From positions 1,856,001-1,920,000 of the forward strand of contig OY970323.1 in the NCBI GenBank assembly GCA_963716985.1: a stretch of DNA of 64,000 nucleotides, written 5' to 3'. Made by a program: the position numbers and the translations under genes. The notes beneath the pieces are model-generated. The model worked only from the letters and a program-made list of their open reading frames with translations, was not told where the DNA came from and did no database searches. Source of the DNA: an uncultured bacterium (GTDB lineage Bacteria; Chlamydiota; Chlamydiia; Chlamydiales; SM23-39). The number at the start of each line of letters is the position of its first letter. Position 1 is the first letter of the stretch. Positions 1 through 64,000 of this stretch are shown here, in pieces.

Positions 1-1
1 A

Positions 2-76
2 AATGCCGACAAACAAGCAATGGACGCTATCGCTCAGGCCTATATGGCGCTTGCAGAAGCTTCTCACAGAGGCTAA
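2..76 (+). CDS. 3' end of a gene entering from the left (product not identifiable)
   Basis: Open frame NADKQAMDAIAQAYMALAEASHRG* ends at a TAA just before a terminator. Confidence 0.45.
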   Translation, partial: NADKQAMDAIAQAYMALAEASHRG

Positions 77-104
77 AAGAGACGTCCGATTGTGGATCAA
101 ATGG

Positions 105-133
105 ACCCCTGTTCAAAAAACAGGGGTTTTTTT
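105..133 (+). terminator. Rho-independent terminator
   Basis: Stem ACCCCTGTT/AACAGGGGT followed by a T7 run. Confidence 0.8.
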
Positions 134-196
134 ATGGAAAGAAAAACTCTTGAGCAAATGTTCTTTTTCGTAGATAAATAAAAAAAGGAAAAAAAC

Positions 197-610
197 ATGC
201 TGCAAGATTTTCTCTCTCGTCTTTGTTCCGATCTAAAAATCGTGAGCAGTTTCCCTTTTGATGAAAAAGAGAAACATGTTATGTTCTCTCCCAGGGAGGG
301 CGTTGATCTCTTCCTTCAGGAGATGGACCAAGGAGTCTACTTTCATGCAACTATCATTGCATGTCCGCAAATCAAAAAGGAGGATCTCTTCCTCTATCTC
401 ATGAGAGCCAACCTTTTGGGGCGAGGAACCGGAGGAACTTCCATCGGATTGGATCCGCAAGAGAAGTTCTTGACTCTCTCGCGTTCGTTGGCTTATGAAT
501 TAAACTACACGGAGTTTAAAGAAAAACTCGAAGACTTCGTGAACTATCTTCTCTATTGGAGAGGGGAGATAGAAAAGTTTGAAAAGCAAGCTCGTGCAAC
601 CATATATTAA
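197..610 (+). CDS. scc4: CesT-family T3SS chaperone (CT663/Scc4-like)
   Basis: 137 aa with LMRANLLGRGTGG..IGLD and a C-terminal LEDFVNY helix; first gene of the chlamydial cds cluster. Confidence 0.85.
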   Translation: MLQDFLSRLCSDLKIVSSFPFDEKEKHVMFSPREGVDLFLQEMDQGVYFHATIIACPQIKKEDLFLYLMRANLLGRGTGGTSIGLDPQEKFLTLSRSLAYELNYTEFKEKLEDFVNYLLYWRGEIEKFEKQARATIY

Positions 611-623
611 ATAAAGAAAAAAG

Positions 624-2483
624 ATGCCTCCACATTTGATCGCAGAAGAGGGCCCCCTGAAGGGCAAAATCCTCAATTTGGAAGGACAGGACGAATGGAT
701 CATCGGGCGCGATCCCGATGTGGCCGACATTGTCTTGGAAGACACCACCGTTTCAAGAAAACATCTTCTCTGTAAAAAAGAAGCAGACGGACTGATCCTC
801 TCCGACCTCTCGCAAACCAACCCCATCCTCGTCAACGACCAGACCATAGGAGATGAATATCTTCTCAAAGAGGGCGATCTGGTCAAGATCGGACAAAACA
901 TCTTTCTCTACTCCGAAGAAGCGCTTCCCGTTTTTGACGACACTCCCATAGAACCGAAAGAAGAGATTCCGCCACCCGAAGAAAACCCGCCGCCCTTTGA
1001 GGAAAACAGAGCCGAAGAAATCCCCCCGGAAAAAGAAGAAGACCACCCTCCTGAAGAAGAACTGATTCGCGAAGAAGAGATCGAAGCGCCCTCTTACGAC
1101 ACGATTTTTGAGCCCGAAATGGAAGAGGAAGAGATCTCCTTTCTTCCGATCAAAGAACCTCCCTTCTTTTTAAAGGTGATTGCAGGACCCAATAGCGGCG
1201 CCGAGTTCGGAATGGCTGCGGGCAAAGAATACGTGCTCGGCAAGGACCCGGAGAGCTCCGATATTGCTTTCAACGACATGAGCGTCTCGAGAAGACATGC
1301 CAGAATTTCGATCGATGCCGATCGAAAAATTTTCATCGAAGATCTCGGATCCAAAAATAAAACCTTTGTCAACGCAGAAGAGATAAAGGAAAAAAAAGAA
1401 ATCCATCCCAATGATCTCATCACCATCGGGACCAGTCTTCTTCTCATCGTCGACAGAGAAGCTCCCGCAGAAACGATCTACTCCGAATCTCTCCATTACG
1501 AGAGAGCTTTTCCTGCAAAAAAAGAGGAGAGGAAAGAAGAGGTCCTTCCCGAAACAAAAGCCTTTGATTGGCGCAAAGTGGTCCTTCCCAAAAGTGTTCT
1601 GATCTTTGGCGGAATATTTATTTTTATTTTATTGATGGTCTTCCTCTCCCTCTTTTCCCTAGTAAAGCCCCACGCACTGGAAATTCCTACCAAAGACGTC
1701 AGCAAAGAGTTAAAAAAAATCATGGAAAAATATAGCGGCGTCGAGTTTTCCTACAATCCCAAAAGCGAAAGCCTCTTTTTACTCGGCCATGTGCTGACCG
1801 CCATCGACCATGAAGAGCTGCTCTATTCCTTAAACCAGACTCCCCCCATCGACCATCTGGAAGACAACGTGATCATCGATGAGTATGTCTGGAAAAATAT
1901 GAATGACCTCTTAAGTGAAAACGAGCCTTGGAGAGGAATCAATATCCACTCCCCAAGCCCCGGAAAATTCGTCATCAGCGGATTTGTCAAAGAAGCTGAA
2001 AGCGCCGAGGCGCTCTCCAACTACCTCCACATCCATTTTCCCTATACGGATCGTTTGGAAAACCGCGTCGTCATCGAAAGCATTTTAAATAGCCAAATCA
2101 ATGCGATTCTGCTTTCGAAAGGGTTCGAAGGGCTTGCCTTTCAGCTCACGGGCGGCGAGCTCATCCTCACGGGCAACTACAATGCAAAAGCAAAAGACAC
2201 TTACATGAGCACGATCAATATGCTCAAAACACTGAGCGGCATTCGTTCGGTGAAAGATCTCGGCGTCCCCTCTTCTCCCAATGCGGCCAGGATCGATTTG
2301 ACCAACAAATATCAAATCACCGGCTTTGCCGCTCAGGGCAAAGAAAATTTCGGCATCGTCATCAACGGGCAGATCATCACCGCCGGCGAAATGCTCGATG
2401 GGATGAAAGTAACTTCTATCGAACCAAATATAATTCTTCTTGAAAAAGAAAATTTAAAATATAAGATAAACTATAGTCGCTAG
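624..2483 (+). CDS. cdsD: T3SS inner membrane ring protein CdsD/SctD (two FHA domains, TM, BON-like domains)
   Basis: FHA motifs IGRD..VSRKH and LGKD..VSRRH, Glu/Pro linker, one TM, C-terminal LKYKINY. Confidence 0.92.
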   Translation: MPPHLIAEEGPLKGKILNLEGQDEWIIGRDPDVADIVLEDTTVSRKHLLCKKEADGLILSDLSQTNPILVNDQTIGDEYLLKEGDLVKIGQNIFLYSEEALPVFDDTPIEPKEEIPPPEENPPPFEENRAEEIPPEKEEDHPPEEELIREEEIEAPSYDTIFEPEMEEEEISFLPIKEPPFFLKVIAGPNSGAEFGMAAGKEYVLGKDPESSDIAFNDMSVSRRHARISIDADRKIFIEDLGSKNKTFVNAEEIKEKKEIHPNDLITIGTSLLLIVDREAPAETIYSESLHYERAFPAKKEERKEEVLPETKAFDWRKVVLPKSVLIFGGIFIFILLMVFLSLFSLVKPHALEIPTKDVSKELKKIMEKYSGVEFSYNPKSESLFLLGHVLTAIDHEELLYSLNQTPPIDHLEDNVIIDEYVWKNMNDLLSENEPWRGINIHSPSPGKFVISGFVKEAESAEALSNYLHIHFPYTDRLENRVVIESILNSQINAILLSKGFEGLAFQLTGGELILTGNYNAKAKDTYMSTINMLKTLSGIRSVKDLGVPSSPNAARIDLTNKYQITGFAAQGKENFGIVINGQIITAGEMLDGMKVTSIEPNIILLEKENLKYKINYSR

Positions 2484-2509
2484 CGGAATTAAAGGAGGAG
2501 GACAACCTT

Positions 2510-2743
2510 ATGTACGGATTGGAAGATAAGAAAAAAAAGCTATTCGTTTTTGATTTGGAAAACGATCTGAAAAAAAATCCCAAAAATGCCAAAGAGGTAT
2601 TCGATAAAATTGATGCCAGCATCAGTGAGATCAAAACTTCCTTGAGAAAAGGCGAGAAGAGCGCGGATTTTGAAAATCTAGGCGTTGTTCTCCAGGGCTA
2701 TACCGCATTGCAAAAAGTCCTCAAACGAGCCATTAAAAAATAG
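2510..2743 (+). CDS. cdsE: Needle chaperone CdsE
   Basis: FVFDLE..L and GYTALQKVL motifs, GGAGG RBS, position between cdsD and cdsF. Confidence 0.85.
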   Translation: MYGLEDKKKKLFVFDLENDLKKNPKNAKEVFDKIDASISEIKTSLRKGEKSADFENLGVVLQGYTALQKVLKRAIKK

Positions 2744-2753
2744 GAGAAAATTT

Positions 2754-3011
2754 ATGTCATCATCTGGCGAATCACATGCCGCGTCCCTTTCATTCAAAAC
2801 CTTGATCAGCGCCTATGTCCGTGCGCAAAGCGCCCTGGTCGCTAGGGTAAAATCCTTGGCCAGCCAAATTAGCCAAGCCACGCCGGGAAAATTTCTTTTG
2901 CTCCAATTCCAAATGTCGCAAATTACCCAGATCGGAGAATCCATTTCCAACCTGATTGCTCAGGTCAATTCGGTTCTCATGGCGTCTATTCGTAACCAAA
3001 AAACTCAGTAA
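2754..3011 (+). CDS. cdsF: T3SS needle subunit CdsF/SctF
   Basis: 85 aa from ATG 2754 after AGGAG; LQFQMSQITQIGESISNLIAQVN matches the chlamydial needle C-terminus; synteny. Confidence 0.85.
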   Translation: MSSSGESHAASLSFKTLISAYVRAQSALVARVKSLASQISQATPGKFLLLQFQMSQITQIGESISNLIAQVNSVLMASIRNQKTQ

Positions 3012-3039
3012 CCTAGTTTGATTTAAAGGGGAAAAAATT

Positions 3040-3474
3040 ATGTCCAACCTATTAAGCAAATACAAAAACGACCTGCTCCTCTTCCTGGAAGCCGGGTTCA
3101 TTGCCGTGAACCAGGCAGATGAAGACTCCGCCGTGAAACTCTTTAAAGTTGCAAAACTTTTAGATCCTGCAAACACGCTCTCTCAAATTGGAATCGGATA
3201 TTTGCACCTCCACAAGCTAGAGCTCAAAGAATCGATCCGCAATTTTGAGGAAGCATTGAAAAAAGACCCCCATAACGAAATGGCAAAAGCTTTCTTAGGG
3301 ATCGCCATGACCATGTCTTCCGCAGATATGAAGCAGGGAGAAAAAATCCTCCACGAGACGCAAAAATCAGGGGACAAGGGGATCAAAAGCCTTTCCAACA
3401 CAGCTCTTGACTTCGTAGAAAAATTTATCAAAAAAGAGCCCTCCCCGGTCGCTTTGAAAAACAAAAAGAAGTAA
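3040..3474 (+). CDS. cdsG: TPR needle chaperone CdsG
   Basis: LFLEAGFIAVNQADEDSA motif, TPR-like helices, synteny. Confidence 0.88.
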   Translation: MSNLLSKYKNDLLLFLEAGFIAVNQADEDSAVKLFKVAKLLDPANTLSQIGIGYLHLHKLELKESIRNFEEALKKDPHNEMAKAFLGIAMTMSSADMKQGEKILHETQKSGDKGIKSLSNTALDFVEKFIKKEPSPVALKNKKK

Positions 3475-3477
3475 ACC

Positions 3478-4134
3478 ATGGCAGATAACCCGCTCCCCAC
3501 GCCCGATATTCCCGGCTATGGCAAAGTCGAGCCTACCAAAGGATTCGACAAAGAGACCCATTTAAAGCCGCCCGACACGCAAGCCTTTCAGTCCTATATG
3601 AAAGAGCCGATGCAGAAGCAAACGCCAGAAACTGCAAACGAACGCATATCCCCCATGGAGCTTGCAAAAGCAGGCGCGCCAAAACAGGGAGCGCCGACTC
3701 TGGACAATTTCTTAAATCAGATCCAATCGACCACATCGCAAATTGAGAACATGCAGAATAATCTGGCAACTCCCAATTTGCGCTTCAAATCTTCCCAATC
3801 ACGCCTTTTTGAAAGCAAGCTCGGCGATGCCAGATCCCACATCGTATCTGCCTCCCAGAAATTGGGCGCTCCCCTCGTGCCGGAGACGGTCATCCCGCCG
3901 GGATCGGGGCCCGTCTTCAAGTTCATCAGCATGCTCACCGACGGACAAAGACAGCTGCTCGAAGCAAGAGCGCAGGTGGAAAAATTCAAGACAAAGGGAA
4001 ATAATCTTGCCCCGGGAGACATGCTCCTCATCCAAATCAAGCTTTCTCAAGCACAACAGGAAATTGAATATTCATCCATTCTCTTGAGCAAAGTAGTGGA
4101 CATCGTCAAACAAATGATCAACATTCAAATTTGA
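3478..4134 (+). CDS. CT668-like T3SS-associated protein
   Basis: C-terminal GDMLLIQIKLSQAQQEIEYSSILL; lies between cdsG and cdsN. Confidence 0.8.
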   Translation: MADNPLPTPDIPGYGKVEPTKGFDKETHLKPPDTQAFQSYMKEPMQKQTPETANERISPMELAKAGAPKQGAPTLDNFLNQIQSTTSQIENMQNNLATPNLRFKSSQSRLFESKLGDARSHIVSASQKLGAPLVPETVIPPGSGPVFKFISMLTDGQRQLLEARAQVEKFKTKGNNLAPGDMLLIQIKLSQAQQEIEYSSILLSKVVDIVKQMINIQI

Positions 4135-4140
4135 TGGATC

Positions 4141-5463
4141 ATGGAAAAAGACCATCCCGCTTCTCTTGATGCAATCATCGACCACCTGGACGAGGTCGAG
4201 CTCACCACGGTCCATGGAAGAATCACAGAAGTCATCGGAATGCTCATCAAGGCCGTTGTCCCCGAGGTCAAGATGGGAGACGTCTGCCTGATCAAACGAT
4301 CGCCCCACCCTCTTGTTGCCGAGGTCGTGGGTTTTACCAAAGAAGAAGTGCTTCTCTCCCCTCTATCAGATTTGGCCGGCATCGGCCCCACTTCCGAAGT
4401 CATTCCCCTGCGCACTCCTCTGCATATTAAAGTAGGGCCCCATCTTTTAGGCCGCATACTCAATGGCCTCGGAGAGCCCCTCGACGTAGATACGAAGGGC
4501 CCTTTGATCACGGAAGAAGAGTTTCCCGTCATCAACCCTCCTCCGGATCCCCTGAAGAGAAAGATCATTGATAAGCCCATCTCCGTCGGCGTTCGCTGCA
4601 TCGATGGCGTCCTGACCTGCGGACAGGGGCAAAGAATTGGCATTTTTGCCGGATCGGGAGTGGGAAAATCGACCCTTTTGGGCATGATTGCCCGTAATGC
4701 GATCGCCGATGTCAACGTGATCTCTCTCATTGGAGAGAGAGGCAGAGAGGTGAGAGAATTCATCGAAAATGACCTTGGAGAAGAGGGGCTCAAACGTTCC
4801 GTGGTCATCGTTTCCACATCGGACCAGGCAGCCCAGCTCAGAATTCATGCAGCCAACGTCGGAACGGCCATTGCGGAGTATTTCAGAAGCCAGGGCAAAT
4901 CCGTCATCTTGATGATGGACTCCGTGACCCGCTATGCACGGGCGATCCGCGAGATTGGCCTTGCAGCCGGAGAGCCTCCCGCAAGAGCCGGGTACACTCC
5001 CTCCGTTTTTGCCACGCTTCCCCGTCTTTTGGAACGTTCGGGCAATTCCGAAAAAGGATCGATCACCGCTTTTTATACCATACTCGTGGCCGGCGATGAT
5101 CTCAACGAGCCCGTCTCCGACGAGGTGCGCTCCATTCTCGACGGGCACATCGTTTTATCCAACGAGCTGGCGCGCCAACACCATTATCCCGCTATCGACG
5201 TACTCTCCTCCATCAGCCGCATACTGCCCGCAATTGCCGAAAAAAAACACCTCGACCAGATCGCTCTTCTTCGCGAAGTTTTGGCCAACTACAAAAAGAA
5301 TGAGCTCCTCATACGAATCGGCGAATACAAGCCCGGATCCGACAAAAATGCCGACTTTGCCATTCGCTTCAACGACAAGGTCAATCAATTTTTAAAACAA
5401 AAAATCGAAGAGAAATCCACCTTTGAACAGACCCTGAATCAATTGTTCAACCTCTTCCGATAA
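4141..5463 (+). CDS. cdsN: T3SS ATPase CdsN/SctN
   Basis: Walker A GSGVGKS, GERGRE, Walker B LMMDSVTR, YPAIDVL. Confidence 0.97.
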   Translation: MEKDHPASLDAIIDHLDEVELTTVHGRITEVIGMLIKAVVPEVKMGDVCLIKRSPHPLVAEVVGFTKEEVLLSPLSDLAGIGPTSEVIPLRTPLHIKVGPHLLGRILNGLGEPLDVDTKGPLITEEEFPVINPPPDPLKRKIIDKPISVGVRCIDGVLTCGQGQRIGIFAGSGVGKSTLLGMIARNAIADVNVISLIGERGREVREFIENDLGEEGLKRSVVIVSTSDQAAQLRIHAANVGTAIAEYFRSQGKSVILMMDSVTRYARAIREIGLAAGEPPARAGYTPSVFATLPRLLERSGNSEKGSITAFYTILVAGDDLNEPVSDEVRSILDGHIVLSNELARQHHYPAIDVLSSISRILPAIAEKKHLDQIALLREVLANYKKNELLIRIGEYKPGSDKNADFAIRFNDKVNQFLKQKIEEKSTFEQTLNQLFNLFR

Positions 5464-5468
5464 AGCCC

Positions 5469-5972
5469 ATGAACGTGCTGCAGTATCCACTAGAACAGCT
5501 CATCAAGATCAAAAACAAACGATTTGAAGAAGCGATCAAGGTTTTAGAAGAAAAAAAAGCTCTGCTGCAAAAAGAAGAAGAGATCCTCAAGCAAAAGGAA
5601 AAAGAGCGCGACGAGGTTTTACAACATAAGGAAGATAAATTACGCCAGCTCAGAGAGACGCTTGACAAGGAATCCACCTCAAGTAAAATCCAGCAGATGA
5701 AGCGCTATCTCGAAGTGGTTAAAGAGCGCCTTGCGGCAAAGGAAGTGCTGGTTAAAAAACAAAAAGAGGCAGTCGCAAAAGCAGAAACCGAGGTCTTGGA
5801 AGCTAAAAAAGTGGTCTTTCTTCGACAGAAAGATATGGAAAAGCTCGAAATTCACAAAAAAGAATGGCTCGAAGAGGTACGCCTTTGGAGCGAAAGGGAA
5901 GAGGGAATCGCTCAAGACGAAATCGGATCAACTCGATATTCTCGACAAAAACGGGAAAAAAGAAAAAGATAG
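5469..5972 (+). CDS. cdsO: T3SS stalk protein CdsO/SctO
   Basis: N-terminal YPLEQL..IK, charged coiled coil, follows cdsN. Confidence 0.88.
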   Translation: MNVLQYPLEQLIKIKNKRFEEAIKVLEEKKALLQKEEEILKQKEKERDEVLQHKEDKLRQLRETLDKESTSSKIQQMKRYLEVVKERLAAKEVLVKKQKEAVAKAETEVLEAKKVVFLRQKDMEKLEIHKKEWLEEVRLWSEREEGIAQDEIGSTRYSRQKREKRKR

Positions 5973-5988
5973 AAGGAAAGGTGGTTGT

Positions 5989-7179
5989 ATGACTGAACGC
6001 GTTGGGGGCCCCCCGTCCCCTTCATCTCCGGGCGAGCGAAAGAAAGCCCCTAATTCCGAAAGGTTCCAAAAAGAAATCGAGAAAATAGAAAAACCCGGAG
6101 AAACCGAATTCGAAAAACAGAAAAAAAATCGGTTTTTCATGCATGAAGAAGAAAAAACGCTCCCTCCTCCTCCGTTGAAAGCCTATCGAAAAGAAATGGA
6201 GCGCCCGGTAGAAGACCTGCCGCAATCTCCCGGTTTTTACAAACAGGTCGATTTGCACGAAAAAAACATAGCCCCGGAAAGAAGGACATCTGAAGAATCG
6301 CCCGAGTCCTTGAGAAAAAAAGAGGAGAAGCAAAAAGAAAAAGAGGGCGTTTCGGTCGAAAAAAAAGAGAGGGAAAGCATATTCTCCCTCGTGCCCGGAC
6401 AAAAAGCGAAAAAAATGGATAGCGAGAAAAAGGCGCCCCCTTTGACAAAAGAAGAGATGGAAGAAGAGCTGCAAACCATTCCTTCCAAAAAAAAGATGGA
6501 GTTTGAAAAAGCTCCCCCTCTTGCCATGAAGAAAGAGGAAAAAGAGGCCCTTTTTCCTACATCCGAAAAAGAAAAAAAAGAGCCTGCGATCGCGAAGATA
6601 CAACCAAAAAAAATCCAGGAAGAAAAAAAAGCCCCCTCCCTTGTCGAACCGCTTCCTCAAAAGAAAGAAGAAAAGCTCAGGAAGAAAGATCTGGAAAAAC
6701 CCAAATCCCTAGAAATAAAAAAAGAACCGCTTCCCCAGACCAAGGAAGGGCTCCCCATTTTAAAAGAGCCTCCCCCCAATATTCAGGCACAAGCCAGCGC
6801 AAGCGCTTCCGCCGTCGCACCCTATATCACGGCAAAAAATCTTCCTCTTTTTGAACGCATGGTGGGCACGGTCCTGCAGATGACAAATCAGGGGTTGGAG
6901 AAATGCGAAATCCTCCTCACCTCTCCCGCCTTCGTAGGATCCAAATATTATGGAACGAAAATCGTTTTCGAAAAATATGCTTCCGCTCCCGATTCTTTCA
7001 ACATCCATTTGACCGGATCCGATGAGGCCGTCACTACCTTCAACGGAAACCTCGAAGGGCTCGTGCAGGCCTTCGATAAAGGACATTTTTCCTTCAAAGT
7101 CGGCAGGCTATGGGCAGAATATGAAACGGATCGTCCTTTGTTTAAAAGAAAATCTCCGATCGAATCAGCAGAAGAATAG
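5989..7179 (+). CDS. cdsP: Needle-length ruler CdsP/SctP (CT671-like)
   Basis: ATG 5989 after AAGGTGG; Lys/Glu/Pro low-complexity N-half and folded C-terminal domain; position between cdsO and cdsQ. Confidence 0.75.
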   Translation: MTERVGGPPSPSSPGERKKAPNSERFQKEIEKIEKPGETEFEKQKKNRFFMHEEEKTLPPPPLKAYRKEMERPVEDLPQSPGFYKQVDLHEKNIAPERRTSEESPESLRKKEEKQKEKEGVSVEKKERESIFSLVPGQKAKKMDSEKKAPPLTKEEMEEELQTIPSKKKMEFEKAPPLAMKKEEKEALFPTSEKEKKEPAIAKIQPKKIQEEKKAPSLVEPLPQKKEEKLRKKDLEKPKSLEIKKEPLPQTKEGLPILKEPPPNIQAQASASASAVAPYITAKNLPLFERMVGTVLQMTNQGLEKCEILLTSPAFVGSKYYGTKIVFEKYASAPDSFNIHLTGSDEAVTTFNGNLEGLVQAFDKGHFSFKVGRLWAEYETDRPLFKRKSPIESAEE

Positions 7180-7185
7180 GACTTT

Positions 7186-8283
7186 ATGCAAGAAGAAAAA
7201 AGCTTTCCGCCGGCGACTTTAGAAAAAATCTCTGAAATTCTCATCGCCTCCGATCAAATCCCTCTTTTGGGCGCGCCCTCCCCTTTTCCCTGGGATGATT
7301 TTACCTCTCTTCTTTCCAAGCTTTTTGATGGCAAAGAGGTGCACATCACCCGAAAACCCATTCAGTGGAAAACCAGAGAAGAGCTTCACAGATCCATGGG
7401 AGACGACGCTTCTTCCACTTTCCTCCTCCTATCGCCGCTCGACGGAGACGCTCTTTGGATCATGCCAAAAGCAGATATTCACAAGCTCACGAGCTCTGCC
7501 CTGTTCAAAAATGGGGAAACGAAGGGATTTTTGTCCGCTATTTTAGAAGAGGGGTATTTTCGCTACCTTGTTTTAGACGCACTCTCCCTTCTCTCCAAAA
7601 TGGAGCTCTTCTCTCCCTTTTCTCTCAAGATTTCCGAAACAACCGAGCCAAATGACAACGCCTATCTGTGCCAAGACCTTCATTTGAAAATCGACTCTCA
7701 GGGCTTCATGGGAAGAGTGGCCATCTCCTCGTCTTTGCAAAAATCATGGCAGCAGCATTTTTTGCAAGAATGCCCCCGTTTTCCCGAAAAGATTGCCTCT
7801 TCTTTAGAACTGACCCTCTCGCTGCAAACAAAACCGCTCTCTCTTCTCCCCTCTCTTTGGAAAAAAATTTCTCTTGGTGACTTTTTGCTGCTCGACTCAT
7901 TAGACTACGATCCCAAAAAAGGAAAAACCTCCCTTCTCGTCGCTTTGGGGACGCTTCCTCTTTTTCAAGCAACAGTCCAAAAGGACTCAGTAGAGCTGAT
8001 CAACCATGCATCTTTTCATGAGGAGACTTCAATGGAAGACAATAACCATTCATCGAACGAAACAGAAGTTGCTTTGAGCAACATTCCCCTCCACATAGTA
8101 GTAGAAATAGGCCGCATTCCCATCACCTTGCAAAAACTGACCGAGCTGCAAAGCGGAAATTTTCTGCAGATTCCTTCCTTTGACAATAAGGTTTCGTTGC
8201 TTGTGGGAGGAAAAAAGCTGGGGGCCGGCGAACTTGTCTATATCGGCGACGCTCTTGGAGTCAGGATCACCGAAATTTCCTGA
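7186..8283 (+). CDS. cdsQ: T3SS C-ring protein CdsQ/SctQ
   Basis: C-terminal SpoA domain (VEIGR..GELVYIGDALGVRI). Confidence 0.93.
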   Translation: MQEEKSFPPATLEKISEILIASDQIPLLGAPSPFPWDDFTSLLSKLFDGKEVHITRKPIQWKTREELHRSMGDDASSTFLLLSPLDGDALWIMPKADIHKLTSSALFKNGETKGFLSAILEEGYFRYLVLDALSLLSKMELFSPFSLKISETTEPNDNAYLCQDLHLKIDSQGFMGRVAISSSLQKSWQQHFLQECPRFPEKIASSLELTLSLQTKPLSLLPSLWKKISLGDFLLLDSLDYDPKKGKTSLLVALGTLPLFQATVQKDSVELINHASFHEETSMEDNNHSSNETEVALSNIPLHIVVEIGRIPITLQKLTELQSGNFLQIPSFDNKVSLLVGGKKLGAGELVYIGDALGVRITEIS

Positions 8284-8333
8284 TCTACCGAAAAATTTCT
8301 TTTCCTTTTTTCCGAAAGAATGGTTAATTAAGA

Positions 8334-9923
8334 ATGACCATACAGAGCTCTATGTTCAGCAAACAGAACACTCTTCCCGATCTCGTGGGGGAAAAAGATA
8401 TTCCCTTTCCTTGCCCCTCGCATATTGGGCCCTATAAAATCGAAAGCCTTTTCAATAGAGGGGGGATGAGCATTCTTTACCTGGCCACCGAGCCCTCGAT
8501 CCCTCGCCCCCTCATCATCAAAGTCCTCTCTCCCCGCTTGTCAAAAAACAAAGAAATATCCGCCCGCTTCCTCAAAGAGGCAGAAATCATTGCGATGACC
8601 AACCATCCCAACATCGTCAAACTCTATGGACAGGGAGAATGGGAAAAGGGGCTTTATATCGCAATGGAGTTCATCCAGGGGATATCTTTACGGCAATTCA
8701 TCCAAAACCATGCGCTCTCTCAAAAAAGAGCGCTCGAAATCATCTTGCAAGTCGCCTACGCCCTTTGTCATCTTCATGCTCACGGCGTCATCCATCGTGA
8801 TCTCAAGCCGGAAAACATTCTCATCACGGAAAACGGCGACGTGAAGGTGATCGATTTTGGAATCGCGCAACTGCAAACTCACCTTGCTTTAGAGAAAAAA
8901 ACAAGCAAACGGACGATCGGAACTCCTGCCTACATGAGTCCGGAGCAAAAAGAAGACAGCAGCCATGTGACTTTTTCCTCCGACATCTACTCTTTGGGCA
9001 TCATCGCCTATGAACTGCTCGTCGGCCGGCTCAGCCATGGCGTCATTCACCTCTCTTTGCTTCCGAAAAAACTTGCAGAAATTCTCGACAAGGCGCTCAA
9101 GCTCGATCCCAAAGAACGCACGCAAGACATCGTCGATTTTATTACGGACATCTCCCAGTATTTGAAAGAATATCGAGAAAACAAAAGCGAAGAGCGATTT
9201 GACGAGGTGTACGACTCTCTTCAAAAAAGTTTCCATTTACTCTTTCCCCAAACGCCTCCTTCCTGGCCCGAAGCCGAAATCACCATTGCGGTCAGCGAAG
9301 GGATCTCCTTAGTGGCCCTCTATCTCGATTTTTTTCATCTTTCGGAAAACCGCTACCTGATCGCCGTCGGACAGAGCAAAGGGGAAAACATCGCCTCTTT
9401 CATTTCCACTTCCGTCTTAAGAGGCATGGTGCGGATGAGCGCTGAAGAGTTTTTCCAAAAAAAAGAGCACCCCTCCGATTTGATGAATCTTCTGAACGAA
9501 GCGCTTCTCAAAGATCCCATGAAGGAGAGTTTTTCGCTCGCGCTTCTTCTTCTCGACCACAGACAGAATCAGCTCTCTTTCTCCTCTTGCGGCATGGGGG
9601 ATCTTCTCTATCGTCCGATTGATTCCGAAAAAATCGTTTCTCTGTCCACGCCCAACAACAAACTGGGCATCAAAGGAAAAACCATCGTCGAAACTTCCGG
9701 CAACTGGGACATCAGCGATCATCTCTTTTTTTATAGCCAGGAAGAGATTCTTCTCCTCTCGCCCAAAGAGAGAAATGAAAAACAAGAAGAGCTAAAAAAG
9801 GGCCTGTCTGATAATCTCATCTTTCCGCCACGACGGCAGGTGCAAAAACTTTTACAAAAAATAGAACAAAGCACAACATCACAAAAAGCTTATTTTGCTC
9901 TTTCTATTCAAAGGATGCATTGA
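8334..9923 (+). CDS. pkn5: Ser/Thr kinase Pkn5 with degenerate C-terminal SpoIIE/PP2C-like domain
   Basis: GGMS, IIK, HRDLKPEN, DFG, GTPAYMSPEQ, SDIYSLG motifs; position before cdsC. Confidence 0.9.
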   Translation: MTIQSSMFSKQNTLPDLVGEKDIPFPCPSHIGPYKIESLFNRGGMSILYLATEPSIPRPLIIKVLSPRLSKNKEISARFLKEAEIIAMTNHPNIVKLYGQGEWEKGLYIAMEFIQGISLRQFIQNHALSQKRALEIILQVAYALCHLHAHGVIHRDLKPENILITENGDVKVIDFGIAQLQTHLALEKKTSKRTIGTPAYMSPEQKEDSSHVTFSSDIYSLGIIAYELLVGRLSHGVIHLSLLPKKLAEILDKALKLDPKERTQDIVDFITDISQYLKEYRENKSEERFDEVYDSLQKSFHLLFPQTPPSWPEAEITIAVSEGISLVALYLDFFHLSENRYLIAVGQSKGENIASFISTSVLRGMVRMSAEEFFQKKEHPSDLMNLLNEALLKDPMKESFSLALLLLDHRQNQLSFSSCGMGDLLYRPIDSEKIVSLSTPNNKLGIKGKTIVETSGNWDISDHLFFYSQEEILLLSPKERNEKQEELKKGLSDNLIFPPRRQVQKLLQKIEQSTTSQKAYFALSIQRMH

Positions 9924-10050
9924 AAGACAAACCCACGAAAAAAGAGCAGGGGAAACGTTGCAATATTTGATAGAGTATTTTAGCATGCAATAGAGAACTC
10001 AAGAAAAAGCGAAGGCTATTTTTGGCTGACTTGGAATTGTGGGCGCTCCT

Positions 10051-13000
10051 ATGAAGAAAGGAAAAAAAGTTTTTTTAGCGTTTATTTTGCCGGTTATTTT
10101 TTGTCTGTTTCCCTTTTTGTGCCACTCCGCAGACGAACATCCTCTGCAAACCCTTTTACATCCCCCAGCACTCGCGAAACAGCAAACCTACACCATCAAT
10201 TTCAAAAACGTTTTGATGGTAGAATACGTTCGCTTCATCAGCAAAATCTGCAGCGTCAACTTTCTTTTCGATGAAGGGGATTTGCAATTCCCCGTCACGA
10301 TCGTTTCCGAAGAGCCGATCACGGCCTCCCGCATTCTCTCAACGCTCATTCAGGTTCTCAGAATCCACGGCCTTTCTCTTCTCGAAGAAAAAAACAACCT
10401 CGTCATTCATAAAAATAACGAGGTCAAGGGAGCAGCTCCGCTTGCTCAAGAAGATCAGCCGATGGACCCATCTTTGCCGATCGTCACACGTATTTTTAGA
10501 ATACAGAACGCAAAGCCCGATTCGATCGCAAATCTCGTCCGGCCCATGCTCTCGACCGCCGCGCTTCTAGAGGTCTCTCAAGAGACCAAACAACTCTTGA
10601 TCAGCGATATTCCCGATAACATTGACAAGATCGCTGCAATCATCCACATGATCGATGCGCCCCATAGCATCTATCAGATCGAAACCTACCTAGCCAAGCA
10701 GAGCGATCCTGAAAGCCTCATCAATCTCACGCGCCAGCTGATGGCGCCGATGATCGAGCAGACCCCCTTTCTTCTCATACCGCAGCCCCCCTCTTCCGCC
10801 ATCTACATCGTATCCACGCCGCTTCTGATTGAAAAAGCTCTCGCCATCTTGAACAATCTGGACAATGCTTCCAAGACAAAGTCGAAACTTCCTCTAAAAA
10901 ATGAAAATCTCTTCATCTACAAAATTCAATTCCGATCGGCCAAAGAAGTGGAAGGAACGCTGAGCAGCATTGCAAAAAATTTGGCTGATAACGGCTACGG
11001 CGACTCCGATCTCGTGGACACCATTGCCACTTCCAAGTACATCAAGGAGACCCATTCGCTTCTCTTCATCGGCAATCCTCCTACGATCGCAAAAATCCAA
11101 GAAATACTCACCTCGATCGACAGCCTGTCTAAAGAAGCCCTGCAAGTCGAAGGGTCGACCTTCTTTACTTATAGGCCAATGCACCAAAGGGTAAACGTCG
11201 TCCAAACCGCCCTAAAGGAGATTGCAGAAAATCTCAAAGGATCCTCGATTGCCGATAAAAACCTGCTCTCCTCTCTCAACGAGGCCAAGCTTGTCCAATC
11301 CACCGGCTCCATTCTTTTCAGCGGCGATAAGCAGACGATTGCAAAAATCAAAGAACTGCTCTCCAATATCGATCTGGAGGTACCTCTGGCCGTGCAGCAA
11401 CTGGGGCAGTCCACCTTCTATATCTACAAGATCCAAAACGCTCCGCATCCCGAGATCATCACGGCCCTCAAAACCATGGGGGAAAACCTGAAAAAATCGG
11501 GCATCGAAAACCCCTATCTCTTCGACGCCATTCATAGCGTAAAGTACATACCGGAGACCAACTCTCTGCTCTTTGTCGGAGACTCTGCAACCTTAAAAGA
11601 TCTGCAAGGAATGCTTCCCTCTTTCGACGTCGATCTCTCCACTCACAAAGTGCAACAGGACAAACGCCCCTCAAGCGATCAGTTTTTGGTCTTTAAACCG
11701 CAAAGTGCTTATGGAGAAAACCTCTATCTATCGATGCACGATATTGCAAAGAATCTCGAAGAGGCCCATCTCACGGACCCCTCCTTTTTGCAAACCATTC
11801 ATAGCATCAAATGGGTCTCCTCTGCCAATGCTTTGATTTTTACCGGAGATGACGGCTCTTTAAAACGCGTCGAGTCTCTTTTGAAAGCCATGGACGTCCC
11901 CAAAGAGCCCAGTTTCTTCCTCTACCATCCCGAAAATGCTACAAAAGCCGCGATTGAGCATTACTTCCAAAATGTAGCGGACCATTTGAACAAAACGGAC
12001 CCTTCTGAACAGGAGCTCATCTCCTGTTTGAATAACGTGAAGTGGATCGAAGATTCGCAGTCTTTCCTCTTTTCAGGGCCGCAAGATTGCCTCACAAGGG
12101 TGAAAGGAATACTGCAAGAATTTGATAGCTCCGCGAAAAAAACAGCCACCGAAAAGGGCGCTTATTTTCTCTATAAGCTGCAAAATATTTCCGGAGACAT
12201 CATCGAAGAAGATCTGGATAAATTCGTCTCCAAACTCAAAATGCAAAGAATCGAAAATCCCGCTCTGGTAAGCGTCGTTGAAAACATCAAATGGGTCAAA
12301 GAGACCAACGCCCTTCTTCTCGCAGGCGATCAAAAAGCGATCGAAGAGGTCAAACAGCTCATCGCGCAATATGACGTCCCTAGAAAAGATATCGTCTCCC
12401 ATACCAAATTCTTCATGTATGAGCCCAAATACGTTCCCGCATCCACCATTGAAAGCTCTCTCAAAGACATCGCATTAAATTTACAAAAAGCAAACCTCGC
12501 GGACCCCGATCTTTTAGCGTCCATTCATAGCATCAAGCTTGTGGAGTCCACCAACTCCATTGTTTTCACGGGGACAGATGCCACTTTGAACCGCATTCAG
12601 GAGCTTCTCAAAACCATCGATATCCCTAAGGCAGCTCCCGGAGGAAAAACCACCCTCTGGGTGTATAAGATCAAAAGCGCCCCCCCCCAACAAATCATTA
12701 CGGCGCTCTCCTCGATTGCTTTCGATCTCAAGAAATCGGGAACGGCAGACAAAGAGTTTCTCGATGCATTAATGAGCCCCAAATATGACGCCCTCACCCA
12801 ATCGCTTCTCTTTACGGGAACAATAGAGGCCCTAGAAAAGGTAAAGCCTCTCGTCGACCAGTTTGACACTCCTGCCGGAGAAGAAGTGGCAAAGCCCTCC
12901 TCTTTCTTCGTCTACAAACCCCAATTCCTGACGGGGCCCGCCCTGGAAAGCATCCTCAAAGATTTTGCCGCCAATTTGCAAACTTCCGGTTTTTCCAACC

Positions 13001-14379
13001 GCGTTCTTTTCAATACCATCCAAACCGTCAAATGGGACGACACCACCAAATCCCTCATCTTTACCGGGGATGAAAAATCCATTGCGGAGATCAAAAGTCT
13101 GCTCGCTACCTTTGACGTTTCCTCTCAAGGAGTCGGCTCTCCCGTCGAATCGATTGAAGCCATTGAGAATACAAGCTTTCTCGTCTACAAGCTTCAGTAT
13201 CACAAGGGCGATGAGATTCAAGGGGCTCTGCACCAGATTGCCGCCGATCTGATTAAGTCCAACGCGAACGTAAAGGAAAGTCTCTTAAATTCGATCAACT
13301 CCATTCAGTGGATCCAGGTGACCAACTCCCTTCTTTGTTCCGGAGATCAGGAGACGATGACGCGGCTCAAAGAGCTCATCAAGAACCTCGACGTTCCTTT
13401 AAAACAGGTCTTTGTCGAGATGCTGATCATTGAGACCACACTGACCAACGTAATGGATTTTGGCCTCGACTGGGGAAGTCATCTCCAATATAAAAATAAA
13501 TTCGGCGGAAGCATCTCCAACCTTCCGGTTCCACCTAGCGGTACGTCACAACCCACCGCCGGATTTCCGCAAAGTCTTAATAATTTAAACACCAGTACTC
13601 TCCCCAATGCAAATACCAATTTGCCCTTTCAACAAGGATTTGATTTAGGGATCATTGGAGATATCATCATGCACAAGGGAAAGTCCTTTCTTTCCTTGGG
13701 ATCGCTCGTGAATGCTCTGCAGCAAGATTCCGAGACCAGCATTGTCATGACTCCCAAAATCTTAACGCAGGATAGTAAGACATCCACCATCTTCATCGGA
13801 AGAAATATTCCCTTCGTAGGATCTGCCATTAATACAACTGGCGCTTCTACCTCACAAGCTGCCAACATCGAATATCGCGATATTGGCATGAACCTCTCCC
13901 TGACTCCCTTCCTTGGAAATACCGAGGTGGTCACTCTGACCATCGTCATGGAAAATTCGACCGCTCCCGCGAGCGCTTCAGGAAGCACGATTAGCTTTAC
14001 TACGAATACCGTTACGGGAATTACCACCACCAAAACATCGATGAATACTACAGTCCATATTCCCAACCGCCACTTTCTGATCTTAAGCGGCATGATTCTC
14101 GAATCCAAAACCAGATCTAAAACGGGTATTCCCTGCCTCGGAGGGCTTCCCTGGCTGGGCGTTGCTTTTTCCGATACGCAGAAAAACCAGAGCCGCGACA
14201 ACCTGGTCATCTTCATCCGTCCCCATATCATTAATTCTTTCCAAGATATGTCGACTTTGACAGAAAACCAGGAAGATTCTTTTAGAGACCATACGGGCAC
14301 ATCCGGACTGCAAAGAGATTATGATGAATCGATCGATTCCTTTAACGGTTATGAAGAGGAAGAAGAGGAAGCCAAGTAG
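10051..14379 (+). CDS. cdsC: Outer membrane secretin CdsC/SctC with expanded N-domain repeats
   Basis: Signal peptide, N0 (INFKNV..EYVRFISKI), about 12 N3-like repeats, secretin domain (LDVPLKQVFVE..GIPCLGGLP..LVIFIRPHII). Confidence 0.93.
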   Translation: MKKGKKVFLAFILPVIFCLFPFLCHSADEHPLQTLLHPPALAKQQTYTINFKNVLMVEYVRFISKICSVNFLFDEGDLQFPVTIVSEEPITASRILSTLIQVLRIHGLSLLEEKNNLVIHKNNEVKGAAPLAQEDQPMDPSLPIVTRIFRIQNAKPDSIANLVRPMLSTAALLEVSQETKQLLISDIPDNIDKIAAIIHMIDAPHSIYQIETYLAKQSDPESLINLTRQLMAPMIEQTPFLLIPQPPSSAIYIVSTPLLIEKALAILNNLDNASKTKSKLPLKNENLFIYKIQFRSAKEVEGTLSSIAKNLADNGYGDSDLVDTIATSKYIKETHSLLFIGNPPTIAKIQEILTSIDSLSKEALQVEGSTFFTYRPMHQRVNVVQTALKEIAENLKGSSIADKNLLSSLNEAKLVQSTGSILFSGDKQTIAKIKELLSNIDLEVPLAVQQLGQSTFYIYKIQNAPHPEIITALKTMGENLKKSGIENPYLFDAIHSVKYIPETNSLLFVGDSATLKDLQGMLPSFDVDLSTHKVQQDKRPSSDQFLVFKPQSAYGENLYLSMHDIAKNLEEAHLTDPSFLQTIHSIKWVSSANALIFTGDDGSLKRVESLLKAMDVPKEPSFFLYHPENATKAAIEHYFQNVADHLNKTDPSEQELISCLNNVKWIEDSQSFLFSGPQDCLTRVKGILQEFDSSAKKTATEKGAYFLYKLQNISGDIIEEDLDKFVSKLKMQRIENPALVSVVENIKWVKETNALLLAGDQKAIEEVKQLIAQYDVPRKDIVSHTKFFMYEPKYVPASTIESSLKDIALNLQKANLADPDLLASIHSIKLVESTNSIVFTGTDATLNRIQELLKTIDIPKAAPGGKTTLWVYKIKSAPPQQIITALSSIAFDLKKSGTADKEFLDALMSPKYDALTQSLLFTGTIEALEKVKPLVDQFDTPAGEEVAKPSSFFVYKPQFLTGPALESILKDFAANLQTSGFSNRVLFNTIQTVKWDDTTKSLIFTGDEKSIAEIKSLLATFDVSSQGVGSPVESIEAIENTSFLVYKLQYHKGDEIQGALHQIAADLIKSNANVKESLLNSINSIQWIQVTNSLLCSGDQETMTRLKELIKNLDVPLKQVFVEMLIIETTLTNVMDFGLDWGSHLQYKNKFGGSISNLPVPPSGTSQPTAGFPQSLNNLNTSTLPNANTNLPFQQGFDLGIIGDIIMHKGKSFLSLGSLVNALQQDSETSIVMTPKILTQDSKTSTIFIGRNIPFVGSAINTTGASTSQAANIEYRDIGMNLSLTPFLGNTEVVTLTIVMENSTAPASASGSTISFTTNTVTGITTTKTSMNTTVHIPNRHFLILSGMILESKTRSKTGIPCLGGLPWLGVAFSDTQKNQSRDNLVIFIRPHIINSFQDMSTLTENQEDSFRDHTGTSGLQRDYDESIDSFNGYEEEEEEAK

Positions 14380-15298
14380 TTTTTTCTGTCTTCTCTTGCT
14401 CCTTTTCTCTACATTTGGCTGTTCGAAAACCGTCACGCAGATCCATCCAAAGGTGGAGTGCCAAGTGCAAGACCGCGCGCTCACCTCTCTGCCCTCTGCC
14501 TTCCCTCCTCTCTTACCTTACGAAGAAAATGAGGATTGGGGAAAAGAGTTGCGCATCTCCCAGCACTTTTTCCACGATCTGGACCTCTATCGCGCCATTT
14601 CTACTCTGAAAAGAGCATCCATCCTTCTTCCTCCCGCAAATATCGCCCGAAGGGCCGAAATCGACTATAACATCCTCTACTGCTACTACCTGGGGAAAAA
14701 ATATCAAGACCTCGTCGACGAATTTGATCGAAGCTCGCTCAGAAGAAGCGATGCAACCTTTCCCGCCTTTCGCGAGCTTCTCATCATGCTCTATGACTCC
14801 TATCGCATCCTTCGCAAAGAGACGGAAAAAGAGCAGATTTTGCAACTCATTCAAACCCACTTTCCCGAGCTCTCTGTGAAGATGGCCGCCGCGTCAGCTC
14901 TTTTAGAAGGAGATCTTGATTTCATAAAAAAAAAGCCTGCATTGGCCCCCTTTTTTTCTCGCTATGAGCGGGAAAAAAAATCTGCGCAAAAAGCACAACT
15001 TCTAAACGCCCTTCTTCCTGGAAGCGGGTATTATTATTTAGGACTCAAGAGAACAGCCGTGACCGCCCTTTTGATGAATGGTCTTTTTATTGCAGCTACC
15101 TATGAGTTTTTTCATCGAGGATACATAGCTGCCGGCATCATTACGGCCTCCTTTGAAGCCGGCTGGTATTTTGGAGGCATTTATGGATCGGCGGAAGAGG
15201 CCAAGTTCTACAATGAACGCATCTTTGAAAAAAATGCGACTCCCTATATGAGCCAAGAAAAGCTCTTTCCCCTTTTGATGCTGCGCTATGGCTTTTAG
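14351..15298 (+). CDS. Putative lipoprotein with TPR-like helices and C-terminal TM segment
   Basis: Lipobox-like LLLFSTFGC; LLPGSGYYYLG motif. Confidence 0.7.
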   Translation: MKRKKRKPSSFFCLLLLLFSTFGCSKTVTQIHPKVECQVQDRALTSLPSAFPPLLPYEENEDWGKELRISQHFFHDLDLYRAISTLKRASILLPPANIARRAEIDYNILYCYYLGKKYQDLVDEFDRSSLRRSDATFPAFRELLIMLYDSYRILRKETEKEQILQLIQTHFPELSVKMAAASALLEGDLDFIKKKPALAPFFSRYEREKKSAQKAQLLNALLPGSGYYYLGLKRTAVTALLMNGLFIAATYEFFHRGYIAAGIITASFEAGWYFGGIYGSAEEAKFYNERIFEKNATPYMSQEKLFPLLMLRYGF

Positions 15299-15686
15299 GA
15301 TTCTTTTTTTTCTTTTTCTCCCTCTTTTTCTTCACGCATCTGCCGGCTATTTCGAGCCTTGGGGAAAAGATCACGATATCGGAGAGATAAAAACGGAAAA
15401 AAAAGGCCCATCCTCTCTTCTGACAAATGTGTTCGATCAGATCATCCTCTTCCACCAAAAGGTCATCTCTCCCATCGACGGACCGCGCAGCCATTTTCGT
15501 CCGACAAGTTCTAGATACATGCAGCTTGCGATGAAACGCTATGGATTTTTGAAGGGATATTTCATGGGATTCGATCGCCTTCTTCGAGAAAATGAGGAGA
15601 AGTGGATCTATCAGAACATCCTTGTCGATGATGTTCTCTATAAGTATGACCCGGCGAGAATCGACAAACGGACGCCGCCGCAATAG
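15288..15686 (+). CDS. yidD: Membrane protein insertion efficiency factor YidD-like
   Basis: QKVISP..FRPTSSRYM..A..YG..KG..DRLLR motif. Confidence 0.75.
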   Translation: MAFRILFFLFLPLFLHASAGYFEPWGKDHDIGEIKTEKKGPSSLLTNVFDQIILFHQKVISPIDGPRSHFRPTSSRYMQLAMKRYGFLKGYFMGFDRLLRENEEKWIYQNILVDDVLYKYDPARIDKRTPPQ

Positions 15687-15783
15687 GAAGAAAATCCCCA
15701 TATTGCAGAGGAAAAAAAGTTTTTTTATAAACCCAAAGTTTCCAAAATTCTTCGTTTTCCGGTAGAATCGCCTGTTCTTTCTT

Positions 15784-16776
15784 TTGAAAATCCCTTCACA
15801 AGAAATGACCTTTCTTCTATTTACCAAGTTTGAGGTTGTTGTGGATCATAGATCATCTCTTCTGCTGGGAATCGGGCTGACCCTCCTTGCGAATTTATTC
15901 TTTTCCTTATCTTCCGCATGTGTGCAAGCGCTTCCGGAGCATTTTCCCGCCATTGAAATTGTCTTTTTTCAAAACATCATCTGTCTCTTCGTGACGATTC
16001 CCTATTGCATCAGGAAAAACACCCTAAGCTTCCGCACATCCAACCTCCGTTTCCACCTCATCCGCGACCTTACTGGTGTTTTGAGCTTTTTGACCCTCTT
16101 TTGGGCGATCCAAAAGATCGGGCTTGTCAGCGCAATGACCCTTTCCTATATGACTCCCTTTTACGTTCCTTTCGTGTGCAAGCTCTGGTCCAAGGAGCCC
16201 ATTGAAAAAGATGTCTGGTGGATGGTCGTTATCGGTTTTATCGGCATTATGATCATCTTGAAACCGAAAAATATTTTTTATTTAGGATCTTTGATTGCCA
16301 TTCTCTCTGCCATACTCTCTGCATTTGCCGTTGTGGCCCTCAAAAATCTCAATCAAAGAGGAGAGTCTCTGTCAAAAACACTTCTTTATTTCTTTACCAT
16401 CGGCTCGATCCTTTCCTTGGCACTCAGTCTTCCGCATTGGCAAACCCCCTCTTTTTATCAGCTCTTCTTGCTGCTCTCTCTCGGCTCCTTTTCCATATGC
16501 GCCCAAATCTTTTTGACCGTTGCCTATCGTTATGGGACCGCCTCTTTTCTGTCCCCCCTCTCCTATTCCGCAATCATCTTTACCTCTCTCATCGGCTGGA
16601 TCCTATTCCGCGTACCGCAGCACTGGTCCGTCTGGATCGGAATGCTTGTCATTATTTTCGGAGGCACTCTCTCCTTCATCCTTCGCATGCGTCCGAAAAA
16701 AGTCGAAGAGATCTTCGAGCGCCAAAATCACATCAAAAAAGGCTGGGCCTTCTGGAGAAAATTTCCAAGAGAATAG
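15784..16776 (+). CDS. DMT/EamA family transporter
   Basis: About 10 TM helices, two EamA-like halves; true start may be GTG 15841. Confidence 0.88.
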   Translation: MKIPSQEMTFLLFTKFEVVVDHRSSLLLGIGLTLLANLFFSLSSACVQALPEHFPAIEIVFFQNIICLFVTIPYCIRKNTLSFRTSNLRFHLIRDLTGVLSFLTLFWAIQKIGLVSAMTLSYMTPFYVPFVCKLWSKEPIEKDVWWMVVIGFIGIMIILKPKNIFYLGSLIAILSAILSAFAVVALKNLNQRGESLSKTLLYFFTIGSILSLALSLPHWQTPSFYQLFLLLSLGSFSICAQIFLTVAYRYGTASFLSPLSYSAIIFTSLIGWILFRVPQHWSVWIGMLVIIFGGTLSFILRMRPKKVEEIFERQNHIKKGWAFWRKFPRE

Positions 16777-17197
16777 TCTTTCTCCTCTAAAAAACCCAAG
16801 AAAGTCGAGAGCGCATCGTTCATTCCAGACGATTCCTTGACGCCCCAAAAAATGCAGCCTATCCCCAAAGCAGCAGTTGTTCTAGAAATCGCAACAATAT
16901 TTTGCTACTCTTTTCTCCATACAAAGGGAGCTCTATGACAAAACGCTTTAAGTTGCACCTTAGCGCTAGTGCATTAAGCGTCCTGTCATTAATGAGTTAT
17001 GCACACCAGCTCATCGCTTCAGATAGAACAAATCAATCCACGGAAAATACATCCTCCAATGATGTTACCATTCGCTCGTACGAGCTGGGCTCTCGCGAGT
17101 ATATCGCAAAAACGCCGCGCGAGATCAGCGAAAACTTTAAAGCCTGGATCGATACAACTCTCAGTTTTTTACCCTCTGATGCCCGTATTATTGAAAT

Positions 17198-18889
17198 GAG
17201 TGTGTTCGATTTGACTTCTATCCCCATTCCGTTATCCATCATAGGGGAAATTTCTCCTTTCTTATAAAAAATATTTTACTTTAAAGCTAAAATTTTGCAT
17301 AACATTTGCGTAACTTGCATATGTTATGGAGATTTTTTCCTGGAACTGCATCATATTGAGACCAAAATTGGATCTTCTGGTAACTTGTTGTGCGTTTTGA
17401 AAAAACATTTGAGCACAATCAGAGAGGATTCCTTGCATAAGACCGAGAACACCATTTATGCAACAATATTAGAAATGGGTAAAAAGATCTTACAGGAGCA
17501 TTTAGATTCCCTCCAGGACACACCAAATGACTGTGCGTATAACACCCAAGGAGCACAACTTCCATTTAAAGCGGAATCAGAAAGAGAGTATTTGTCAATT
17601 TTTGGCCCTGTTAAGATCAAACGCGCTTATTATTGGAAAAAAGGACATGGAGAAGGACTGTGTCCTTTGGATCATCAGCTGAATCTGCCGGAAGGAAAGT
17701 TTTCTTACGCTTTACAAGACATGACCCTTAAGCTGATCGCTTCTCAGCCGTATCGCGAAGCTTTATCCACAATCGACAAAATTTTCGGAATCTGTCTATG
17801 GCCAGAAGCAATCCAGTCTATGGTTATGAGAGCAGCAGCTTATGTTCATAGCTTCTATAAAGGAATCAAAAAATTTGAAGATACAGAAGGTTCGGTTATA
17901 GCAGTGACAATGGATTGCAAAGGCATTCCCATGGTTCCGGAAGAAAGATCTCCTAATAAAGAACCAAAACAGAAAAAAGTACGCAGAGAAAAGGGCGATA
18001 AAAGGAAAGGGCTACGAAGAGATGCAGTGGTGACTTCTCATTTTACATTTCACCCCGAATCTCGTACGCCCCAGGAGATGCAAAAAAGCCTTATGCATTG
18101 GCATACAGATCGAGAACAAGCGGAGTATGCCGATCACAAGAAAGAAAGACGGGAAGCAGGAAAATTGGAACCAAGAGAGCCTATCAATAAAGAAGTTCAT
18201 GCTGTGATGGATGGCAAAGAAAAAGCCTTTGAAAGACTTGCCGATCAGATATTACACAGAAATCCCGCGCAGGATAAAAAAATGATCGTGTTGATCGATG
18301 GAGCCTCGGCACTTGAGAATCGCTTTAAAGAAGAGATAACAAAAAGAAAATGGAAGCATCGCGTTGATGCTTATATTTTAGATATTTTTCATGCTACTGA
18401 GTATTTGTGGGAAAGCGGAACCGCCTTATATGGGGAGAAAGATCAAAGAAGACAGCAATGGGTTGCTGACAAGCTGCTTGCGATTTTAGAGGGAAAAGTT
18501 GGGTATGTCGTAGGAGCCATGAGACAAATTCTTAAGAAAAACAAGCGTGGTCTGAAAGAGAGCCAGAAGTCGATGCTGCAAAAAGTGATCACATATTTAA
18601 GCAATCACAAGCACATGATGAAATATGACGAGTACTTAAAAAAGGGATATCCGATCGGCACAGGTGTTGTTGAGGGCGCTTGTGGCAGTCTCGTAAAAAA
18701 TAGAACCGATCGTTCTGGCATGAAGTGGACGCATGAAGGAGTACAGGCGATTCTAAATTTACGTGCGGTTAATCAGAACGGGGATTGGGATAAATATTTT
18801 GAATATTATATCGAGATGGAGCGGCAAAGATTATACCGAACCGTCAATGCATCATAAATTCGGTTTTTGAAGTCAAATCGAACACACTC
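17198..18889 (+). mobile_element. ISKra4-family (IS256/Mutator-like) insertion sequence, 1692 bp
   Basis: Perfect 21-bp TIR GAGTGTGTTCGATTTGACTTC; 9-bp TSD TATTGAAAT at 17189-17197 and 18890-18898. Confidence 0.93.
17295..18857 (+). CDS. ISKra4-family DDE transposase
   Basis: DCKGIPM, IDGA, DIFH, PIGTGVVEGAC motifs; start uncertain. Confidence 0.88.
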   Translation: MHNICVTCICYGDFFLELHHIETKIGSSGNLLCVLKKHLSTIREDSLHKTENTIYATILEMGKKILQEHLDSLQDTPNDCAYNTQGAQLPFKAESEREYLSIFGPVKIKRAYYWKKGHGEGLCPLDHQLNLPEGKFSYALQDMTLKLIASQPYREALSTIDKIFGICLWPEAIQSMVMRAAAYVHSFYKGIKKFEDTEGSVIAVTMDCKGIPMVPEERSPNKEPKQKKVRREKGDKRKGLRRDAVVTSHFTFHPESRTPQEMQKSLMHWHTDREQAEYADHKKERREAGKLEPREPINKEVHAVMDGKEKAFERLADQILHRNPAQDKKMIVLIDGASALENRFKEEITKRKWKHRVDAYILDIFHATEYLWESGTALYGEKDQRRQQWVADKLLAILEGKVGYVVGAMRQILKKNKRGLKESQKSMLQKVITYLSNHKHMMKYDEYLKKGYPIGTGVVEGACGSLVKNRTDRSGMKWTHEGVQAILNLRAVNQNGDWDKYFEYYIEMERQRLYRTVNAS

Positions 18890-19453
18890 TATTGAAATAG
18901 GATCTGCCTTTGGAAGAGATGCTCGGTATATAGAATCTTTTGGGTTCACAGTGGAGCGTACGGATGCGGCAGACGGATTTGTTACGCTTTTGCAAGAGAG
19001 TGGATACTCTGCTCGCAGGTTCAATATTTTGACGGATGATTTTCATTCCACTTACGACCTCGTTTTCGCAAATTGTGTCTTTTTGCATTTTTCCCCCCAA
19101 GAATTGAAAAAAGTGCTTAATAAAATCCAAACATGTTTGAAGGATAAGGGAATTCTCTCTTTCTCTCTTAAGAAAGGGGAAGGAGAGGAATGGACAACTG
19201 TTAAGATTGGACAGCCTCGCTATTTTTGCTACTGGAACCTGGATGCAATACAACAACTACTGGAATCAACCGGTTTTGTGATCGTTACAAGCGCAGAGGA
19301 TGATCAATTCTTGCGGATCATCGCGAGAACAAAGAAGTGAGGTCGATTATTTGGACTGCCATCAAAGTGAATTCCCAATTTTTGCATGTGATTTTTCTCC
19401 TCTATTTTTTAAGATAAAGCGCAAAAAACAGAACAAATGGTTTAAATACCTCC

Positions 19454-20326
19454 ATGCAAATCAGACGTGCCGCTCTACTTTTTCTCTTTTTGATGTTTTT
19501 CTTATTTGAGATCCATTCTGCGGAAAGCAATCCTCCTCTTTGCGAGAAGGGAAATTTTGCCCTTCCTCCCGCGCAGCAACCGGGGCCCCTGGTCGGGTTT
19601 GGAGAAAACATCCTCGAGAAGAACCAGGTGCAGCTCTTCTTGTTTGGGGATGATTTCGTCGGAAGGGAAAAGTATTTCATCGATATCGTCCCGGGAATTC
19701 TCTATGGCATTACCAATAACTTTTCAGTTTTTTTCAATGTTCCACTAGCCGCTCGCTATAAAGTAGACGGTTCTCACTCCTCTGGGCTGGAAGACCTTTT
19801 TCTGCAGTTCGAATATGCTCTTTATACGAGAAGATCCGCCTCTTCTTCCGATCAAGTGACCTTGGTTGCCAACCTTTCATTCCCCACAGGGTCAAGCCAT
19901 AAGATTCCTCCGACAGGATTCGGGTCGGTCAGTTATTTCCTCGGGGCAACCTATAATCGCACATGGGCCAACTGGTTTTGGTTTACCTCCTATGGAGCTG
20001 AGCTAACCGGATCGCATCATGGAACCCAATTAGGCGATCAGTTTTTCTACCAAGCAGGTTTTGGAAGAAACATCACAAACGCAAAAGGATGGATCTTCGC
20101 CTGGATGGCTGAGATTGACGGCATTTTTTTTAAACGCGATAAGATCCATGGGACCTCTAATCCCAATTCCGGAGGCAATGTCATTTATCTAACACCTTCT
20201 CTATGGGCCTCTTCAAAAGACTGGATTTTTCAGCTCGGCCTCGGATATGCGGTGCAGCAAAATTTATTTGGCAATCAAAAACGCGCAGAGTATCTGCTTG
20301 CTTTGAACATCGGCAAAACATTCTGA
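19454..20326 (+). CDS. Putative outer-membrane beta-barrel / transporter-family protein
   Basis: Signal peptide, amphipathic strands, LSFPTG and NSGG motifs, C-terminal Phe. Confidence 0.7.
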   Translation: MQIRRAALLFLFLMFFLFEIHSAESNPPLCEKGNFALPPAQQPGPLVGFGENILEKNQVQLFLFGDDFVGREKYFIDIVPGILYGITNNFSVFFNVPLAARYKVDGSHSSGLEDLFLQFEYALYTRRSASSSDQVTLVANLSFPTGSSHKIPPTGFGSVSYFLGATYNRTWANWFWFTSYGAELTGSHHGTQLGDQFFYQAGFGRNITNAKGWIFAWMAEIDGIFFKRDKIHGTSNPNSGGNVIYLTPSLWASSKDWIFQLGLGYAVQQNLFGNQKRAEYLLALNIGKTF

Positions 20327-20600
20327 TCGAACATTTGCGCGCTTTGTCACATCTTCAAAATATGTTAAAGTATTCCGGGCAGGCATGCTGCAGTGTGCGC
20401 TGCCTATCAGAAGATAATATTCTGGATCGGCGAAGATCAACGCGCAGGCAATCTCTTTTTTTCTATAATTAAGATCATATCCAGTTAAATCATTGATGTG
20501 GTTTCTAACTGCGATCTGCTGCCAAAGATCCCATAGAATAGTTTTTGATCGGTTCGACAGATTTAGAAAGTGATATGGAATTCCTAGGCATGAGGGACTC

Positions 20601-21692
20601 TTAAGTTTTTTCGGTTTTAGCGATTGGATGAAGAGAACGACCTAGCTCAGCTTCGATTTCTTCGACAGTGGGGAGGGTTCCCTTGAGATTGTCTGGGAGT
20701 GCTTTGGCAAGTTGCGTTTCAAAGTTGGCGACGGTAATCGGTGAGGAATTATTGCGGAGAGCATACTCAACGATTAGATTGTCTTTGCCTTTGCAAAGGA
20801 TAAGGCCGATGGTGGGGTTGTCGCCAGGTTGCCGCATTTTGTCGTCGATGGCTGCCAAATAGAAGTTGGTTTGCCCAGCGAAGTCTGGCTTGAATTTTAC
20901 TGCTTTCAATTCAATCAAAAAATAGCAATGGAGCTTTATGTGATAGAAGAGGAGGTCAAGATAGTAATCTTCATCGCCGACGTGTAATGGAACCTGCCTG
21001 CCGACAAAAGCGAAGCCATTGCCGAGTTCCAACAGAAATTTTTGCAGATGATTCATAAGACCATCTTCGATCTCTTTTTCGCGGGCTTGATCAATTGAAG
21101 TCAGGAAATCGAAGCAATAGGGATCTTTGACGATTTGTTTGGCGAGATCAGAATAGGGAGCGGGGAGGGTTTTTTGGAAATTGTTCGGAGCTTTTCCCTG
21201 CCGATGGTAAAGCCCTGTTTCAATCCACATTTCTAAGACGGCGCGGCTGCATCCATTTTCGATTGCTTTGCGAGCGTACCATTCGATTTCAGCTAAATTT
21301 TTTACTTTCTCAAAAAGAATGACGTTATGCCACCAGGGGATATTGAGACAAAAATCGGGTGGAATTTCAAATTGTCGCGCAGCTTGCGCGACTTTTGCAT
21401 ACGTTTGGTAAAAAGACTTCATCCTAAATACATTGGATCTCGAAAACCCCTTTAGTCCAGGAAAGTTAGCCTGGATGTCTTTGCAGAGCCGGTCGATCAC
21501 TTGGCTGCCCCAACCTTCGATCTCCTGCCGTTTTACGATCTCAGAGCCGATCCACCAGTGAAGTTTAATCAGTTCTTGGTTGACCGACATCGCCGCCTTG
21601 ATCTGCGACTCGCGGATGCGGGTCTTGATGTTTTCAAGCAGCATAGGGTAGCTTTCTGGCAAAACGAGTGGAATGGTGGTTTGTTGGTTCAT
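20601..21692 (-). CDS. YhcG/DUF1016 family PDDEXK nuclease-domain protein
   Basis: VNQELI..W.IG, KDPYCFDFL, FLLELGNGFAFVGRQ, DLLFYH, IELK. Confidence 0.93.
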   Translation of the reverse strand: MNQQTTIPLVLPESYPMLLENIKTRIRESQIKAAMSVNQELIKLHWWIGSEIVKRQEIEGWGSQVIDRLCKDIQANFPGLKGFSRSNVFRMKSFYQTYAKVAQAARQFEIPPDFCLNIPWWHNVILFEKVKNLAEIEWYARKAIENGCSRAVLEMWIETGLYHRQGKAPNNFQKTLPAPYSDLAKQIVKDPYCFDFLTSIDQAREKEIEDGLMNHLQKFLLELGNGFAFVGRQVPLHVGDEDYYLDLLFYHIKLHCYFLIELKAVKFKPDFAGQTNFYLAAIDDKMRQPGDNPTIGLILCKGKDNLIVEYALRNNSSPITVANFETQLAKALPDNLKGTLPTVEEIEAELGRSLHPIAKTEKT

Positions 21693-21699
21693 GGAGACT

Positions 21700-22014
21700 C
21701 TATTGTTTTAGTTTTTCAGCGACATAGGAATTCAAGCTCAAGCCTAGCGATTTGGCTTGGATGGACAGCTTTGCGTGAAGCTCAGGAGGAATTCTAAGGT
21801 TGAAGGTGCCGGAGAAGGTTTTTCCGGGCTGTTCACCTTTTTCGCTGCACCAAGTTAGGTAATCCTCGACGGAATCCCTAAAGGCTTTCTCCAGCTCTTC
21901 GACACTTTTTCCTTGGAAGGTAATGACGTCCTTGAGTCCGACAATTTCCCCATGAAATATTTTGGCTTCGTCGTCGTACTCAACGCAGCCCAGAAAGCCT
22001 TTATATTTCATCAT
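21700..22014 (-). CDS. hicB: HicB-family antitoxin (no adjacent hicA)
   Basis: YKGF.G.VEYD..FHG, FSGTFNLRIPPELH, SLNSYV (RHH). Confidence 0.9.
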   Translation of the reverse strand: MMKYKGFLGCVEYDDEAKIFHGEIVGLKDVITFQGKSVEELEKAFRDSVEDYLTWCSEKGEQPGKTFSGTFNLRIPPELHAKLSIQAKSLGLSLNSYVAEKLKQ

Positions 22015-23782
22015 GACTTGATTTCCGTTTTTTTCTAAACATCAGATGGACAAGGAGTAAATCATGGATCAATGAGCAGTCCTTTTCGATCTTTTCTGCC
22101 GCATTTCTGATGTACTCTTTTGATTTTTCCTTGGATTCTGGGGGATTGGGAAGAAAGTGCGCATTAAACAGCTGATTTGGCAGCTCACTTGTGTATTTTT
22201 CTAGTTCTTTCAGTTTTTTATCAATTTGAGAATCTGACAAACGTTTTGTGCGATATACTATCTCGTGGAGGATTTTTATAACACCCATTCCTAATTTACA
22301 GTAATTATGAACTTCGTACTTGTCATTGTTGATGCGTTCTATGGCTATTCGTTTAATTTCGTCCAGTTGGTAGCTTAAGCCGCCTGCTTTTCCATGCCAT
22401 TTTTTGCCCGTCTCTTGTGATTTTTTCTGGGTCTCGGCAATTCCACCTTATCTAATAACCATGTGAACAGATCTCGAGGTTTTTGTTCGAAAAACCTTTC
22501 TGCCGCAGTAGTGCCATCCGCTCGTCGTATAAAAAAATTGTGCAACACTGTTAAGACCGTGAGTGTATGTGCAGTCAATCGCCGAAATGCATGGAATTTT
22601 AATGACAACTGGCCATTTCTACCCTCCACACATGAGCTCGATCGTTGAAAAATTTGGGCGCATTCCAAGGCTCTACGCCACCATTCTACCTGCATAGAGC
22701 AATTTATTCCGCCCCATAACAGATTCTGTTTGAGGCCTTCTTCCAATTTGCGTAAAGTTGTCTTTATCGCTTCTTTTCGGACCTTCTTTTTAGTTCTTTG
22801 CAAACAGAGCTTTAAGTACTCTATCGCAACAAGCTTCTCGAATAACTGCCCATGCCACTCATCTAGTCCCATAGACTTGATTTGGACTGCAAGGAAGGAA
22901 AAGAAAAAACACAGCACGGCAATCATAGAGAGCAGCGATCCCTTGGATTTTTCCAGTTTTTTCTTTTGCTTGTCTGTGCAATCAGCCTCTTTGGCTACAG
23001 TTTCAAGCGTCTCGTAGGCAGTCTCAATCTTCGCTTTAACCTCCTCTGGAGCCTGCTTATCTCCTGTATCTAAACTGAAGGGATGATAAGCATGAGTGAT
23101 GGCTCGTCTTGCTTCCTGAGCCATTCTATACTGCTTTTCGGTTGCCTCTATTTTCTTGCGATTCGCTTTTTCCTCTTTTTCTATTTCAAGAAGCCGATTT
23201 CCCACATTTATCCCTCTCTTAGATAGCTCTTCAACCCCACCTGCACGTTTCAACTGATCTCCAAATTTATTCAACGCTTCAAGTTTTTCTTTTTGCAAAT
23301 CCTCTTGTTGCTTCTTCACTTGCTGGACAGTTCTTGCCAAGTGGCTTGTAAGTCCCTTGGTGATCTCTTGTTGGACATGAAAAAGATCCGAGCCCTTTAT
23401 GACGTTCAGTGAATGGGTGGCAAGTTTTTTGAGTCCTGATGCCTCATCTCCCACTAACTGATATAAAGTGACATTCAATCCCTTGAGAGCAGATTGCGTG
23501 ACCTTATGCCAGGTCTCAGCATCTCTTTGTTCTTCAAGCTGCTCTGCTAAAATATAGCCAGAGATCGGCTCCATCAAGATGAGAGTCATATCATCCATTA
23601 TAAAGTTTTCATCAAGAGCTCCTGGGATGTTTTTATGTGGCATTTGTTTTGCAAGCCTTTCGAACTCTTCCTTCCCAAATACTGCCACCTGTTGGCCGAG
23701 CGTCTGTAACCGTCTAATCTACCCATCTTTTTCCTATTTCTGAGTCATGGCACTCTTTGTCTTTTTAAACCAAGGAGTCTCT

Positions 23783-24091
23783 ATGTTCGAACCTATTTCA
23801 TCAGAAAAACTAGCCGAATGGACAGAAAACATTCGCCAACAAAGAAACAGCGGTCTTAATGCTACAAGCTGGTGTCGAAAACATCAAATTGCTCATAGTA
23901 CATTTGTTTATTGGAAAGATTGCCTTTCCTCAAAAACTTCGATACGCCGATCGTCTTGCAAGAAACCTAATGCACCTACGACACCCGGAGTCTCCATCGA
24001 ATATCGGGGCGTTCGCATTCATCTCGATGAATGCTTCGATCTTGCCATCTTGAAAAATTGCTTATCAGCACTGCGAAAAACCCAATGTTAG
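23783..24091 (+). CDS. tnpA: Second, convergent IS66 TnpA-like protein
   Basis: W..IRQQRNSGL..WCRKHQI..TFVYW; clear paralog of 26082-26396. Confidence 0.8.
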   Translation: MFEPISSEKLAEWTENIRQQRNSGLNATSWCRKHQIAHSTFVYWKDCLSSKTSIRRSSCKKPNAPTTPGVSIEYRGVRIHLDECFDLAILKNCLSALRKTQC

Positions 24092-24153
24092 TAGTTGTGA
24101 AAAGCCAGGATCGAAAAGATGAATAGAGCCAATAGCTGATCATTGAAGATCAG

Positions 24154-25692
24154 CTATTGCTTTTTCGACTGTTGACGAGCGGCAAACCATCGATCAGGCA
24201 AGAGTTCCTCGAGCTTCTGAGCGGCGTGCCCCATCAGTCTCCGGAACACATCTTCTAGATATTCTCTTGGATTTATCTGCAACCCTCGGCAAGTTTGTAC
24301 TAATGAGAGTAAAATTGCAGCGGCTTCGCCGCCATCTTCACTCCCGAAAAAGAGCCAGTTTTTTCGGCCAATAGCGAGAGGACGAACGGCCCTTTCGGCT
24401 ACATTATTATCAAGACGAGCAAAAGCGTGCTTGGTGTAATTTTTTAAATAGGGAATCAGGCCGCAAAAATACCCAAGCGCCTCGCGAAATTTTGATTTGG
24501 GCAAGAGCTTCCCGTCCATAAGTCGTGTTTTGATCTTCTCGATCAACTCATCGATAATTGGAATTTCTTTTTCTTGGCGGATCTGCAGGCGCTCTTCAGA
24601 TGTCCGGGCCCAGGCGACTTTCTCCAACATGAAGAGATATCGGATTTTTCGAAGAACCCAATCGCGAAATGGTAAATCTCCCGATTCAGCATCGAAGAAT
24701 TTTCTTCGAATATGGCTCCAACAAGGACACCATGTGATCACCTTCTTCTCGGCCAACCGTTGGTAGGCGCCATATTTATCTGAGTGCAAAAACCCGCGAT
24801 ATCCCTGAAGAATATCGAGGACGTTCTCATGACGGCGGTTCGTTCGAAAATCATAGACCCTGTAGGCAGGATTTGAAGAGATTCCTCCGACAATCACCCA
24901 CATATAGGCTGTATCGCACTGGTCTTTTGCTTGTAATTTGACTGGGCTTTCATCGATGAAAACATTTTCGCTCTCAAGAATCTGGCAAACCATGACTTCA
25001 TAGAGGGGTTTGAGAGCCATACCGCAGCGAATCACCCATTGGGAGAGAAGCTTACGGCTGATGCCAACCCCTTGACGACCCAGTATTTCGGTGATGCGAT
25101 ACAGAGGGAGATGATCAACGAATTTTTGGGTAACAATTTCTGCGAGAAGACTGTCATCAGCTTGGCATTTAGAGAGGATGCTGTCGGGTAACAAGGCTGT
25201 CAGAACGCCGTCTTCAGGTTTTTGAGGATGGGCATATTTGGGACGGATGGTTTCTTTGATATAATAGCTCCCCGGCTCGTGAGCTAATTTGTGAGTAACC
25301 TCTTCACCGATCTTGACGAGAGGAGTTCCTGTTTCCTGACAGACTTTTTGCTCTTCGGGAACATCGAGAACAATGGTTTTAACGGGAAGGTTGGGATCCA
25401 AAGTGATCGCATCTTGGCCATTGCGCTTAGGTTTACGACGTTGATGAGCAGGGACTGTTTGAGTTTCTTCTTTGCTCTGCAGATCTTTTGCATCGAGACC
25501 TTCAAGCAGTAGCTGTTCTCCATTGAGATCTGAGATAATGCGCTCTGATTTTTTACCGAAGATTTGGCGCTTGAACCAGTCGAGTTGTTGTGTGAGATAA
25601 GCCACTGTATTGTGTAAATCGAGATTTTCAACTCGCAGAATTTCGATCTGGTTTTGAAGTTGTGCAGGATCTAGAATTTGTGTTGTTTTCAT
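24154..25692 (-). CDS. tnpC: IS66 transposase TnpC
   Basis: FGKKSE, HLPLYR, DES, SDKYGAY, CWSHIRRKF, DNNVAERAVRPLAIGRKNWLF. Confidence 0.97.
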   Translation of the reverse strand: MKTTQILDPAQLQNQIEILRVENLDLHNTVAYLTQQLDWFKRQIFGKKSERIISDLNGEQLLLEGLDAKDLQSKEETQTVPAHQRRKPKRNGQDAITLDPNLPVKTIVLDVPEEQKVCQETGTPLVKIGEEVTHKLAHEPGSYYIKETIRPKYAHPQKPEDGVLTALLPDSILSKCQADDSLLAEIVTQKFVDHLPLYRITEILGRQGVGISRKLLSQWVIRCGMALKPLYEVMVCQILESENVFIDESPVKLQAKDQCDTAYMWVIVGGISSNPAYRVYDFRTNRRHENVLDILQGYRGFLHSDKYGAYQRLAEKKVITWCPCWSHIRRKFFDAESGDLPFRDWVLRKIRYLFMLEKVAWARTSEERLQIRQEKEIPIIDELIEKIKTRLMDGKLLPKSKFREALGYFCGLIPYLKNYTKHAFARLDNNVAERAVRPLAIGRKNWLFFGSEDGGEAAAILLSLVQTCRGLQINPREYLEDVFRRLMGHAAQKLEELLPDRWFAARQQSKKQ

Positions 25693-25758
25693 AGAGAAAA
25701 TGATAGCAAAAACCCTTTAAAAAAAGAAGAGAAAAATGCACGAAAAGTCGAATTATTT

Positions 25759-26088
25759 TCATAGAGAAAACCGAGGTTGTAATCGTTTGGGAACGACCCC
25801 TTCCAAAAGCATCAAAAATTCACGTCTTGGCAGCGTTGATGTCATTCCTTCCCGAGGAATAAAAGAACCTTTTTCCAAGCGCTTATAAAAAATGACAAAC
25901 CCATCACCATCCCAGTAGAGAACCTTCATATGATCCTTGCGTCGGCTTAGAAAAATAAAAAGAGCTCCGGACAAGAGCTCTCCGGGGAACAATTGTTCGA
26001 CGAGAATGCTCAGACCTTCAAAGCTCTTGCGCATACTGACAGGCGCGCGACACAAAAACAGGCGGGTGTTTGCAGGCAGACTTAGCAT
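25759..26088 (-). CDS. tnpB: IS66 accessory protein TnpB
   Basis: MRKSFEGL, KVLYWDGDGF..YKRLEKG. Confidence 0.95.
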   Translation of the reverse strand: MLSLPANTRLFLCRAPVSMRKSFEGLSILVEQLFPGELLSGALFIFLSRRKDHMKVLYWDGDGFVIFYKRLEKGSFIPREGMTSTLPRREFLMLLEGVVPKRLQPRFSL

Positions 26089-26396
26089 GGCAGTGCCTTG
26101 AGAACTTGTAGACATTGAGCCAAAACGACTGGGTCGAATGATTTTAATAGAACAACTTTCATTCCCTGACATTCGATAGCAACGCCTGGGTCCGTCTTAG
26201 TTTCTTCATAGAGCTCTTGAAAAGAGTCGCGTGTTATCTGAGATTTTTCAGGGAAGCGCTTATCCCAATACAGGAAAGAATTGTAATTTACCTGCTGCTC
26301 ACGACACCAACGCGCCATGCTTAATCCGCTAATGCGTTGCGTCTGCACTTTTTCTTGCCAGATGCGTCTTTTTTCTTCTGGGAACGGTCTTGGCAT
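26082..26396 (-). CDS. tnpA: IS66 accessory protein TnpA
   Basis: W..SGLSMARWCREQQV..F.YW; overlaps tnpB start. Confidence 0.9.
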   Translation of the reverse strand: MPRPFPEEKRRIWQEKVQTQRISGLSMARWCREQQVNYNSFLYWDKRFPEKSQITRDSFQELYEETKTDPGVAIECQGMKVVLLKSFDPVVLAQCLQVLKALPC

Positions 26397-26455
26397 AACA
26401 CTCCTTTGGTTAAGAAAAACCAGAGTGCCATGACGAAGGAAAACAAAAAAGATGG

Positions 26456-26557
26456 CTAGTGCTCTGTCACCCTTTAATTTTAGGATAAATTGACTTGAGT
26501 TTATGCCGACCGTTGCCAAACTTATAATCCTAAATTTTAACTATGACAGAGCACTAG
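26456..26557. mobile_element. MITE type 1 (98-bp unit, CTAG-flanked) inserted in the IS66 left end
   Basis: TIR CTAGTGCTCTGTCA; near-identical copies at 38588-38787; removal restores AATCTAGCCATC, matching the other IS66 end AATCTACCCATC. Confidence 0.9.
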
Positions 26558-27540
26558 ATTAGACGCTTACGAGCGTCTTGCAAACCTTCTGCAATGCAGA
26601 CTCAGAGGTCCCTACAAATGTGTTTATATCAACTCTTTCAAAAAAATCATGGAGCTCTGGAATACCGCTATTTCCATTCAGATGGAAATGCATACAAGTG
26701 GCTAAAACCATATTATGCAACCAGGTTTGTCCGGAGGGAGATTCGAAAAAATGTACGACAGCCGGATCTCGCCTTCCATTAAGTGCTTTCTTCCGATCGA
26801 TCCAGTGTTGCAAGGAAGTTCTGGGAATGTTATATTTTTTAGCTAGATTGCGCTGAGATAGGCCTCTTGCTTCATCTATAACCTTAGCCTGCGTGGATCG
26901 ACCGATGATGCAATATTTTCTGGGCTTTTTTGCTTCCGTTTGACATGCTGTTTCCATAAGGCTTGCTCTTTCTTTATTTTTTTGTCCAAAAAAATTTTAC
27001 TGAGCAAGTCCTTTTTATTTAAATATTTAAATGTCAGTTTCTGGAGAAATCAAGCTTGTGGGGAATCTCGGCAGAATCCTAGATAGCGTTCAACAGAAAA
27101 GAATCCCAAGAGACGGGCAAAAAATAGCATGGAAAAGCAAGCGGCTTAAGCTACCAACTGGACGAAATTAAACGAATAGCCCGTTCTATGAACTCTTTTT
27201 GTTGTTCTTCAGAAAGAGCGGCTTGTTTTGTAACGTTGCCTTCAGAATGCCTACTATATACAATAAAGCTATCGGCAAACTTCAACCAATTTTTAATTTC
27301 GTCCAAGAATACATACAAGTTGTTCAAAGCATATTCGGCTATCTCGCTCTTTTTTTCTGCTCTTTTTTGCAATACCCATGTAAAGGCTAATAGCAGAAGT
27401 AACATAGTTCCTATTCCTGAAAGGAATGATCCAAAGTTGCAGGCGTCGTCACCGCACATCCATGTCCAGGCTGAAGCTAGACAAGAGTAAACAACATCAA
27501 TCACGCGTATGGCGCTGTTTAGGCACATTCTTCTTTCATC

Positions 27541-28113
27541 CTATGGTTTCAGTGAACGTAGAACCTTTCTTTCAAGGATCACGACTGCTTCCTTTGCCCG
27601 CTGGGTAAAGTCCTCCAAGCCGCGATTCCGCTCTATGCAGATAGCTCCTTCAATGATATCGTCTTCCGCCAGAGGTTTGCGTTTAAAAGTATGAGGATCG
27701 ATTTCTCTGCCAGAAGCTTCCCCGCTCAGTTCGATCACGAGTTCAGCAAAGCTGCCATGAGCCGCCTTGTTCCTCGGCGGACGACAGCTTCTTATCTTGT
27801 CCTGCTCGGCAGAATCAAGCAAACCTTGGAAAACTTCTAGCACAGCTTCGATCAGATCTCTGAGAGGAGCTTGATGATAACGTACCTTGGTGTGATTTTG
27901 TAGCGCGACCCGCACTTTGGGTTCCCACTGGGCGATGATGCGCAAACGCAGCTCTAACGCAGTGGCTGCGCCCGCAGCTGCATCTATTTTCGATTGGATG
28001 TTGTTGAGAGTACAAAGTAAGCCTTCAATAGGAACGGGCATCGTCACATTCATTTTCATTTGAGTGTTTGGTTGGGTCGTGTTGCTCATTGATTTCCTCT
28101 TTTTAAAAGCCAA
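27541..28113 (-). CDS. Hypothetical protein
   Basis: 190-aa ORF co-oriented with neighbours; RNKAAHG motif (Rx4H, HEPN-like spacing); start uncertain. Confidence 0.6.
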   Translation of the reverse strand: MAFKKRKSMSNTTQPNTQMKMNVTMPVPIEGLLCTLNNIQSKIDAAAGAATALELRLRIIAQWEPKVRVALQNHTKVRYHQAPLRDLIEAVLEVFQGLLDSAEQDKIRSCRPPRNKAAHGSFAELVIELSGEASGREIDPHTFKRKPLAEDDIIEGAICIERNRGLEDFTQRAKEAVVILERKVLRSLKP

Positions 28114-28140
28114 TACGGTACCAAAAATCGGTACTATTCG

Positions 28141-28440
28141 TCAAGCGGTTTTAAAGAGGGGGGTGGTATGAATCTGTTCAGACCGAAGTATCCTCTCCGA
28201 AATTCCCTTACTGAACCTCTTTGTCACCTGTGCATCGAGGTGCGTGTAGCATTGGAGCATTTGGAGCGTGCGGTGCCCCATGGCGGTTGCCAGCTCCAAG
28301 TTAGAGGCGCCTTGCGCGGCAGCAAGCATCGCAAAGGTGTGGCGCATGTCGTGCGCGTGGCTGTCAGTTATTCCAGCTTTACGAAGTACAGTTTGCCAAG
28401 CTTTTTTGATATCAAATTGGTAAAGAAGATTATTAATCAT
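28141..28440 (-). pseudogene. C-terminal fragment of a tyrosine integrase
   Basis: HDMRHTFA..MGHRTLQMLQCYTH (box II H-x-x-R, H, Y); N-terminal part absent. Confidence 0.85.
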
Positions 28441-28618
28441 GGATAAGGAGATGTGTATTTTCGATGACCGTGGCAAGACTCGAATAGGGGATAAACTGGA
28501 CGACAATACTCAACATCTTGTGTTGTGTATGTTTTGTGGCAGTTCGATATTTAAGTGGAATTTAATTCTTTCATTGTATACCTTGTCAAGGTATATGTTT
28601 TTATAGGGCTGTATTGAA

Positions 28619-28906
28619 ATGGTCATACGTTCCTTTAAAGATGAAGATATCGAAGTTTTCTTTAGAAGGGGAATCCAGCCAAGAAAAAAGGGATGGGCAA
28701 GCGCTTATAAGATTGCCAAGAGAAAACTCGACATGTTGGATTACGCTAAAGAGCTAAAAGATTTACGCAGTCCTCCGGGAAATCATCTCGAAAGTCTTTT
28801 CGGTGATCTACAGGGATATTATAGTATCCGGATCAATGACCAATGGCGAATTGTCTTTGGGTGGGATCAGCAGCCATACGATGTGTGTATTGTAGATTAT
28901 CATTGA
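28619..28906 (+). CDS. higB: HigB (RelE/ParE-fold) toxin
   Basis: MVIRSF, DLRSPPGNHLE.L.GD..YSIRINDQWRIVF, DYH end. Confidence 0.95.
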   Translation: MVIRSFKDEDIEVFFRRGIQPRKKGWASAYKIAKRKLDMLDYAKELKDLRSPPGNHLESLFGDLQGYYSIRINDQWRIVFGWDQQPYDVCIVDYH

Positions 28907-28925
28907 CAACTTAGGGATAGGTCTT

Positions 28926-29228
28926 ATGAAAAGAAAACCAACGTCTCCCGGAGAAATTCTTAATGAGGAATTTCTAAAGCCTCTGGGAATCACCCAAAAA
29001 GAACTTGCGGATCATCTTGGCTGTGATTACAAGGTCATTAATCGCATCATCAATGAAAGGGCACGGCTTACTCCCGAGATGGCGATCAAATTTGCGAAAG
29101 CTTTTGATACAACACCTGATTTTTGGCTGAACGGACAAATGACATTAGATTTGTGGTCTTTGCGTGCTCGCAAGCCCAAAATTCGTTCTCTCATTCGAAG
29201 AAAGCGGCGGTCGAAAGTTCCTAATTAA
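28926..29228 (+). CDS. higA: HigA antitoxin
   Basis: PGEIL.EEFLKPLGITQ..LA, TPEMA, FWLN.Q. Confidence 0.95.
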   Translation: MKRKPTSPGEILNEEFLKPLGITQKELADHLGCDYKVINRIINERARLTPEMAIKFAKAFDTTPDFWLNGQMTLDLWSLRARKPKIRSLIRRKRRSKVPN

Positions 29229-29276
29229 AAGTTTTATGCTCATACTTCACAGCCATCTGCAACGAGGTTGCTCGGT

Positions 29277-30281
29277 TCAGAAATCAAACCGTAGATCAAG
29301 AGTAAGACCTTGTAATACTAAGTCGTTGTTATGTCCGCCGGTGGAGTCATCAAAGACTTGGTATTGATTGAGCCAATCTTCTATTTCGTACCCCAATTTC
29401 ATGCCGAAGTGAGATGGGTCAGCGTCGAAATTGAAATCCCATCCAAATCCTACGAATCCGCGAAGCATGAAAGATCCAAAATTTCTATCTCCCACCTTCG
29501 TATAGGCGGTGACGAAAAAATTATCCTGAAACTTGTCTCTAATTGTCCAATTCCCCCACATGAAAGCGCTGGAGAAATCGCCAAAAAGGCTAAAGGAATG
29601 GATGCCAAGGCTTCCTAACTCCCATTTCCCATTCACGCCTCCTTTAAAGCCGGCCCCTCTAAAATTGTTTTTCAAATTTTCCGTAGCCAAAAACGTAAAC
29701 AAAATCTCAGGTTTTTGCCATTTACTATGAATCACTTGATCGATCCAGCCTCCCTTAAAGCCCACAAATGGGCGCAGGGATAAAGCACTGCCTACCCAAA
29801 ACTTACGTCCTAAATCCCAATCGAACATGTTGTAATGAAGTTTCAAATTAATTTCTGCTGTCTGATAGGGGCCTGTGAGACTTACTTTAGAACCCAGAAA
29901 TGCTGAAGTAACGACTCCGCTGGCATGATCGCTTGTCCGTGCAGTAAACATTGTATAGAAGAGCTGCGAATCCCATTCATCGTAGCCCATGTTATAACCA
30001 ATCCCGATGCGAAACCCTGTGGACCAGTTAAAAGAGAGAGTTTTGAAAGAGATCTTTTCCACATTCTGTGTGATAGAAGTCGTCGACGCCCAATCGATTG
30101 TTTCTGTTGTATGCCAATAGAGAGCATTGCCAAAAATATCGACATTTCTGACCTTCTTTTGCGGCCTTGCAGATGAGTTTTGTACGCGACTTTCTTGCGT
30201 CTGTTCCGCTGGTTCATAAGCATGGATCTTTTCGCTGAAAGCAACTATAAGAGCGACAAAAAATAGAAAAATGTTTTTCAT
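29277..30281 (-). CDS. Lpg1974/MOMP-like outer membrane porin
   Basis: Signal peptide, GFRIGIG, DWDLGR, LRPFVG.KGGWI, GYE..W, LQGLTLDLRFDF end. Confidence 0.85.
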   Translation of the reverse strand: MKNIFLFFVALIVAFSEKIHAYEPAEQTQESRVQNSSARPQKKVRNVDIFGNALYWHTTETIDWASTTSITQNVEKISFKTLSFNWSTGFRIGIGYNMGYDEWDSQLFYTMFTARTSDHASGVVTSAFLGSKVSLTGPYQTAEINLKLHYNMFDWDLGRKFWVGSALSLRPFVGFKGGWIDQVIHSKWQKPEILFTFLATENLKNNFRGAGFKGGVNGKWELGSLGIHSFSLFGDFSSAFMWGNWTIRDKFQDNFFVTAYTKVGDRNFGSFMLRGFVGFGWDFNFDADPSHFGMKLGYEIEDWLNQYQVFDDSTGGHNNDLVLQGLTLDLRFDF

Positions 30282-30289
30282 TTGTTATC

Positions 30290-31339
30290 TCAAAAATCGA
30301 ATCGACAGTTAAATGTTCCGCCTTGTAATGACAAATCACCGTGCAGCCGGATCTGTTGGAACGTAGGGATTCTGAGTTGATTGAGCCAAAGCTGCATTTC
30401 ATAGCCCAGTTTTGCTGCAAAATGATACTTTTCCCTATTCCAATATGCATCCCAACCGAAACCCAAGAAACCCCGCATCATCAAGGCACCAAGGCTTGTA
30501 TTTTTCATGTTCACGAAAATTTCATATGGGGTCGGATTGCTGTACCTATCTTTGCACATCCAGGTTCCCCGCATCATCGCGGTTGAAAAGTCGCCAAAAA
30601 GGTTGAGCGCATGCGACTCAAAATGAACCAAATTCCACATGCTATTCACTCCAACGCTTGGACCGATTCCCCAAAAATTGTTCTTAAGGTCTTCCTTTGC
30701 GGAATAATCGACGGGGAGAGTAACTCCTTGAACTTCCCGGGCATTGACTTGCCACAGAGAGCGAATCGTTTGATTGATCCACCCTCCCTTTAAGCCTAAG
30801 AAAGGGCGTAAGGAAAGCCTTTTGCCAATCTCATACCTGCGGCCCAACTCCCAATCGCACATATTAAACAGAAGAGTCCAGTGGAGTTTTCCATTTTTCG
30901 CATGGTCTCCATTGACAAAACCGCCAAAGAATTCTGGGAGGATGAGACTGTTTGTCGTTGGTATGCTGCTATGGGCTATCGTTCGAAACCAAGACCAGTA
31001 GAGCTGCGTGTCCCAATGATCGTATTTCAATTTAGTTCCTGCGCCAACCCGGAAACCAAAATCCCAACCAAATGAGATTCCTTTTGCTTCAAAAGTGTCT
31101 ACGATAAGGGGGTTGAATGTCGAGCCGGCAATGCTGCCCCAAGCCGAGGAGGGCTCTTCGGAAGCAAACCAGACAAGAAAATCTGCAAAGATGTCCACTT
31201 TTCCGAAGAAGGGCTCCTCAAGGGGAGGAATATTTGACAAACAGCCCTGATTTTGAGCTGTTTTTTCATTCCCATTGGGGGCTGCTGTTTCTGCTTGGCC
31301 ACCCACGAACAATAGCAACAATATAAAGAGCTTTTTCAT
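30290..31339 (-). CDS. Lpg1974/MOMP-like outer membrane porin
   Basis: Paralog with the same motifs, LQGGTFNCRFDF end. Confidence 0.85.
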   Translation of the reverse strand: MKKLFILLLLFVGGQAETAAPNGNEKTAQNQGCLSNIPPLEEPFFGKVDIFADFLVWFASEEPSSAWGSIAGSTFNPLIVDTFEAKGISFGWDFGFRVGAGTKLKYDHWDTQLYWSWFRTIAHSSIPTTNSLILPEFFGGFVNGDHAKNGKLHWTLLFNMCDWELGRRYEIGKRLSLRPFLGLKGGWINQTIRSLWQVNAREVQGVTLPVDYSAKEDLKNNFWGIGPSVGVNSMWNLVHFESHALNLFGDFSTAMMRGTWMCKDRYSNPTPYEIFVNMKNTSLGALMMRGFLGFGWDAYWNREKYHFAAKLGYEMQLWLNQLRIPTFQQIRLHGDLSLQGGTFNCRFDF

Positions 31340-31351
31340 GAACTTTCAGTT

Positions 31352-32578
31352 CTAAAAATTAAATATAAAATCAAGGGTTCCGCCTTGCAGCGTTAATTCA
31401 TTGTCCAGCCTTCCCGTATTGTAGGAGTAAAATTGGAGCTGGTCTAACCAAAATTGCGATTCATATCCGAGTCGCACAGAAAGAGCAAATTGCTTCGGGG
31501 CAAAATCGACATCCCATTCGAATCCCAGAAAGCCTCGGAACATGGAAGAGGCGCCATTGATATCCGATGTAATGATTGGAACTTTTTGCGGATGATTGTT
31601 TTTGTAAACATCCTTTAAGGTCCAGTGTCCCCACATAATTGCGCCGGAGAAATCGCCGAAAAGGCTAAACGAGTTTCTGCGGATAGCGCCCAATTTCCAT
31701 TGCATGTTTACGCCGCCGCTCGGACCGATTCCCCAAAAATTGTTATGCAAGTTCTCTCTTCCAACGGTAAAAGCATTAGCCCCTGAAACATTGATGGGAT
31801 TGTGCCATTTAGAATGGATCATTTGATGAATCCAGCCGCCTTTGAGGCCCACAAAAGGACGAAAGGATAAAGCAGAACCTCTCCAATTGAACCCCAGTTC
31901 CCAGTCAAATATATTGAAATGAATCTTCCATTGGATACTTGCGCTTTGATATTGCGGGGCGTTGCTCACATGCGCGCCATCCGCATTGTTGATATAAAAA
32001 TTTCCTAAAAAAGACGAAGTGATTCCGTTGTTTGCGCTGGCTTGATCTTTTCCTTGCCCCCGAAACCAGGTATAGGCCCATTTCGTATCCCAGCCGGCAT
32101 AGTTCGTATTGTAATCAATGCCGCATCTTAAGCCCACGTTCCAACCGAAATGAACCTCTAGAATATCTATATCTTCAGTAGCGCTCCCAAAAGAAAAGTT
32201 TTGTGCCCAATTATCCGCTCCGCTTTCTTTTGCCGACCAGATGAGAACGTCAGTAAAAAGATGGAAGCGGTTCGATTCGCTCTCTCTAGAGATATTTGGC
32301 AATTCTTGCCCGTGTTCTTGTATTGGCGCAGCCTGTTTGCCATCCGCGTTCTGAAAAGAAGCGGCGTGGAGATGAAGACAGCACATCAAAAAACCACAAT
32401 GTAACAAAAGCTTTTTATGCAATTTGCGCTCGGATCTGGGCCTGGACCTCCGCTTCGAAAAAACGAGTGGTGATGAAAGACAGACTTTCCTTTTCCAGTT
32501 GCAAGACATGGTAAAAAACGAATCAAATTTCATCGAAAAAGCTTTTGCTAAAAACGACCACTTAAATTGCCGACACAT
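31352..32578 (-). CDS. Lpg1974/MOMP-like outer membrane porin (true start probably near 32400)
   Basis: Paralog with DWELG, FRPFVGLKGGWI, NNFWGIGP, LQGGTLDFIFNF end. Confidence 0.85.
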   Translation of the reverse strand: MCRQFKWSFLAKAFSMKFDSFFTMSCNWKRKVCLSSPLVFSKRRSRPRSERKLHKKLLLHCGFLMCCLHLHAASFQNADGKQAAPIQEHGQELPNISRESESNRFHLFTDVLIWSAKESGADNWAQNFSFGSATEDIDILEVHFGWNVGLRCGIDYNTNYAGWDTKWAYTWFRGQGKDQASANNGITSSFLGNFYINNADGAHVSNAPQYQSASIQWKIHFNIFDWELGFNWRGSALSFRPFVGLKGGWIHQMIHSKWHNPINVSGANAFTVGRENLHNNFWGIGPSGGVNMQWKLGAIRRNSFSLFGDFSGAIMWGHWTLKDVYKNNHPQKVPIITSDINGASSMFRGFLGFEWDVDFAPKQFALSVRLGYESQFWLDQLQFYSYNTGRLDNELTLQGGTLDFIFNF

Positions 32579-32774
32579 ACTAAAAAAAATTTAAATTGAG
32601 TGCAATTTCATTTTTAGAGTTCCGGAAAATGAACGCCAAATGGACATTTTTTGTGAGTCACGCGTCGCATCCGTCCGGTCGCTATCGAAGACCCATGGAG
32701 CCAATAGAATCGACCTAGAAAATTAACATCCAAAATAGTAAAATTCTTGATCGATTCTCTAACAGGTTGTTCCT

Positions 32775-33857
32775 ATGAGACATTTATTTTTAGCCACATT
32801 CATTTTTAGTTTATTCCATTTTTCTTCAGCCGCTTGTGAAGAGACCTTTGCAAATGCAGAGAAAGGATTTCAGGTTCGCTGGCAGGAGTTTCAAGAGGGC
32901 CGACAGTTTCCTCTTTGGACTCCGAATTGGAAGGAAGAAGAGCTCAAAGGCCGATTCGATCAAATGGAGTCCGAACGCTGGCAGGTCTATTTCACCAATC
33001 CCGAAGATTGCCAAAAGCCAAATGCAATCGGCATTTATAAACCTTCGTACGAAAGCCCAAACACTTTCCCCTCCTGGGGATCTAGATACCCTTATTCCGG
33101 CTCTTTTAACTACAACCATGCGTCCGACCGCTATAATGCCAGCCTCATTACTCTTCATGGCAAACAGTTCATTGCCCTGGAGGGCCCGACCCAAGAGAAC
33201 GTTCCTGCCTTTCTTCATGTGCTGGATCAGTATCAGGTAACCGATCTTGTTCGATTAACGCCGGCCACATACAAAAATCGAGAAAATAGCACTCCCTATT
33301 GGGAAGGTCACATCAACATCCATCCAAAAAATGGCCGAACCACTTTGGAGCTCAACGGAAAAGAGATAAACTATTTTTTCACCGACTCTTGGATCAACCA
33401 TAACGGGATCGAGCCGGAGCGGCTCATTGCTCTTGTAAAAGCCGTCATGGGCCAAGAGACCGAAAAACAAATCATCGCCGTTCATTGCCGCGCGGGCGTG
33501 GGCCGGACGGGCACATTTTTGGCAGCCTATACATTGATTCGCGACATCGATCAACAGATCGCCGGCGGCATTGCGCCCGATCACATTCAAGTGAGCATCG
33601 ACAAGATTGTTTGGGAGATTTGCCTGCAGCGTCCCTTCATGGTCACCCATTTTGCCCAATATAAAACCCTCTATGAGCTGGTAAACCGTTATATCGAAGA
33701 TCTTAAAGCAAAGCCTTCTCCAACAGTTGCCGAAAACATCAAGACCGTCAAGGAAGTAAAGGCCCAATTTCGACGGCATGAAAAAACAGCTCATTATCAG
33801 AACATGAAAGGCAAGCCGCAGGAATGCTTTCTAGACAAGCCCGAAAAAGAAAGATAG
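32775..33857 (+). CDS. Protein-tyrosine phosphatase-like protein with signal peptide
   Basis: VHCRAGVGRTG P-loop, NAS, FIALEGP, YW, QY. Confidence 0.88.
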   Translation: MRHLFLATFIFSLFHFSSAACEETFANAEKGFQVRWQEFQEGRQFPLWTPNWKEEELKGRFDQMESERWQVYFTNPEDCQKPNAIGIYKPSYESPNTFPSWGSRYPYSGSFNYNHASDRYNASLITLHGKQFIALEGPTQENVPAFLHVLDQYQVTDLVRLTPATYKNRENSTPYWEGHINIHPKNGRTTLELNGKEINYFFTDSWINHNGIEPERLIALVKAVMGQETEKQIIAVHCRAGVGRTGTFLAAYTLIRDIDQQIAGGIAPDHIQVSIDKIVWEICLQRPFMVTHFAQYKTLYELVNRYIEDLKAKPSPTVAENIKTVKEVKAQFRRHEKTAHYQNMKGKPQECFLDKPEKER

Positions 33858-34047
33858 TTTTTCTTCTTTTTTAGCGCATTTTTTGTCCAAGAAAAGGATT
33901 TTTGGATGCTGGCAACCAAGTTTTCGAGCCTTTTTTCTTAAAAAGACAATCCGTAACCAATTGTTTACAAAACGCTTAAGGATTGTTATTGCAAAAATAT
34001 AACTATTTTGTAAATATGAGACTCAAAAATAGAACTAGGTTACAAAA

Positions 34048-35205
34048 ATGCATTACCTCGCTCGATATTTTCAACCGCCTAAGGAAAGTTTCTTTTTATT
34101 TGGTCCAAGAGGCACAGGGAAATCTACATGGTTAAAAAAACAATACCCCCATGCACTTTGGATCGATTTATTAGAACCCGACTTGTTCAGAAAATATAGT
34201 GCTTTTCCAGAGCAGTTACGAAATTTGATCGACGCAAATCCAGACAAAAAAGTTTTGATCATTGATGAAGTACAAAAAATTCCCGACCTCCTTCCTTTGG
34301 TCCATGCTCTAATTGAAGAAAAAAAAGGAATTCAATTTATCTTAACCGGATCGAGTTCTCGAAAACTCAAACGTTTTGGAGTTGACCTCTTGGCTGGAAG
34401 AGCTCATTTATTTCATCTTCATCCCTTTCTTCCTTCTGAATTAGGCCAGAATTTTTCTTTAGAAAAATCTTTGGAAATCGGAATGCTTCCTCTTGTTTGG
34501 GCCTCTGATGACCCCCAGAAAACCCTCTCCTCCTATACCTCTTTGTATCTAAAAGAAGAGGTTCAAGCAGAAAGCCTTGTGAGAAAAGTAGGGAATTTCT
34601 CTAGATTTTTGGAAGTGATTAGTTTCTCTCACGCTGCTATACTTAATTCCGCGAACCTTGCAAGAGAGAGCGAAAACCACCGCTCGACAGTAGACAATTA
34701 TTTGCAAATTCTCAAAGACCTATTGCTCGGCTATACCTTGGACATCTTTACAAAAAGAGCCAAAAGAGAACTTTCTTCCCATCCGAAATTTTATTTTTTT
34801 GACTCAGGAGTCTTTCATTCTCTAAGGCCAAAAGGACCTCTAGATAGGCCGCAAGAAATTCATGGAGCTGCTTTAGAAGGTCTCGTTGCGGAAAGTCTAC
34901 GCACATGGATGGATCTTGCCAAAACCTCCTACTCTCTTCATTTTTGGAGAACCAGGTCGGGAAACGAGGTGGATTTTGTTGTCTATGGACAAGAGGGATT
35001 TTTTGCTATTGAGGTGAAAAACTCAACTCACATCTCTCCCCAGGACCTCAATGGCCTTAAAGCGTTCAAAGAAGAATATCCTGAAGCTTTTCCTCTTCTC
35101 TTGTACAGAGGAAAAGAAAAAGTTCTCTGCCAACAAATTCTTTGCGTACCTGTGGAAGAATTTCTTCGAAACTTGAAGCCAGAAACCGCTCTCTGGGAGA
35201 AATAG
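34048..35205 (+). CDS. AAA+ ATPase with DUF4143 domain
   Basis: GPRGTGKST, IIDEVQK, LTGSS, LAGRA, PKFYFFDSG, EVDF..IEVK. Confidence 0.93.
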   Translation: MHYLARYFQPPKESFFLFGPRGTGKSTWLKKQYPHALWIDLLEPDLFRKYSAFPEQLRNLIDANPDKKVLIIDEVQKIPDLLPLVHALIEEKKGIQFILTGSSSRKLKRFGVDLLAGRAHLFHLHPFLPSELGQNFSLEKSLEIGMLPLVWASDDPQKTLSSYTSLYLKEEVQAESLVRKVGNFSRFLEVISFSHAAILNSANLARESENHRSTVDNYLQILKDLLLGYTLDIFTKRAKRELSSHPKFYFFDSGVFHSLRPKGPLDRPQEIHGAALEGLVAESLRTWMDLAKTSYSLHFWRTRSGNEVDFVVYGQEGFFAIEVKNSTHISPQDLNGLKAFKEEYPEAFPLLLYRGKEKVLCQQILCVPVEEFLRNLKPETALWEK

Positions 35206-35251
35206 CTATCGGAACCATAGAGGTCCCATGCAAAAAAACACCCTCTCCTAG

Positions 35252-35611
35252 TTAGACGGCTGCTTTTTTTTGGGGATAAACATAATTGGCAATCAAACGC
35301 GGAAGAAACACAACACTTGCGAGCAAGGGTACTCCCACACTTAGGGGAATTGTTATGTAAAGGTTCAAAACTGACATTACTGCTAATGCCACCATGTCTA
35401 TCGTGTAGATCAAAAAGTTTTTTTGCATTTCTTGCAGACGCTCCGCTTGAATGTTGCAAGTTTTCCCGAGCGCATAAGCTAAACTGCCATGAAAAATCGC
35501 CCATCCCCCAACAACAATGACAGCCAATTTAACCATATCCCAGCGAGCATCGTATGCAATGAGCGTAGAGGAATGAGAACTTTTTCTTATTACATCAAAA
35601 AAACAAGCCAT
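35252..35611 (-). CDS. Small multi-TM membrane protein, family B
   Basis: AGGAG RBS; hydrophobic segments; paralog at 37670-38050. Confidence 0.7.
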   Translation of the reverse strand: MACFFDVIRKSSHSSTLIAYDARWDMVKLAVIVVGGWAIFHGSLAYALGKTCNIQAERLQEMQKNFLIYTIDMVALAVMSVLNLYITIPLSVGVPLLASVVFLPRLIANYVYPQKKAAV

Positions 35612-35700
35612 AAAGCCATTCTCCTTTTTTACTTTGAGAAAAACATTCTTCTTGTTCCTTTTTCAACGCAAAGGAAGAGTCATTCGTTCAAACAACAAAA

Positions 35701-36138
35701 TTATTTCGACTTCTTTAATGCGGGCAAACCAATGGTAGCTGTGAGCGCAAGGAAAGCCGCAGAAACTACAAAGCAAACATTCTTATAAAAGATGTCATGA
35801 TAGCAATCGTCAGACTTTGCATCCTTTGCGCAAGTAGTGCTTTCGCTTAACTTAGAAAACCCGGCTCCAATAGCAGACAAAAGAGTAACAAGACCCGGAA
35901 GTATCATTGAATAGATCTTTTTCGTCCTTTCATCCGTTTTTTGGGTAGTAGCATTTGTTCTGGCCGCAGACCATCGATTACTAGTAAAACCTTGGCAAGC
36001 AAGTGCCCCGCAAAAGGCACCAAAAAAACCTCCTGAAAAAAAACCAAACGTAGCACCTCCCACAATGCCTATACACGTTTCAATGGTTTCGCCTAAGAAA
36101 CCACACCATGGTTGTGCGGGATTTACTGTAGAGCTTAT
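35701..36138 (-). CDS. Small Gly-rich multi-TM protein, family A (start is ATA here, ATG in the paralog)
   Basis: AGGAGG RBS then ATA AGC TCT..; GGATFGFFSGGFFGAFCG; TM-Cx8C-TM. Confidence 0.6.
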   Translation of the reverse strand: MSSTVNPAQPWCGFLGETIETCIGIVGGATFGFFSGGFFGAFCGALACQGFTSNRWSAARTNATTQKTDERTKKIYSMILPGLVTLLSAIGAGFSKLSESTTCAKDAKSDDCYHDIFYKNVCFVVSAAFLALTATIGLPALKKSK

Positions 36139-36221
36139 TTATTACCTCCTTAAAAAAACGAAGCAACAGGATAGCATGCTGTTGCGAATATTTGACAAAC
36201 AAAATTGCGTTTTTTTCCAAT

Positions 36222-36489
36222 CTTGCGAAAAAAGAAAAAAGACCGCATTCTGAACTGCTTGAGGACACAATGTTTCTAAGCCAGGCGAAAGAAGGATCCC
36301 TTGCAACGATCAAGGAGATGCTTTTAGTAAAAAAACCATCTCAGCAAACTCATTTCTCTTGGGATCGTTCCCGGAGCGATTGTCAAAGTTTTAAAAAACG
36401 ATTCGATCCGTCCTCTCATTCTCATCGTCAAGGGATGCCGGTTGATCATTGAGCGAGCGATCGCTTGTAAGATCGAAATTGAGCCATGA
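36222..36489 (+). pseudogene. feoA: feoA pseudogene
   Basis: Copy of 38916-39215 with an upstream deletion and a frameshift. Confidence 0.8.
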
Positions 36490-37575
36490 AAAAAAAACGA
36501 TCCATATTGCCTTAGCGGGACTTTCCGGGTTAGCGTAAAAAAACAAAGAAATGATTTGCGTAAATGCCCCTACAGATATGTCTAAAGGCATATGCAAAAT
36601 TTTAAAACACGATATTAGGGTAATACTCGATTTTCCATAGAGAAAAACAACCCTTTTTAATACCTAAGTCGTAAAGTCCCGTTAGTTGGCAATCCCAACT
36701 GCGGAAAAAGCACTCTTTTTAATGAACTGGTCAAAGGAAATCAGGAGGTCGGCAACTACCCCGGCGTCACGGTCGAAAAAAAAACCGGTTTTGTCTCTTA
36801 CAAGGGCTGGGATTTTATGATTACGGACCTTCCCGGCATCTACAATCTGACAGCGCAAAGCGAAGATGAGCGTATTGCAAAGGATTTTTTATTAGAAGAA
36901 AGGATCGATCTGGCGATCCAGGTGATCGATTCCACCCATATCGAGCGCCATCTTTTTTTGACGAGCCAGCTCATGGAGATGGGGCTGCCCCTGATGGTTG
37001 CTTTGAACATGTGGGACCTCGTAAAAAAACGAGGATTAGAGATCGATTTGGAGCGTCTCAAACTTCTTTTAGAAATCGAGATCATCCCGACGGCCGCAGA
37101 GGCAAAGGAAGGGCTGTTCGATCTTCTTGATGTTGCAATCGACATCATAGAAAAGAAAAAAAGCTCTTTTGGCGTTCGCTTTCCCTTTTCCCGGCAAATG
37201 GAGATCGGTCTTTTAAAAATCCAAAAACTTCTTTCGCAAGAACTGCCTTCTCTGGGTCAAAATGACTTGCGCTTTTTCGCTCTTCGTCTTCTGGAAGAAG
37301 ATCCGTCTATCGAGAAAAAATGCTCTTCTCATTTGATGGAAGGGGTCAAAAAAACCGTCGATTCATTGAAGGAAAATAATCCAAGATCGGTGGAAATGCA
37401 GATCTCCATGGCGCGCCATGAGGAGATCAAAAAAAATGCAGATCTCTGCATAAAAAAAGAGGCTCACTTGTGCCAGTCGATCTCGGACCACATGGACAAA
37501 GTTTTGCTCTATCGCGCTTGGGGTCTTCCGATTTTTTTTCCTCTCCATTTTCTTGATCTTTCAGCTCACCTTTTC
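36486..37575 (+). pseudogene. feoB: feoB 5' fragment (MITE insertion, truncated)
   Basis: Near-identical to the feoB G-domain; ends at the duplication junction. Confidence 0.9.
36516..36681. mobile_element. MITE type 2 (166 bp, TTAG duplication)
   Basis: Imperfect TIR CGGGACTTT(C/A)CG..TTAG; intact feoB shows the empty site GCCTTAGTTGGC. Confidence 0.88.
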
Positions 37576-37669
37576 TTGAAGAATCTCTTCAAAACTTAAA
37601 GCCAAAAACGCTCTCTGGGAGAATTGGCTATCGGAACCATTGAGGCCCTATGCAAAAAAACGCGCTTTC

Positions 37670-38050
37670 CTAATTAGATGGTTGCTTTTTTCCGGGATAA
37701 ACATAATTGGCAATCAAACGCGGAAGAAACACAACACTTGCGAGCAAGGGCACTCCCACACTTAGGGGAATTGTTATGTAAAGGTTCAAAACTGACATTA
37801 CTGCTAATGCCACCATGTCTATCGTGTAGATCAAAAAGTTTTTCTCAACCTCATTCTTATTCTCAATATTCACGTTTTGCAACTCTTGTAGAACATTGTA
37901 GTTTTTCTTGGCTACACATATGAAACTACCAATAAGAATGGCCGCAGCCCCAATACCCATGAAACCCCACTTAATCATATCCCGGTGAGCATCGTATGCA
38001 ACGGGCATAGCGTGAAGAGAACCTTTTATAACATCAAAAACATACGACAT
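37670..38050 (-). CDS. Small multi-TM membrane protein, family B
   Basis: C-half identical to 35252-35611 protein, N-half divergent; GGAG RBS. Confidence 0.7.
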   Translation of the reverse strand: MSYVFDVIKGSLHAMPVAYDAHRDMIKWGFMGIGAAAILIGSFICVAKKNYNVLQELQNVNIENKNEVEKNFLIYTIDMVALAVMSVLNLYITIPLSVGVPLLASVVFLPRLIANYVYPGKKQPSN

Positions 38051-38138
38051 AAAAACACTCTCCTTTTTTACTTTGAGAAACATTCTTCTCGTTCCTTTTT
38101 CAACACAAAGGAAGAGGCATTCGTTCAAACAACAAAAA

Positions 38139-38792
38139 TTATTTCGACTTCTTTAATGCAGAAAAACCAAAGGTAACTGTGAGCGCAAGGAAAGCCCCAG
38201 AAACTATAAGACAAACATTCTTATAAAAGATGTCATGATAGCAATCGCCAGACTTTGCATCCTTTGCGCAGGTGGTGTTTTCGCTTAACTTAGAAAACCC
38301 GGCTCCAATAGCAGACAAAAGAGTAGCAATACCCGAAAGTGCCACGTAAACCGTTTTTTTTGCAGTTTTTTTGCAGCTTCAGCAATTTCAATCGCTTCTT
38401 GGTTAGAAGCATCTGATCTGGTCGCTGACCATCGATTACTAGTAAAGCCTTTGCAGGCAAGTGCCCCACAAAAGGCACCAAAAAAACCTCCTGAAAAAAA
38501 ACCAAACGTAGCACCTCCCGCAATGCCTACACACGTTTCAATGGTTTCCCCTAAGAAACCACACCATGGTTGTGCGGAATTTGTAGTCTAGTGCTCTGTC
38601 ATAGTTAAAATTTAGGATTATAAGTTTGGCAACGGTCGGCATAAACTCAAGTCAATTTATCCTAAAATTAGAGGGTGACAGAGCACTAGTGCTCTGTCAT
38701 AGTTAAAATTTAGGATTATAAGTTTGGCAACGGTCGGCATAAACTCAAGTCAATTTATCCTAAAATTAAAGAATGGCAGAGCACTAGCTCAT
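38139..38792 (-). pseudogene. Family A membrane protein pseudogene (MITE dimer at codon 2-3, frameshift)
   Basis: AGGAGG-ATG at 38792; paralog of 35701-36138. Confidence 0.75.
38588..38787. mobile_element. Head-to-tail dimer of MITE type 1
   Basis: Two 98-bp units with CTAG at 38588, 38686 and 38784; absent from the paralogous site near 36130. Confidence 0.9.
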
Positions 38793-38915
38793 TTATTACC
38801 TCCTTTAAAAAACGAAGCAATAGGATAGCATGCTGTTGCGAATATTTGACAAACAAAACTGCGTTTTTTTCCAAAAAATGACCTAGTTTTTGATCCAAAT
38901 GCTTCTTGTAAAACA

Positions 38916-39215
38916 TTGTGTCCGGAAGGAATTTACGATCGAACATCTCTTGCGGAAAAAGAAAAAAGACCGCATCCTGAACTACTTGAGGATACAATGT
39001 TTCTAAGCCAGGCGAAAGAAGGATCCCTTGCAACAATCAAAGAGATGCTTTTAGAAAAAAACCATCTCAGCAAGCTCATTTCTCTTGGGATCGTTCCCGG
39101 AGCGATTGTCAAAGTTTTAAAAAACGATTCGATCCGTCCTCTCATTCTCATCGTCAAGGGATGCCGGTTGATCATTGAGCGAGCGATCGCTTGCAAAATC
39201 GAAATCGAGCCATGA
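38916..39215 (+). CDS. feoA: Ferrous iron transport protein A
   Basis: KLISLGIVPG.IVKV..PLI..VKG.RLII; start uncertain (ATG 38997 possible). Confidence 0.88.
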   Translation: MCPEGIYDRTSLAEKEKRPHPELLEDTMFLSQAKEGSLATIKEMLLEKNHLSKLISLGIVPGAIVKVLKNDSIRPLILIVKGCRLIIERAIACKIEIEP

Positions 39216-41434
39216 AAAAAACGATCCATATCGCCTTAGTTGGCAATCCCAACTGCGGAAAAAGCACTCTTTTTAATGAACTGGTCAAAGGAAATCAGGA
39301 GGTCGGCAACTACCCCGGCGTCACGGTTGAGAAAAAAACCGGTTTTGTCTCTTACAAAGGCTGGGATTTTATGATTACGGACCTTCCCGGCATCTACAAT
39401 CTGACAGCGCAAAGCGAAGATGAGCGTATTGCAAAGGATTTTTTATTAGAAGAAAGGATCGATCTGGCGATCCAGGTGATCGATTCCACCCATATCGAGC
39501 GCCATCTTTTTTTGACGAGCCAGCTCATGGAGATGGGGCTGCCCCTGATGGTTGCTTTGAACATGTGGGACCTCGTAAAAAAACGAGGATTAGAGATCGA
39601 TTTGGAGCGTCTCAAACTTCTTTTAGAAATCGAGATCATCCCGACGGCCGCAGAGGCAAAGGAAGGGCTGTTCGATCTTCTTGATGTTGCAATCGACATC
39701 ATAGAAAAGAAAAAAAGCTCTTTTGGCGTTCGCTTTCCCTTTTCCCGGCAAATGGAGATCGGTCTTTTAAAAATCCAAAAACTTCTTGCGGAAGAACTGC
39801 CTTCTCTGGGTCAAAATGACTTGCGCTTTTTCGCTCTTCGTCTTCTGGAAGAAGATCCGTCTATCGAGAAAAAATGCTCTTCTCATTTGATGGAAGGGGT
39901 CAAAAAAACCGTCGATTCATTGAAGGAAAATAATCCAAGATCGGTGGAAATGCAGATCTCCATGGCGCGCCATGAGGAGATCAAAAAAATTGCGGACCTC
40001 TGCATAAAAAAAGAGGCCCACTTGCACCGGTCGATCTCGGACCGCATGGACAAAATTTTGCTCCATCGCGCTTGGGGTCTTCCGATTTTTTTTCTCTCCA
40101 TTTTCTTGATCTTTCACCTCACTTTTTCTTTAGGTTATTATCCATCGAAATGGCTGGAGTGGTTTTTTCAATTTTTAACGGACAGATGTGCGCAATTTTC
40201 TCCAAGAATCCTCTCCTTGCTTCTCACAAAGGGAGTGATCGGAGGCGTTGGCACCGTTCTCATTTTTCTTCCCAATATCTTCTTTCTTTTTTTAGGACTT
40301 TCCCTTTTAGAATCTACGGGATACATGACAAGAATTGCCTTTCTGATGGATCGCATCATGCACAAGATCGGCCTTCATGGGAAAAGCTTTCTTCCCATGC
40401 TCCTTGGCTTCGGCTGCACCGTGCCGGCCATTTTGGCCACGCGCATGTTAGAGAGCAAACGCGATCGATTCATCACGATGCTCATCCTCCCTTTGGTAGC
40501 CTGCAGCGCCAAACTGGTCGTGTTCGGGCTGCTCATTCCTCCGTTTTTTCCGCCGTTTTGGCGCCCCTTCGTTCTCTTTTCTCTTTATGTGATCGGGATC
40601 GTGCTCGCGATACTTTTGGCCAAGCTTTTACGCAAATGTCTCTTGAAAGAAGAGCGCTCTCCCTTTCTCGTTGAACTTCCTCCCTATCGGCCGCCGCAAA
40701 TCTCCTTCCTTTTAAAAATCACCTGCCGGAAGTCGTGGCACTACGTGAAAAAAGCAGGAAGCATCATCCTCCTGTTTTCCCTATTCTTCTGGGCTTTGAG
40801 CTACTTTCCGAAGGGACCTTCTTTAGATCTTGCTTTTGAAACCAGCGTCCAAGAGAAAAAAAGCTCTTTTTCAGAACTTGCAAAAGATCGGAGTTTAAGC
40901 CATTTAACATCCTTCCGGCTGCTTGCGAAAAAAGAGCGCATACTCTCCCATGAAAGCAAAACAAATCCTGCATCTCTTGCGGCATGCAAGAGCTTTTTCA
41001 GCGAAATTTCCCGTTTAAACGAAGAGAAAAACCAGAATATTCTCAAAGAGAGCTTTATCGGAGAAATAGGTAATTTCATCGCGCCCCTATTCAAGCCACT
41101 CGGGTTTGACTGGCGCATCAGCACCTCTCTTTTGGGAGCCTTCGCCGCCAAAGAGATTTTCATCTCGCAAATGGGCATACTTTTTGCAAGCCAAGAAGAT
41201 ATTCCTTTAGAGCAAAAGCTGCGAGGCTCCTATTCTCCCCTAGTTGCTTTTTGCATCATGCTTTTTATGCTGATCAGCACTCCTTGCATTGCCACGCTCG
41301 CAACTACACGGAAAGAGAGTTCTAACCGGTGGGCCCTGTTGCAACTGACTCTTCTGACCTTCATGGCCTATTTTCTGACCTGGATGGTCTACCAGGGAGC
41401 TTCCCTCTTTGAAAAACTCTTTTGGATCCATTGA
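39212..41434 (+). CDS. feoB: Ferrous iron transporter B
   Basis: GNPNCGKS, VGNYPGVTVE, DLPG, NMWD, GFGCTVP, AAKE. Confidence 0.97.
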   Translation: MKKTIHIALVGNPNCGKSTLFNELVKGNQEVGNYPGVTVEKKTGFVSYKGWDFMITDLPGIYNLTAQSEDERIAKDFLLEERIDLAIQVIDSTHIERHLFLTSQLMEMGLPLMVALNMWDLVKKRGLEIDLERLKLLLEIEIIPTAAEAKEGLFDLLDVAIDIIEKKKSSFGVRFPFSRQMEIGLLKIQKLLAEELPSLGQNDLRFFALRLLEEDPSIEKKCSSHLMEGVKKTVDSLKENNPRSVEMQISMARHEEIKKIADLCIKKEAHLHRSISDRMDKILLHRAWGLPIFFLSIFLIFHLTFSLGYYPSKWLEWFFQFLTDRCAQFSPRILSLLLTKGVIGGVGTVLIFLPNIFFLFLGLSLLESTGYMTRIAFLMDRIMHKIGLHGKSFLPMLLGFGCTVPAILATRMLESKRDRFITMLILPLVACSAKLVVFGLLIPPFFPPFWRPFVLFSLYVIGIVLAILLAKLLRKCLLKEERSPFLVELPPYRPPQISFLLKITCRKSWHYVKKAGSIILLFSLFFWALSYFPKGPSLDLAFETSVQEKKSSFSELAKDRSLSHLTSFRLLAKKERILSHESKTNPASLAACKSFFSEISRLNEEKNQNILKESFIGEIGNFIAPLFKPLGFDWRISTSLLGAFAAKEIFISQMGILFASQEDIPLEQKLRGSYSPLVAFCIMLFMLISTPCIATLATTRKESSNRWALLQLTLLTFMAYFLTWMVYQGASLFEKLFWIH

Positions 41435-41478
41435 CAAATACTTTTTTTTTTCGCAGAGTGAAGAAAAGGAAAAAGAAG

Positions 41479-41565
41479 ATGTTTCTTCATGGGTTGATTT
41501 CCGTTACATCTGTTCTTCTTTTGGCCTATCTTTTGTCCGTCATTTTATGGCCTGAACATTTTTGA
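41479..41565 (+). CDS. kdpF: K+-transporting ATPase subunit F (28 aa, not in the ORF track)
   Basis: MFLHGLISVTSVLLLAYLLSVILWPEHF*, with the KdpF YL..L..PE.F signature directly upstream of kdpA. Confidence 0.88.
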   Translation: MFLHGLISVTSVLLLAYLLSVILWPEHF

Positions 41566-41574
41566 GCAAAACAG

Positions 41575-43290
41575 ATGAAATTTTCTCATTGGATCACTCT
41601 TTTCTCGCTTCTCTCTCTTCTCACTTTGCTCAGAAAACCCTTAGGGCTCTATCTTTCTCAAATATTCGATCCCAAAGAAAAAACCTTTCTAGACCCCCTC
41701 TTGGGCAAGGTAGAGCGCCGAATCTATCGGCTATGCCATATCAATCCGGAAGAAGAGGAGAGTGCGCGCGAGTATCTCTTTTCCGTCCTGATCTTTAGCT
41801 TTTCGTCTCTTGTCTTTGTCTTTCTCGTGCTCCAAATGCAAGGATTCCTTCCTCTAAATCCCGAACATTTTCCGTCCCCTTCCATGGATTTAAATTTCAA
41901 TACCGCAGTCAGTTTTATCACCAACACCAACTGGCAAAATTACAGTGGGGAGAAAACGCTTTCCTATTTTTCCCAAATGACCGCCCTTGCCGTTCAAAAT
42001 TTTCTATCGCCCGCCGTCGGCCTGAGCGTTCTTGCAGCCCTCACAAGAGGACTTTCCCGCCATAAGGAAAAAACCGTTGGGAATTTTTTTACCGACCTCA
42101 TCCGCTCCACGCTCTATCTTTTTTTACCGCTTGCATGGATTTTTTCCCTTTTTCTCCTCTGGCAGGGAGTGCCGCAAAACTTTCAACCCTATCAAAAAGC
42201 CATCTGCCTCGAAACCCACAGGCCGCAACTCATCGTGCAGGGACCGATTGCCTCGCAAGAAGCCATCAAGCTTCTGGGCACTAACGGCGGCGGATATACC
42301 AATACCAACTCCGCCCATCCTTATGAAAATCCAACGCCGCTTTGCAATTTCCTTCAAATTCTCGCTCTTCTGCTCATTCCCGCGGCGCAAACCTTCTATT
42401 TTGGAAAAGAAATCAAAAACGCCGGACATGGATGGACTCTTTATCTCGTCATGTGCTCTCTTTTTATTTTAGGAGTTTTTTTATGCAGTCATGCTGAAGA
42501 AGCAGGAACTCCTCTTCTCAAAGAAATCAGCCATCTTTCTTCCTCACCAAACATGGAAGGAAAAGAGGTGCGCTTTGGCATTTTTGACTCTACTCTTTTT
42601 GCTACAGCAACAACAGCTACCTCTACCGGCGCCACCAACTCCTCCCATACCTGTTACACCCCTCTCGGAGGCCTGATCCCCCTGCTCAATATGGAGCTCG
42701 GAGAAATCCTTTTCGGCGGCGTTGGCTCTGGTCTTTATGACATGGTGATCTTTATCATCATCTCCATTTTTCTCGCTGGGCTGATGGTGGGAAGAACGCC
42801 GGATTATCTGGGCAAGCGATTGGAGAGCGGTGAAATCAAAATGACCATGCTCGCCATGCTCACTCTCTTTACGACCATCCTCGGGTTTACGGCATTTGCC
42901 TGCACTTCTCCCGAGAGCCAAGCAGCAATCAACAATCAAGGGCCTCATGGGCTGACGGAAATCCTCTACGCCTTTACTTCTTGCGCTGCAAACAATGGCA
43001 GCGCTTTTGCAGGAAGTAATTTCAATATCCCCTGGTATAACATCACACTATCTCTCGCCATGCTCGTGGGCCGATTTTGCGTACTTATTCCCATACTTCT
43101 TTTGGCAGGCCTGTTCGTAAAAAAAGGGAAACACCCCACACAAGAGGGGTTCTTCCCCGTTGCCGGAATGCTCTTTTTCTTCCTTTTAACCGGCGTCATT
43201 ATCATCATCGGAGCACTAACCTATTCTCCGCCGCTTGTTTTAGGCCCCATTTTTGAACATTTCGACATGGTGCGAAAAATTTTCCACTAA
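41575..43290 (+). CDS. kdpA: K+-transporting ATPase subunit A
   Basis: SFITNTNWQ.YSGE, LGTNGGG, NSAHPYENPT, NNGSAFAG. Confidence 0.97.
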   Translation: MKFSHWITLFSLLSLLTLLRKPLGLYLSQIFDPKEKTFLDPLLGKVERRIYRLCHINPEEEESAREYLFSVLIFSFSSLVFVFLVLQMQGFLPLNPEHFPSPSMDLNFNTAVSFITNTNWQNYSGEKTLSYFSQMTALAVQNFLSPAVGLSVLAALTRGLSRHKEKTVGNFFTDLIRSTLYLFLPLAWIFSLFLLWQGVPQNFQPYQKAICLETHRPQLIVQGPIASQEAIKLLGTNGGGYTNTNSAHPYENPTPLCNFLQILALLLIPAAQTFYFGKEIKNAGHGWTLYLVMCSLFILGVFLCSHAEEAGTPLLKEISHLSSSPNMEGKEVRFGIFDSTLFATATTATSTGATNSSHTCYTPLGGLIPLLNMELGEILFGGVGSGLYDMVIFIIISIFLAGLMVGRTPDYLGKRLESGEIKMTMLAMLTLFTTILGFTAFACTSPESQAAINNQGPHGLTEILYAFTSCAANNGSAFAGSNFNIPWYNITLSLAMLVGRFCVLIPILLLAGLFVKKGKHPTQEGFFPVAGMLFFFLLTGVIIIIGALTYSPPLVLGPIFEHFDMVRKIFH

Positions 43291-43305
43291 AGAGGCTTTT
43301 TTTTC

Positions 43306-45312
43306 ATGAAAAACGTTCCGAAAAAGAAACACTTTCGCCTGCGGCTCTTTTGGGATGCATTGAAAAAATTTCATCCCTCTCTCCTTATCCACAACCCCGT
43401 GATGTTTTTGACTGCTATCGGCGCCCTCATCACCACACTCGAGCTCTTCTTTGCCAAAGAAAATCTTTTCACATTCACCCTCCACATCGCAATCTGGCTT
43501 TGGGCAACCGTTCTATTTGCAAATTTTTCCGAAGCCTTTTCCGAAAGCCGCAATGAACGCTACGCCTCCTCTCTCAGAGCCACCCGGCAGGTCGCTTATG
43601 CCAACTTGATTCAAGGAGAGATCATCTCTCGCATCGCCGCATCTCTTCTCAAAAAAAATGATCTGATTCTCATCAAAAGCGGGGAAACGGTCCCGACCGA
43701 TGGAGACATCGTCGAAGGCAGCGCCTCGATTGACGAGTCCGCCATCACGGGAGAATCCGCTCCTGTGATTCGCGCTTACGGAAGCGATCAGAGCACCGTG
43801 ACCGCGGGGACCAAACTTCTCTCGGATCAGATCAAGGTAAGAGTCACCGCAAATCCCGGAGAAACCTACCTCGATAAAATGATCCAGCTCATCGAAACCG
43901 CAAAGAGAAAAAAAACCCACAATGAGCTGGCGCTGACCATCCTTTTATCCGGACTCTCCTTCATTTTTCTCATCGTGATCATCTCTCTGAAGGTCTTCGG
44001 CAACTATTATCAAAGCGAATTTCCCTACAGCATGCTCGTCTCCTTTCTTGTTTGTTTGATTCCGACGACCATTGCCGGGCTTTTGAGCGCCATTGGCATT
44101 GCAGGGATCAACCACCTGATGAAATATAACGTTCTTGCTATGAGCGGACAGGCCATTGAAGCGGCAGGAGACATCGATATCTTCATGGTGGATAAAACGG
44201 GAACCATCACGCTTGGCAACCGCCATGCGGTGGCCTTCTTTCCCGAAGAAAAGATTATAGAAGAAGATCTCGCTAAAGCCGCCTATCTTTCTTCTCACGG
44301 AGATATCACTCCGGAAGGGAAAAGCATCGTAGATCTTGCATTAAAACTCTTTCCCCATTTCAAAGGACTAGATCTTAAGGGCACATTCATTCCTTTCAGC
44401 GCATCTACCCGAGTCAGCGGCATTGATACAAATGGCACCTCGATTCGAAAAGGCGCCAATGACATCATTGAAAAGTCGGCTTTGAAAGCCCCTTCTTTCT
44501 ATCTCAAACAAAAGGTCGAAGAGATTGCAAAAAGAGGGGGATCTCCTCTCTTGGTCTCTTCTAACGGGGCCATCTTGGGCGTCATCCATTTGAAAGACGT
44601 GATCAAGCCCGGGATTGCCGAGCAGTTTCGAAAATATCGCCTTTTGGGACAGAAAATCGTCATGGTCACCGGGGACAATGCGACCACTGCAACTACGATT
44701 GCAAAAGAAGCCGAGGTTTCCGATTTCATTGCGGAGGCCACGCCCGAACATAAGCTTTCCTATTTGGAAAGCATGCAAAAGAAAGGGTTCATGGTCGCAA
44801 TGACGGGAGACGGGGTCAATGATGCTCCCGCACTGGCCCACGCAAACGTCGGCGTGGCCATGAATGCCGGGACACAGGCAGCAAAAGAGGCGGGAAACAT
44901 GATCGATCTGGACTCCAATCCCACCAAACTCTTTACCATCATCGAAGTGGGCAAGCAGCTTCTCATGACAAGAGGGGCGCTTACCACCTTTAGCATCGCC
45001 AATGACGTGGCCAAATATTTTGCCGTCCTGCCCGCCATGCTCATGCCCCTCTTTCCCTTTTTCAAATCTTTGAATCTATTGAATCTCGCAACTCCGCAAA
45101 CGGCGATTTTAAGCGCCATCATCTTCAATGCGCTCATCATCGTCGCTCTGATCCCCCTGGCCATGAAAGGAATCAAATTCACTCCCCAAAAACCCGAAAT
45201 CATCCTAAAGAAAAACCTTCTTATTTATGGACTTGGCGGGGTCATACTCCCCTTTATCGGAATTAAGCTAATTGATATGATGATCGCAAACTTGCATTTC
45301 CTTCCTTTATGA
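43306..45312 (+). CDS. kdpB: K+-transporting ATPase subunit B
   Basis: TGES, DKTGTIT, TGDGVNDAPAL, DLDSNPTKL. Confidence 0.97.
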   Translation: MKNVPKKKHFRLRLFWDALKKFHPSLLIHNPVMFLTAIGALITTLELFFAKENLFTFTLHIAIWLWATVLFANFSEAFSESRNERYASSLRATRQVAYANLIQGEIISRIAASLLKKNDLILIKSGETVPTDGDIVEGSASIDESAITGESAPVIRAYGSDQSTVTAGTKLLSDQIKVRVTANPGETYLDKMIQLIETAKRKKTHNELALTILLSGLSFIFLIVIISLKVFGNYYQSEFPYSMLVSFLVCLIPTTIAGLLSAIGIAGINHLMKYNVLAMSGQAIEAAGDIDIFMVDKTGTITLGNRHAVAFFPEEKIIEEDLAKAAYLSSHGDITPEGKSIVDLALKLFPHFKGLDLKGTFIPFSASTRVSGIDTNGTSIRKGANDIIEKSALKAPSFYLKQKVEEIAKRGGSPLLVSSNGAILGVIHLKDVIKPGIAEQFRKYRLLGQKIVMVTGDNATTATTIAKEAEVSDFIAEATPEHKLSYLESMQKKGFMVAMTGDGVNDAPALAHANVGVAMNAGTQAAKEAGNMIDLDSNPTKLFTIIEVGKQLLMTRGALTTFSIANDVAKYFAVLPAMLMPLFPFFKSLNLLNLATPQTAILSAIIFNALIIVALIPLAMKGIKFTPQKPEIILKKNLLIYGLGGVILPFIGIKLIDMMIANLHFLPL

Positions 45313-45905
45313 AAAAGCTGATCAAAAGACTCTTTTCTTCTTTTTTGTCTCTGCTATTTCTCACTCTGATTTTGGGCTTTTTTTATCCAATGCTTGTCTT
45401 TTTCTGTGGGAAGCTCTTCTTTTCGCAAAAAGCAAACGGCTCTCTTGTTTACCAAGAGGGCACGCTTGTGGGCTCTGCTCTCATCGGTCAAAACTTTTCT
45501 GAGGACCGCTATTTTCACCCACGGCCCTCTTACGCAGGAGATAAAGGCTACGATGCCATTGATTCGAGTGCAAGCTGCCTTGCAGTGACTTCTTCCAAAT
45601 TGGAAAAGCAAATCAGCCAAAATGCGCTAAATTATCGAAAAATCAATGGCCTTTCACCCGAAGCACCCCTTCCCGTCGATGCCATCACGGCTTCTGCCAG
45701 CGGACTCGATCCGCACATTAGTCCGGAAAATGCCCATCTGCAAATCCCTCGCATCGCGCGCACACGTCATTTAAGTGAAAAGGAAGTGCAAGAGCTGGTG
45801 GAAAAACATTTGGACAAGCCTCTGTTTTTTATTTTCGGCCAAAAGAGGATCAACGTTCTGATGATCAACCAGGCGCTCGATCAGCTTGCCACAGAAAAAA
45901 AATGA
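45309..45905 (+). CDS. kdpC: K+-transporting ATPase subunit C
   Basis: ANGSL, GSALIGQ.F, TASASGLDPHISP, INVL. Confidence 0.96.
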   Translation: MKKLIKRLFSSFLSLLFLTLILGFFYPMLVFFCGKLFFSQKANGSLVYQEGTLVGSALIGQNFSEDRYFHPRPSYAGDKGYDAIDSSASCLAVTSSKLEKQISQNALNYRKINGLSPEAPLPVDAITASASGLDPHISPENAHLQIPRIARTRHLSEKEVQELVEKHLDKPLFFIFGQKRINVLMINQALDQLATEKK

Positions 45906-45906
45906 G

Positions 45907-47139
45907 CTACTCCTCGTAAAGGAGAAAGTTCTTCCTTTTTTCCACAAAGCATTCTCTTTCTTTCTGCTCGAAATGGATCATCTTCCAAACAACGTATTTT
46001 TCTTTTTCTATCATTTGCAGGATCTCTGCATTTCCATTGACGCGGCAAAACTGCCTCTTTTTTTCCGCGCTCAAATCGTGAAAATATTTTTGAATTTCTT
46101 TCGGATAAAGGGATTTCAAAAGTCCCAAAAGAGCATATTGAACGCTCAGCGGACGATAGCTTTTTTTGTCGGTAATCAGGATGTGCACGCCATAACAATC
46201 TAAGTTTTTAAACACGCCATAAAAAGGGCGAAAGGAAAAGGGTAAAAATTTGACTCCCGGAAGATTTTGCCGATTTAACTGCATAGCTAGCCTCACTCCG
46301 TCGATCCAAGGAGCCCCCACCACCTTAAAAGGAAGCGTATATCCAATCCCGATACTGACCAGGTCCAGCTCTCCCAAAATTCCCGTAGACGCATAATAGA
46401 GGGGCGTATCGGCTTCCGGAATATGCGGGCTTGTAGGAATCCAGAAAAGACCCGTGTCTTGATAGGTCATCTTCCTTTTCCATCCCTTCATGGGGATCAC
46501 CGTGAGACGGCATTTGATCTCATACTGGTCATTAAAATAATGGGCCAGCTCTCCGATCGTCATCCCATGGCAATAGGGAACGTTCACATACCCTAAAAAG
46601 GAGCGCCACTCTTCATGCAGCATAGGGCCATCGACTAAAGAACCTCCAAGAGGATTCGGCCGATCGAAGACCATTACTTCAACGTCCTGTTTTGCCGCTT
46701 CTTCCATCACGTAGAAAAGGGTAGTCGCATAGGTATAAGGACGGCAGCCGATCTCCTGTATGTCGAAAATGACGAGATCGATTCCTTCCAGCATCTTCTC
46801 CGTCGGCCGTCTTGTAGATCCGTAAAGACTATAGACGGGAATGCCTTCCTGCTCTTTTTCATGATCAATCTTTTCAGCTGCCAGAGCCGATCCCCGAATG
46901 CCATGTTCCGGAGAAAACAGAGCTACCACTTGGTAGTCTTTTGCATGTCTCTGGAGAAGCTCGAATGTCGTATTGAGAGAACTATTGACGCCCGTATGAT
47001 TGGTGACAAGGCCTACCTTTTTCTTTTTCAAAAGCTGCACATGTCCGTCCTCAAAAAAGACATCCACCCCCAAACGCACGCAGGGCGATGAAAAAAGAAA
47101 TGCATTCCAGAAAAAAAAGAAAAGAAAGAGTTTCTTCAT
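45907..47139 (-). CDS. DUF1343 / NamZ-like exo-beta-N-acetylmuramidase
   Basis: VGLVTNHTG, FSPEHGIRG, SLYG, FDIQEIG.R.YTY, DRPNP, HGMTIGELA; signal peptide from ATG 47139. Confidence 0.9.
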   Translation of the reverse strand: MKKLFLFFFFWNAFLFSSPCVRLGVDVFFEDGHVQLLKKKKVGLVTNHTGVNSSLNTTFELLQRHAKDYQVVALFSPEHGIRGSALAAEKIDHEKEQEGIPVYSLYGSTRRPTEKMLEGIDLVIFDIQEIGCRPYTYATTLFYVMEEAAKQDVEVMVFDRPNPLGGSLVDGPMLHEEWRSFLGYVNVPYCHGMTIGELAHYFNDQYEIKCRLTVIPMKGWKRKMTYQDTGLFWIPTSPHIPEADTPLYYASTGILGELDLVSIGIGYTLPFKVVGAPWIDGVRLAMQLNRQNLPGVKFLPFSFRPFYGVFKNLDCYGVHILITDKKSYRPLSVQYALLGLLKSLYPKEIQKYFHDLSAEKKRQFCRVNGNAEILQMIEKEKYVVWKMIHFEQKERECFVEKRKNFLLYEE

Positions 47140-47344
47140 ATATTTGATTGCGTGCAAACCCAGAGCTGCAGGGCCGGGGAAAAACGCGGCTTTTTTGTTT
47201 GAAAATAACATGTAACCACATTTTTTTGCCAAGTCAACGAAGGAACGATTCCTATTCGACCTCTTTTTTTCCCAAATGAAGAGAGGAAAAAACTTCTCTT
47301 TGAAAAAATAGAAATCTGCCCTACTCTTTGTAAAAACATCGAGA

Positions 47345-48367
47345 ATGAACGTGAAAAAAGCACTGATTCTTTCCATTTTTTTCTTCCTACTCCTAAGCTC
47401 TGCCATCTATTTCATCCACTTTGCCACAAAAGAAGATACCGTTTACATTGCGGCCGGCTTTTTTCAAGGGCCCTTTGGAGAAAAGGGAAAGCGGAAAATC
47501 ATTCCTCTTTACGGGTATTATCTTCCCCATGTATTTCAAGCCTATGGCTTGAAAGTCAAAGCTCCCAAGTCTTATAAAAAACTTCCACAAGCCAAAAAAA
47601 TCATTCTCTTCGACCTTATCTCCGACCACAACTTAGAAGCACTTTCCCATCAACCTCCCGAAAAGCTCTCTCTCTTTCTTTGGGAGCCGCCATCGACCGT
47701 CCCGGAAAATTATGATAAAAAGACCCATGAACTCTTCTCTAGAATCTATACCTGGAACGATGATCTTGTGGACAACAAGAAATATTTCAAACTCTACTGC
47801 CCCGATGCAAAGCAGATGATTGCAACGACTCTCCCTTTTGAAGAGAAAAAACTCTCTGCGCTTGTGTGCAGAAATAAAAAATCGAACCATCCGGATGAGC
47901 TCTATTCCGAAAGAGAAAAGGTCATCCAGTTTTTTGAAAAAAGAGCCCCTGAAGATTTTGATCTTTATGGCGAGGGGTGGGAAACAAAGGGATATAAAAC
48001 CTATAAGGGAGCGCCCGTAAGCAAAGAATGTCTCAAAGGATATAAGTTCAACTTTGCCTATGAAAACATGCACCATATCAACGGATACATCACGGAAAAG
48101 ATCTTCGAAACCTTTTATTACGGATGCGTCCCTGTCTATTGGGGAGCGGAAAATATTGCCGGCTACATTCCCGAAAATTGCTACATCGACCGAAGAAAAT
48201 TTTCTTCCAACGAGGAGCTCTACCTCTACCTGAAAAGCATCACCGCCGAGGACTATGCACTCTACCTGGATCATATTCGCGCCTTCCTTAAAAGCGACTT
48301 GGCCAAACCCTTTACGCCCGAAACTTTCATCGAAACTCTCAAAGAAGCTGCCGGCATCCATAAATAG
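47345..48367 (+). CDS. GT10 (alpha-1,3-fucosyltransferase-like) glycosyltransferase
   Basis: YKFNFAYEN..GYITEKI..GCVPVYWGA motif; N-terminal anchor. Confidence 0.88.
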   Translation: MNVKKALILSIFFFLLLSSAIYFIHFATKEDTVYIAAGFFQGPFGEKGKRKIIPLYGYYLPHVFQAYGLKVKAPKSYKKLPQAKKIILFDLISDHNLEALSHQPPEKLSLFLWEPPSTVPENYDKKTHELFSRIYTWNDDLVDNKKYFKLYCPDAKQMIATTLPFEEKKLSALVCRNKKSNHPDELYSEREKVIQFFEKRAPEDFDLYGEGWETKGYKTYKGAPVSKECLKGYKFNFAYENMHHINGYITEKIFETFYYGCVPVYWGAENIAGYIPENCYIDRRKFSSNEELYLYLKSITAEDYALYLDHIRAFLKSDLAKPFTPETFIETLKEAAGIHK

Positions 48368-48423
48368 GCCCTGGAAGGTGGGCACAAGTGCGCCCTTATG
48401 TGCAGATATAGGAAGATGAGAAG

Positions 48424-49368
48424 ATGGATCAATCGGTTTTTAAGATGGGAGAAATTGTGCAAAACTTCATAAAGAACCACATTCGTTTTTCACAACAAAT
48501 GGTCGTTTTTTTACTGCTCTTCTTTTTTTCCTCATGCGCGCGCACATCTGCGCCCATTTCTACCGATTCCCACCCCTATCGACTGGCCATTTGCGCAATG
48601 TTTAAAAATGAAGCTCCCTGGTTGAAGGAATGGATTCTCTATCATCATAAGGTATTGGGAGTCGACCATTTTTATCTCTATAACAATGACAGTACAGACC
48701 AGTACAAAGAGGTGCTACAGCCCTTTATCGATCAGCAAATCGTTGATTTGATCGACTGGTCATCGGATGCTCCTGCCCATAAAACCCAGGGTGCATTCAA
48801 CGATGCCCCTTGGGTAACTACCCAAATAGGGGCCTATAACGATTGTCTGAAAAATAAGGCGCTCGGAAGGGCCAGATGGGTGGCAATGATCGATATTGAT
48901 GAGTTTATTGTCCCGACAAAGGGAGTGGCTATCTTCTACAAACTGCTCGATCATGCACAAAAGAAAAATAAGGGTTCCGTTTGCCTTCACTGGCGCGTAT
49001 TTGGAACATCTCATGTGGAGGAATTAACGCATAGCGATCTGCTCACGGAAAAGCTCACCTGGAGATCTCGCGACGATCATCCCTGGAACCAGAGAGTCAA
49101 AAGTATTTATCGCCCGGAAGGAGTCTCCTTTTGTCTCGTGCATGTTGCTGAAAAACTCAATCCAAACTTTGGAAGCACAACGCTCAATCCCAATGAGGTG
49201 CGCATCCATCATTACTGGTCTCGGACAAAAAAGTTTTGTCTAGAAAGACGAAAACTTTCGGAACTCACGGATCCCGGTTTTTTCGAAGCGTTTCATCAAG
49301 TGGAAGATCGGTCCATCTTCCAATATCTTCCCATCATTAAAGAATCTCTGAACAGCGCGGATGAGTAA
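48424..49368 (+). CDS. GT92/GT2-like glycosyltransferase (possible lipoprotein)
   Basis: AICAMFKNEAP.LKEWI.YH, YNNDSTD, IDIDEF, IHHY. Confidence 0.85.
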   Translation: MDQSVFKMGEIVQNFIKNHIRFSQQMVVFLLLFFFSSCARTSAPISTDSHPYRLAICAMFKNEAPWLKEWILYHHKVLGVDHFYLYNNDSTDQYKEVLQPFIDQQIVDLIDWSSDAPAHKTQGAFNDAPWVTTQIGAYNDCLKNKALGRARWVAMIDIDEFIVPTKGVAIFYKLLDHAQKKNKGSVCLHWRVFGTSHVEELTHSDLLTEKLTWRSRDDHPWNQRVKSIYRPEGVSFCLVHVAEKLNPNFGSTTLNPNEVRIHHYWSRTKKFCLERRKLSELTDPGFFEAFHQVEDRSIFQYLPIIKESLNSADE

Positions 49369-49440
49369 AAAAACGGCCTCAAAACGTAAGAAGCCTGCAT
49401 GATTGGAAAAAAAGATGTACGCCGGAGATCCTCGCGTTTT

Positions 49441-49788
49441 TTAGCGTTTCCGCTCTCGGTTCAATTCTCGAAAGTCGACGCCCGATTGCGCTTTCATCTC
49501 ATCCAAGATTGAGCAGGTGGCAAGCTCGTCGCATGCAAAGCAGCCGGCAATCTTTTTCTTTAATGCACAGGCTCTGGTAGGGCACATGCTGCAATAACCG
49601 CATTGCACTCCCGTTTTTTTCACGCAGCCGGAGCAGTTGATCATTTCCCGGGCAAAGGGATGGTGATACTTTTGCGACCAGATGGCGGCCGTTCGATCGC
49701 GAAGCGCATCATCATCTGTTTGTAACGCAATATAAGCCGGACACTCGCCGCAATCAAGACCGCAAAACCCAAAAAGTTTTTGACCCAT
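49441..49788 (-). CDS. DUF3795-family Cys-rich protein
   Basis: CGLDCGECP, CSGC, C..C, C..C..C cluster. Confidence 0.8.
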   Translation of the reverse strand: MGQKLFGFCGLDCGECPAYIALQTDDDALRDRTAAIWSQKYHHPFAREMINCSGCVKKTGVQCGYCSMCPTRACALKKKIAGCFACDELATCSILDEMKAQSGVDFRELNRERKR

Positions 49789-49938
49789 ACAGATCTCCTT
49801 AAAAAAACGCTCAAAGCATACTATCTGCGAAGAAAAAGAGCAAATTTTAGATGCGGAAGATCGAGATCATTCCTGAGAATGCGACTCTCTTTCAGAAAGG
49901 ACAGAAGAGGCATTCCTTTGGCTTTTTAACGCATGCCC

Positions 49939-51309
49939 TTAAAACTCTGCGACAAGTGCCTGCAGCGTCTCTTTGGCATCTCCAAAGATCATAGAGGTGT
50001 TGTCCTTGAAAAAGAGCGGATTTTCAATCCCTGCAAATCCCGTCGACATCGAACGTTTGAGGACAAAAACATTCTTTGCTTTGTCCACTTCGATAATAGG
50101 CATGCCATAAATCGGACTTGTCGCATCGTCTCTGGCCGAGGTGTTGACCACGTCGTTGGCTCCGATCACCATGCAAACGTCCACGGTTGCCATCGATCGG
50201 TTGATATCGTCCATTTCAATCAGGCGGTCATAGGACACATTGGCTTCGGCTAAAAGCACATTCATATGGCCCGGCATCCTGCCGGCTACGGGATGGATGG
50301 CATACCTCACCTCCGCTCCATTTTCTTCGAGCATCTCTTCCAATTCTCTGACGATATGTTGTGCTTGTGCAACAGCAAGACCGTAGCCCGGAACAATAAC
50401 GACCGATTTTGCAGCTTCCAGAACAAAATAGGCATCCTTGGGAGTCATCGATTTGATCTCCCCTTGCGGTTTTTCCTTTTTTTGGGACGCTGCGCTGCTA
50501 AAGCCGCTAAAAAGAATATGCGCAAGCGAGCGGTTCATTGCCCGGCACATAATCGTAGACAAGATCACGCCGTTGGCACCGACCAAAGCGCCCGATACGA
50601 TCAGAAGATTGTTTTCCAATACCAAGCCGACCGTACAAGCTGCAAGTCCTGAATAGCTGTTGAGAAGAGAGATGACAACGGGCATATCGGCTCCCCCAAT
50701 CGGAATGACCATCGTCACTCCCAAAACAAGCGAGCCCAAAATAATCCACAAGAGAAGGCTGTAGCTCTCTTTGGGATCTATGCAATAGAAAACGCCGAGA
50801 ACGATCACGAGGGCAATTAATGAAAAGTTAAAGATTTTCTGCCAGGAAAAGACCAGGGGGCGTCCGGGAATTTTTTCGCTCAGCTTGGCCCAGGCAATCA
50901 TACTTCCCGTAAACGTAAAGCCTCCGATGAAAATCGATAAAAAAACATCGATCGTTGTAAACAACGCAAGGCCGGGGGTGGCATGATAAATCGACCAGCC
51001 GACCAGCATGCTGGCAAGGCCTCCGAAACCATGAAGAAGGGCCACCATTTCCGGCATGGCGGTCATCTTGACTTTTTTTGCAGCAAAGATGCCGATCGCA
51101 GAGCCGCCGGTTAAAAAAATCAAAAAACTCCACAGATAAGGGAGCGCTTCTTTATGGAGAATCGTTGCAAAGGCCGCAAGCAGCATGCCCGAAGCAGAAA
51201 TCCAGTTTCCTTTTCTCGCCGTTAAAGGAGATTGGAGCATTTTCAATCCAAAGATAAAACTTACGCAGGAAACGAGGTAGGCAAGGTTGATGACAATTTC
51301 AGGATTCAT
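49939..51309 (-). CDS. pntB: NAD(P) transhydrogenase subunit beta
   Basis: MPEMVALLHG, IGGADMPVV, PGYG, HPVAGRMPGHMNVLLAEA. Confidence 0.97.
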   Translation of the reverse strand: MNPEIVINLAYLVSCVSFIFGLKMLQSPLTARKGNWISASGMLLAAFATILHKEALPYLWSFLIFLTGGSAIGIFAAKKVKMTAMPEMVALLHGFGGLASMLVGWSIYHATPGLALFTTIDVFLSIFIGGFTFTGSMIAWAKLSEKIPGRPLVFSWQKIFNFSLIALVIVLGVFYCIDPKESYSLLLWIILGSLVLGVTMVIPIGGADMPVVISLLNSYSGLAACTVGLVLENNLLIVSGALVGANGVILSTIMCRAMNRSLAHILFSGFSSAASQKKEKPQGEIKSMTPKDAYFVLEAAKSVVIVPGYGLAVAQAQHIVRELEEMLEENGAEVRYAIHPVAGRMPGHMNVLLAEANVSYDRLIEMDDINRSMATVDVCMVIGANDVVNTSARDDATSPIYGMPIIEVDKAKNVFVLKRSMSTGFAGIENPLFFKDNTSMIFGDAKETLQALVAEF

Positions 51310-51605
51310 TTTTTTTCTCCGGAGGGTTTTTTCTTAAACATCATCAGCATTCGATCGGTCACAAGATAGCCGCCCACTACGTTGATCGTCGCAAAAAATA
51401 TTGCAGCAAGTCCCAGAGCAGATGCAAAAGAAAATCCTTTTGAAGCAGCTAAAAAAGCACCCACTAACGTAATGCCGGAAATGGCATTGGTTTCCGACAT
51501 CAGCGGCGTATGTAAAATGGAAGGGACCTTTGCAATCACCTCAAATCCCACAAAGATTGCGAGTACCAGAACAAAAGCGAACAAAATATAGATTTGAACT
51601 TCCAT
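51306..51605 (-). CDS. pntA: NAD(P) transhydrogenase alpha subunit, membrane part (alpha2)
   Basis: [26 protein letters not shown]. Confidence 0.92.
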
Positions 51606-51745
51606 GCTTGCGTCCTTATTTAGAATGGTTTTTCCAGCTTCCGGTCAGTATAGCTGAAGATCGACCTTCTAGAAAAAACTTTTTAAAAAATCTAGAGAAT
51701 TTTTTTGAAACAAACTATAAGGAAAAAAACCAAGGAGCTGTTTTT

Positions 51746-52357
51746 ATGAAACTATTGGTCCTCTTTCATTCGCAATATGGCCATGTCTATGAGCTTGCCA
51801 AAGAAATTGCTGCCGGCGCCAAAGAAGTGCAAAAAAGCATTGTAGACATCAAAAAAGTTCCGGAAACTCTTTCTCCCGAGATCGTGAAAAAAATCGGCGG
51901 CGAGGATGCGGCCAAAAAAATGAAAGATATTCCCATTTGCAAAGTAGAAGATCTTGCCCATTATGATGCCATTCTCTTCGGCACTCCCACCCGCTTTGGC
52001 AATATGTGCGGACAGATGCGTCAATTCTTAGACGCCACAGGTGGTCTTTGGATGAAGGGCGCTCTTGTAGGAAAAATCGGCAGCGTCTTTGCCAGCTCCA
52101 GCACCCAGCATGGCGGACAGGAATCCACCATTTTGTCCTTTCATATCACCCTGCTTCATCATGGAATGATCCTGGTCGGCCTTCCTTACACCTTCCAAGG
52201 ACAGATGATCAACACGGAAATTACCGGCTCCTCGCCTTATGGATCATCCACTATCTCCGGAACACAAAACGAGCGCAACCCTTCCGAAAACGAGCGCAAA
52301 GCCGCCCGCTTTCAAGGAAAACACGTAGCGACTCTCGCCGCAAAGCTTTGTCAATAA
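51746..52357 (+). CDS. wrbA: NAD(P)H:quinone oxidoreductase WrbA
   Basis: [35 protein letters not shown]. Confidence 0.95.
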
Positions 52358-52363
52358 TAAGAC

Positions 52364-53206
52364 TTAAAGTAAAGAATCGATGATGCCCGCCATGATCAAA
52401 TCATTGTCGGTCACGCCGCCGGCCGCATGAGTCGAAAGCGTTACTTTGACCTTGTCATAGAGCAAGGTTAAAGTGGGATGATGCCCCTCTTCCTGTGCAA
52501 CAAGCGCGATGAGATCGAGAAAATATTGGGCCTCCAAATAATCGGGGAAGACAAACTCTTTGACGATCTTTTTCTCCTCGATCCATTGCCATCCTTTCTG
52601 TTTGGAAAGAGCCTTTCCCACTTCTTCTTTTGACAAAGGAACCACCCTTCCTTCGCAAGGAACGCAATGATGGGGCGTAAATTTTTGAGCCGTCGTTGGA
52701 TGTTGGACCACTTTTTTCAATTGATCCATCACCTCTTTGTAATTGGGAGCAGAGGTGAGCTCTTCGACAACTTGCACATAGCGAATGACATTGTTTCGAT
52801 CTAGGACCATCACCGACCGGGCCAGAAGATTCAGCTCCTTGATCAAAAGTCCATAGTTGATGCCGAAAGAAGAGGTTTTGTAATCGGAAAGCACATCTAT
52901 ATTCTTGATTGCAAAATGTTCGCAAAACCGCTTTTGCGCGAAGGGCAGATCTTTGCTGATCGCAACAATCACCACATCGCTCGACAATCCCCCCGCCCGT
53001 TGATTAAACTCCTTCACCTGCAGATCGCAAACGGAAGTATCTAACGAAGGAAAGGAGGTGACCACTTTGATCTTGTCCTGAAAATCGGCCAAACTCTTCT
53101 CTTGCATATCTTGCGCTACAACGTGGAAATCGGGAGCGAATTCTCCCAAAGAAATTTTTCTTCCAACTAATGTGAGCTTTTTACCCTGAAAAGTGATCGT
53201 TCTCAT
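52364..53206 (-). CDS. tpx: Thiol peroxidase Tpx fused to a pterin-4-alpha-carbinolamine dehydratase domain
   Basis: PSLDTSVC, ISKDLPFAQKRFC (Tpx); CVPCEG, EEGHHP, STHAAGGVTDNDLIMA (PCD). Confidence 0.88.
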   Translation of the reverse strand: MRTITFQGKKLTLVGRKISLGEFAPDFHVVAQDMQEKSLADFQDKIKVVTSFPSLDTSVCDLQVKEFNQRAGGLSSDVVIVAISKDLPFAQKRFCEHFAIKNIDVLSDYKTSSFGINYGLLIKELNLLARSVMVLDRNNVIRYVQVVEELTSAPNYKEVMDQLKKVVQHPTTAQKFTPHHCVPCEGRVVPLSKEEVGKALSKQKGWQWIEEKKIVKEFVFPDYLEAQYFLDLIALVAQEEGHHPTLTLLYDKVKVTLSTHAAGGVTDNDLIMAGIIDSLL

Positions 53207-53450
53207 AAAACACTTCCTTCTTGAAGGATTTTGGAGTCGAATCTTGATCGCCGGCGCTTCTTTGCTGACTCTAAAGCTATATTTTCTCCATCGCAAGTTT
53301 TTTGATCGCTTAAAGGCCCTCGTACATTCGAAAATGCGCGCAAAAGAACCGAGATTCTCTACTACAACATCTATTGCAAAACATTCCTTCTGCGCAAGGA
53401 AAATTTAGGAAGTCCTTATTGATAAGAGATCTTCTAAAAAAACGAATCGT

Positions 53451-53927
53451 TTAGAGAGGTAGTTTGTTGGATCGGAAAAGATCAGTCAAGATCCTTTTGA
53501 TGCTGAAAAGAATCTCTTTGCCCTCTTCAAGCCCTTCGACCTCTTCTTGAGAAAACCAGCGAAGCTCCTTGATTTCCTTGAGCTCAGGATTTCCTTCTTT
53601 TTTTGATAAAAGCCGCGCGAGATAAAAGAAATCGATATGCTGATGGGCAGGTTTATCTTTGTGCTCAGGAATATTCTCGAGCAGGCAAAGATAGGGTCTG
53701 CAAAAGCTACTGGCTTCCCTCGATTCGATCCAGTGATTTTCCTCCGGCACGATTGCGATTTCCAGGCCCGTTTCTTCTCTGGTTTCTCGGCATGCAGCTT
53801 CCGGGGGCGTCTCATTCAAATCCACATGGCCGCCGGGAGGAAGCCACGAGTTGAGTTTTTTGTGAAAAACCAGAAGAACTTTCTTCCGATCAAAAACAAA
53901 CGCAGTTGCCGTAAAATGCTTTTCCAT
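53451..53927 (-). CDS. NUDIX hydrolase
   Basis: GGHVDLNETPPEAACRETREETG Nudix box. Confidence 0.93.
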   Translation of the reverse strand: MEKHFTATAFVFDRKKVLLVFHKKLNSWLPPGGHVDLNETPPEAACRETREETGLEIAIVPEENHWIESREASSFCRPYLCLLENIPEHKDKPAHQHIDFFYLARLLSKKEGNPELKEIKELRWFSQEEVEGLEEGKEILFSIKRILTDLFRSNKLPL

Positions 53928-53983
53928 TGAAGCTCCCTGCTGATTTGTTCAAAAATTTTTTGTCAAAAAAATTCTTAAAAAAA

Positions 53984-54056
53984 TGCCTGAAAGAGGACTC
54001 GAACCTCCAACCTACGCGTTACGAATGCGCCGCTCTGCCGGTTGAGCTATTCAGGC
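53984..54056 (-). tRNA. tRNA-Thr(CGT)
   Basis: GCCTGAA..TTCAGGCA acceptor stem, anticodon loop TTCGTAA, GGTTCGAGTCC T-arm. Confidence 0.93.
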
Positions 54057-54134
54057 AAGAAGGAAAAGACTACGGAATATTCTCTTTTCACTCAATTGCT
54101 TTTTCTGAAGAGCGCTTTTTGCTATAAAGGAAGC

Positions 54135-55493
54135 ATGTTTAAAGATAAAAAAATCTCTGCACTTCTTCTTATGGGCGGGTCCGGATCGCGCTTTGGAAGC
54201 CATCTTCCCAAGCAGTTCCATCGCCTATCGGGAAAAAGAGTCTACTTTTATGCCTTAGAGGCCCTTGTCAAAAGCGCTCTTTTTGACGAGATACTCCTCC
54301 TCTGCCCGAAGGATTGGAAGGAAGCTGTTTTGCAAGAAACAAAAGGACTTCCCGTCAAAGTCCTAGAGGGCGGAATAACACGCCAAGAATCTTCCTACCA
54401 AGGGCTGATCCACTGCTCCAAACCGGACATTGTCTTGATACACGATGCCGTGCGCCCCTTTGTTTCCCAAAAAATACTGCTGCAAAACATCGAACAGGCA
54501 CTTTTGCATGGCGCCGTCGATACCTGCATTACCTCTGCCGATACCATCATCTATTCCGAAGATCAACAAACACTCTCTTCCATTCCCGATCGAAAAAAAC
54601 TCCTTCGCGGCCAAACGCCGCAAACCTTTTCCTATCCTCTCATTCTTTCCGCTCACCGAAATGCCCTTGAAAAAAACCTGTCCAACATTTCCGACGATTG
54701 CAGACTTGTCGTGGATATGGGGAAAAAAGTTGCCATCGCAGAGGGCGAAGAGGCCAATATCAAAATTACTTCCAAGCTCGATCTTTTCCTCGCAGAACAG
54801 CTTCTGCGCATTCATCCAAAAATCCCCAGATCCTTATCCGGCAGTCTAAAAAACAAGCATTTCCTTCTCATCGGAGCCAGCGGCGGAATCGGCAGCGCCA
54901 TTTTTTCTCACCTCCAACAAGAGGGGGCGCTTGTTTCCTGCGTTTCGCGCCATTCCGCCTATCGCATGGATCTGAGAGATCCGCAAAGCATCGAATCCTT
55001 TTTTCATACATTTCATCAGACATTCGGTCCGATCGACGGACTCATCCAAAGTGCAGGACTTCTAAAAGTAAAACCTTTGGATCGCCTCTCCTATGCAGAG
55101 ATTGAAGAGATGATCCATGTCAATCTTTCGGGGCTCATCTACTCCTGCAAGCTTGTGCAAATCAAAGAAAAGGGCCATATCATCAATATCGCCTCCTCCT
55201 CCTTTTCTCGCGGAAGAAAAGACCAGTCCGTCTACTCTGCGACAAAGGCCGCCGTGGTTAATTTCACCCAAGCGCTCGCAGAAGAAAGGCCCAATCTTTA
55301 TATCAATGCCCTGGTCCCCGAGCGGACCGACACTCCCATGAGAAAGGCAAATTTTCCTCATGAAAATAGCGATGATCTGATTTCTCCAAAAACGGTGGCG
55401 ACTGCCTTAGGTCAGCTCTTAAAAGATTCCTCTCTCACAGGATCGATCATCGAGGTCAAAAAAAATTCTTCTACCGCCCAAGATCCCGCTTAA
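54135..55493 (+). CDS. Bifunctional IspD/TarI-like cytidylyltransferase + SDR reductase
   Basis: GGSGSRFG..PKQF, IHDAVRP, QTPQ, NIKIT; GASGGIG and YSATK in the C-half. Confidence 0.88.
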   Translation: MFKDKKISALLLMGGSGSRFGSHLPKQFHRLSGKRVYFYALEALVKSALFDEILLLCPKDWKEAVLQETKGLPVKVLEGGITRQESSYQGLIHCSKPDIVLIHDAVRPFVSQKILLQNIEQALLHGAVDTCITSADTIIYSEDQQTLSSIPDRKKLLRGQTPQTFSYPLILSAHRNALEKNLSNISDDCRLVVDMGKKVAIAEGEEANIKITSKLDLFLAEQLLRIHPKIPRSLSGSLKNKHFLLIGASGGIGSAIFSHLQQEGALVSCVSRHSAYRMDLRDPQSIESFFHTFHQTFGPIDGLIQSAGLLKVKPLDRLSYAEIEEMIHVNLSGLIYSCKLVQIKEKGHIINIASSSFSRGRKDQSVYSATKAAVVNFTQALAEERPNLYINALVPERTDTPMRKANFPHENSDDLISPKTVATALGQLLKDSSLTGSIIEVKKNSSTAQDPA

Positions 55494-55737
55494 ATGAAAC
55501 AAAATTTTTTTTCCTATGCTCCCAACAAAAGAGAATCCGCCGGCTCAGACAGCCGCATTGGATCGCAAAGACCTTCCCTTGACTCTACAAAGGCTGACTC
55601 AAAAATTTTTATTTAAAAACAAGCTTATATTTTAAAATATGAGAAAAGTAAAAAAATGCTTTTGTTGATATAAATCAGAAAACATATTATAATATACTTC
55701 ATATTAATAAAATAAATCGCAAACAATAGGTTCTTTC

Positions 55738-56679
55738 ATGCTCCCAAACATCAAAAACAATCCATGGCTCAATCCCTGGGCCTTCCCAGACTCCCTCTTG
55801 AAAAAAGAAGTCGGAATGACTTCTTATGGACTGCATGCAGCAACAAACCTATCGGCCAAAACAACATCAATTGCAAACCCATTTGCTAAAACAATTGCGA
55901 AAATTGGCGCCTTTACTATCGATTTTTTGCAACTGCTCATAAAGTTGAGGCGTAAACTTTTTTTGAACGCTTCCGTCCTCTATGGATAAACCGTTGCTTA
56001 AAGCCCAAAAATTGGGATTTACCTCAACTTTATGAGCAGTTGCGATTTTTTCACAGCTTTTATCTACATTCCCGTCGGCTTTGTCTATTACCACACCATC
56101 GGGACCATCCAAAACGTCTGCATTAGAAAGGCAAATAAAAAACTTCAAAAGAAAGCCGCAAAATCATGGACGCCCACGTCTTACAAAGCATTTGCTGTGG
56201 ACGCGGTCATTGTTACCTCTGTTTTGGCCCTCGGAATCCTTGGTACCAAATATTTCTGTTCGGTAGCAAAATCATCCATTAATCAGAAACCAAACGGCAT
56301 CCAAATACCAGAAGCACAGCCACCCGCTGTTCCTGTTCCAATAGTACCCAATCCAGCAGCAGCTGCTACACCGATAGAAGCAAAGACGCCGCAAGTTGTA
56401 GATGTTAATATTCGTATAATTTCACCAGAAGCAAGGGCGCAACAGCCAGAAGCAAGGCCTGCAGAAAAGTCAAGCTTTGACTGGAAAACATGCGCAATTG
56501 GCGTCGGTATTGTATTCTTTGCGGCAAAAAAGGCTCTTTATCATTATCGCAAACAGAAAGTCCCTCAAATACCATTCTCCAACAAGGCGTATCAAACGCG
56601 TTCTCTCACCTTGGTTACAGATCCTGAAGGAGAGACTGCAGCGATAATGACCGCAAGCTCGCTCAGAGATCTACAATAA
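55738..56679 (+). pseudogene. Membrane (Inc-like) protein of 272 aa interrupted by a MITE
   Basis: Removing MITE and TSD joins GAFTIDF|FTAFIYIPVG in frame; hydrophobic segments and Pro/Ala-rich linker. Confidence 0.8.
55929..56043. mobile_element. MITE type 3 (115 bp, 22-bp perfect TIR, 8-bp TSD)
   Basis: TIR GCAACTGCTCATAAAGTTGAGG; TSD GATTTTTT at 55921-55928 and 56044-56051. Confidence 0.92.
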
Positions 56680-57040
56680 TAAGCCCCAATTTTCTTTCTC
56701 ATGCTCTCTCAAAACACCCGTCCCAATAGCACACAATACTACAATCATGTTCATTTCTGATCTTAAAAAAGCATAGAAAAAATCCTCGTTTTTCCAAGAG
56801 CCAGATCGAGCGGATCTTTTCTCTATGCAAGGCATTCTCTTTCTGCCAAACGTCTCGCTATCACTCTAGACATTTTCCTAAAAAGCAGTTTGTGCCCAAT
56901 CTCCCTTCTATCGCCATGTCGGAACTCAGCGGCATTACGGCAAGTCTGGAAAATAAGAGAATCGCTCCCCATTCCATGATGAAAAAACGGTACACTGTGT
57001 GCCTTTCGACTACTCTGAATTGCGACCAATCTGACCAGCC

Positions 57041-57069
57041 TTGACAGAAAGTTATTCTGAAGTCATTAT
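57041..57069 (+). promoter_or_regulatory. Putative sigma66 promoter, repeated at 57923-57951 and 58519-58547
   Basis: TTGACA-N17-CATTAT retained in all three copies although the spacer diverges. Confidence 0.5.
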
Positions 57070-57100
57070 TTTCCCCATAAATTTTAATCGCGAGGTGCAA

Positions 57101-57511
57101 ATGACAGCTACAGAAAGTTCTCCTTCATTGGGTTCAATTTTGAAAATAGCAGGGGTCGGTGGATGTGTCGTAGGAGGAACCCTCATGGGAGGTCCTGTCA
57201 TTGGTGTTGTGGGAGGTGCTGCCGGATTGACTGTTTTGGCAATAAACGCCATTTGTAAGGAAAAAAATGTTAGGAGTGTTGAAGAAAATAGTGCAACAGC
57301 TGTTGGGCTACTGATTAGCTGTACCATCAGTTTGATAAGCACTGTAGTTTTTCAAAATGCATCTTCTTCGGAATGTGGAAAAATGCACCAGAATTCCGAT
57401 AGTAATTTTTTTCAAGCAACATGTTATGGTTCTTCCGCCTTGTATTATGTGAGCATCGCGAGCGTAATTTATTTCATTGGAAGCGCCGCGATCTGGAAAT
57501 TTTTTCGTTAG
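57101..57511 (+). CDS. Small Gly-rich multi-TM protein, family A-like, copy 1
   Basis: GAGG RBS; GVGGCVVGGTLMGGPVIG; TM-Cx14C-TM; paralogs downstream. Confidence 0.75.
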   Translation: MTATESSPSLGSILKIAGVGGCVVGGTLMGGPVIGVVGGAAGLTVLAINAICKEKNVRSVEENSATAVGLLISCTISLISTVVFQNASSSECGKMHQNSDSNFFQATCYGSSALYYVSIASVIYFIGSAAIWKFFR

Positions 57512-57521
57512 GAGGATAAAA

Positions 57522-57854
57522 ATGAGCACAACAAATAGTGTTCTTTGTTTTTCCCCAATTAAAGAATGGCAAAATTTTAAAGAAAGCTACCAAGCATGGG
57601 GGCAAATACTTCCCAAAAGCATTAAGGAAAACGCTAAAATTCTGTTAATTGCAAATGCTGGTTTTTTGATTATAGCCGCAATTTTTGCATATATAGGCTT
57701 TCCAAACCCCGATGTACGGCTTGCTGTATTGGGTTCTTTTGGTATCATTCTTCTTTGCGACCTGGCATTTTGTTTTATCATGCAAGGTTTTCTCGTTTTA
57801 AGGATCGTTCAAGCATTTTGTCCTTTTTCTTTTTTAACGAAAGCTGATCGATAA
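57522..57854 (+). CDS. Small membrane protein with a bilobed hydrophobic region (partner gene)
   Basis: GGAGG RBS; two adjacent hydrophobic segments separated by GFPNPD. Confidence 0.7.
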   Translation: MSTTNSVLCFSPIKEWQNFKESYQAWGQILPKSIKENAKILLIANAGFLIIAAIFAYIGFPNPDVRLAVLGSFGIILLCDLAFCFIMQGFLVLRIVQAFCPFSFLTKADR

Positions 57855-57984
57855 GGCGTAGTGCAGTAGCAGAGCACTACGCGTCTCCCTATTACTCTGA
57901 ATTGCGACCAATCTGACCTTCCTTGACAGAAAGCTATTCCGGGTTCATTATTTTTCCCATAAATTTGAACCATGGAGTGTAATA

Positions 57985-58395
57985 ATGACAGCTACAGAAA
58001 GTTCTCCTTCATTAGGATCTATGTTTGGGATAGCCGGGGTCGGTGGATGTGTTGTTGGAGGAACCCTCATGGGAGGCCCTATCGTAGGTTTTTTTGCTGG
58101 TGCTGCCGGATTGACTGTTTTGGCAGTAAACGCCATTTATAAGGAAAAAAATGTTAGGAGTGTTGAAGAAAATAGTGCAACAGCTATTGGGCTACTGATT
58201 AGCTGTACCATCAGTTTGATAAGCACTGTAGTTTTTCAAAAAGCCTCTTCTTCGGAATGTGGAAAAATGCAACAGAATTCCGATAGTAATTTTTTCCAAG
58301 CAACATGTTATGGTTCTTCCGCCTTGTATTATGTGAGCATCGCGAGCGTAATTTATTTCTTTGGAAGCGCTGCGATCTGGAAATTATCTCATTAG
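57985..58395 (+). CDS. Family A-like membrane protein, copy 2
   Basis: 136 aa, close paralog of copy 1. Confidence 0.75.
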   Translation: MTATESSPSLGSMFGIAGVGGCVVGGTLMGGPIVGFFAGAAGLTVLAVNAIYKEKNVRSVEENSATAIGLLISCTISLISTVVFQKASSSECGKMQQNSDSNFFQATCYGSSALYYVSIASVIYFFGSAAIWKLSH

Positions 58396-58580
58396 AAGGA
58401 TCGTTCAAGCATTTTGTCCTTTTTCTTTTTTAACGAAAGCTGATCGATAAGGCGTAGTGCAGTAGCAGAGCACTACGCGTCTCCCTACTACTCTGAATTG
58501 CGACCAATCTGACCTTCCTTGACAGAAAGCTATTCCGGGTTCATTATTTTTCCCATAAATTTGAACCATGGAGTGTAATA

Positions 58581-58991
58581 ATGACAGCTACAGAAAGTTC
58601 TCCTTCATTAGGATCTATGTTTGGGATAGCCGGGGTCGGTGGATGTGTTGTTGGAGGAACCCTCATGGGAGGCCCTATCGTAGGTTTTTTTGCTGGTGCT
58701 GCCGGATTGACTGTTTTGGCAGTAAACGCCATTTATAAGGAAAAAAATGTTAGGAGTGTTGAAGAAAATAGTGCAACAGCTATTGGGCTACTGATTAGCT
58801 GTACCATCAGTTTGATAAGCACTGTAGTTTTTCAAAAAGCCTCTTCTTCGGAATGTGGAAAAATGCAACAGAATTCCGATAGTAATTTTTTCCAAGCAAC
58901 ATGTTATGGTTCTTCCGCCTTGTATTATGTGAGCATCGCGAGCGTAATTTATTTCTTTGGAAGCGCTGCGATCTGGAAATTATCTCATTAG
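58581..58991 (+). CDS. Family A-like membrane protein, copy 3
   Basis: Identical to copy 2. Confidence 0.75.
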   Translation: MTATESSPSLGSMFGIAGVGGCVVGGTLMGGPIVGFFAGAAGLTVLAVNAIYKEKNVRSVEENSATAIGLLISCTISLISTVVFQKASSSECGKMQQNSDSNFFQATCYGSSALYYVSIASVIYFFGSAAIWKLSH

Positions 58992-59001
58992 GAGGATAAA
59001 A

Positions 59002-59497
59002 ATGAGCATAGCAGCAAATAGTGTTCTTTGTTTTTCCCCAATTAAAGAATGGCAAAATTTTAAAGAGGGCTGTCAATCATTGGTCGGGTAGCCCAAGGGA
59101 ACTTCCCCCTTAGGCTCCCACGGATCCGTACGTGAAACTCTCGTTTCATACGGCTCTTATTATTCAGCAAGGAGGTTTCACCATTTTCCAATGCCCATAT
59201 AGCTGAGGATTGTTTTTCGCAACTTTCCCCAACAGATTCATGGCTCTTCCAAAGTGTCCTCTCATCTTTTTATACTTCCTTTTTACCCATCTCGTTAATT
59301 CCTCATTTACGTGATAAAGGACTGGTCTCATTTCAGATCTGAAAAATCTGCCATAGTAATTGATCCACCCTCGTACTATAGGATTGATTTCTCTGGCCAG
59401 TTCTTCCAACGTTTTCCGAGTGGCCAGATGCAATCTCCACTTCCTGATAGTCTCGTACATCTTCTTCTTTGCCTTATTGCTCACAGCTGATCGATAA
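59002..59497 (+). pseudogene. Second copy of the 57522 partner gene, broken by an intron remnant and a deletion
   Basis: MSIAANSVLCFSPIKEWQNFKE at 59002; its 3' end AGCTGATCGATAA reappears at 59485-59497. Confidence 0.75.
59083..59489 (-). mobile_element. 3' remnant of a group II intron (maturase domain X, DV, DVI), class D-like
   Basis: INPIVRGWINYYG and RWVKRKYK; DV GAGCCGTATGAAACGAGAGTTTCACGTACGGATC; ends CTACCCGAC. Confidence 0.9.
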
Positions 59498-59632
59498 AGT
59501 GCTGCGGCAATAGCAGAGCACTGGATCTTCATACTGCTCTGCAAACAATAGATGAACCACCAGGACTTTTTCCTTGAATTCAGTAGGAAAGAGCGATGAT
59601 CCAATTCATGCGCATTCCAGAATAGGCAATTC

Positions 59633-60768
59633 TTAGCTTTTTGAAGATGCGCCGTCGGGATAAATCCATGCGGAAATGATCGGAGGAAGCAATCCTATTG
59701 AACCTAAAGTTACGGCCCATCCCAGCTCTTTTGGAAAGGACACAAAAAAAGATAGAATAGCTGTCTGGATAGATTCTGGGCGCAGTTTAACTGGTTCCCA
59801 GAGCCCCCGTTTTCATCCCGGACGGTCGGATTTCCCGAATCCGGTTGGCGTTCTTGACTTTTCATAAAGGCGCCTTCCATTTCTTAGTGGGTTAGATAAC
59901 GTTAGCGCTTATCATCCCTACTAATATTGTTTGCACCCCTACTTCGATATGCTATTTGCTGACACCTTCCTGAGGCTCTGAGTCCCCTTGTTGCCAACAA
60001 TCTCATATCCATCAAGTACCGAGAGTTCCTTCGCCCGCACCATCAGGTATTAATCTGCATGCGGAATGATCTTTTTTTTTCATCATTTGAAAAGTCGTTA
60101 CACTTTCCTCATCGCTACTACGAACTCATGCGCCGATCCATCCTCCTCTTCTTGTCTTCGCTTGTACACTATTACAAGAGGTCTTTGCAGCTTATCGCTA
60201 ATTCTTGCCGGAAGATGGACCTTCCCGACTTTATCCTATAATTCTTTCATTAGGTGCTTGATCCCATATCCCGGTGGTATCTACATTGCTTTTGATCGTT
60301 TCTTCACGTAAATCATTGCCCTTCCCTGACGTACTAATAGGTCGGATTAACCACAACAACCCCTCCAACAACTTCTGGAAGGAAGACTCTTTCGGAACTG
60401 CAGATATTCTCTTATGTTCAGGCCCCTAATTTTGCTTGCCGTTCTGGTTGTTCCTACCAATGATTCTCAAGTGTCCTCATTAGCAGCCACGGCGTTTACA
60501 TCCAGGCTATACAAGCGTTGTTACCACCGCTTGTCTCGGATATGCTACTCATCCAAACCGATCAATTGATGAGGAGAGAACTTTCATCTCTCTAGAATTA
60601 TAATATTATCGGCCGCTACCAGTACGCAAAGAGCTACAAAAGCGATCTTTAGATTCAACGAGGCTCTTTTTTCGACAATTGTTATTCTTCCCTCAAAAGC
60701 TTTCATCCCGTGAGAAGAAGTATAAATCACGCATCCCAAAAAAACCCAACCACCAACAGCGATTAGGG
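59633..60768 (-). pseudogene. Family B membrane gene split by an ORF-less intron and 5'-truncated at IS607
   Basis: Exons join as LKIAFVAL|AILSFFVSFPKELGWAVTLGSIGLLPPIISAWIYPDGASSKS*. Confidence 0.75.
59763..60629 (-). ncRNA. ORF-less group II intron, 867 nt
   Basis: 5' TTGCG..GCGGCCGA; DIII-like GTAGTAGCGATGAGG..GCGAAGG; DV-like ACCGGATTCGGGAAATCCGACCGTCCGGGAT; ends CTATCCAGAC; removal restores the reading frame. Confidence 0.85.
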
Positions 60769-60840
60769 CTTGTAGCAGCTTGATAAAATATGCGTAAATT
60801 TGAGAAAATTTATGCAAATTTGCATAGGTATTAAGAAAAA

Positions 60841-61452
60841 ATGAAAATAAGTATTGGCAAGGCGGCTTCCCTCCTTGGAGTTTCAAAGGATACCCTTCGA
60901 AGATGGGAAAGAGAGGGCAAGATCCATTCCAAAAGAACCGTCAAAGGTCACAGACGATATGATGACGGTGAACTCACCGGCCTGAAGCGAAGGGGCAGTC
61001 CGGACAACAAAATCACGCTCGGATATGCCAGAGTCTCTTCCTATGATCAAAAAGAGGATCTCCAAAGACAAGTAGCGCTTCTTGAATCCTACTGTGCTGC
61101 CAATGGCTGGTCTTGTGAAATTCTCCAAGATCTCGGATCGGGTCTCAACTATCAAAAAAAAGGTTTGAAGCTTTTGATCAAAAGAATATGCTCTTCTGAT
61201 ATTCAAAGGCTGGTGTTGACCCACAAAGATCGCCTCCTTAGATTTGGATCGGAGCTGATCTTTTCACTCTGTGAGCAATTTGGCGTGGAGGTAGTGATCA
61301 TCAATGCTTCGGAAAACACCTCTTTTGAAGATGACCTTGTCCAAGATGTTTTGGAGATCATAACGGTATTCTCGGCAAGACTCTACGGATCAAGATCAAA
61401 AAAGAATAAAAAACTTATAGAGTCTCTGAAAAATGCAGCAGAAAGATTGTAA
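60841..61452 (+). CDS. tnpA: IS607 serine recombinase transposase
   Basis: MerR-like HTH (LGVS..TLRRW..GHRRY), GYARVSS, DLGSGLNY, DRLLRFG, FSARLYG. Confidence 0.96.
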   Translation: MKISIGKAASLLGVSKDTLRRWEREGKIHSKRTVKGHRRYDDGELTGLKRRGSPDNKITLGYARVSSYDQKEDLQRQVALLESYCAANGWSCEILQDLGSGLNYQKKGLKLLIKRICSSDIQRLVLTHKDRLLRFGSELIFSLCEQFGVEVVIINASENTSFEDDLVQDVLEIITVFSARLYGSRSKKNKKLIESLKNAAERL

Positions 61453-62959
61453 AAAAACCTTCACCTACCAAACAAGGCTCCCGATTCTTACCGAAAAAGA
61501 GGATCTTTTTCTATCTCAAACAGCAACTCTTCTCTCAAAAGTGGAAAGAACTCTTTTTGCAGATTTTTCCAAGGCCAAAAAACTCAACGATCTCAAATCC
61601 ATCTATCTTGAAAAATTTTCCATCACGGCAAGACAGTTCAATTCTTGCCGGATCTCTCTGGAAGGAAAAATCCGATCTTACCAAGAGGGACTGAAAGAAA
61701 GAATCTCTCTTTTGAAAACAAAAATCCAAAAACTGGAAAAGCATGTAAAAAGCTGCAAAGATCCCTCTAAAAAGCATCAAAAAAAGCGCAGGCTTTTCAT
61801 CTTGAAAACCACTCAAAAAAATCTGGAAAAAGATCAAGAAGAGGGAAAGGTCCGTATCTGTTTCGGGGGGAAGAATCTTTTTCATCAACAATTCCATCTC
61901 GAAGAAAATGGTTTTACTCAATTTTCCGAGTGGAAAAAGACCTGGCAAGAAAAAAGAAACAATCAGTTTTTCCTCATAGGATCCAAAGATGAAACAGCCG
62001 GCAATCAAAGCTGCCAACTGTCGAAAGAAGGAGGCCTCTTCACTCTCCACCTTCGTCTGCCCAATGGTTTTTCCGAAAAAACCCTTGCGATCAAGGGAAT
62101 CGATTTTTCCTACGGAAAAGAAGAGATCGAACAGGCTCTTGAAGAAAACGAAAAGAGAAGAAATCTCCGATTGGCAAAACAGCCCTATACAGATATTGGA
62201 AGAGCCCTCAACTATCGATTTTTAAAAGACAAAAAAGGCTGGAGGTTCTTCATCAGCCTAGAACAAAGATCTCCCGCAAAAAAAAGCAAAAATGCATTGG
62301 GTACGATCGGGATCGATATCAACGCCAATCATCTGGCCCTAGCAGAAACGGATCGATTCGGAAACATCATTGAAAAAAAGAGCATTCCCTGTTCCACCTA
62401 TGGCAAAAGCACAAACGCTCGTCTTGCCATTATCGGAGATGTCAGCAAAGAGATCGTAGAATATGCCCTTCAAAAAGAAAAACCCCTTGTTCTGGAAGAT
62501 CTGAACTTCCAAAAGAAAAAACAAACCCTGAGAGAATCCAATAACAAATATAGCCGGCTCCTCTCCTCTTTTTCCTACAGCCAAATCCTAAGCCACATAG
62601 AATCTAAAGCTTTTAGAGAGGGAATCGAAATCTACCATGTAAATCCCGCCTATACAACAATCATAGGAGAGGTAAAATTCACAAAAAGATATGGGCTGTC
62701 GAAACATCATGCGGCAGCTTTCGTCATCGCAAGACGAAAAGATGGTTTTTCAGAAAAGCCTCCTCGATATCTAGAAATAGATACAGAAAACTCCAAGTCC
62801 GCTTTTTCCCAACCCGTGTGGAAGACGGAAAAACACGTTTGGTGTTTTTATAGGGCGCTAAGTAAGAAGAAAAAAGCGGCACATGCAGTGCATTTACCGA
62901 CGAAAAGATCCTCAAAACAATTGAGAGACAGCCGGAAGGCTTCGGTAGATTATGGGTGA
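61433..62959 (+). CDS. tnpB: TnpB-related protein (508 aa, no Zn finger, His at RuvC-III)
   Basis: GIDIN (RuvC-I), VLEDL (RuvC-II), VNPAYTT..HHAAAFVIARR. Confidence 0.88.
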   Translation: MQQKDCKKTFTYQTRLPILTEKEDLFLSQTATLLSKVERTLFADFSKAKKLNDLKSIYLEKFSITARQFNSCRISLEGKIRSYQEGLKERISLLKTKIQKLEKHVKSCKDPSKKHQKKRRLFILKTTQKNLEKDQEEGKVRICFGGKNLFHQQFHLEENGFTQFSEWKKTWQEKRNNQFFLIGSKDETAGNQSCQLSKEGGLFTLHLRLPNGFSEKTLAIKGIDFSYGKEEIEQALEENEKRRNLRLAKQPYTDIGRALNYRFLKDKKGWRFFISLEQRSPAKKSKNALGTIGIDINANHLALAETDRFGNIIEKKSIPCSTYGKSTNARLAIIGDVSKEIVEYALQKEKPLVLEDLNFQKKKQTLRESNNKYSRLLSSFSYSQILSHIESKAFREGIEIYHVNPAYTTIIGEVKFTKRYGLSKHHAAAFVIARRKDGFSEKPPRYLEIDTENSKSAFSQPVWKTEKHVWCFYRALSKKKKAAHAVHLPTKRSSKQLRDSRKASVDYG

Positions 62960-63058
62960 AAAACCATACGCGAATCGCCAACAAAACTGCTTGGTTGGCG
63001 TATCAATGCAAATTTTTAAAATACCCGTATTTGCATAGATTTTTAGTAGCGGTTTAGA

Positions 63059-63131
63059 TGAGACTTGAAGGATTTGAACCTTCGACCTACTCCTTAAAAG
63101 GGAGTTGCTCTACCAGCTGAGCTAAAGTCTC
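63059..63131 (-). tRNA. tRNA-Lys(TTT)
   Basis: GAGACTT..AAGTCTCA acceptor stem, loop CTTTTAA, GGTTCAAATCC. Confidence 0.95.
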
Positions 63132-63143
63132 TAAACATAAAAT

Positions 63144-63218
63144 TGACCCCAAGGGGATTCGAACCCCTGTTGACGGAATGAAAATCCGGTGTCCTAGACC
63201 TGGCTAGACGATGGGGCC
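63144..63218 (-). tRNA. tRNA-Glu(TTC)
   Basis: GGCCCCA..TGGGGTCA acceptor stem, loop TTTTCAT, GGTTCGAATCC. Confidence 0.95.
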
Positions 63219-63227
63219 ATCATTCTA

Positions 63228-63569
63228 TCGACAGAGCTGCCCTCATTCCTTTAGAGATGGAAGAGAAGCTCTGCTCCTTTATTGTTAAAGTTTACAAACG
63301 GGGGGTTAATTCCCCCTAGCAGTTACCTGCAATCTCCGGTTTCCCGGGTAAAGTTCCCCTCGCCAAAGTTATGGAACGGTTTTAAATGTTAGCGGCACTG
63401 GTTTAACCCGTACGCCTGTTTAACCACTAACCGCAGAGCTTGGAACTGATGCGGCATCCCAAGGTGCCTATATATTCGCTCCTAACGTAGTCTCAAACGT
63501 AGAGACTTAAGGCTGGCCAACTTCATGCTTGATTACGCAAGCATCTCCCTTCAGGGAGTGGTGATTGGC
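63228..63569 (-). ncRNA. Orphan HEARO / IscB-type omega RNA in a non-autonomous IS200/IS605-like element
   Basis: Ordered motifs GCCAATCACC, CCCTGAAGGG, GCTTG, GTTGGCCAGCC, CTACGTT, ATAGGCACC, GGATGC, CAGTTCC, GCTCTGCG, TTAAACAG, CAGTG, ATAACTTTGGCGAGG; right-end hairpin with CTAAAG; no ORF. Confidence 0.82.
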
Positions 63570-63623
63570 CTTTAGTTAAAAGACAGACTAATTTTAAACT
63601 CTTTCCTCTTTTCCCACAAGGAA

Positions 63624-64000
63624 TTAGATCTCAATGATCTCCTTTTCCTTGGAAGTGCAAATCGTATCGCTCTCCTTGCAGAACTGATCGGTCAGCTCTT
63701 GAATTTTCTTTTCGAGCCTCTTGACGCCATCTTCGGAAAGGTCCCCGCTCGATTTTTCCTTCTTCACCTGTTCATTGTATTTGCGTCGAATTTCTCGCAG
63801 CACAATCTTGGTATTCTCTGTTCTTTTTTTGCACTCTTTGACCATCTCTTTTCGAATCGACTCGTCCATCGGAGGAACAAGAACGCGCACCACATTGTGA
63901 TCTACTTGTGTCTGCACGTTGAGATTCGCACCATCAATGGCCTTCGCAATAGCATTGCAATTCTGGCGATCAAATGGCGTAATGACGATCTGTCTTGACT
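63624..64000 (-). CDS. frr: Ribosome recycling factor (3' part; runs off the window)
   Basis: RQIVITPFD, VPPM.E..RKEMVK, REIRR, SED..KRLEKKIQELTD. Confidence 0.95.
   Translation of the reverse strand, partial: SRQIVITPFDRQNCNAIAKAIDGANLNVQTQVDHNVVRVLVPPMDESIRKEMVKECKKRTENTKIVLREIRRKYNEQVKKEKSSGDLSEDGVKRLEKKIQELTDQFCKESDTICTSKEKEIIEI

What the first reader, a model, noticed from the sequence alone, without database searches (positions are those of the whole stretch)
63228..63600. Orphan IscB-type omega (HEARO) RNA embedded in the frr-tRNA-Glu-tRNA-Lys unit
Seen: about 340 bp on the minus strand carrying the HEARO motif series in order. The first stem reads GCCAA/TTGGC where I recall GTCAA/TTGAC as usual, a compensatory double change suggesting the fold is maintained. 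The scaffold runs almost directly into an IS200/605-type right-end hairpin (CAGAGCT..CTAAAG..AGCTCTG), so iscB is absent. ATGA follows just before tRNA-Glu. Known: IscB omega RNAs take their guide from the 5' flank, standalone copies can act in trans, and ATGA-like TAMs occur. Inference: it is co-oriented with frr and the tRNAs, so it would be well transcribed and released by RNase P cleavage at tRNA-Glu. That would give a host-expressed guide RNA (guide about TAGTCTGTCTTTTAACTAAAG) for an IscB/IsrB elsewhere, or a domesticated RNA. With the TnpB element, two different OMEGA systems flank the same tRNA pair.
Basis: partly seen in the sequence, partly recalled or inferred. Interest (0 to 1): 0.8.

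Follow-up and report, generated by a model that had tools for sequence, protein, structure and literature searches.

The report
Stranded guide RNA in tRNA leader
A gene-less copy of a known RNA-guided transposon has landed between the promoter and the cell's only glutamate and lysine tRNA genes, so it is probably transcribed with them; it seems to have lost its ability to jump but kept most of its RNA fold, and whether it still guides a nuclease is untested.

Summary
Confirmed: a HEARO/omega RNA (131.6 bits, cut-off 83) in a 346-nt gene-less ISC element (63224-63569, minus strand) inserted at N|ATGA, 5 nt before tRNA-Glu. It is not an orphan: the genome has 11 HEARO matches and two intact-looking iscB genes. 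This scan found the family before on other DNA of this genome, at start codons; this is the one copy at a tRNA. It sits 21 nt behind a promoter-like site shared with the empty site of a same-genus relative, predicting a guide of about 15 nt, and ahead of the only tRNA-Glu and tRNA-Lys genes. The predicted transposase-recognition motifs are altered at both ends, yet all 60 nested pairs hold, three through double changes. Against guide function: one of four nexus-pseudoknot pairs is broken only here, no self or above-chance viral target exists, and there are no RNA data. Best reading (0.5): an immobilised passenger kept folded and read-through because the host needs the tRNAs. Rivals: trans-homing guide (0.25), neutral relic (0.15), host decoy or regulator (0.1). 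The neighbour is IS607, an independent insertion. New variant of a known kind; interest 0.42.

The parts
63624..64000 (-). 3' part of frr (183 aa; runs past the window end), last gene of rpsB-tsf-pyrH-frr
   Evidence: ORF; gene names are my reading of the translations and the DNA, no family scan run
63591..63619 (-). Predicted promoter of the tRNA pair, TTGTGG-17-TAAAAT; predicted start near 63584
   Evidence: Score 16 in my scan, reached by 64 of 3000 random windows; 23 of 29 relatives score 15 or more before tRNA-Glu against 225 of 3000 background; 35 of 43 columns identical with the G001 empty site. Not flagged by the stricter tool scan.
63570..63584 (-). Predicted guide, about 15 nt of host tRNA leader
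   Evidence: Inference from promoter position; IscB guides come from the 5' flank. This leader is 11 nt longer than in G001.
63224..63569 (-). Gene-less ISC element (346 nt)
   Evidence: Ends align with five other full gene-less copies in the genome
63318..63569 (-). Omega RNA scaffold (Rfam core 63348-63569 plus two 3' hairpins shared with the iscB-bearing copies)
   Evidence: 87% identical to both iscB-linked omega RNAs
63516..63569 (-). 5' stem region with three double-compensated pairs (63568/63517, 63559/63543, 63543/63526); first bases are the transposon-encoded motif, GTCA changed to GCCA
63356..63451 (-). Nexus pseudoknot, 63451-63448 with 63359-63356; pair 63450/63357 is A x G
   Evidence: That pair is C-G 12, T-A 8, A-T 2 in the 22 other copies that cover it; same CCCC/GGGG element is essential in OgeuIscB
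63292..63316 (-). Terminator-like G-C hairpin with a T-run broken by G
   Evidence: 4 T in 8 nt, lowest (tied with one) of 15 gene-less copies; not called a terminator
63224..63280 (-). TAM-adjacent end: SD-like AAAGGAG and long hairpin; the T-rich DNA-guide arm is replaced by GGCA at 63241-63238
   Evidence: Only 1 of 42 aligned ends with this replacement, one other has it deleted; 15 differences from the iscB copy's end
63219..63223 (-). Target motif ATGA(T); also opens a 9-codon ORF over tRNA-Glu
   Evidence: 22 of 23 ends in the genome abut ATGA, 19 of them ATGAA
63144..63218 (-). tRNA-Glu(TTC), only copy in the genome
63059..63131 (-). tRNA-Lys(TTT), only tRNA-Lys found in the genome

Best explanation
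A gene-less ISC (IscB-family IS200/IS605) element was pasted by a Y1 transposase at N|ATGA in the leader of the essential tRNA-Glu/tRNA-Lys transcript. Shown: identity, ends, site, altered end motifs, kept helices. Inferred: it then lost the DNA motifs that the transposase reads and became fixed. Every tRNA-Glu/Lys transcript from the upstream promoter must run through it, so the cell makes about 15 nt of leader plus omega RNA, and RNase P would cut it off at tRNA-Glu. Selection acts mainly for the host: the 350-nt untranslated leader stays compactly folded and readable through (weaker T-run, zipped 3' hairpin), while parts needed only for jumping or cutting erode. It may still load the genome's IscB, but its only natural target is its own empty site.
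For: Sole tRNA-Glu and tRNA-Lys, no good internal promoter (best internal score 14). Promoter-like site shared with the empty site. DNA-guide arm replaced in 1 of 42 ends; mutating that guide abolishes excision in ISGst2 (passage). 13 rare states, 0 of 60 nested pairs broken, 3 double changes; with the pseudoknot 1 of 64 broken; simulation P(at most 1 broken and at least 2 doubles) 3e-4, P(at least 3 doubles) 1e-5. The one broken pair is the tertiary one that cleavage needs. T-run lowest of 15 (tied), fewest unpaired bases in the last 60 nt of 12 gene-less copies. Rho and RNase P RNA are present. No target found.
Against: No RNA data. 63 of 64 near-invariant unpaired positions are also kept, which fits IscB binding as well (about 3 hits expected, 1 seen; not significant). 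The rpsF copy also has 8 private states and 0 broken pairs, so single-copy sister lineages exist and some changes may predate insertion. Whole-element folding energy per base is unremarkable. The rpsF copy keeps a 5-T run before a gene presumed essential, so the T-run argument is weak. Pairs were defined on this copy. The transposase pairing rule (IS608 type) is recalled, only partly backed. One contig of run X3 hints at a differently built allele in a near-identical strain.
Confidence: 0.5

Rival explanations
1. Transposase-independent homing unit: the abundant RNA loads IscB in trans and cuts element-free alleles (leader plus ATGA) that enter by recombination, so the element spreads by repair, and the fold is kept for IscB.
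Against: Broken pseudoknot pair; target is ATGAT where 19 of 23 ends have ATGAA; the one same-genus empty site has TTGA and a different leader, so it is no target; HEARO nuclease MG35-1 prefers 24-nt guides; the X3 letters were not shown and made no joint with the upstream flank.
Confidence: 0.25
2. Neutral relic: the compensated pairs were inherited from an unsampled donor lineage or made by template-switch mutation between stem arms; nothing selects on the RNA now.
For: Shares states with the rpsF and C1:1049 kb copies; the 3' end changes are clustered and make the arms more complementary, the pattern that template switching leaves (passages); other gene-less copies are visibly decaying.
Against: The GCCAA/TTGGC form was not found in any real element elsewhere; the shared G-to-T change is uncompensated in the 1049 kb copy but compensated twice here; three separate helices are involved.
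Confidence: 0.15
3. Host-domesticated RNA: a decoy that soaks up IscB, or a guide for defence or gene control.
For: Predicted high expression from a tRNA promoter, IscB-binding fold kept, cleavage-critical pair weakened, mobility lost.
Against: No self target: best TAM-proximal match 7 nt among 21,538 ATGA sites; viral matches are 3 distinct sequences against 1 and 0 for controls, none extending; not found at this site in 400 other genomes searched; both IscB keep their catalytic motifs.
Confidence: 0.1

Closest known systems
ISC transposons with N|ATGA target (ISC1-1_MA, ISC2-1_HM, ISC2-1_MS; Kapitonov et al. 2016, PMC4810608, passages and Table 1 rows)
   Same: Same target, subterminal hairpins, no sign of a target duplication, non-autonomous
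   Different: No iscB; sits in a tRNA leader; end motifs altered
PATEs that encode omega RNAs (Meers et al., 10.1101/2023.03.14.532601, passages)
   Same: Gene-less, would need nuclease and transposase in trans; guide made by transcription from outside the element
   Different: IscB type rather than the TnpB-type examples in the passages read; predicted immobile; both RNA ends predicted from host tRNA promoter and RNase P
Standalone omega RNAs acting with IscB in trans (Altae-Tran et al. 2021; paper not held; seen only as cited in PMC9581776)
   Same: Standalone HEARO scaffold with related iscB elsewhere in the genome
   Different: Function here untested; one nexus-pseudoknot pair broken
TldR / domesticated OMEGA systems (PMC13565253, passages)
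   Same: OMEGA part that has left its mobile life
   Different: No nuclease-dead partner, no host target, not conserved in relatives

Membership tests
HEARO / IscB omega RNA (RF02033) | Full covariance-model match above the gathering score | tested here: met
   131.6 bits against 83, model 1-211
HEARO / IscB omega RNA (RF02033) | Nested helices intact | tested here: met
   0 of 60 pairs broken; pairs defined on this copy, all valid in the family majority
HEARO / IscB omega RNA (RF02033) | Intact 4-bp nexus pseudoknot | tested here: not met
   C-G, A x G, U-G, C-G; 21 of the 22 other copies that cover it have all four pairs. Effect of one mismatch unknown.
HEARO / IscB omega RNA (RF02033) | iscB directly downstream | tested here: not met
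Gene-less ISC / IS200-IS605 PATE | Inserted at the family target without duplication, empty site in a relative | tested here: inconclusive
   ATGA follows the end; G001 is empty but has TTGA and an 11-nt shorter leader, so the junction is not proven to the base
Gene-less ISC / IS200-IS605 PATE | Multiple dispersed copies with shared ends | tested here: met
   11 HEARO matches, 23 TAM-side ends; same design in relatives
Gene-less ISC / IS200-IS605 PATE | Functional ends: DNA guide pairs with the target motif | tested here: not met
   Guide arm GGCA instead of TTTC-like; 5' motif GCCA. Pairing rule recalled, principle; no assay.
Gene-less ISC / IS200-IS605 PATE | Cognate Y1 transposase in the genome | tested here: inconclusive
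   4 Y1 matches at 3 places: two identical IS200-type genes with unrelated ends and a group II intron-like end at their start, one frameshifted gene with a family-like hairpin before ATAA
Standalone trans-acting omega RNA | Intact related IscB elsewhere | tested here: met
   Two 442-aa ORFs, RRXRR + HNH, NF040563 above cut-off, catalytic motifs align with solved IscBs
Standalone trans-acting omega RNA | Expressed, loaded, and guides cleavage | not testable with these tools
   No RNA run held more than 0.06 of the words
Domesticated OMEGA (TldR-like) | Conserved locus in relatives and a host or invader target | tested here: not met

The most novel reading that the evidence does not exclude
The host has tamed this omega RNA into an abundant decoy: made from a tRNA promoter with a promoter-defined 15-nt guide, cut free by RNase P, unable to jump, still folded for IscB binding but weakened at the cleavage-critical pseudoknot and without a target, so that it titrates IscB away from the genome's other ISC copies.
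Probability: 0.08. Interest if true: 0.75.

Novelty: new variant of a known kind. Interest (0 to 1): 0.42.

Why it matters
Standalone omega RNAs and N|ATGA ISC elements are known. This copy is useful because host machinery would define both ends of the RNA (tRNA promoter, RNase P), and because DNA-level and RNA-level constraints have come apart: transposase motifs are lost while helices are compensated. It is a natural test of what keeps an omega RNA folded after mobility ends: the host's tRNA supply, homing in trans, or a decoy role. I found no report of an omega RNA in a tRNA leader in the listings of four library searches; most subscription papers are not in that library.

Tried and rejected
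(1) Phage target: guide plus ATGA matched 9 viral contigs, which are 3 distinct sequences; none extends past 15 nt; two control patterns gave 1 and 0. Read as chance. Plasmids and named phages were not searched. (2) Self target: best seed 7 nt, best total 12 of 16. (3) Idea that the 3' end changed to avoid mispairing with the tRNA acceptor stem: most of the 40 family ends leave it about 0.97 paired, as does ours; rejected. In the full natural transcript the stem was predicted only 0.49 paired, a limit of long-range folding models. (4) Same insertion elsewhere: 3 other pattern matches in 401 genomes were ordinary spacers without HEARO; no tRNA abuts any of 47 other HEARO loci, the nearest lie more than 1 kb away. 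(5) Close relatives in metagenomes: only two 52% frr relatives. (7) A new -10 box made at the 3' junction (TAGAAT, 63227-63222) has a poor -35 and would start inside tRNA-Glu; rejected. (8) The tool promoter scan missed the upstream site because TTGTGG matches 3 of 6. (9) The global alignment of filled and empty sites misplaces the flank; the local one was used. (10) The all-column covariation list is mostly noise; only pair 120-213 was used. (11) Runs X1 and X2 both have a contig starting at 63621, and X1 has one different letter at 63549 in one low-depth contig; not interpretable.

Full report
Observation. The Rfam HEARO model matches window 63348-63569 on the minus strand from first to last position, 131.6 bits against a cut-off of 83. 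Downstream come two small hairpins, a G-C hairpin with a broken T-run, a long terminal hairpin, ATGAT, tRNA-Glu and tRNA-Lys. There is no iscB in it. Public DNA contigs repeat the private letters exactly (X1 63209-63496, X4 63317-63480), and one X1 contig bridges the 5' junction; X1 may be the source sample.

Family. The 2.07-Mb genome has 11 HEARO matches, 9 above the cut-off, and 23 TAM-side ends. 22 of the 23 abut ATGA (19 ATGAA, 2 ATGAT, 1 ATGAG) and 20 open reading frames of 79 aa or more; ours opens 9 codons over tRNA-Glu. Earlier notes of this scan reported the same counts for other copies and pointed to Kapitonov et al., whose N|ATGA ISC families I checked in passages. Two copies carry iscB: 442 aa, RRXRR and HNH domains, guided_IscB 434 and 438 bits, catalytic motifs in place. 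Their omega RNAs are 87% identical to ours. Five other full gene-less copies share our design (omega RNA, G-C hairpin with T-run, end), as do copies in relatives; 13 of 61 genomes of the family, counting this one, have HEARO. So this is a gene-less mobile family, not a local deletion. A cognate transposase is not evident. That the host is an environmental chlamydia comes from the earlier notes; I did not test it.

Site. Of 40 relatives searched I read the tRNA-Glu spacer in 26; none shows the element (no end hit in those loci). A junction pattern matched 4 of 401 genomes of the order; the 3 others have no HEARO. The same-genus genome G001 is empty and shares 35 of 43 columns of the upstream flank, including TTGTRG-17-TAMAAT. 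23 of 29 relatives have a promoter-like site of score 15 or more before tRNA-Glu, against 7.5% of random windows; the stricter tool scan did not flag ours. The element begins 21 nt after the -10 box. With the usual 6-7 nt to the start (recalled), the guide is about 15 nt, matching 14-15 nt for OrufIscB and 16-17 nt for OgeuIscB, though MG35-1 prefers 24 (passages). Our leader is 11 nt longer than G001's, and G001 has TTGA rather than ATGA, so its site is no target and the junction is not proven to the base. These are the only tRNA-Glu and tRNA-Lys among 41 tRNA genes, no internal promoter scores above 14, and RNase P RNA and Rho are present. Transcription through the element and release by RNase P are therefore expected but not shown.

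Mobility. Read on the opposite strand the family fits the IS608-type rule (recalled; principle in Meers et al.): target TCAT with guide GAAA, end TGAC with guide CAAG. In our copy the first guide arm is GGCA on the top strand, the only such case in 42 ends (21 TTTC, 6 TTTT; one other end has it deleted), and the end motif is changed at its invariant A. The 3' end differs from the iscB copy's end at 15 places, against 1-5 for the other copies of the same subtype that keep an omega RNA; several lone ends are as diverged. Mutating this guide abolished excision in ISGst2. I infer that the copy is immobile and that these changes arose in place.

Fold. Against 23 other copies the 252-nt core has 13 rare states. 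None of 60 nested pairs is broken and three are double changes (2/53, 11/27, 27/44, five sites in all). The GCCAA/TTGGC form was absent from viral contigs (0 against 46 canonical) and gave one chance match in the GTDB collection, where no canonical control could be run. 63 of 64 near-invariant unpaired positions are kept. But pair 120-213, which covaries perfectly in 22 copies (C-G 12, T-A 8, A-T 2), is A x G here alone. It lies in the four-pair nexus pseudoknot, whose full disruption abolished editing by OgeuIscB (passage). With it included, random placement of 13 changes gives at most one break with two or more doubles in 3 of 10,000 trials. Cautions: the pairs were defined on this copy; the rpsF copy is also unbroken with 8 private states; template switching can make compensations without selection (passages). 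The T-run is the shortest of 15 copies, tied with one, and the last 60 nt are the most paired of 12; both are weak signs of selection for read-through. Protection of the tRNA acceptor stem was tested and rejected.

Targets. No self site has more than a 7-nt seed. Viral matches are three sequences, at control level. This hints at another allele in a close strain, but the letters were not shown and formed no joint with the upstream flank.

Neighbour. 60841-62959 is an IS607 transposase (NF033518, 220 bits) with a TnpB-like gene below the family cut-off, ending about 7 nt from tRNA-Lys on the other strand. It is a separate insertion; nothing links the two.

Verdict. It is a member of the HEARO RNA family by model score and works like a gene-less ISC element that has been stranded in an essential tRNA leader. 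I favour a passenger kept folded for the host's sake (0.5) over a live homing guide (0.25), a neutral relic (0.15) or a domesticated decoy or regulator (0.1). Standalone omega RNAs are known (citing a paper I could not read); the tRNA-leader setting did not appear in the listings, nor in this scan's notes. New variant of a known kind, interest 0.42.

Noticed in passing
window 60841-62959 (+), end near 63052: IS607 element (serine recombinase plus 508-aa TnpB-like protein, weak Cas12f2 similarity, third RuvC motif reads HHAAAF) inserted about 7 nt past tRNA-Lys, where G001 has a long hairpin; two partial end copies at C1:1756 kb and 1662 kb.
   Followed up: partly
G000:C1:35378-35759 (L008): A gene-less copy of a second omega RNA subtype lies 22 nt behind a near-consensus promoter TTGATT-17-TATAAT, which would also give a guide of 15-16 nt.
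   Followed up: no
window 63570-63580: The 11 nt that this leader has in excess over G001 resemble the AT-rich stretch before the element's own 3' end; could be a remnant of an earlier insertion or chance.
   Followed up: no
G000:C1:757416 and 1970077 (L014, L015): Two identical IS200-type tnpA genes have a group II intron-like 3' end and maturase tail directly at their start; one has a further insertion in its right end.
   Followed up: no
window 59083-59880 (-): Group II intron domains V-VI (56.6 bits) with fragments of an intron-encoded protein upstream.
   Followed up: no
window 57041-58991 (+): Three tandem near-copies of a 136-156 aa glycine-rich, probably membrane ORF, two of them identical.
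   Followed up: no
window about 47130-47200 (-) (C1:1903201): A lone, decayed 3' end of the same ISC family directly before the start codon of a 410-aa ORF.
   Followed up: partly
all 23 ends in G000: Many start-codon copies keep only the 3' end with its SD-like AAAGGAG and have lost the omega RNA, the reverse of the tRNA copy.
   Followed up: partly
run X3, record 18 (window 63058-63223): Identity stops exactly at the ATGA boundary with 80 unlaid letters upstream; possible element-free or differently filled allele.
   Followed up: partly
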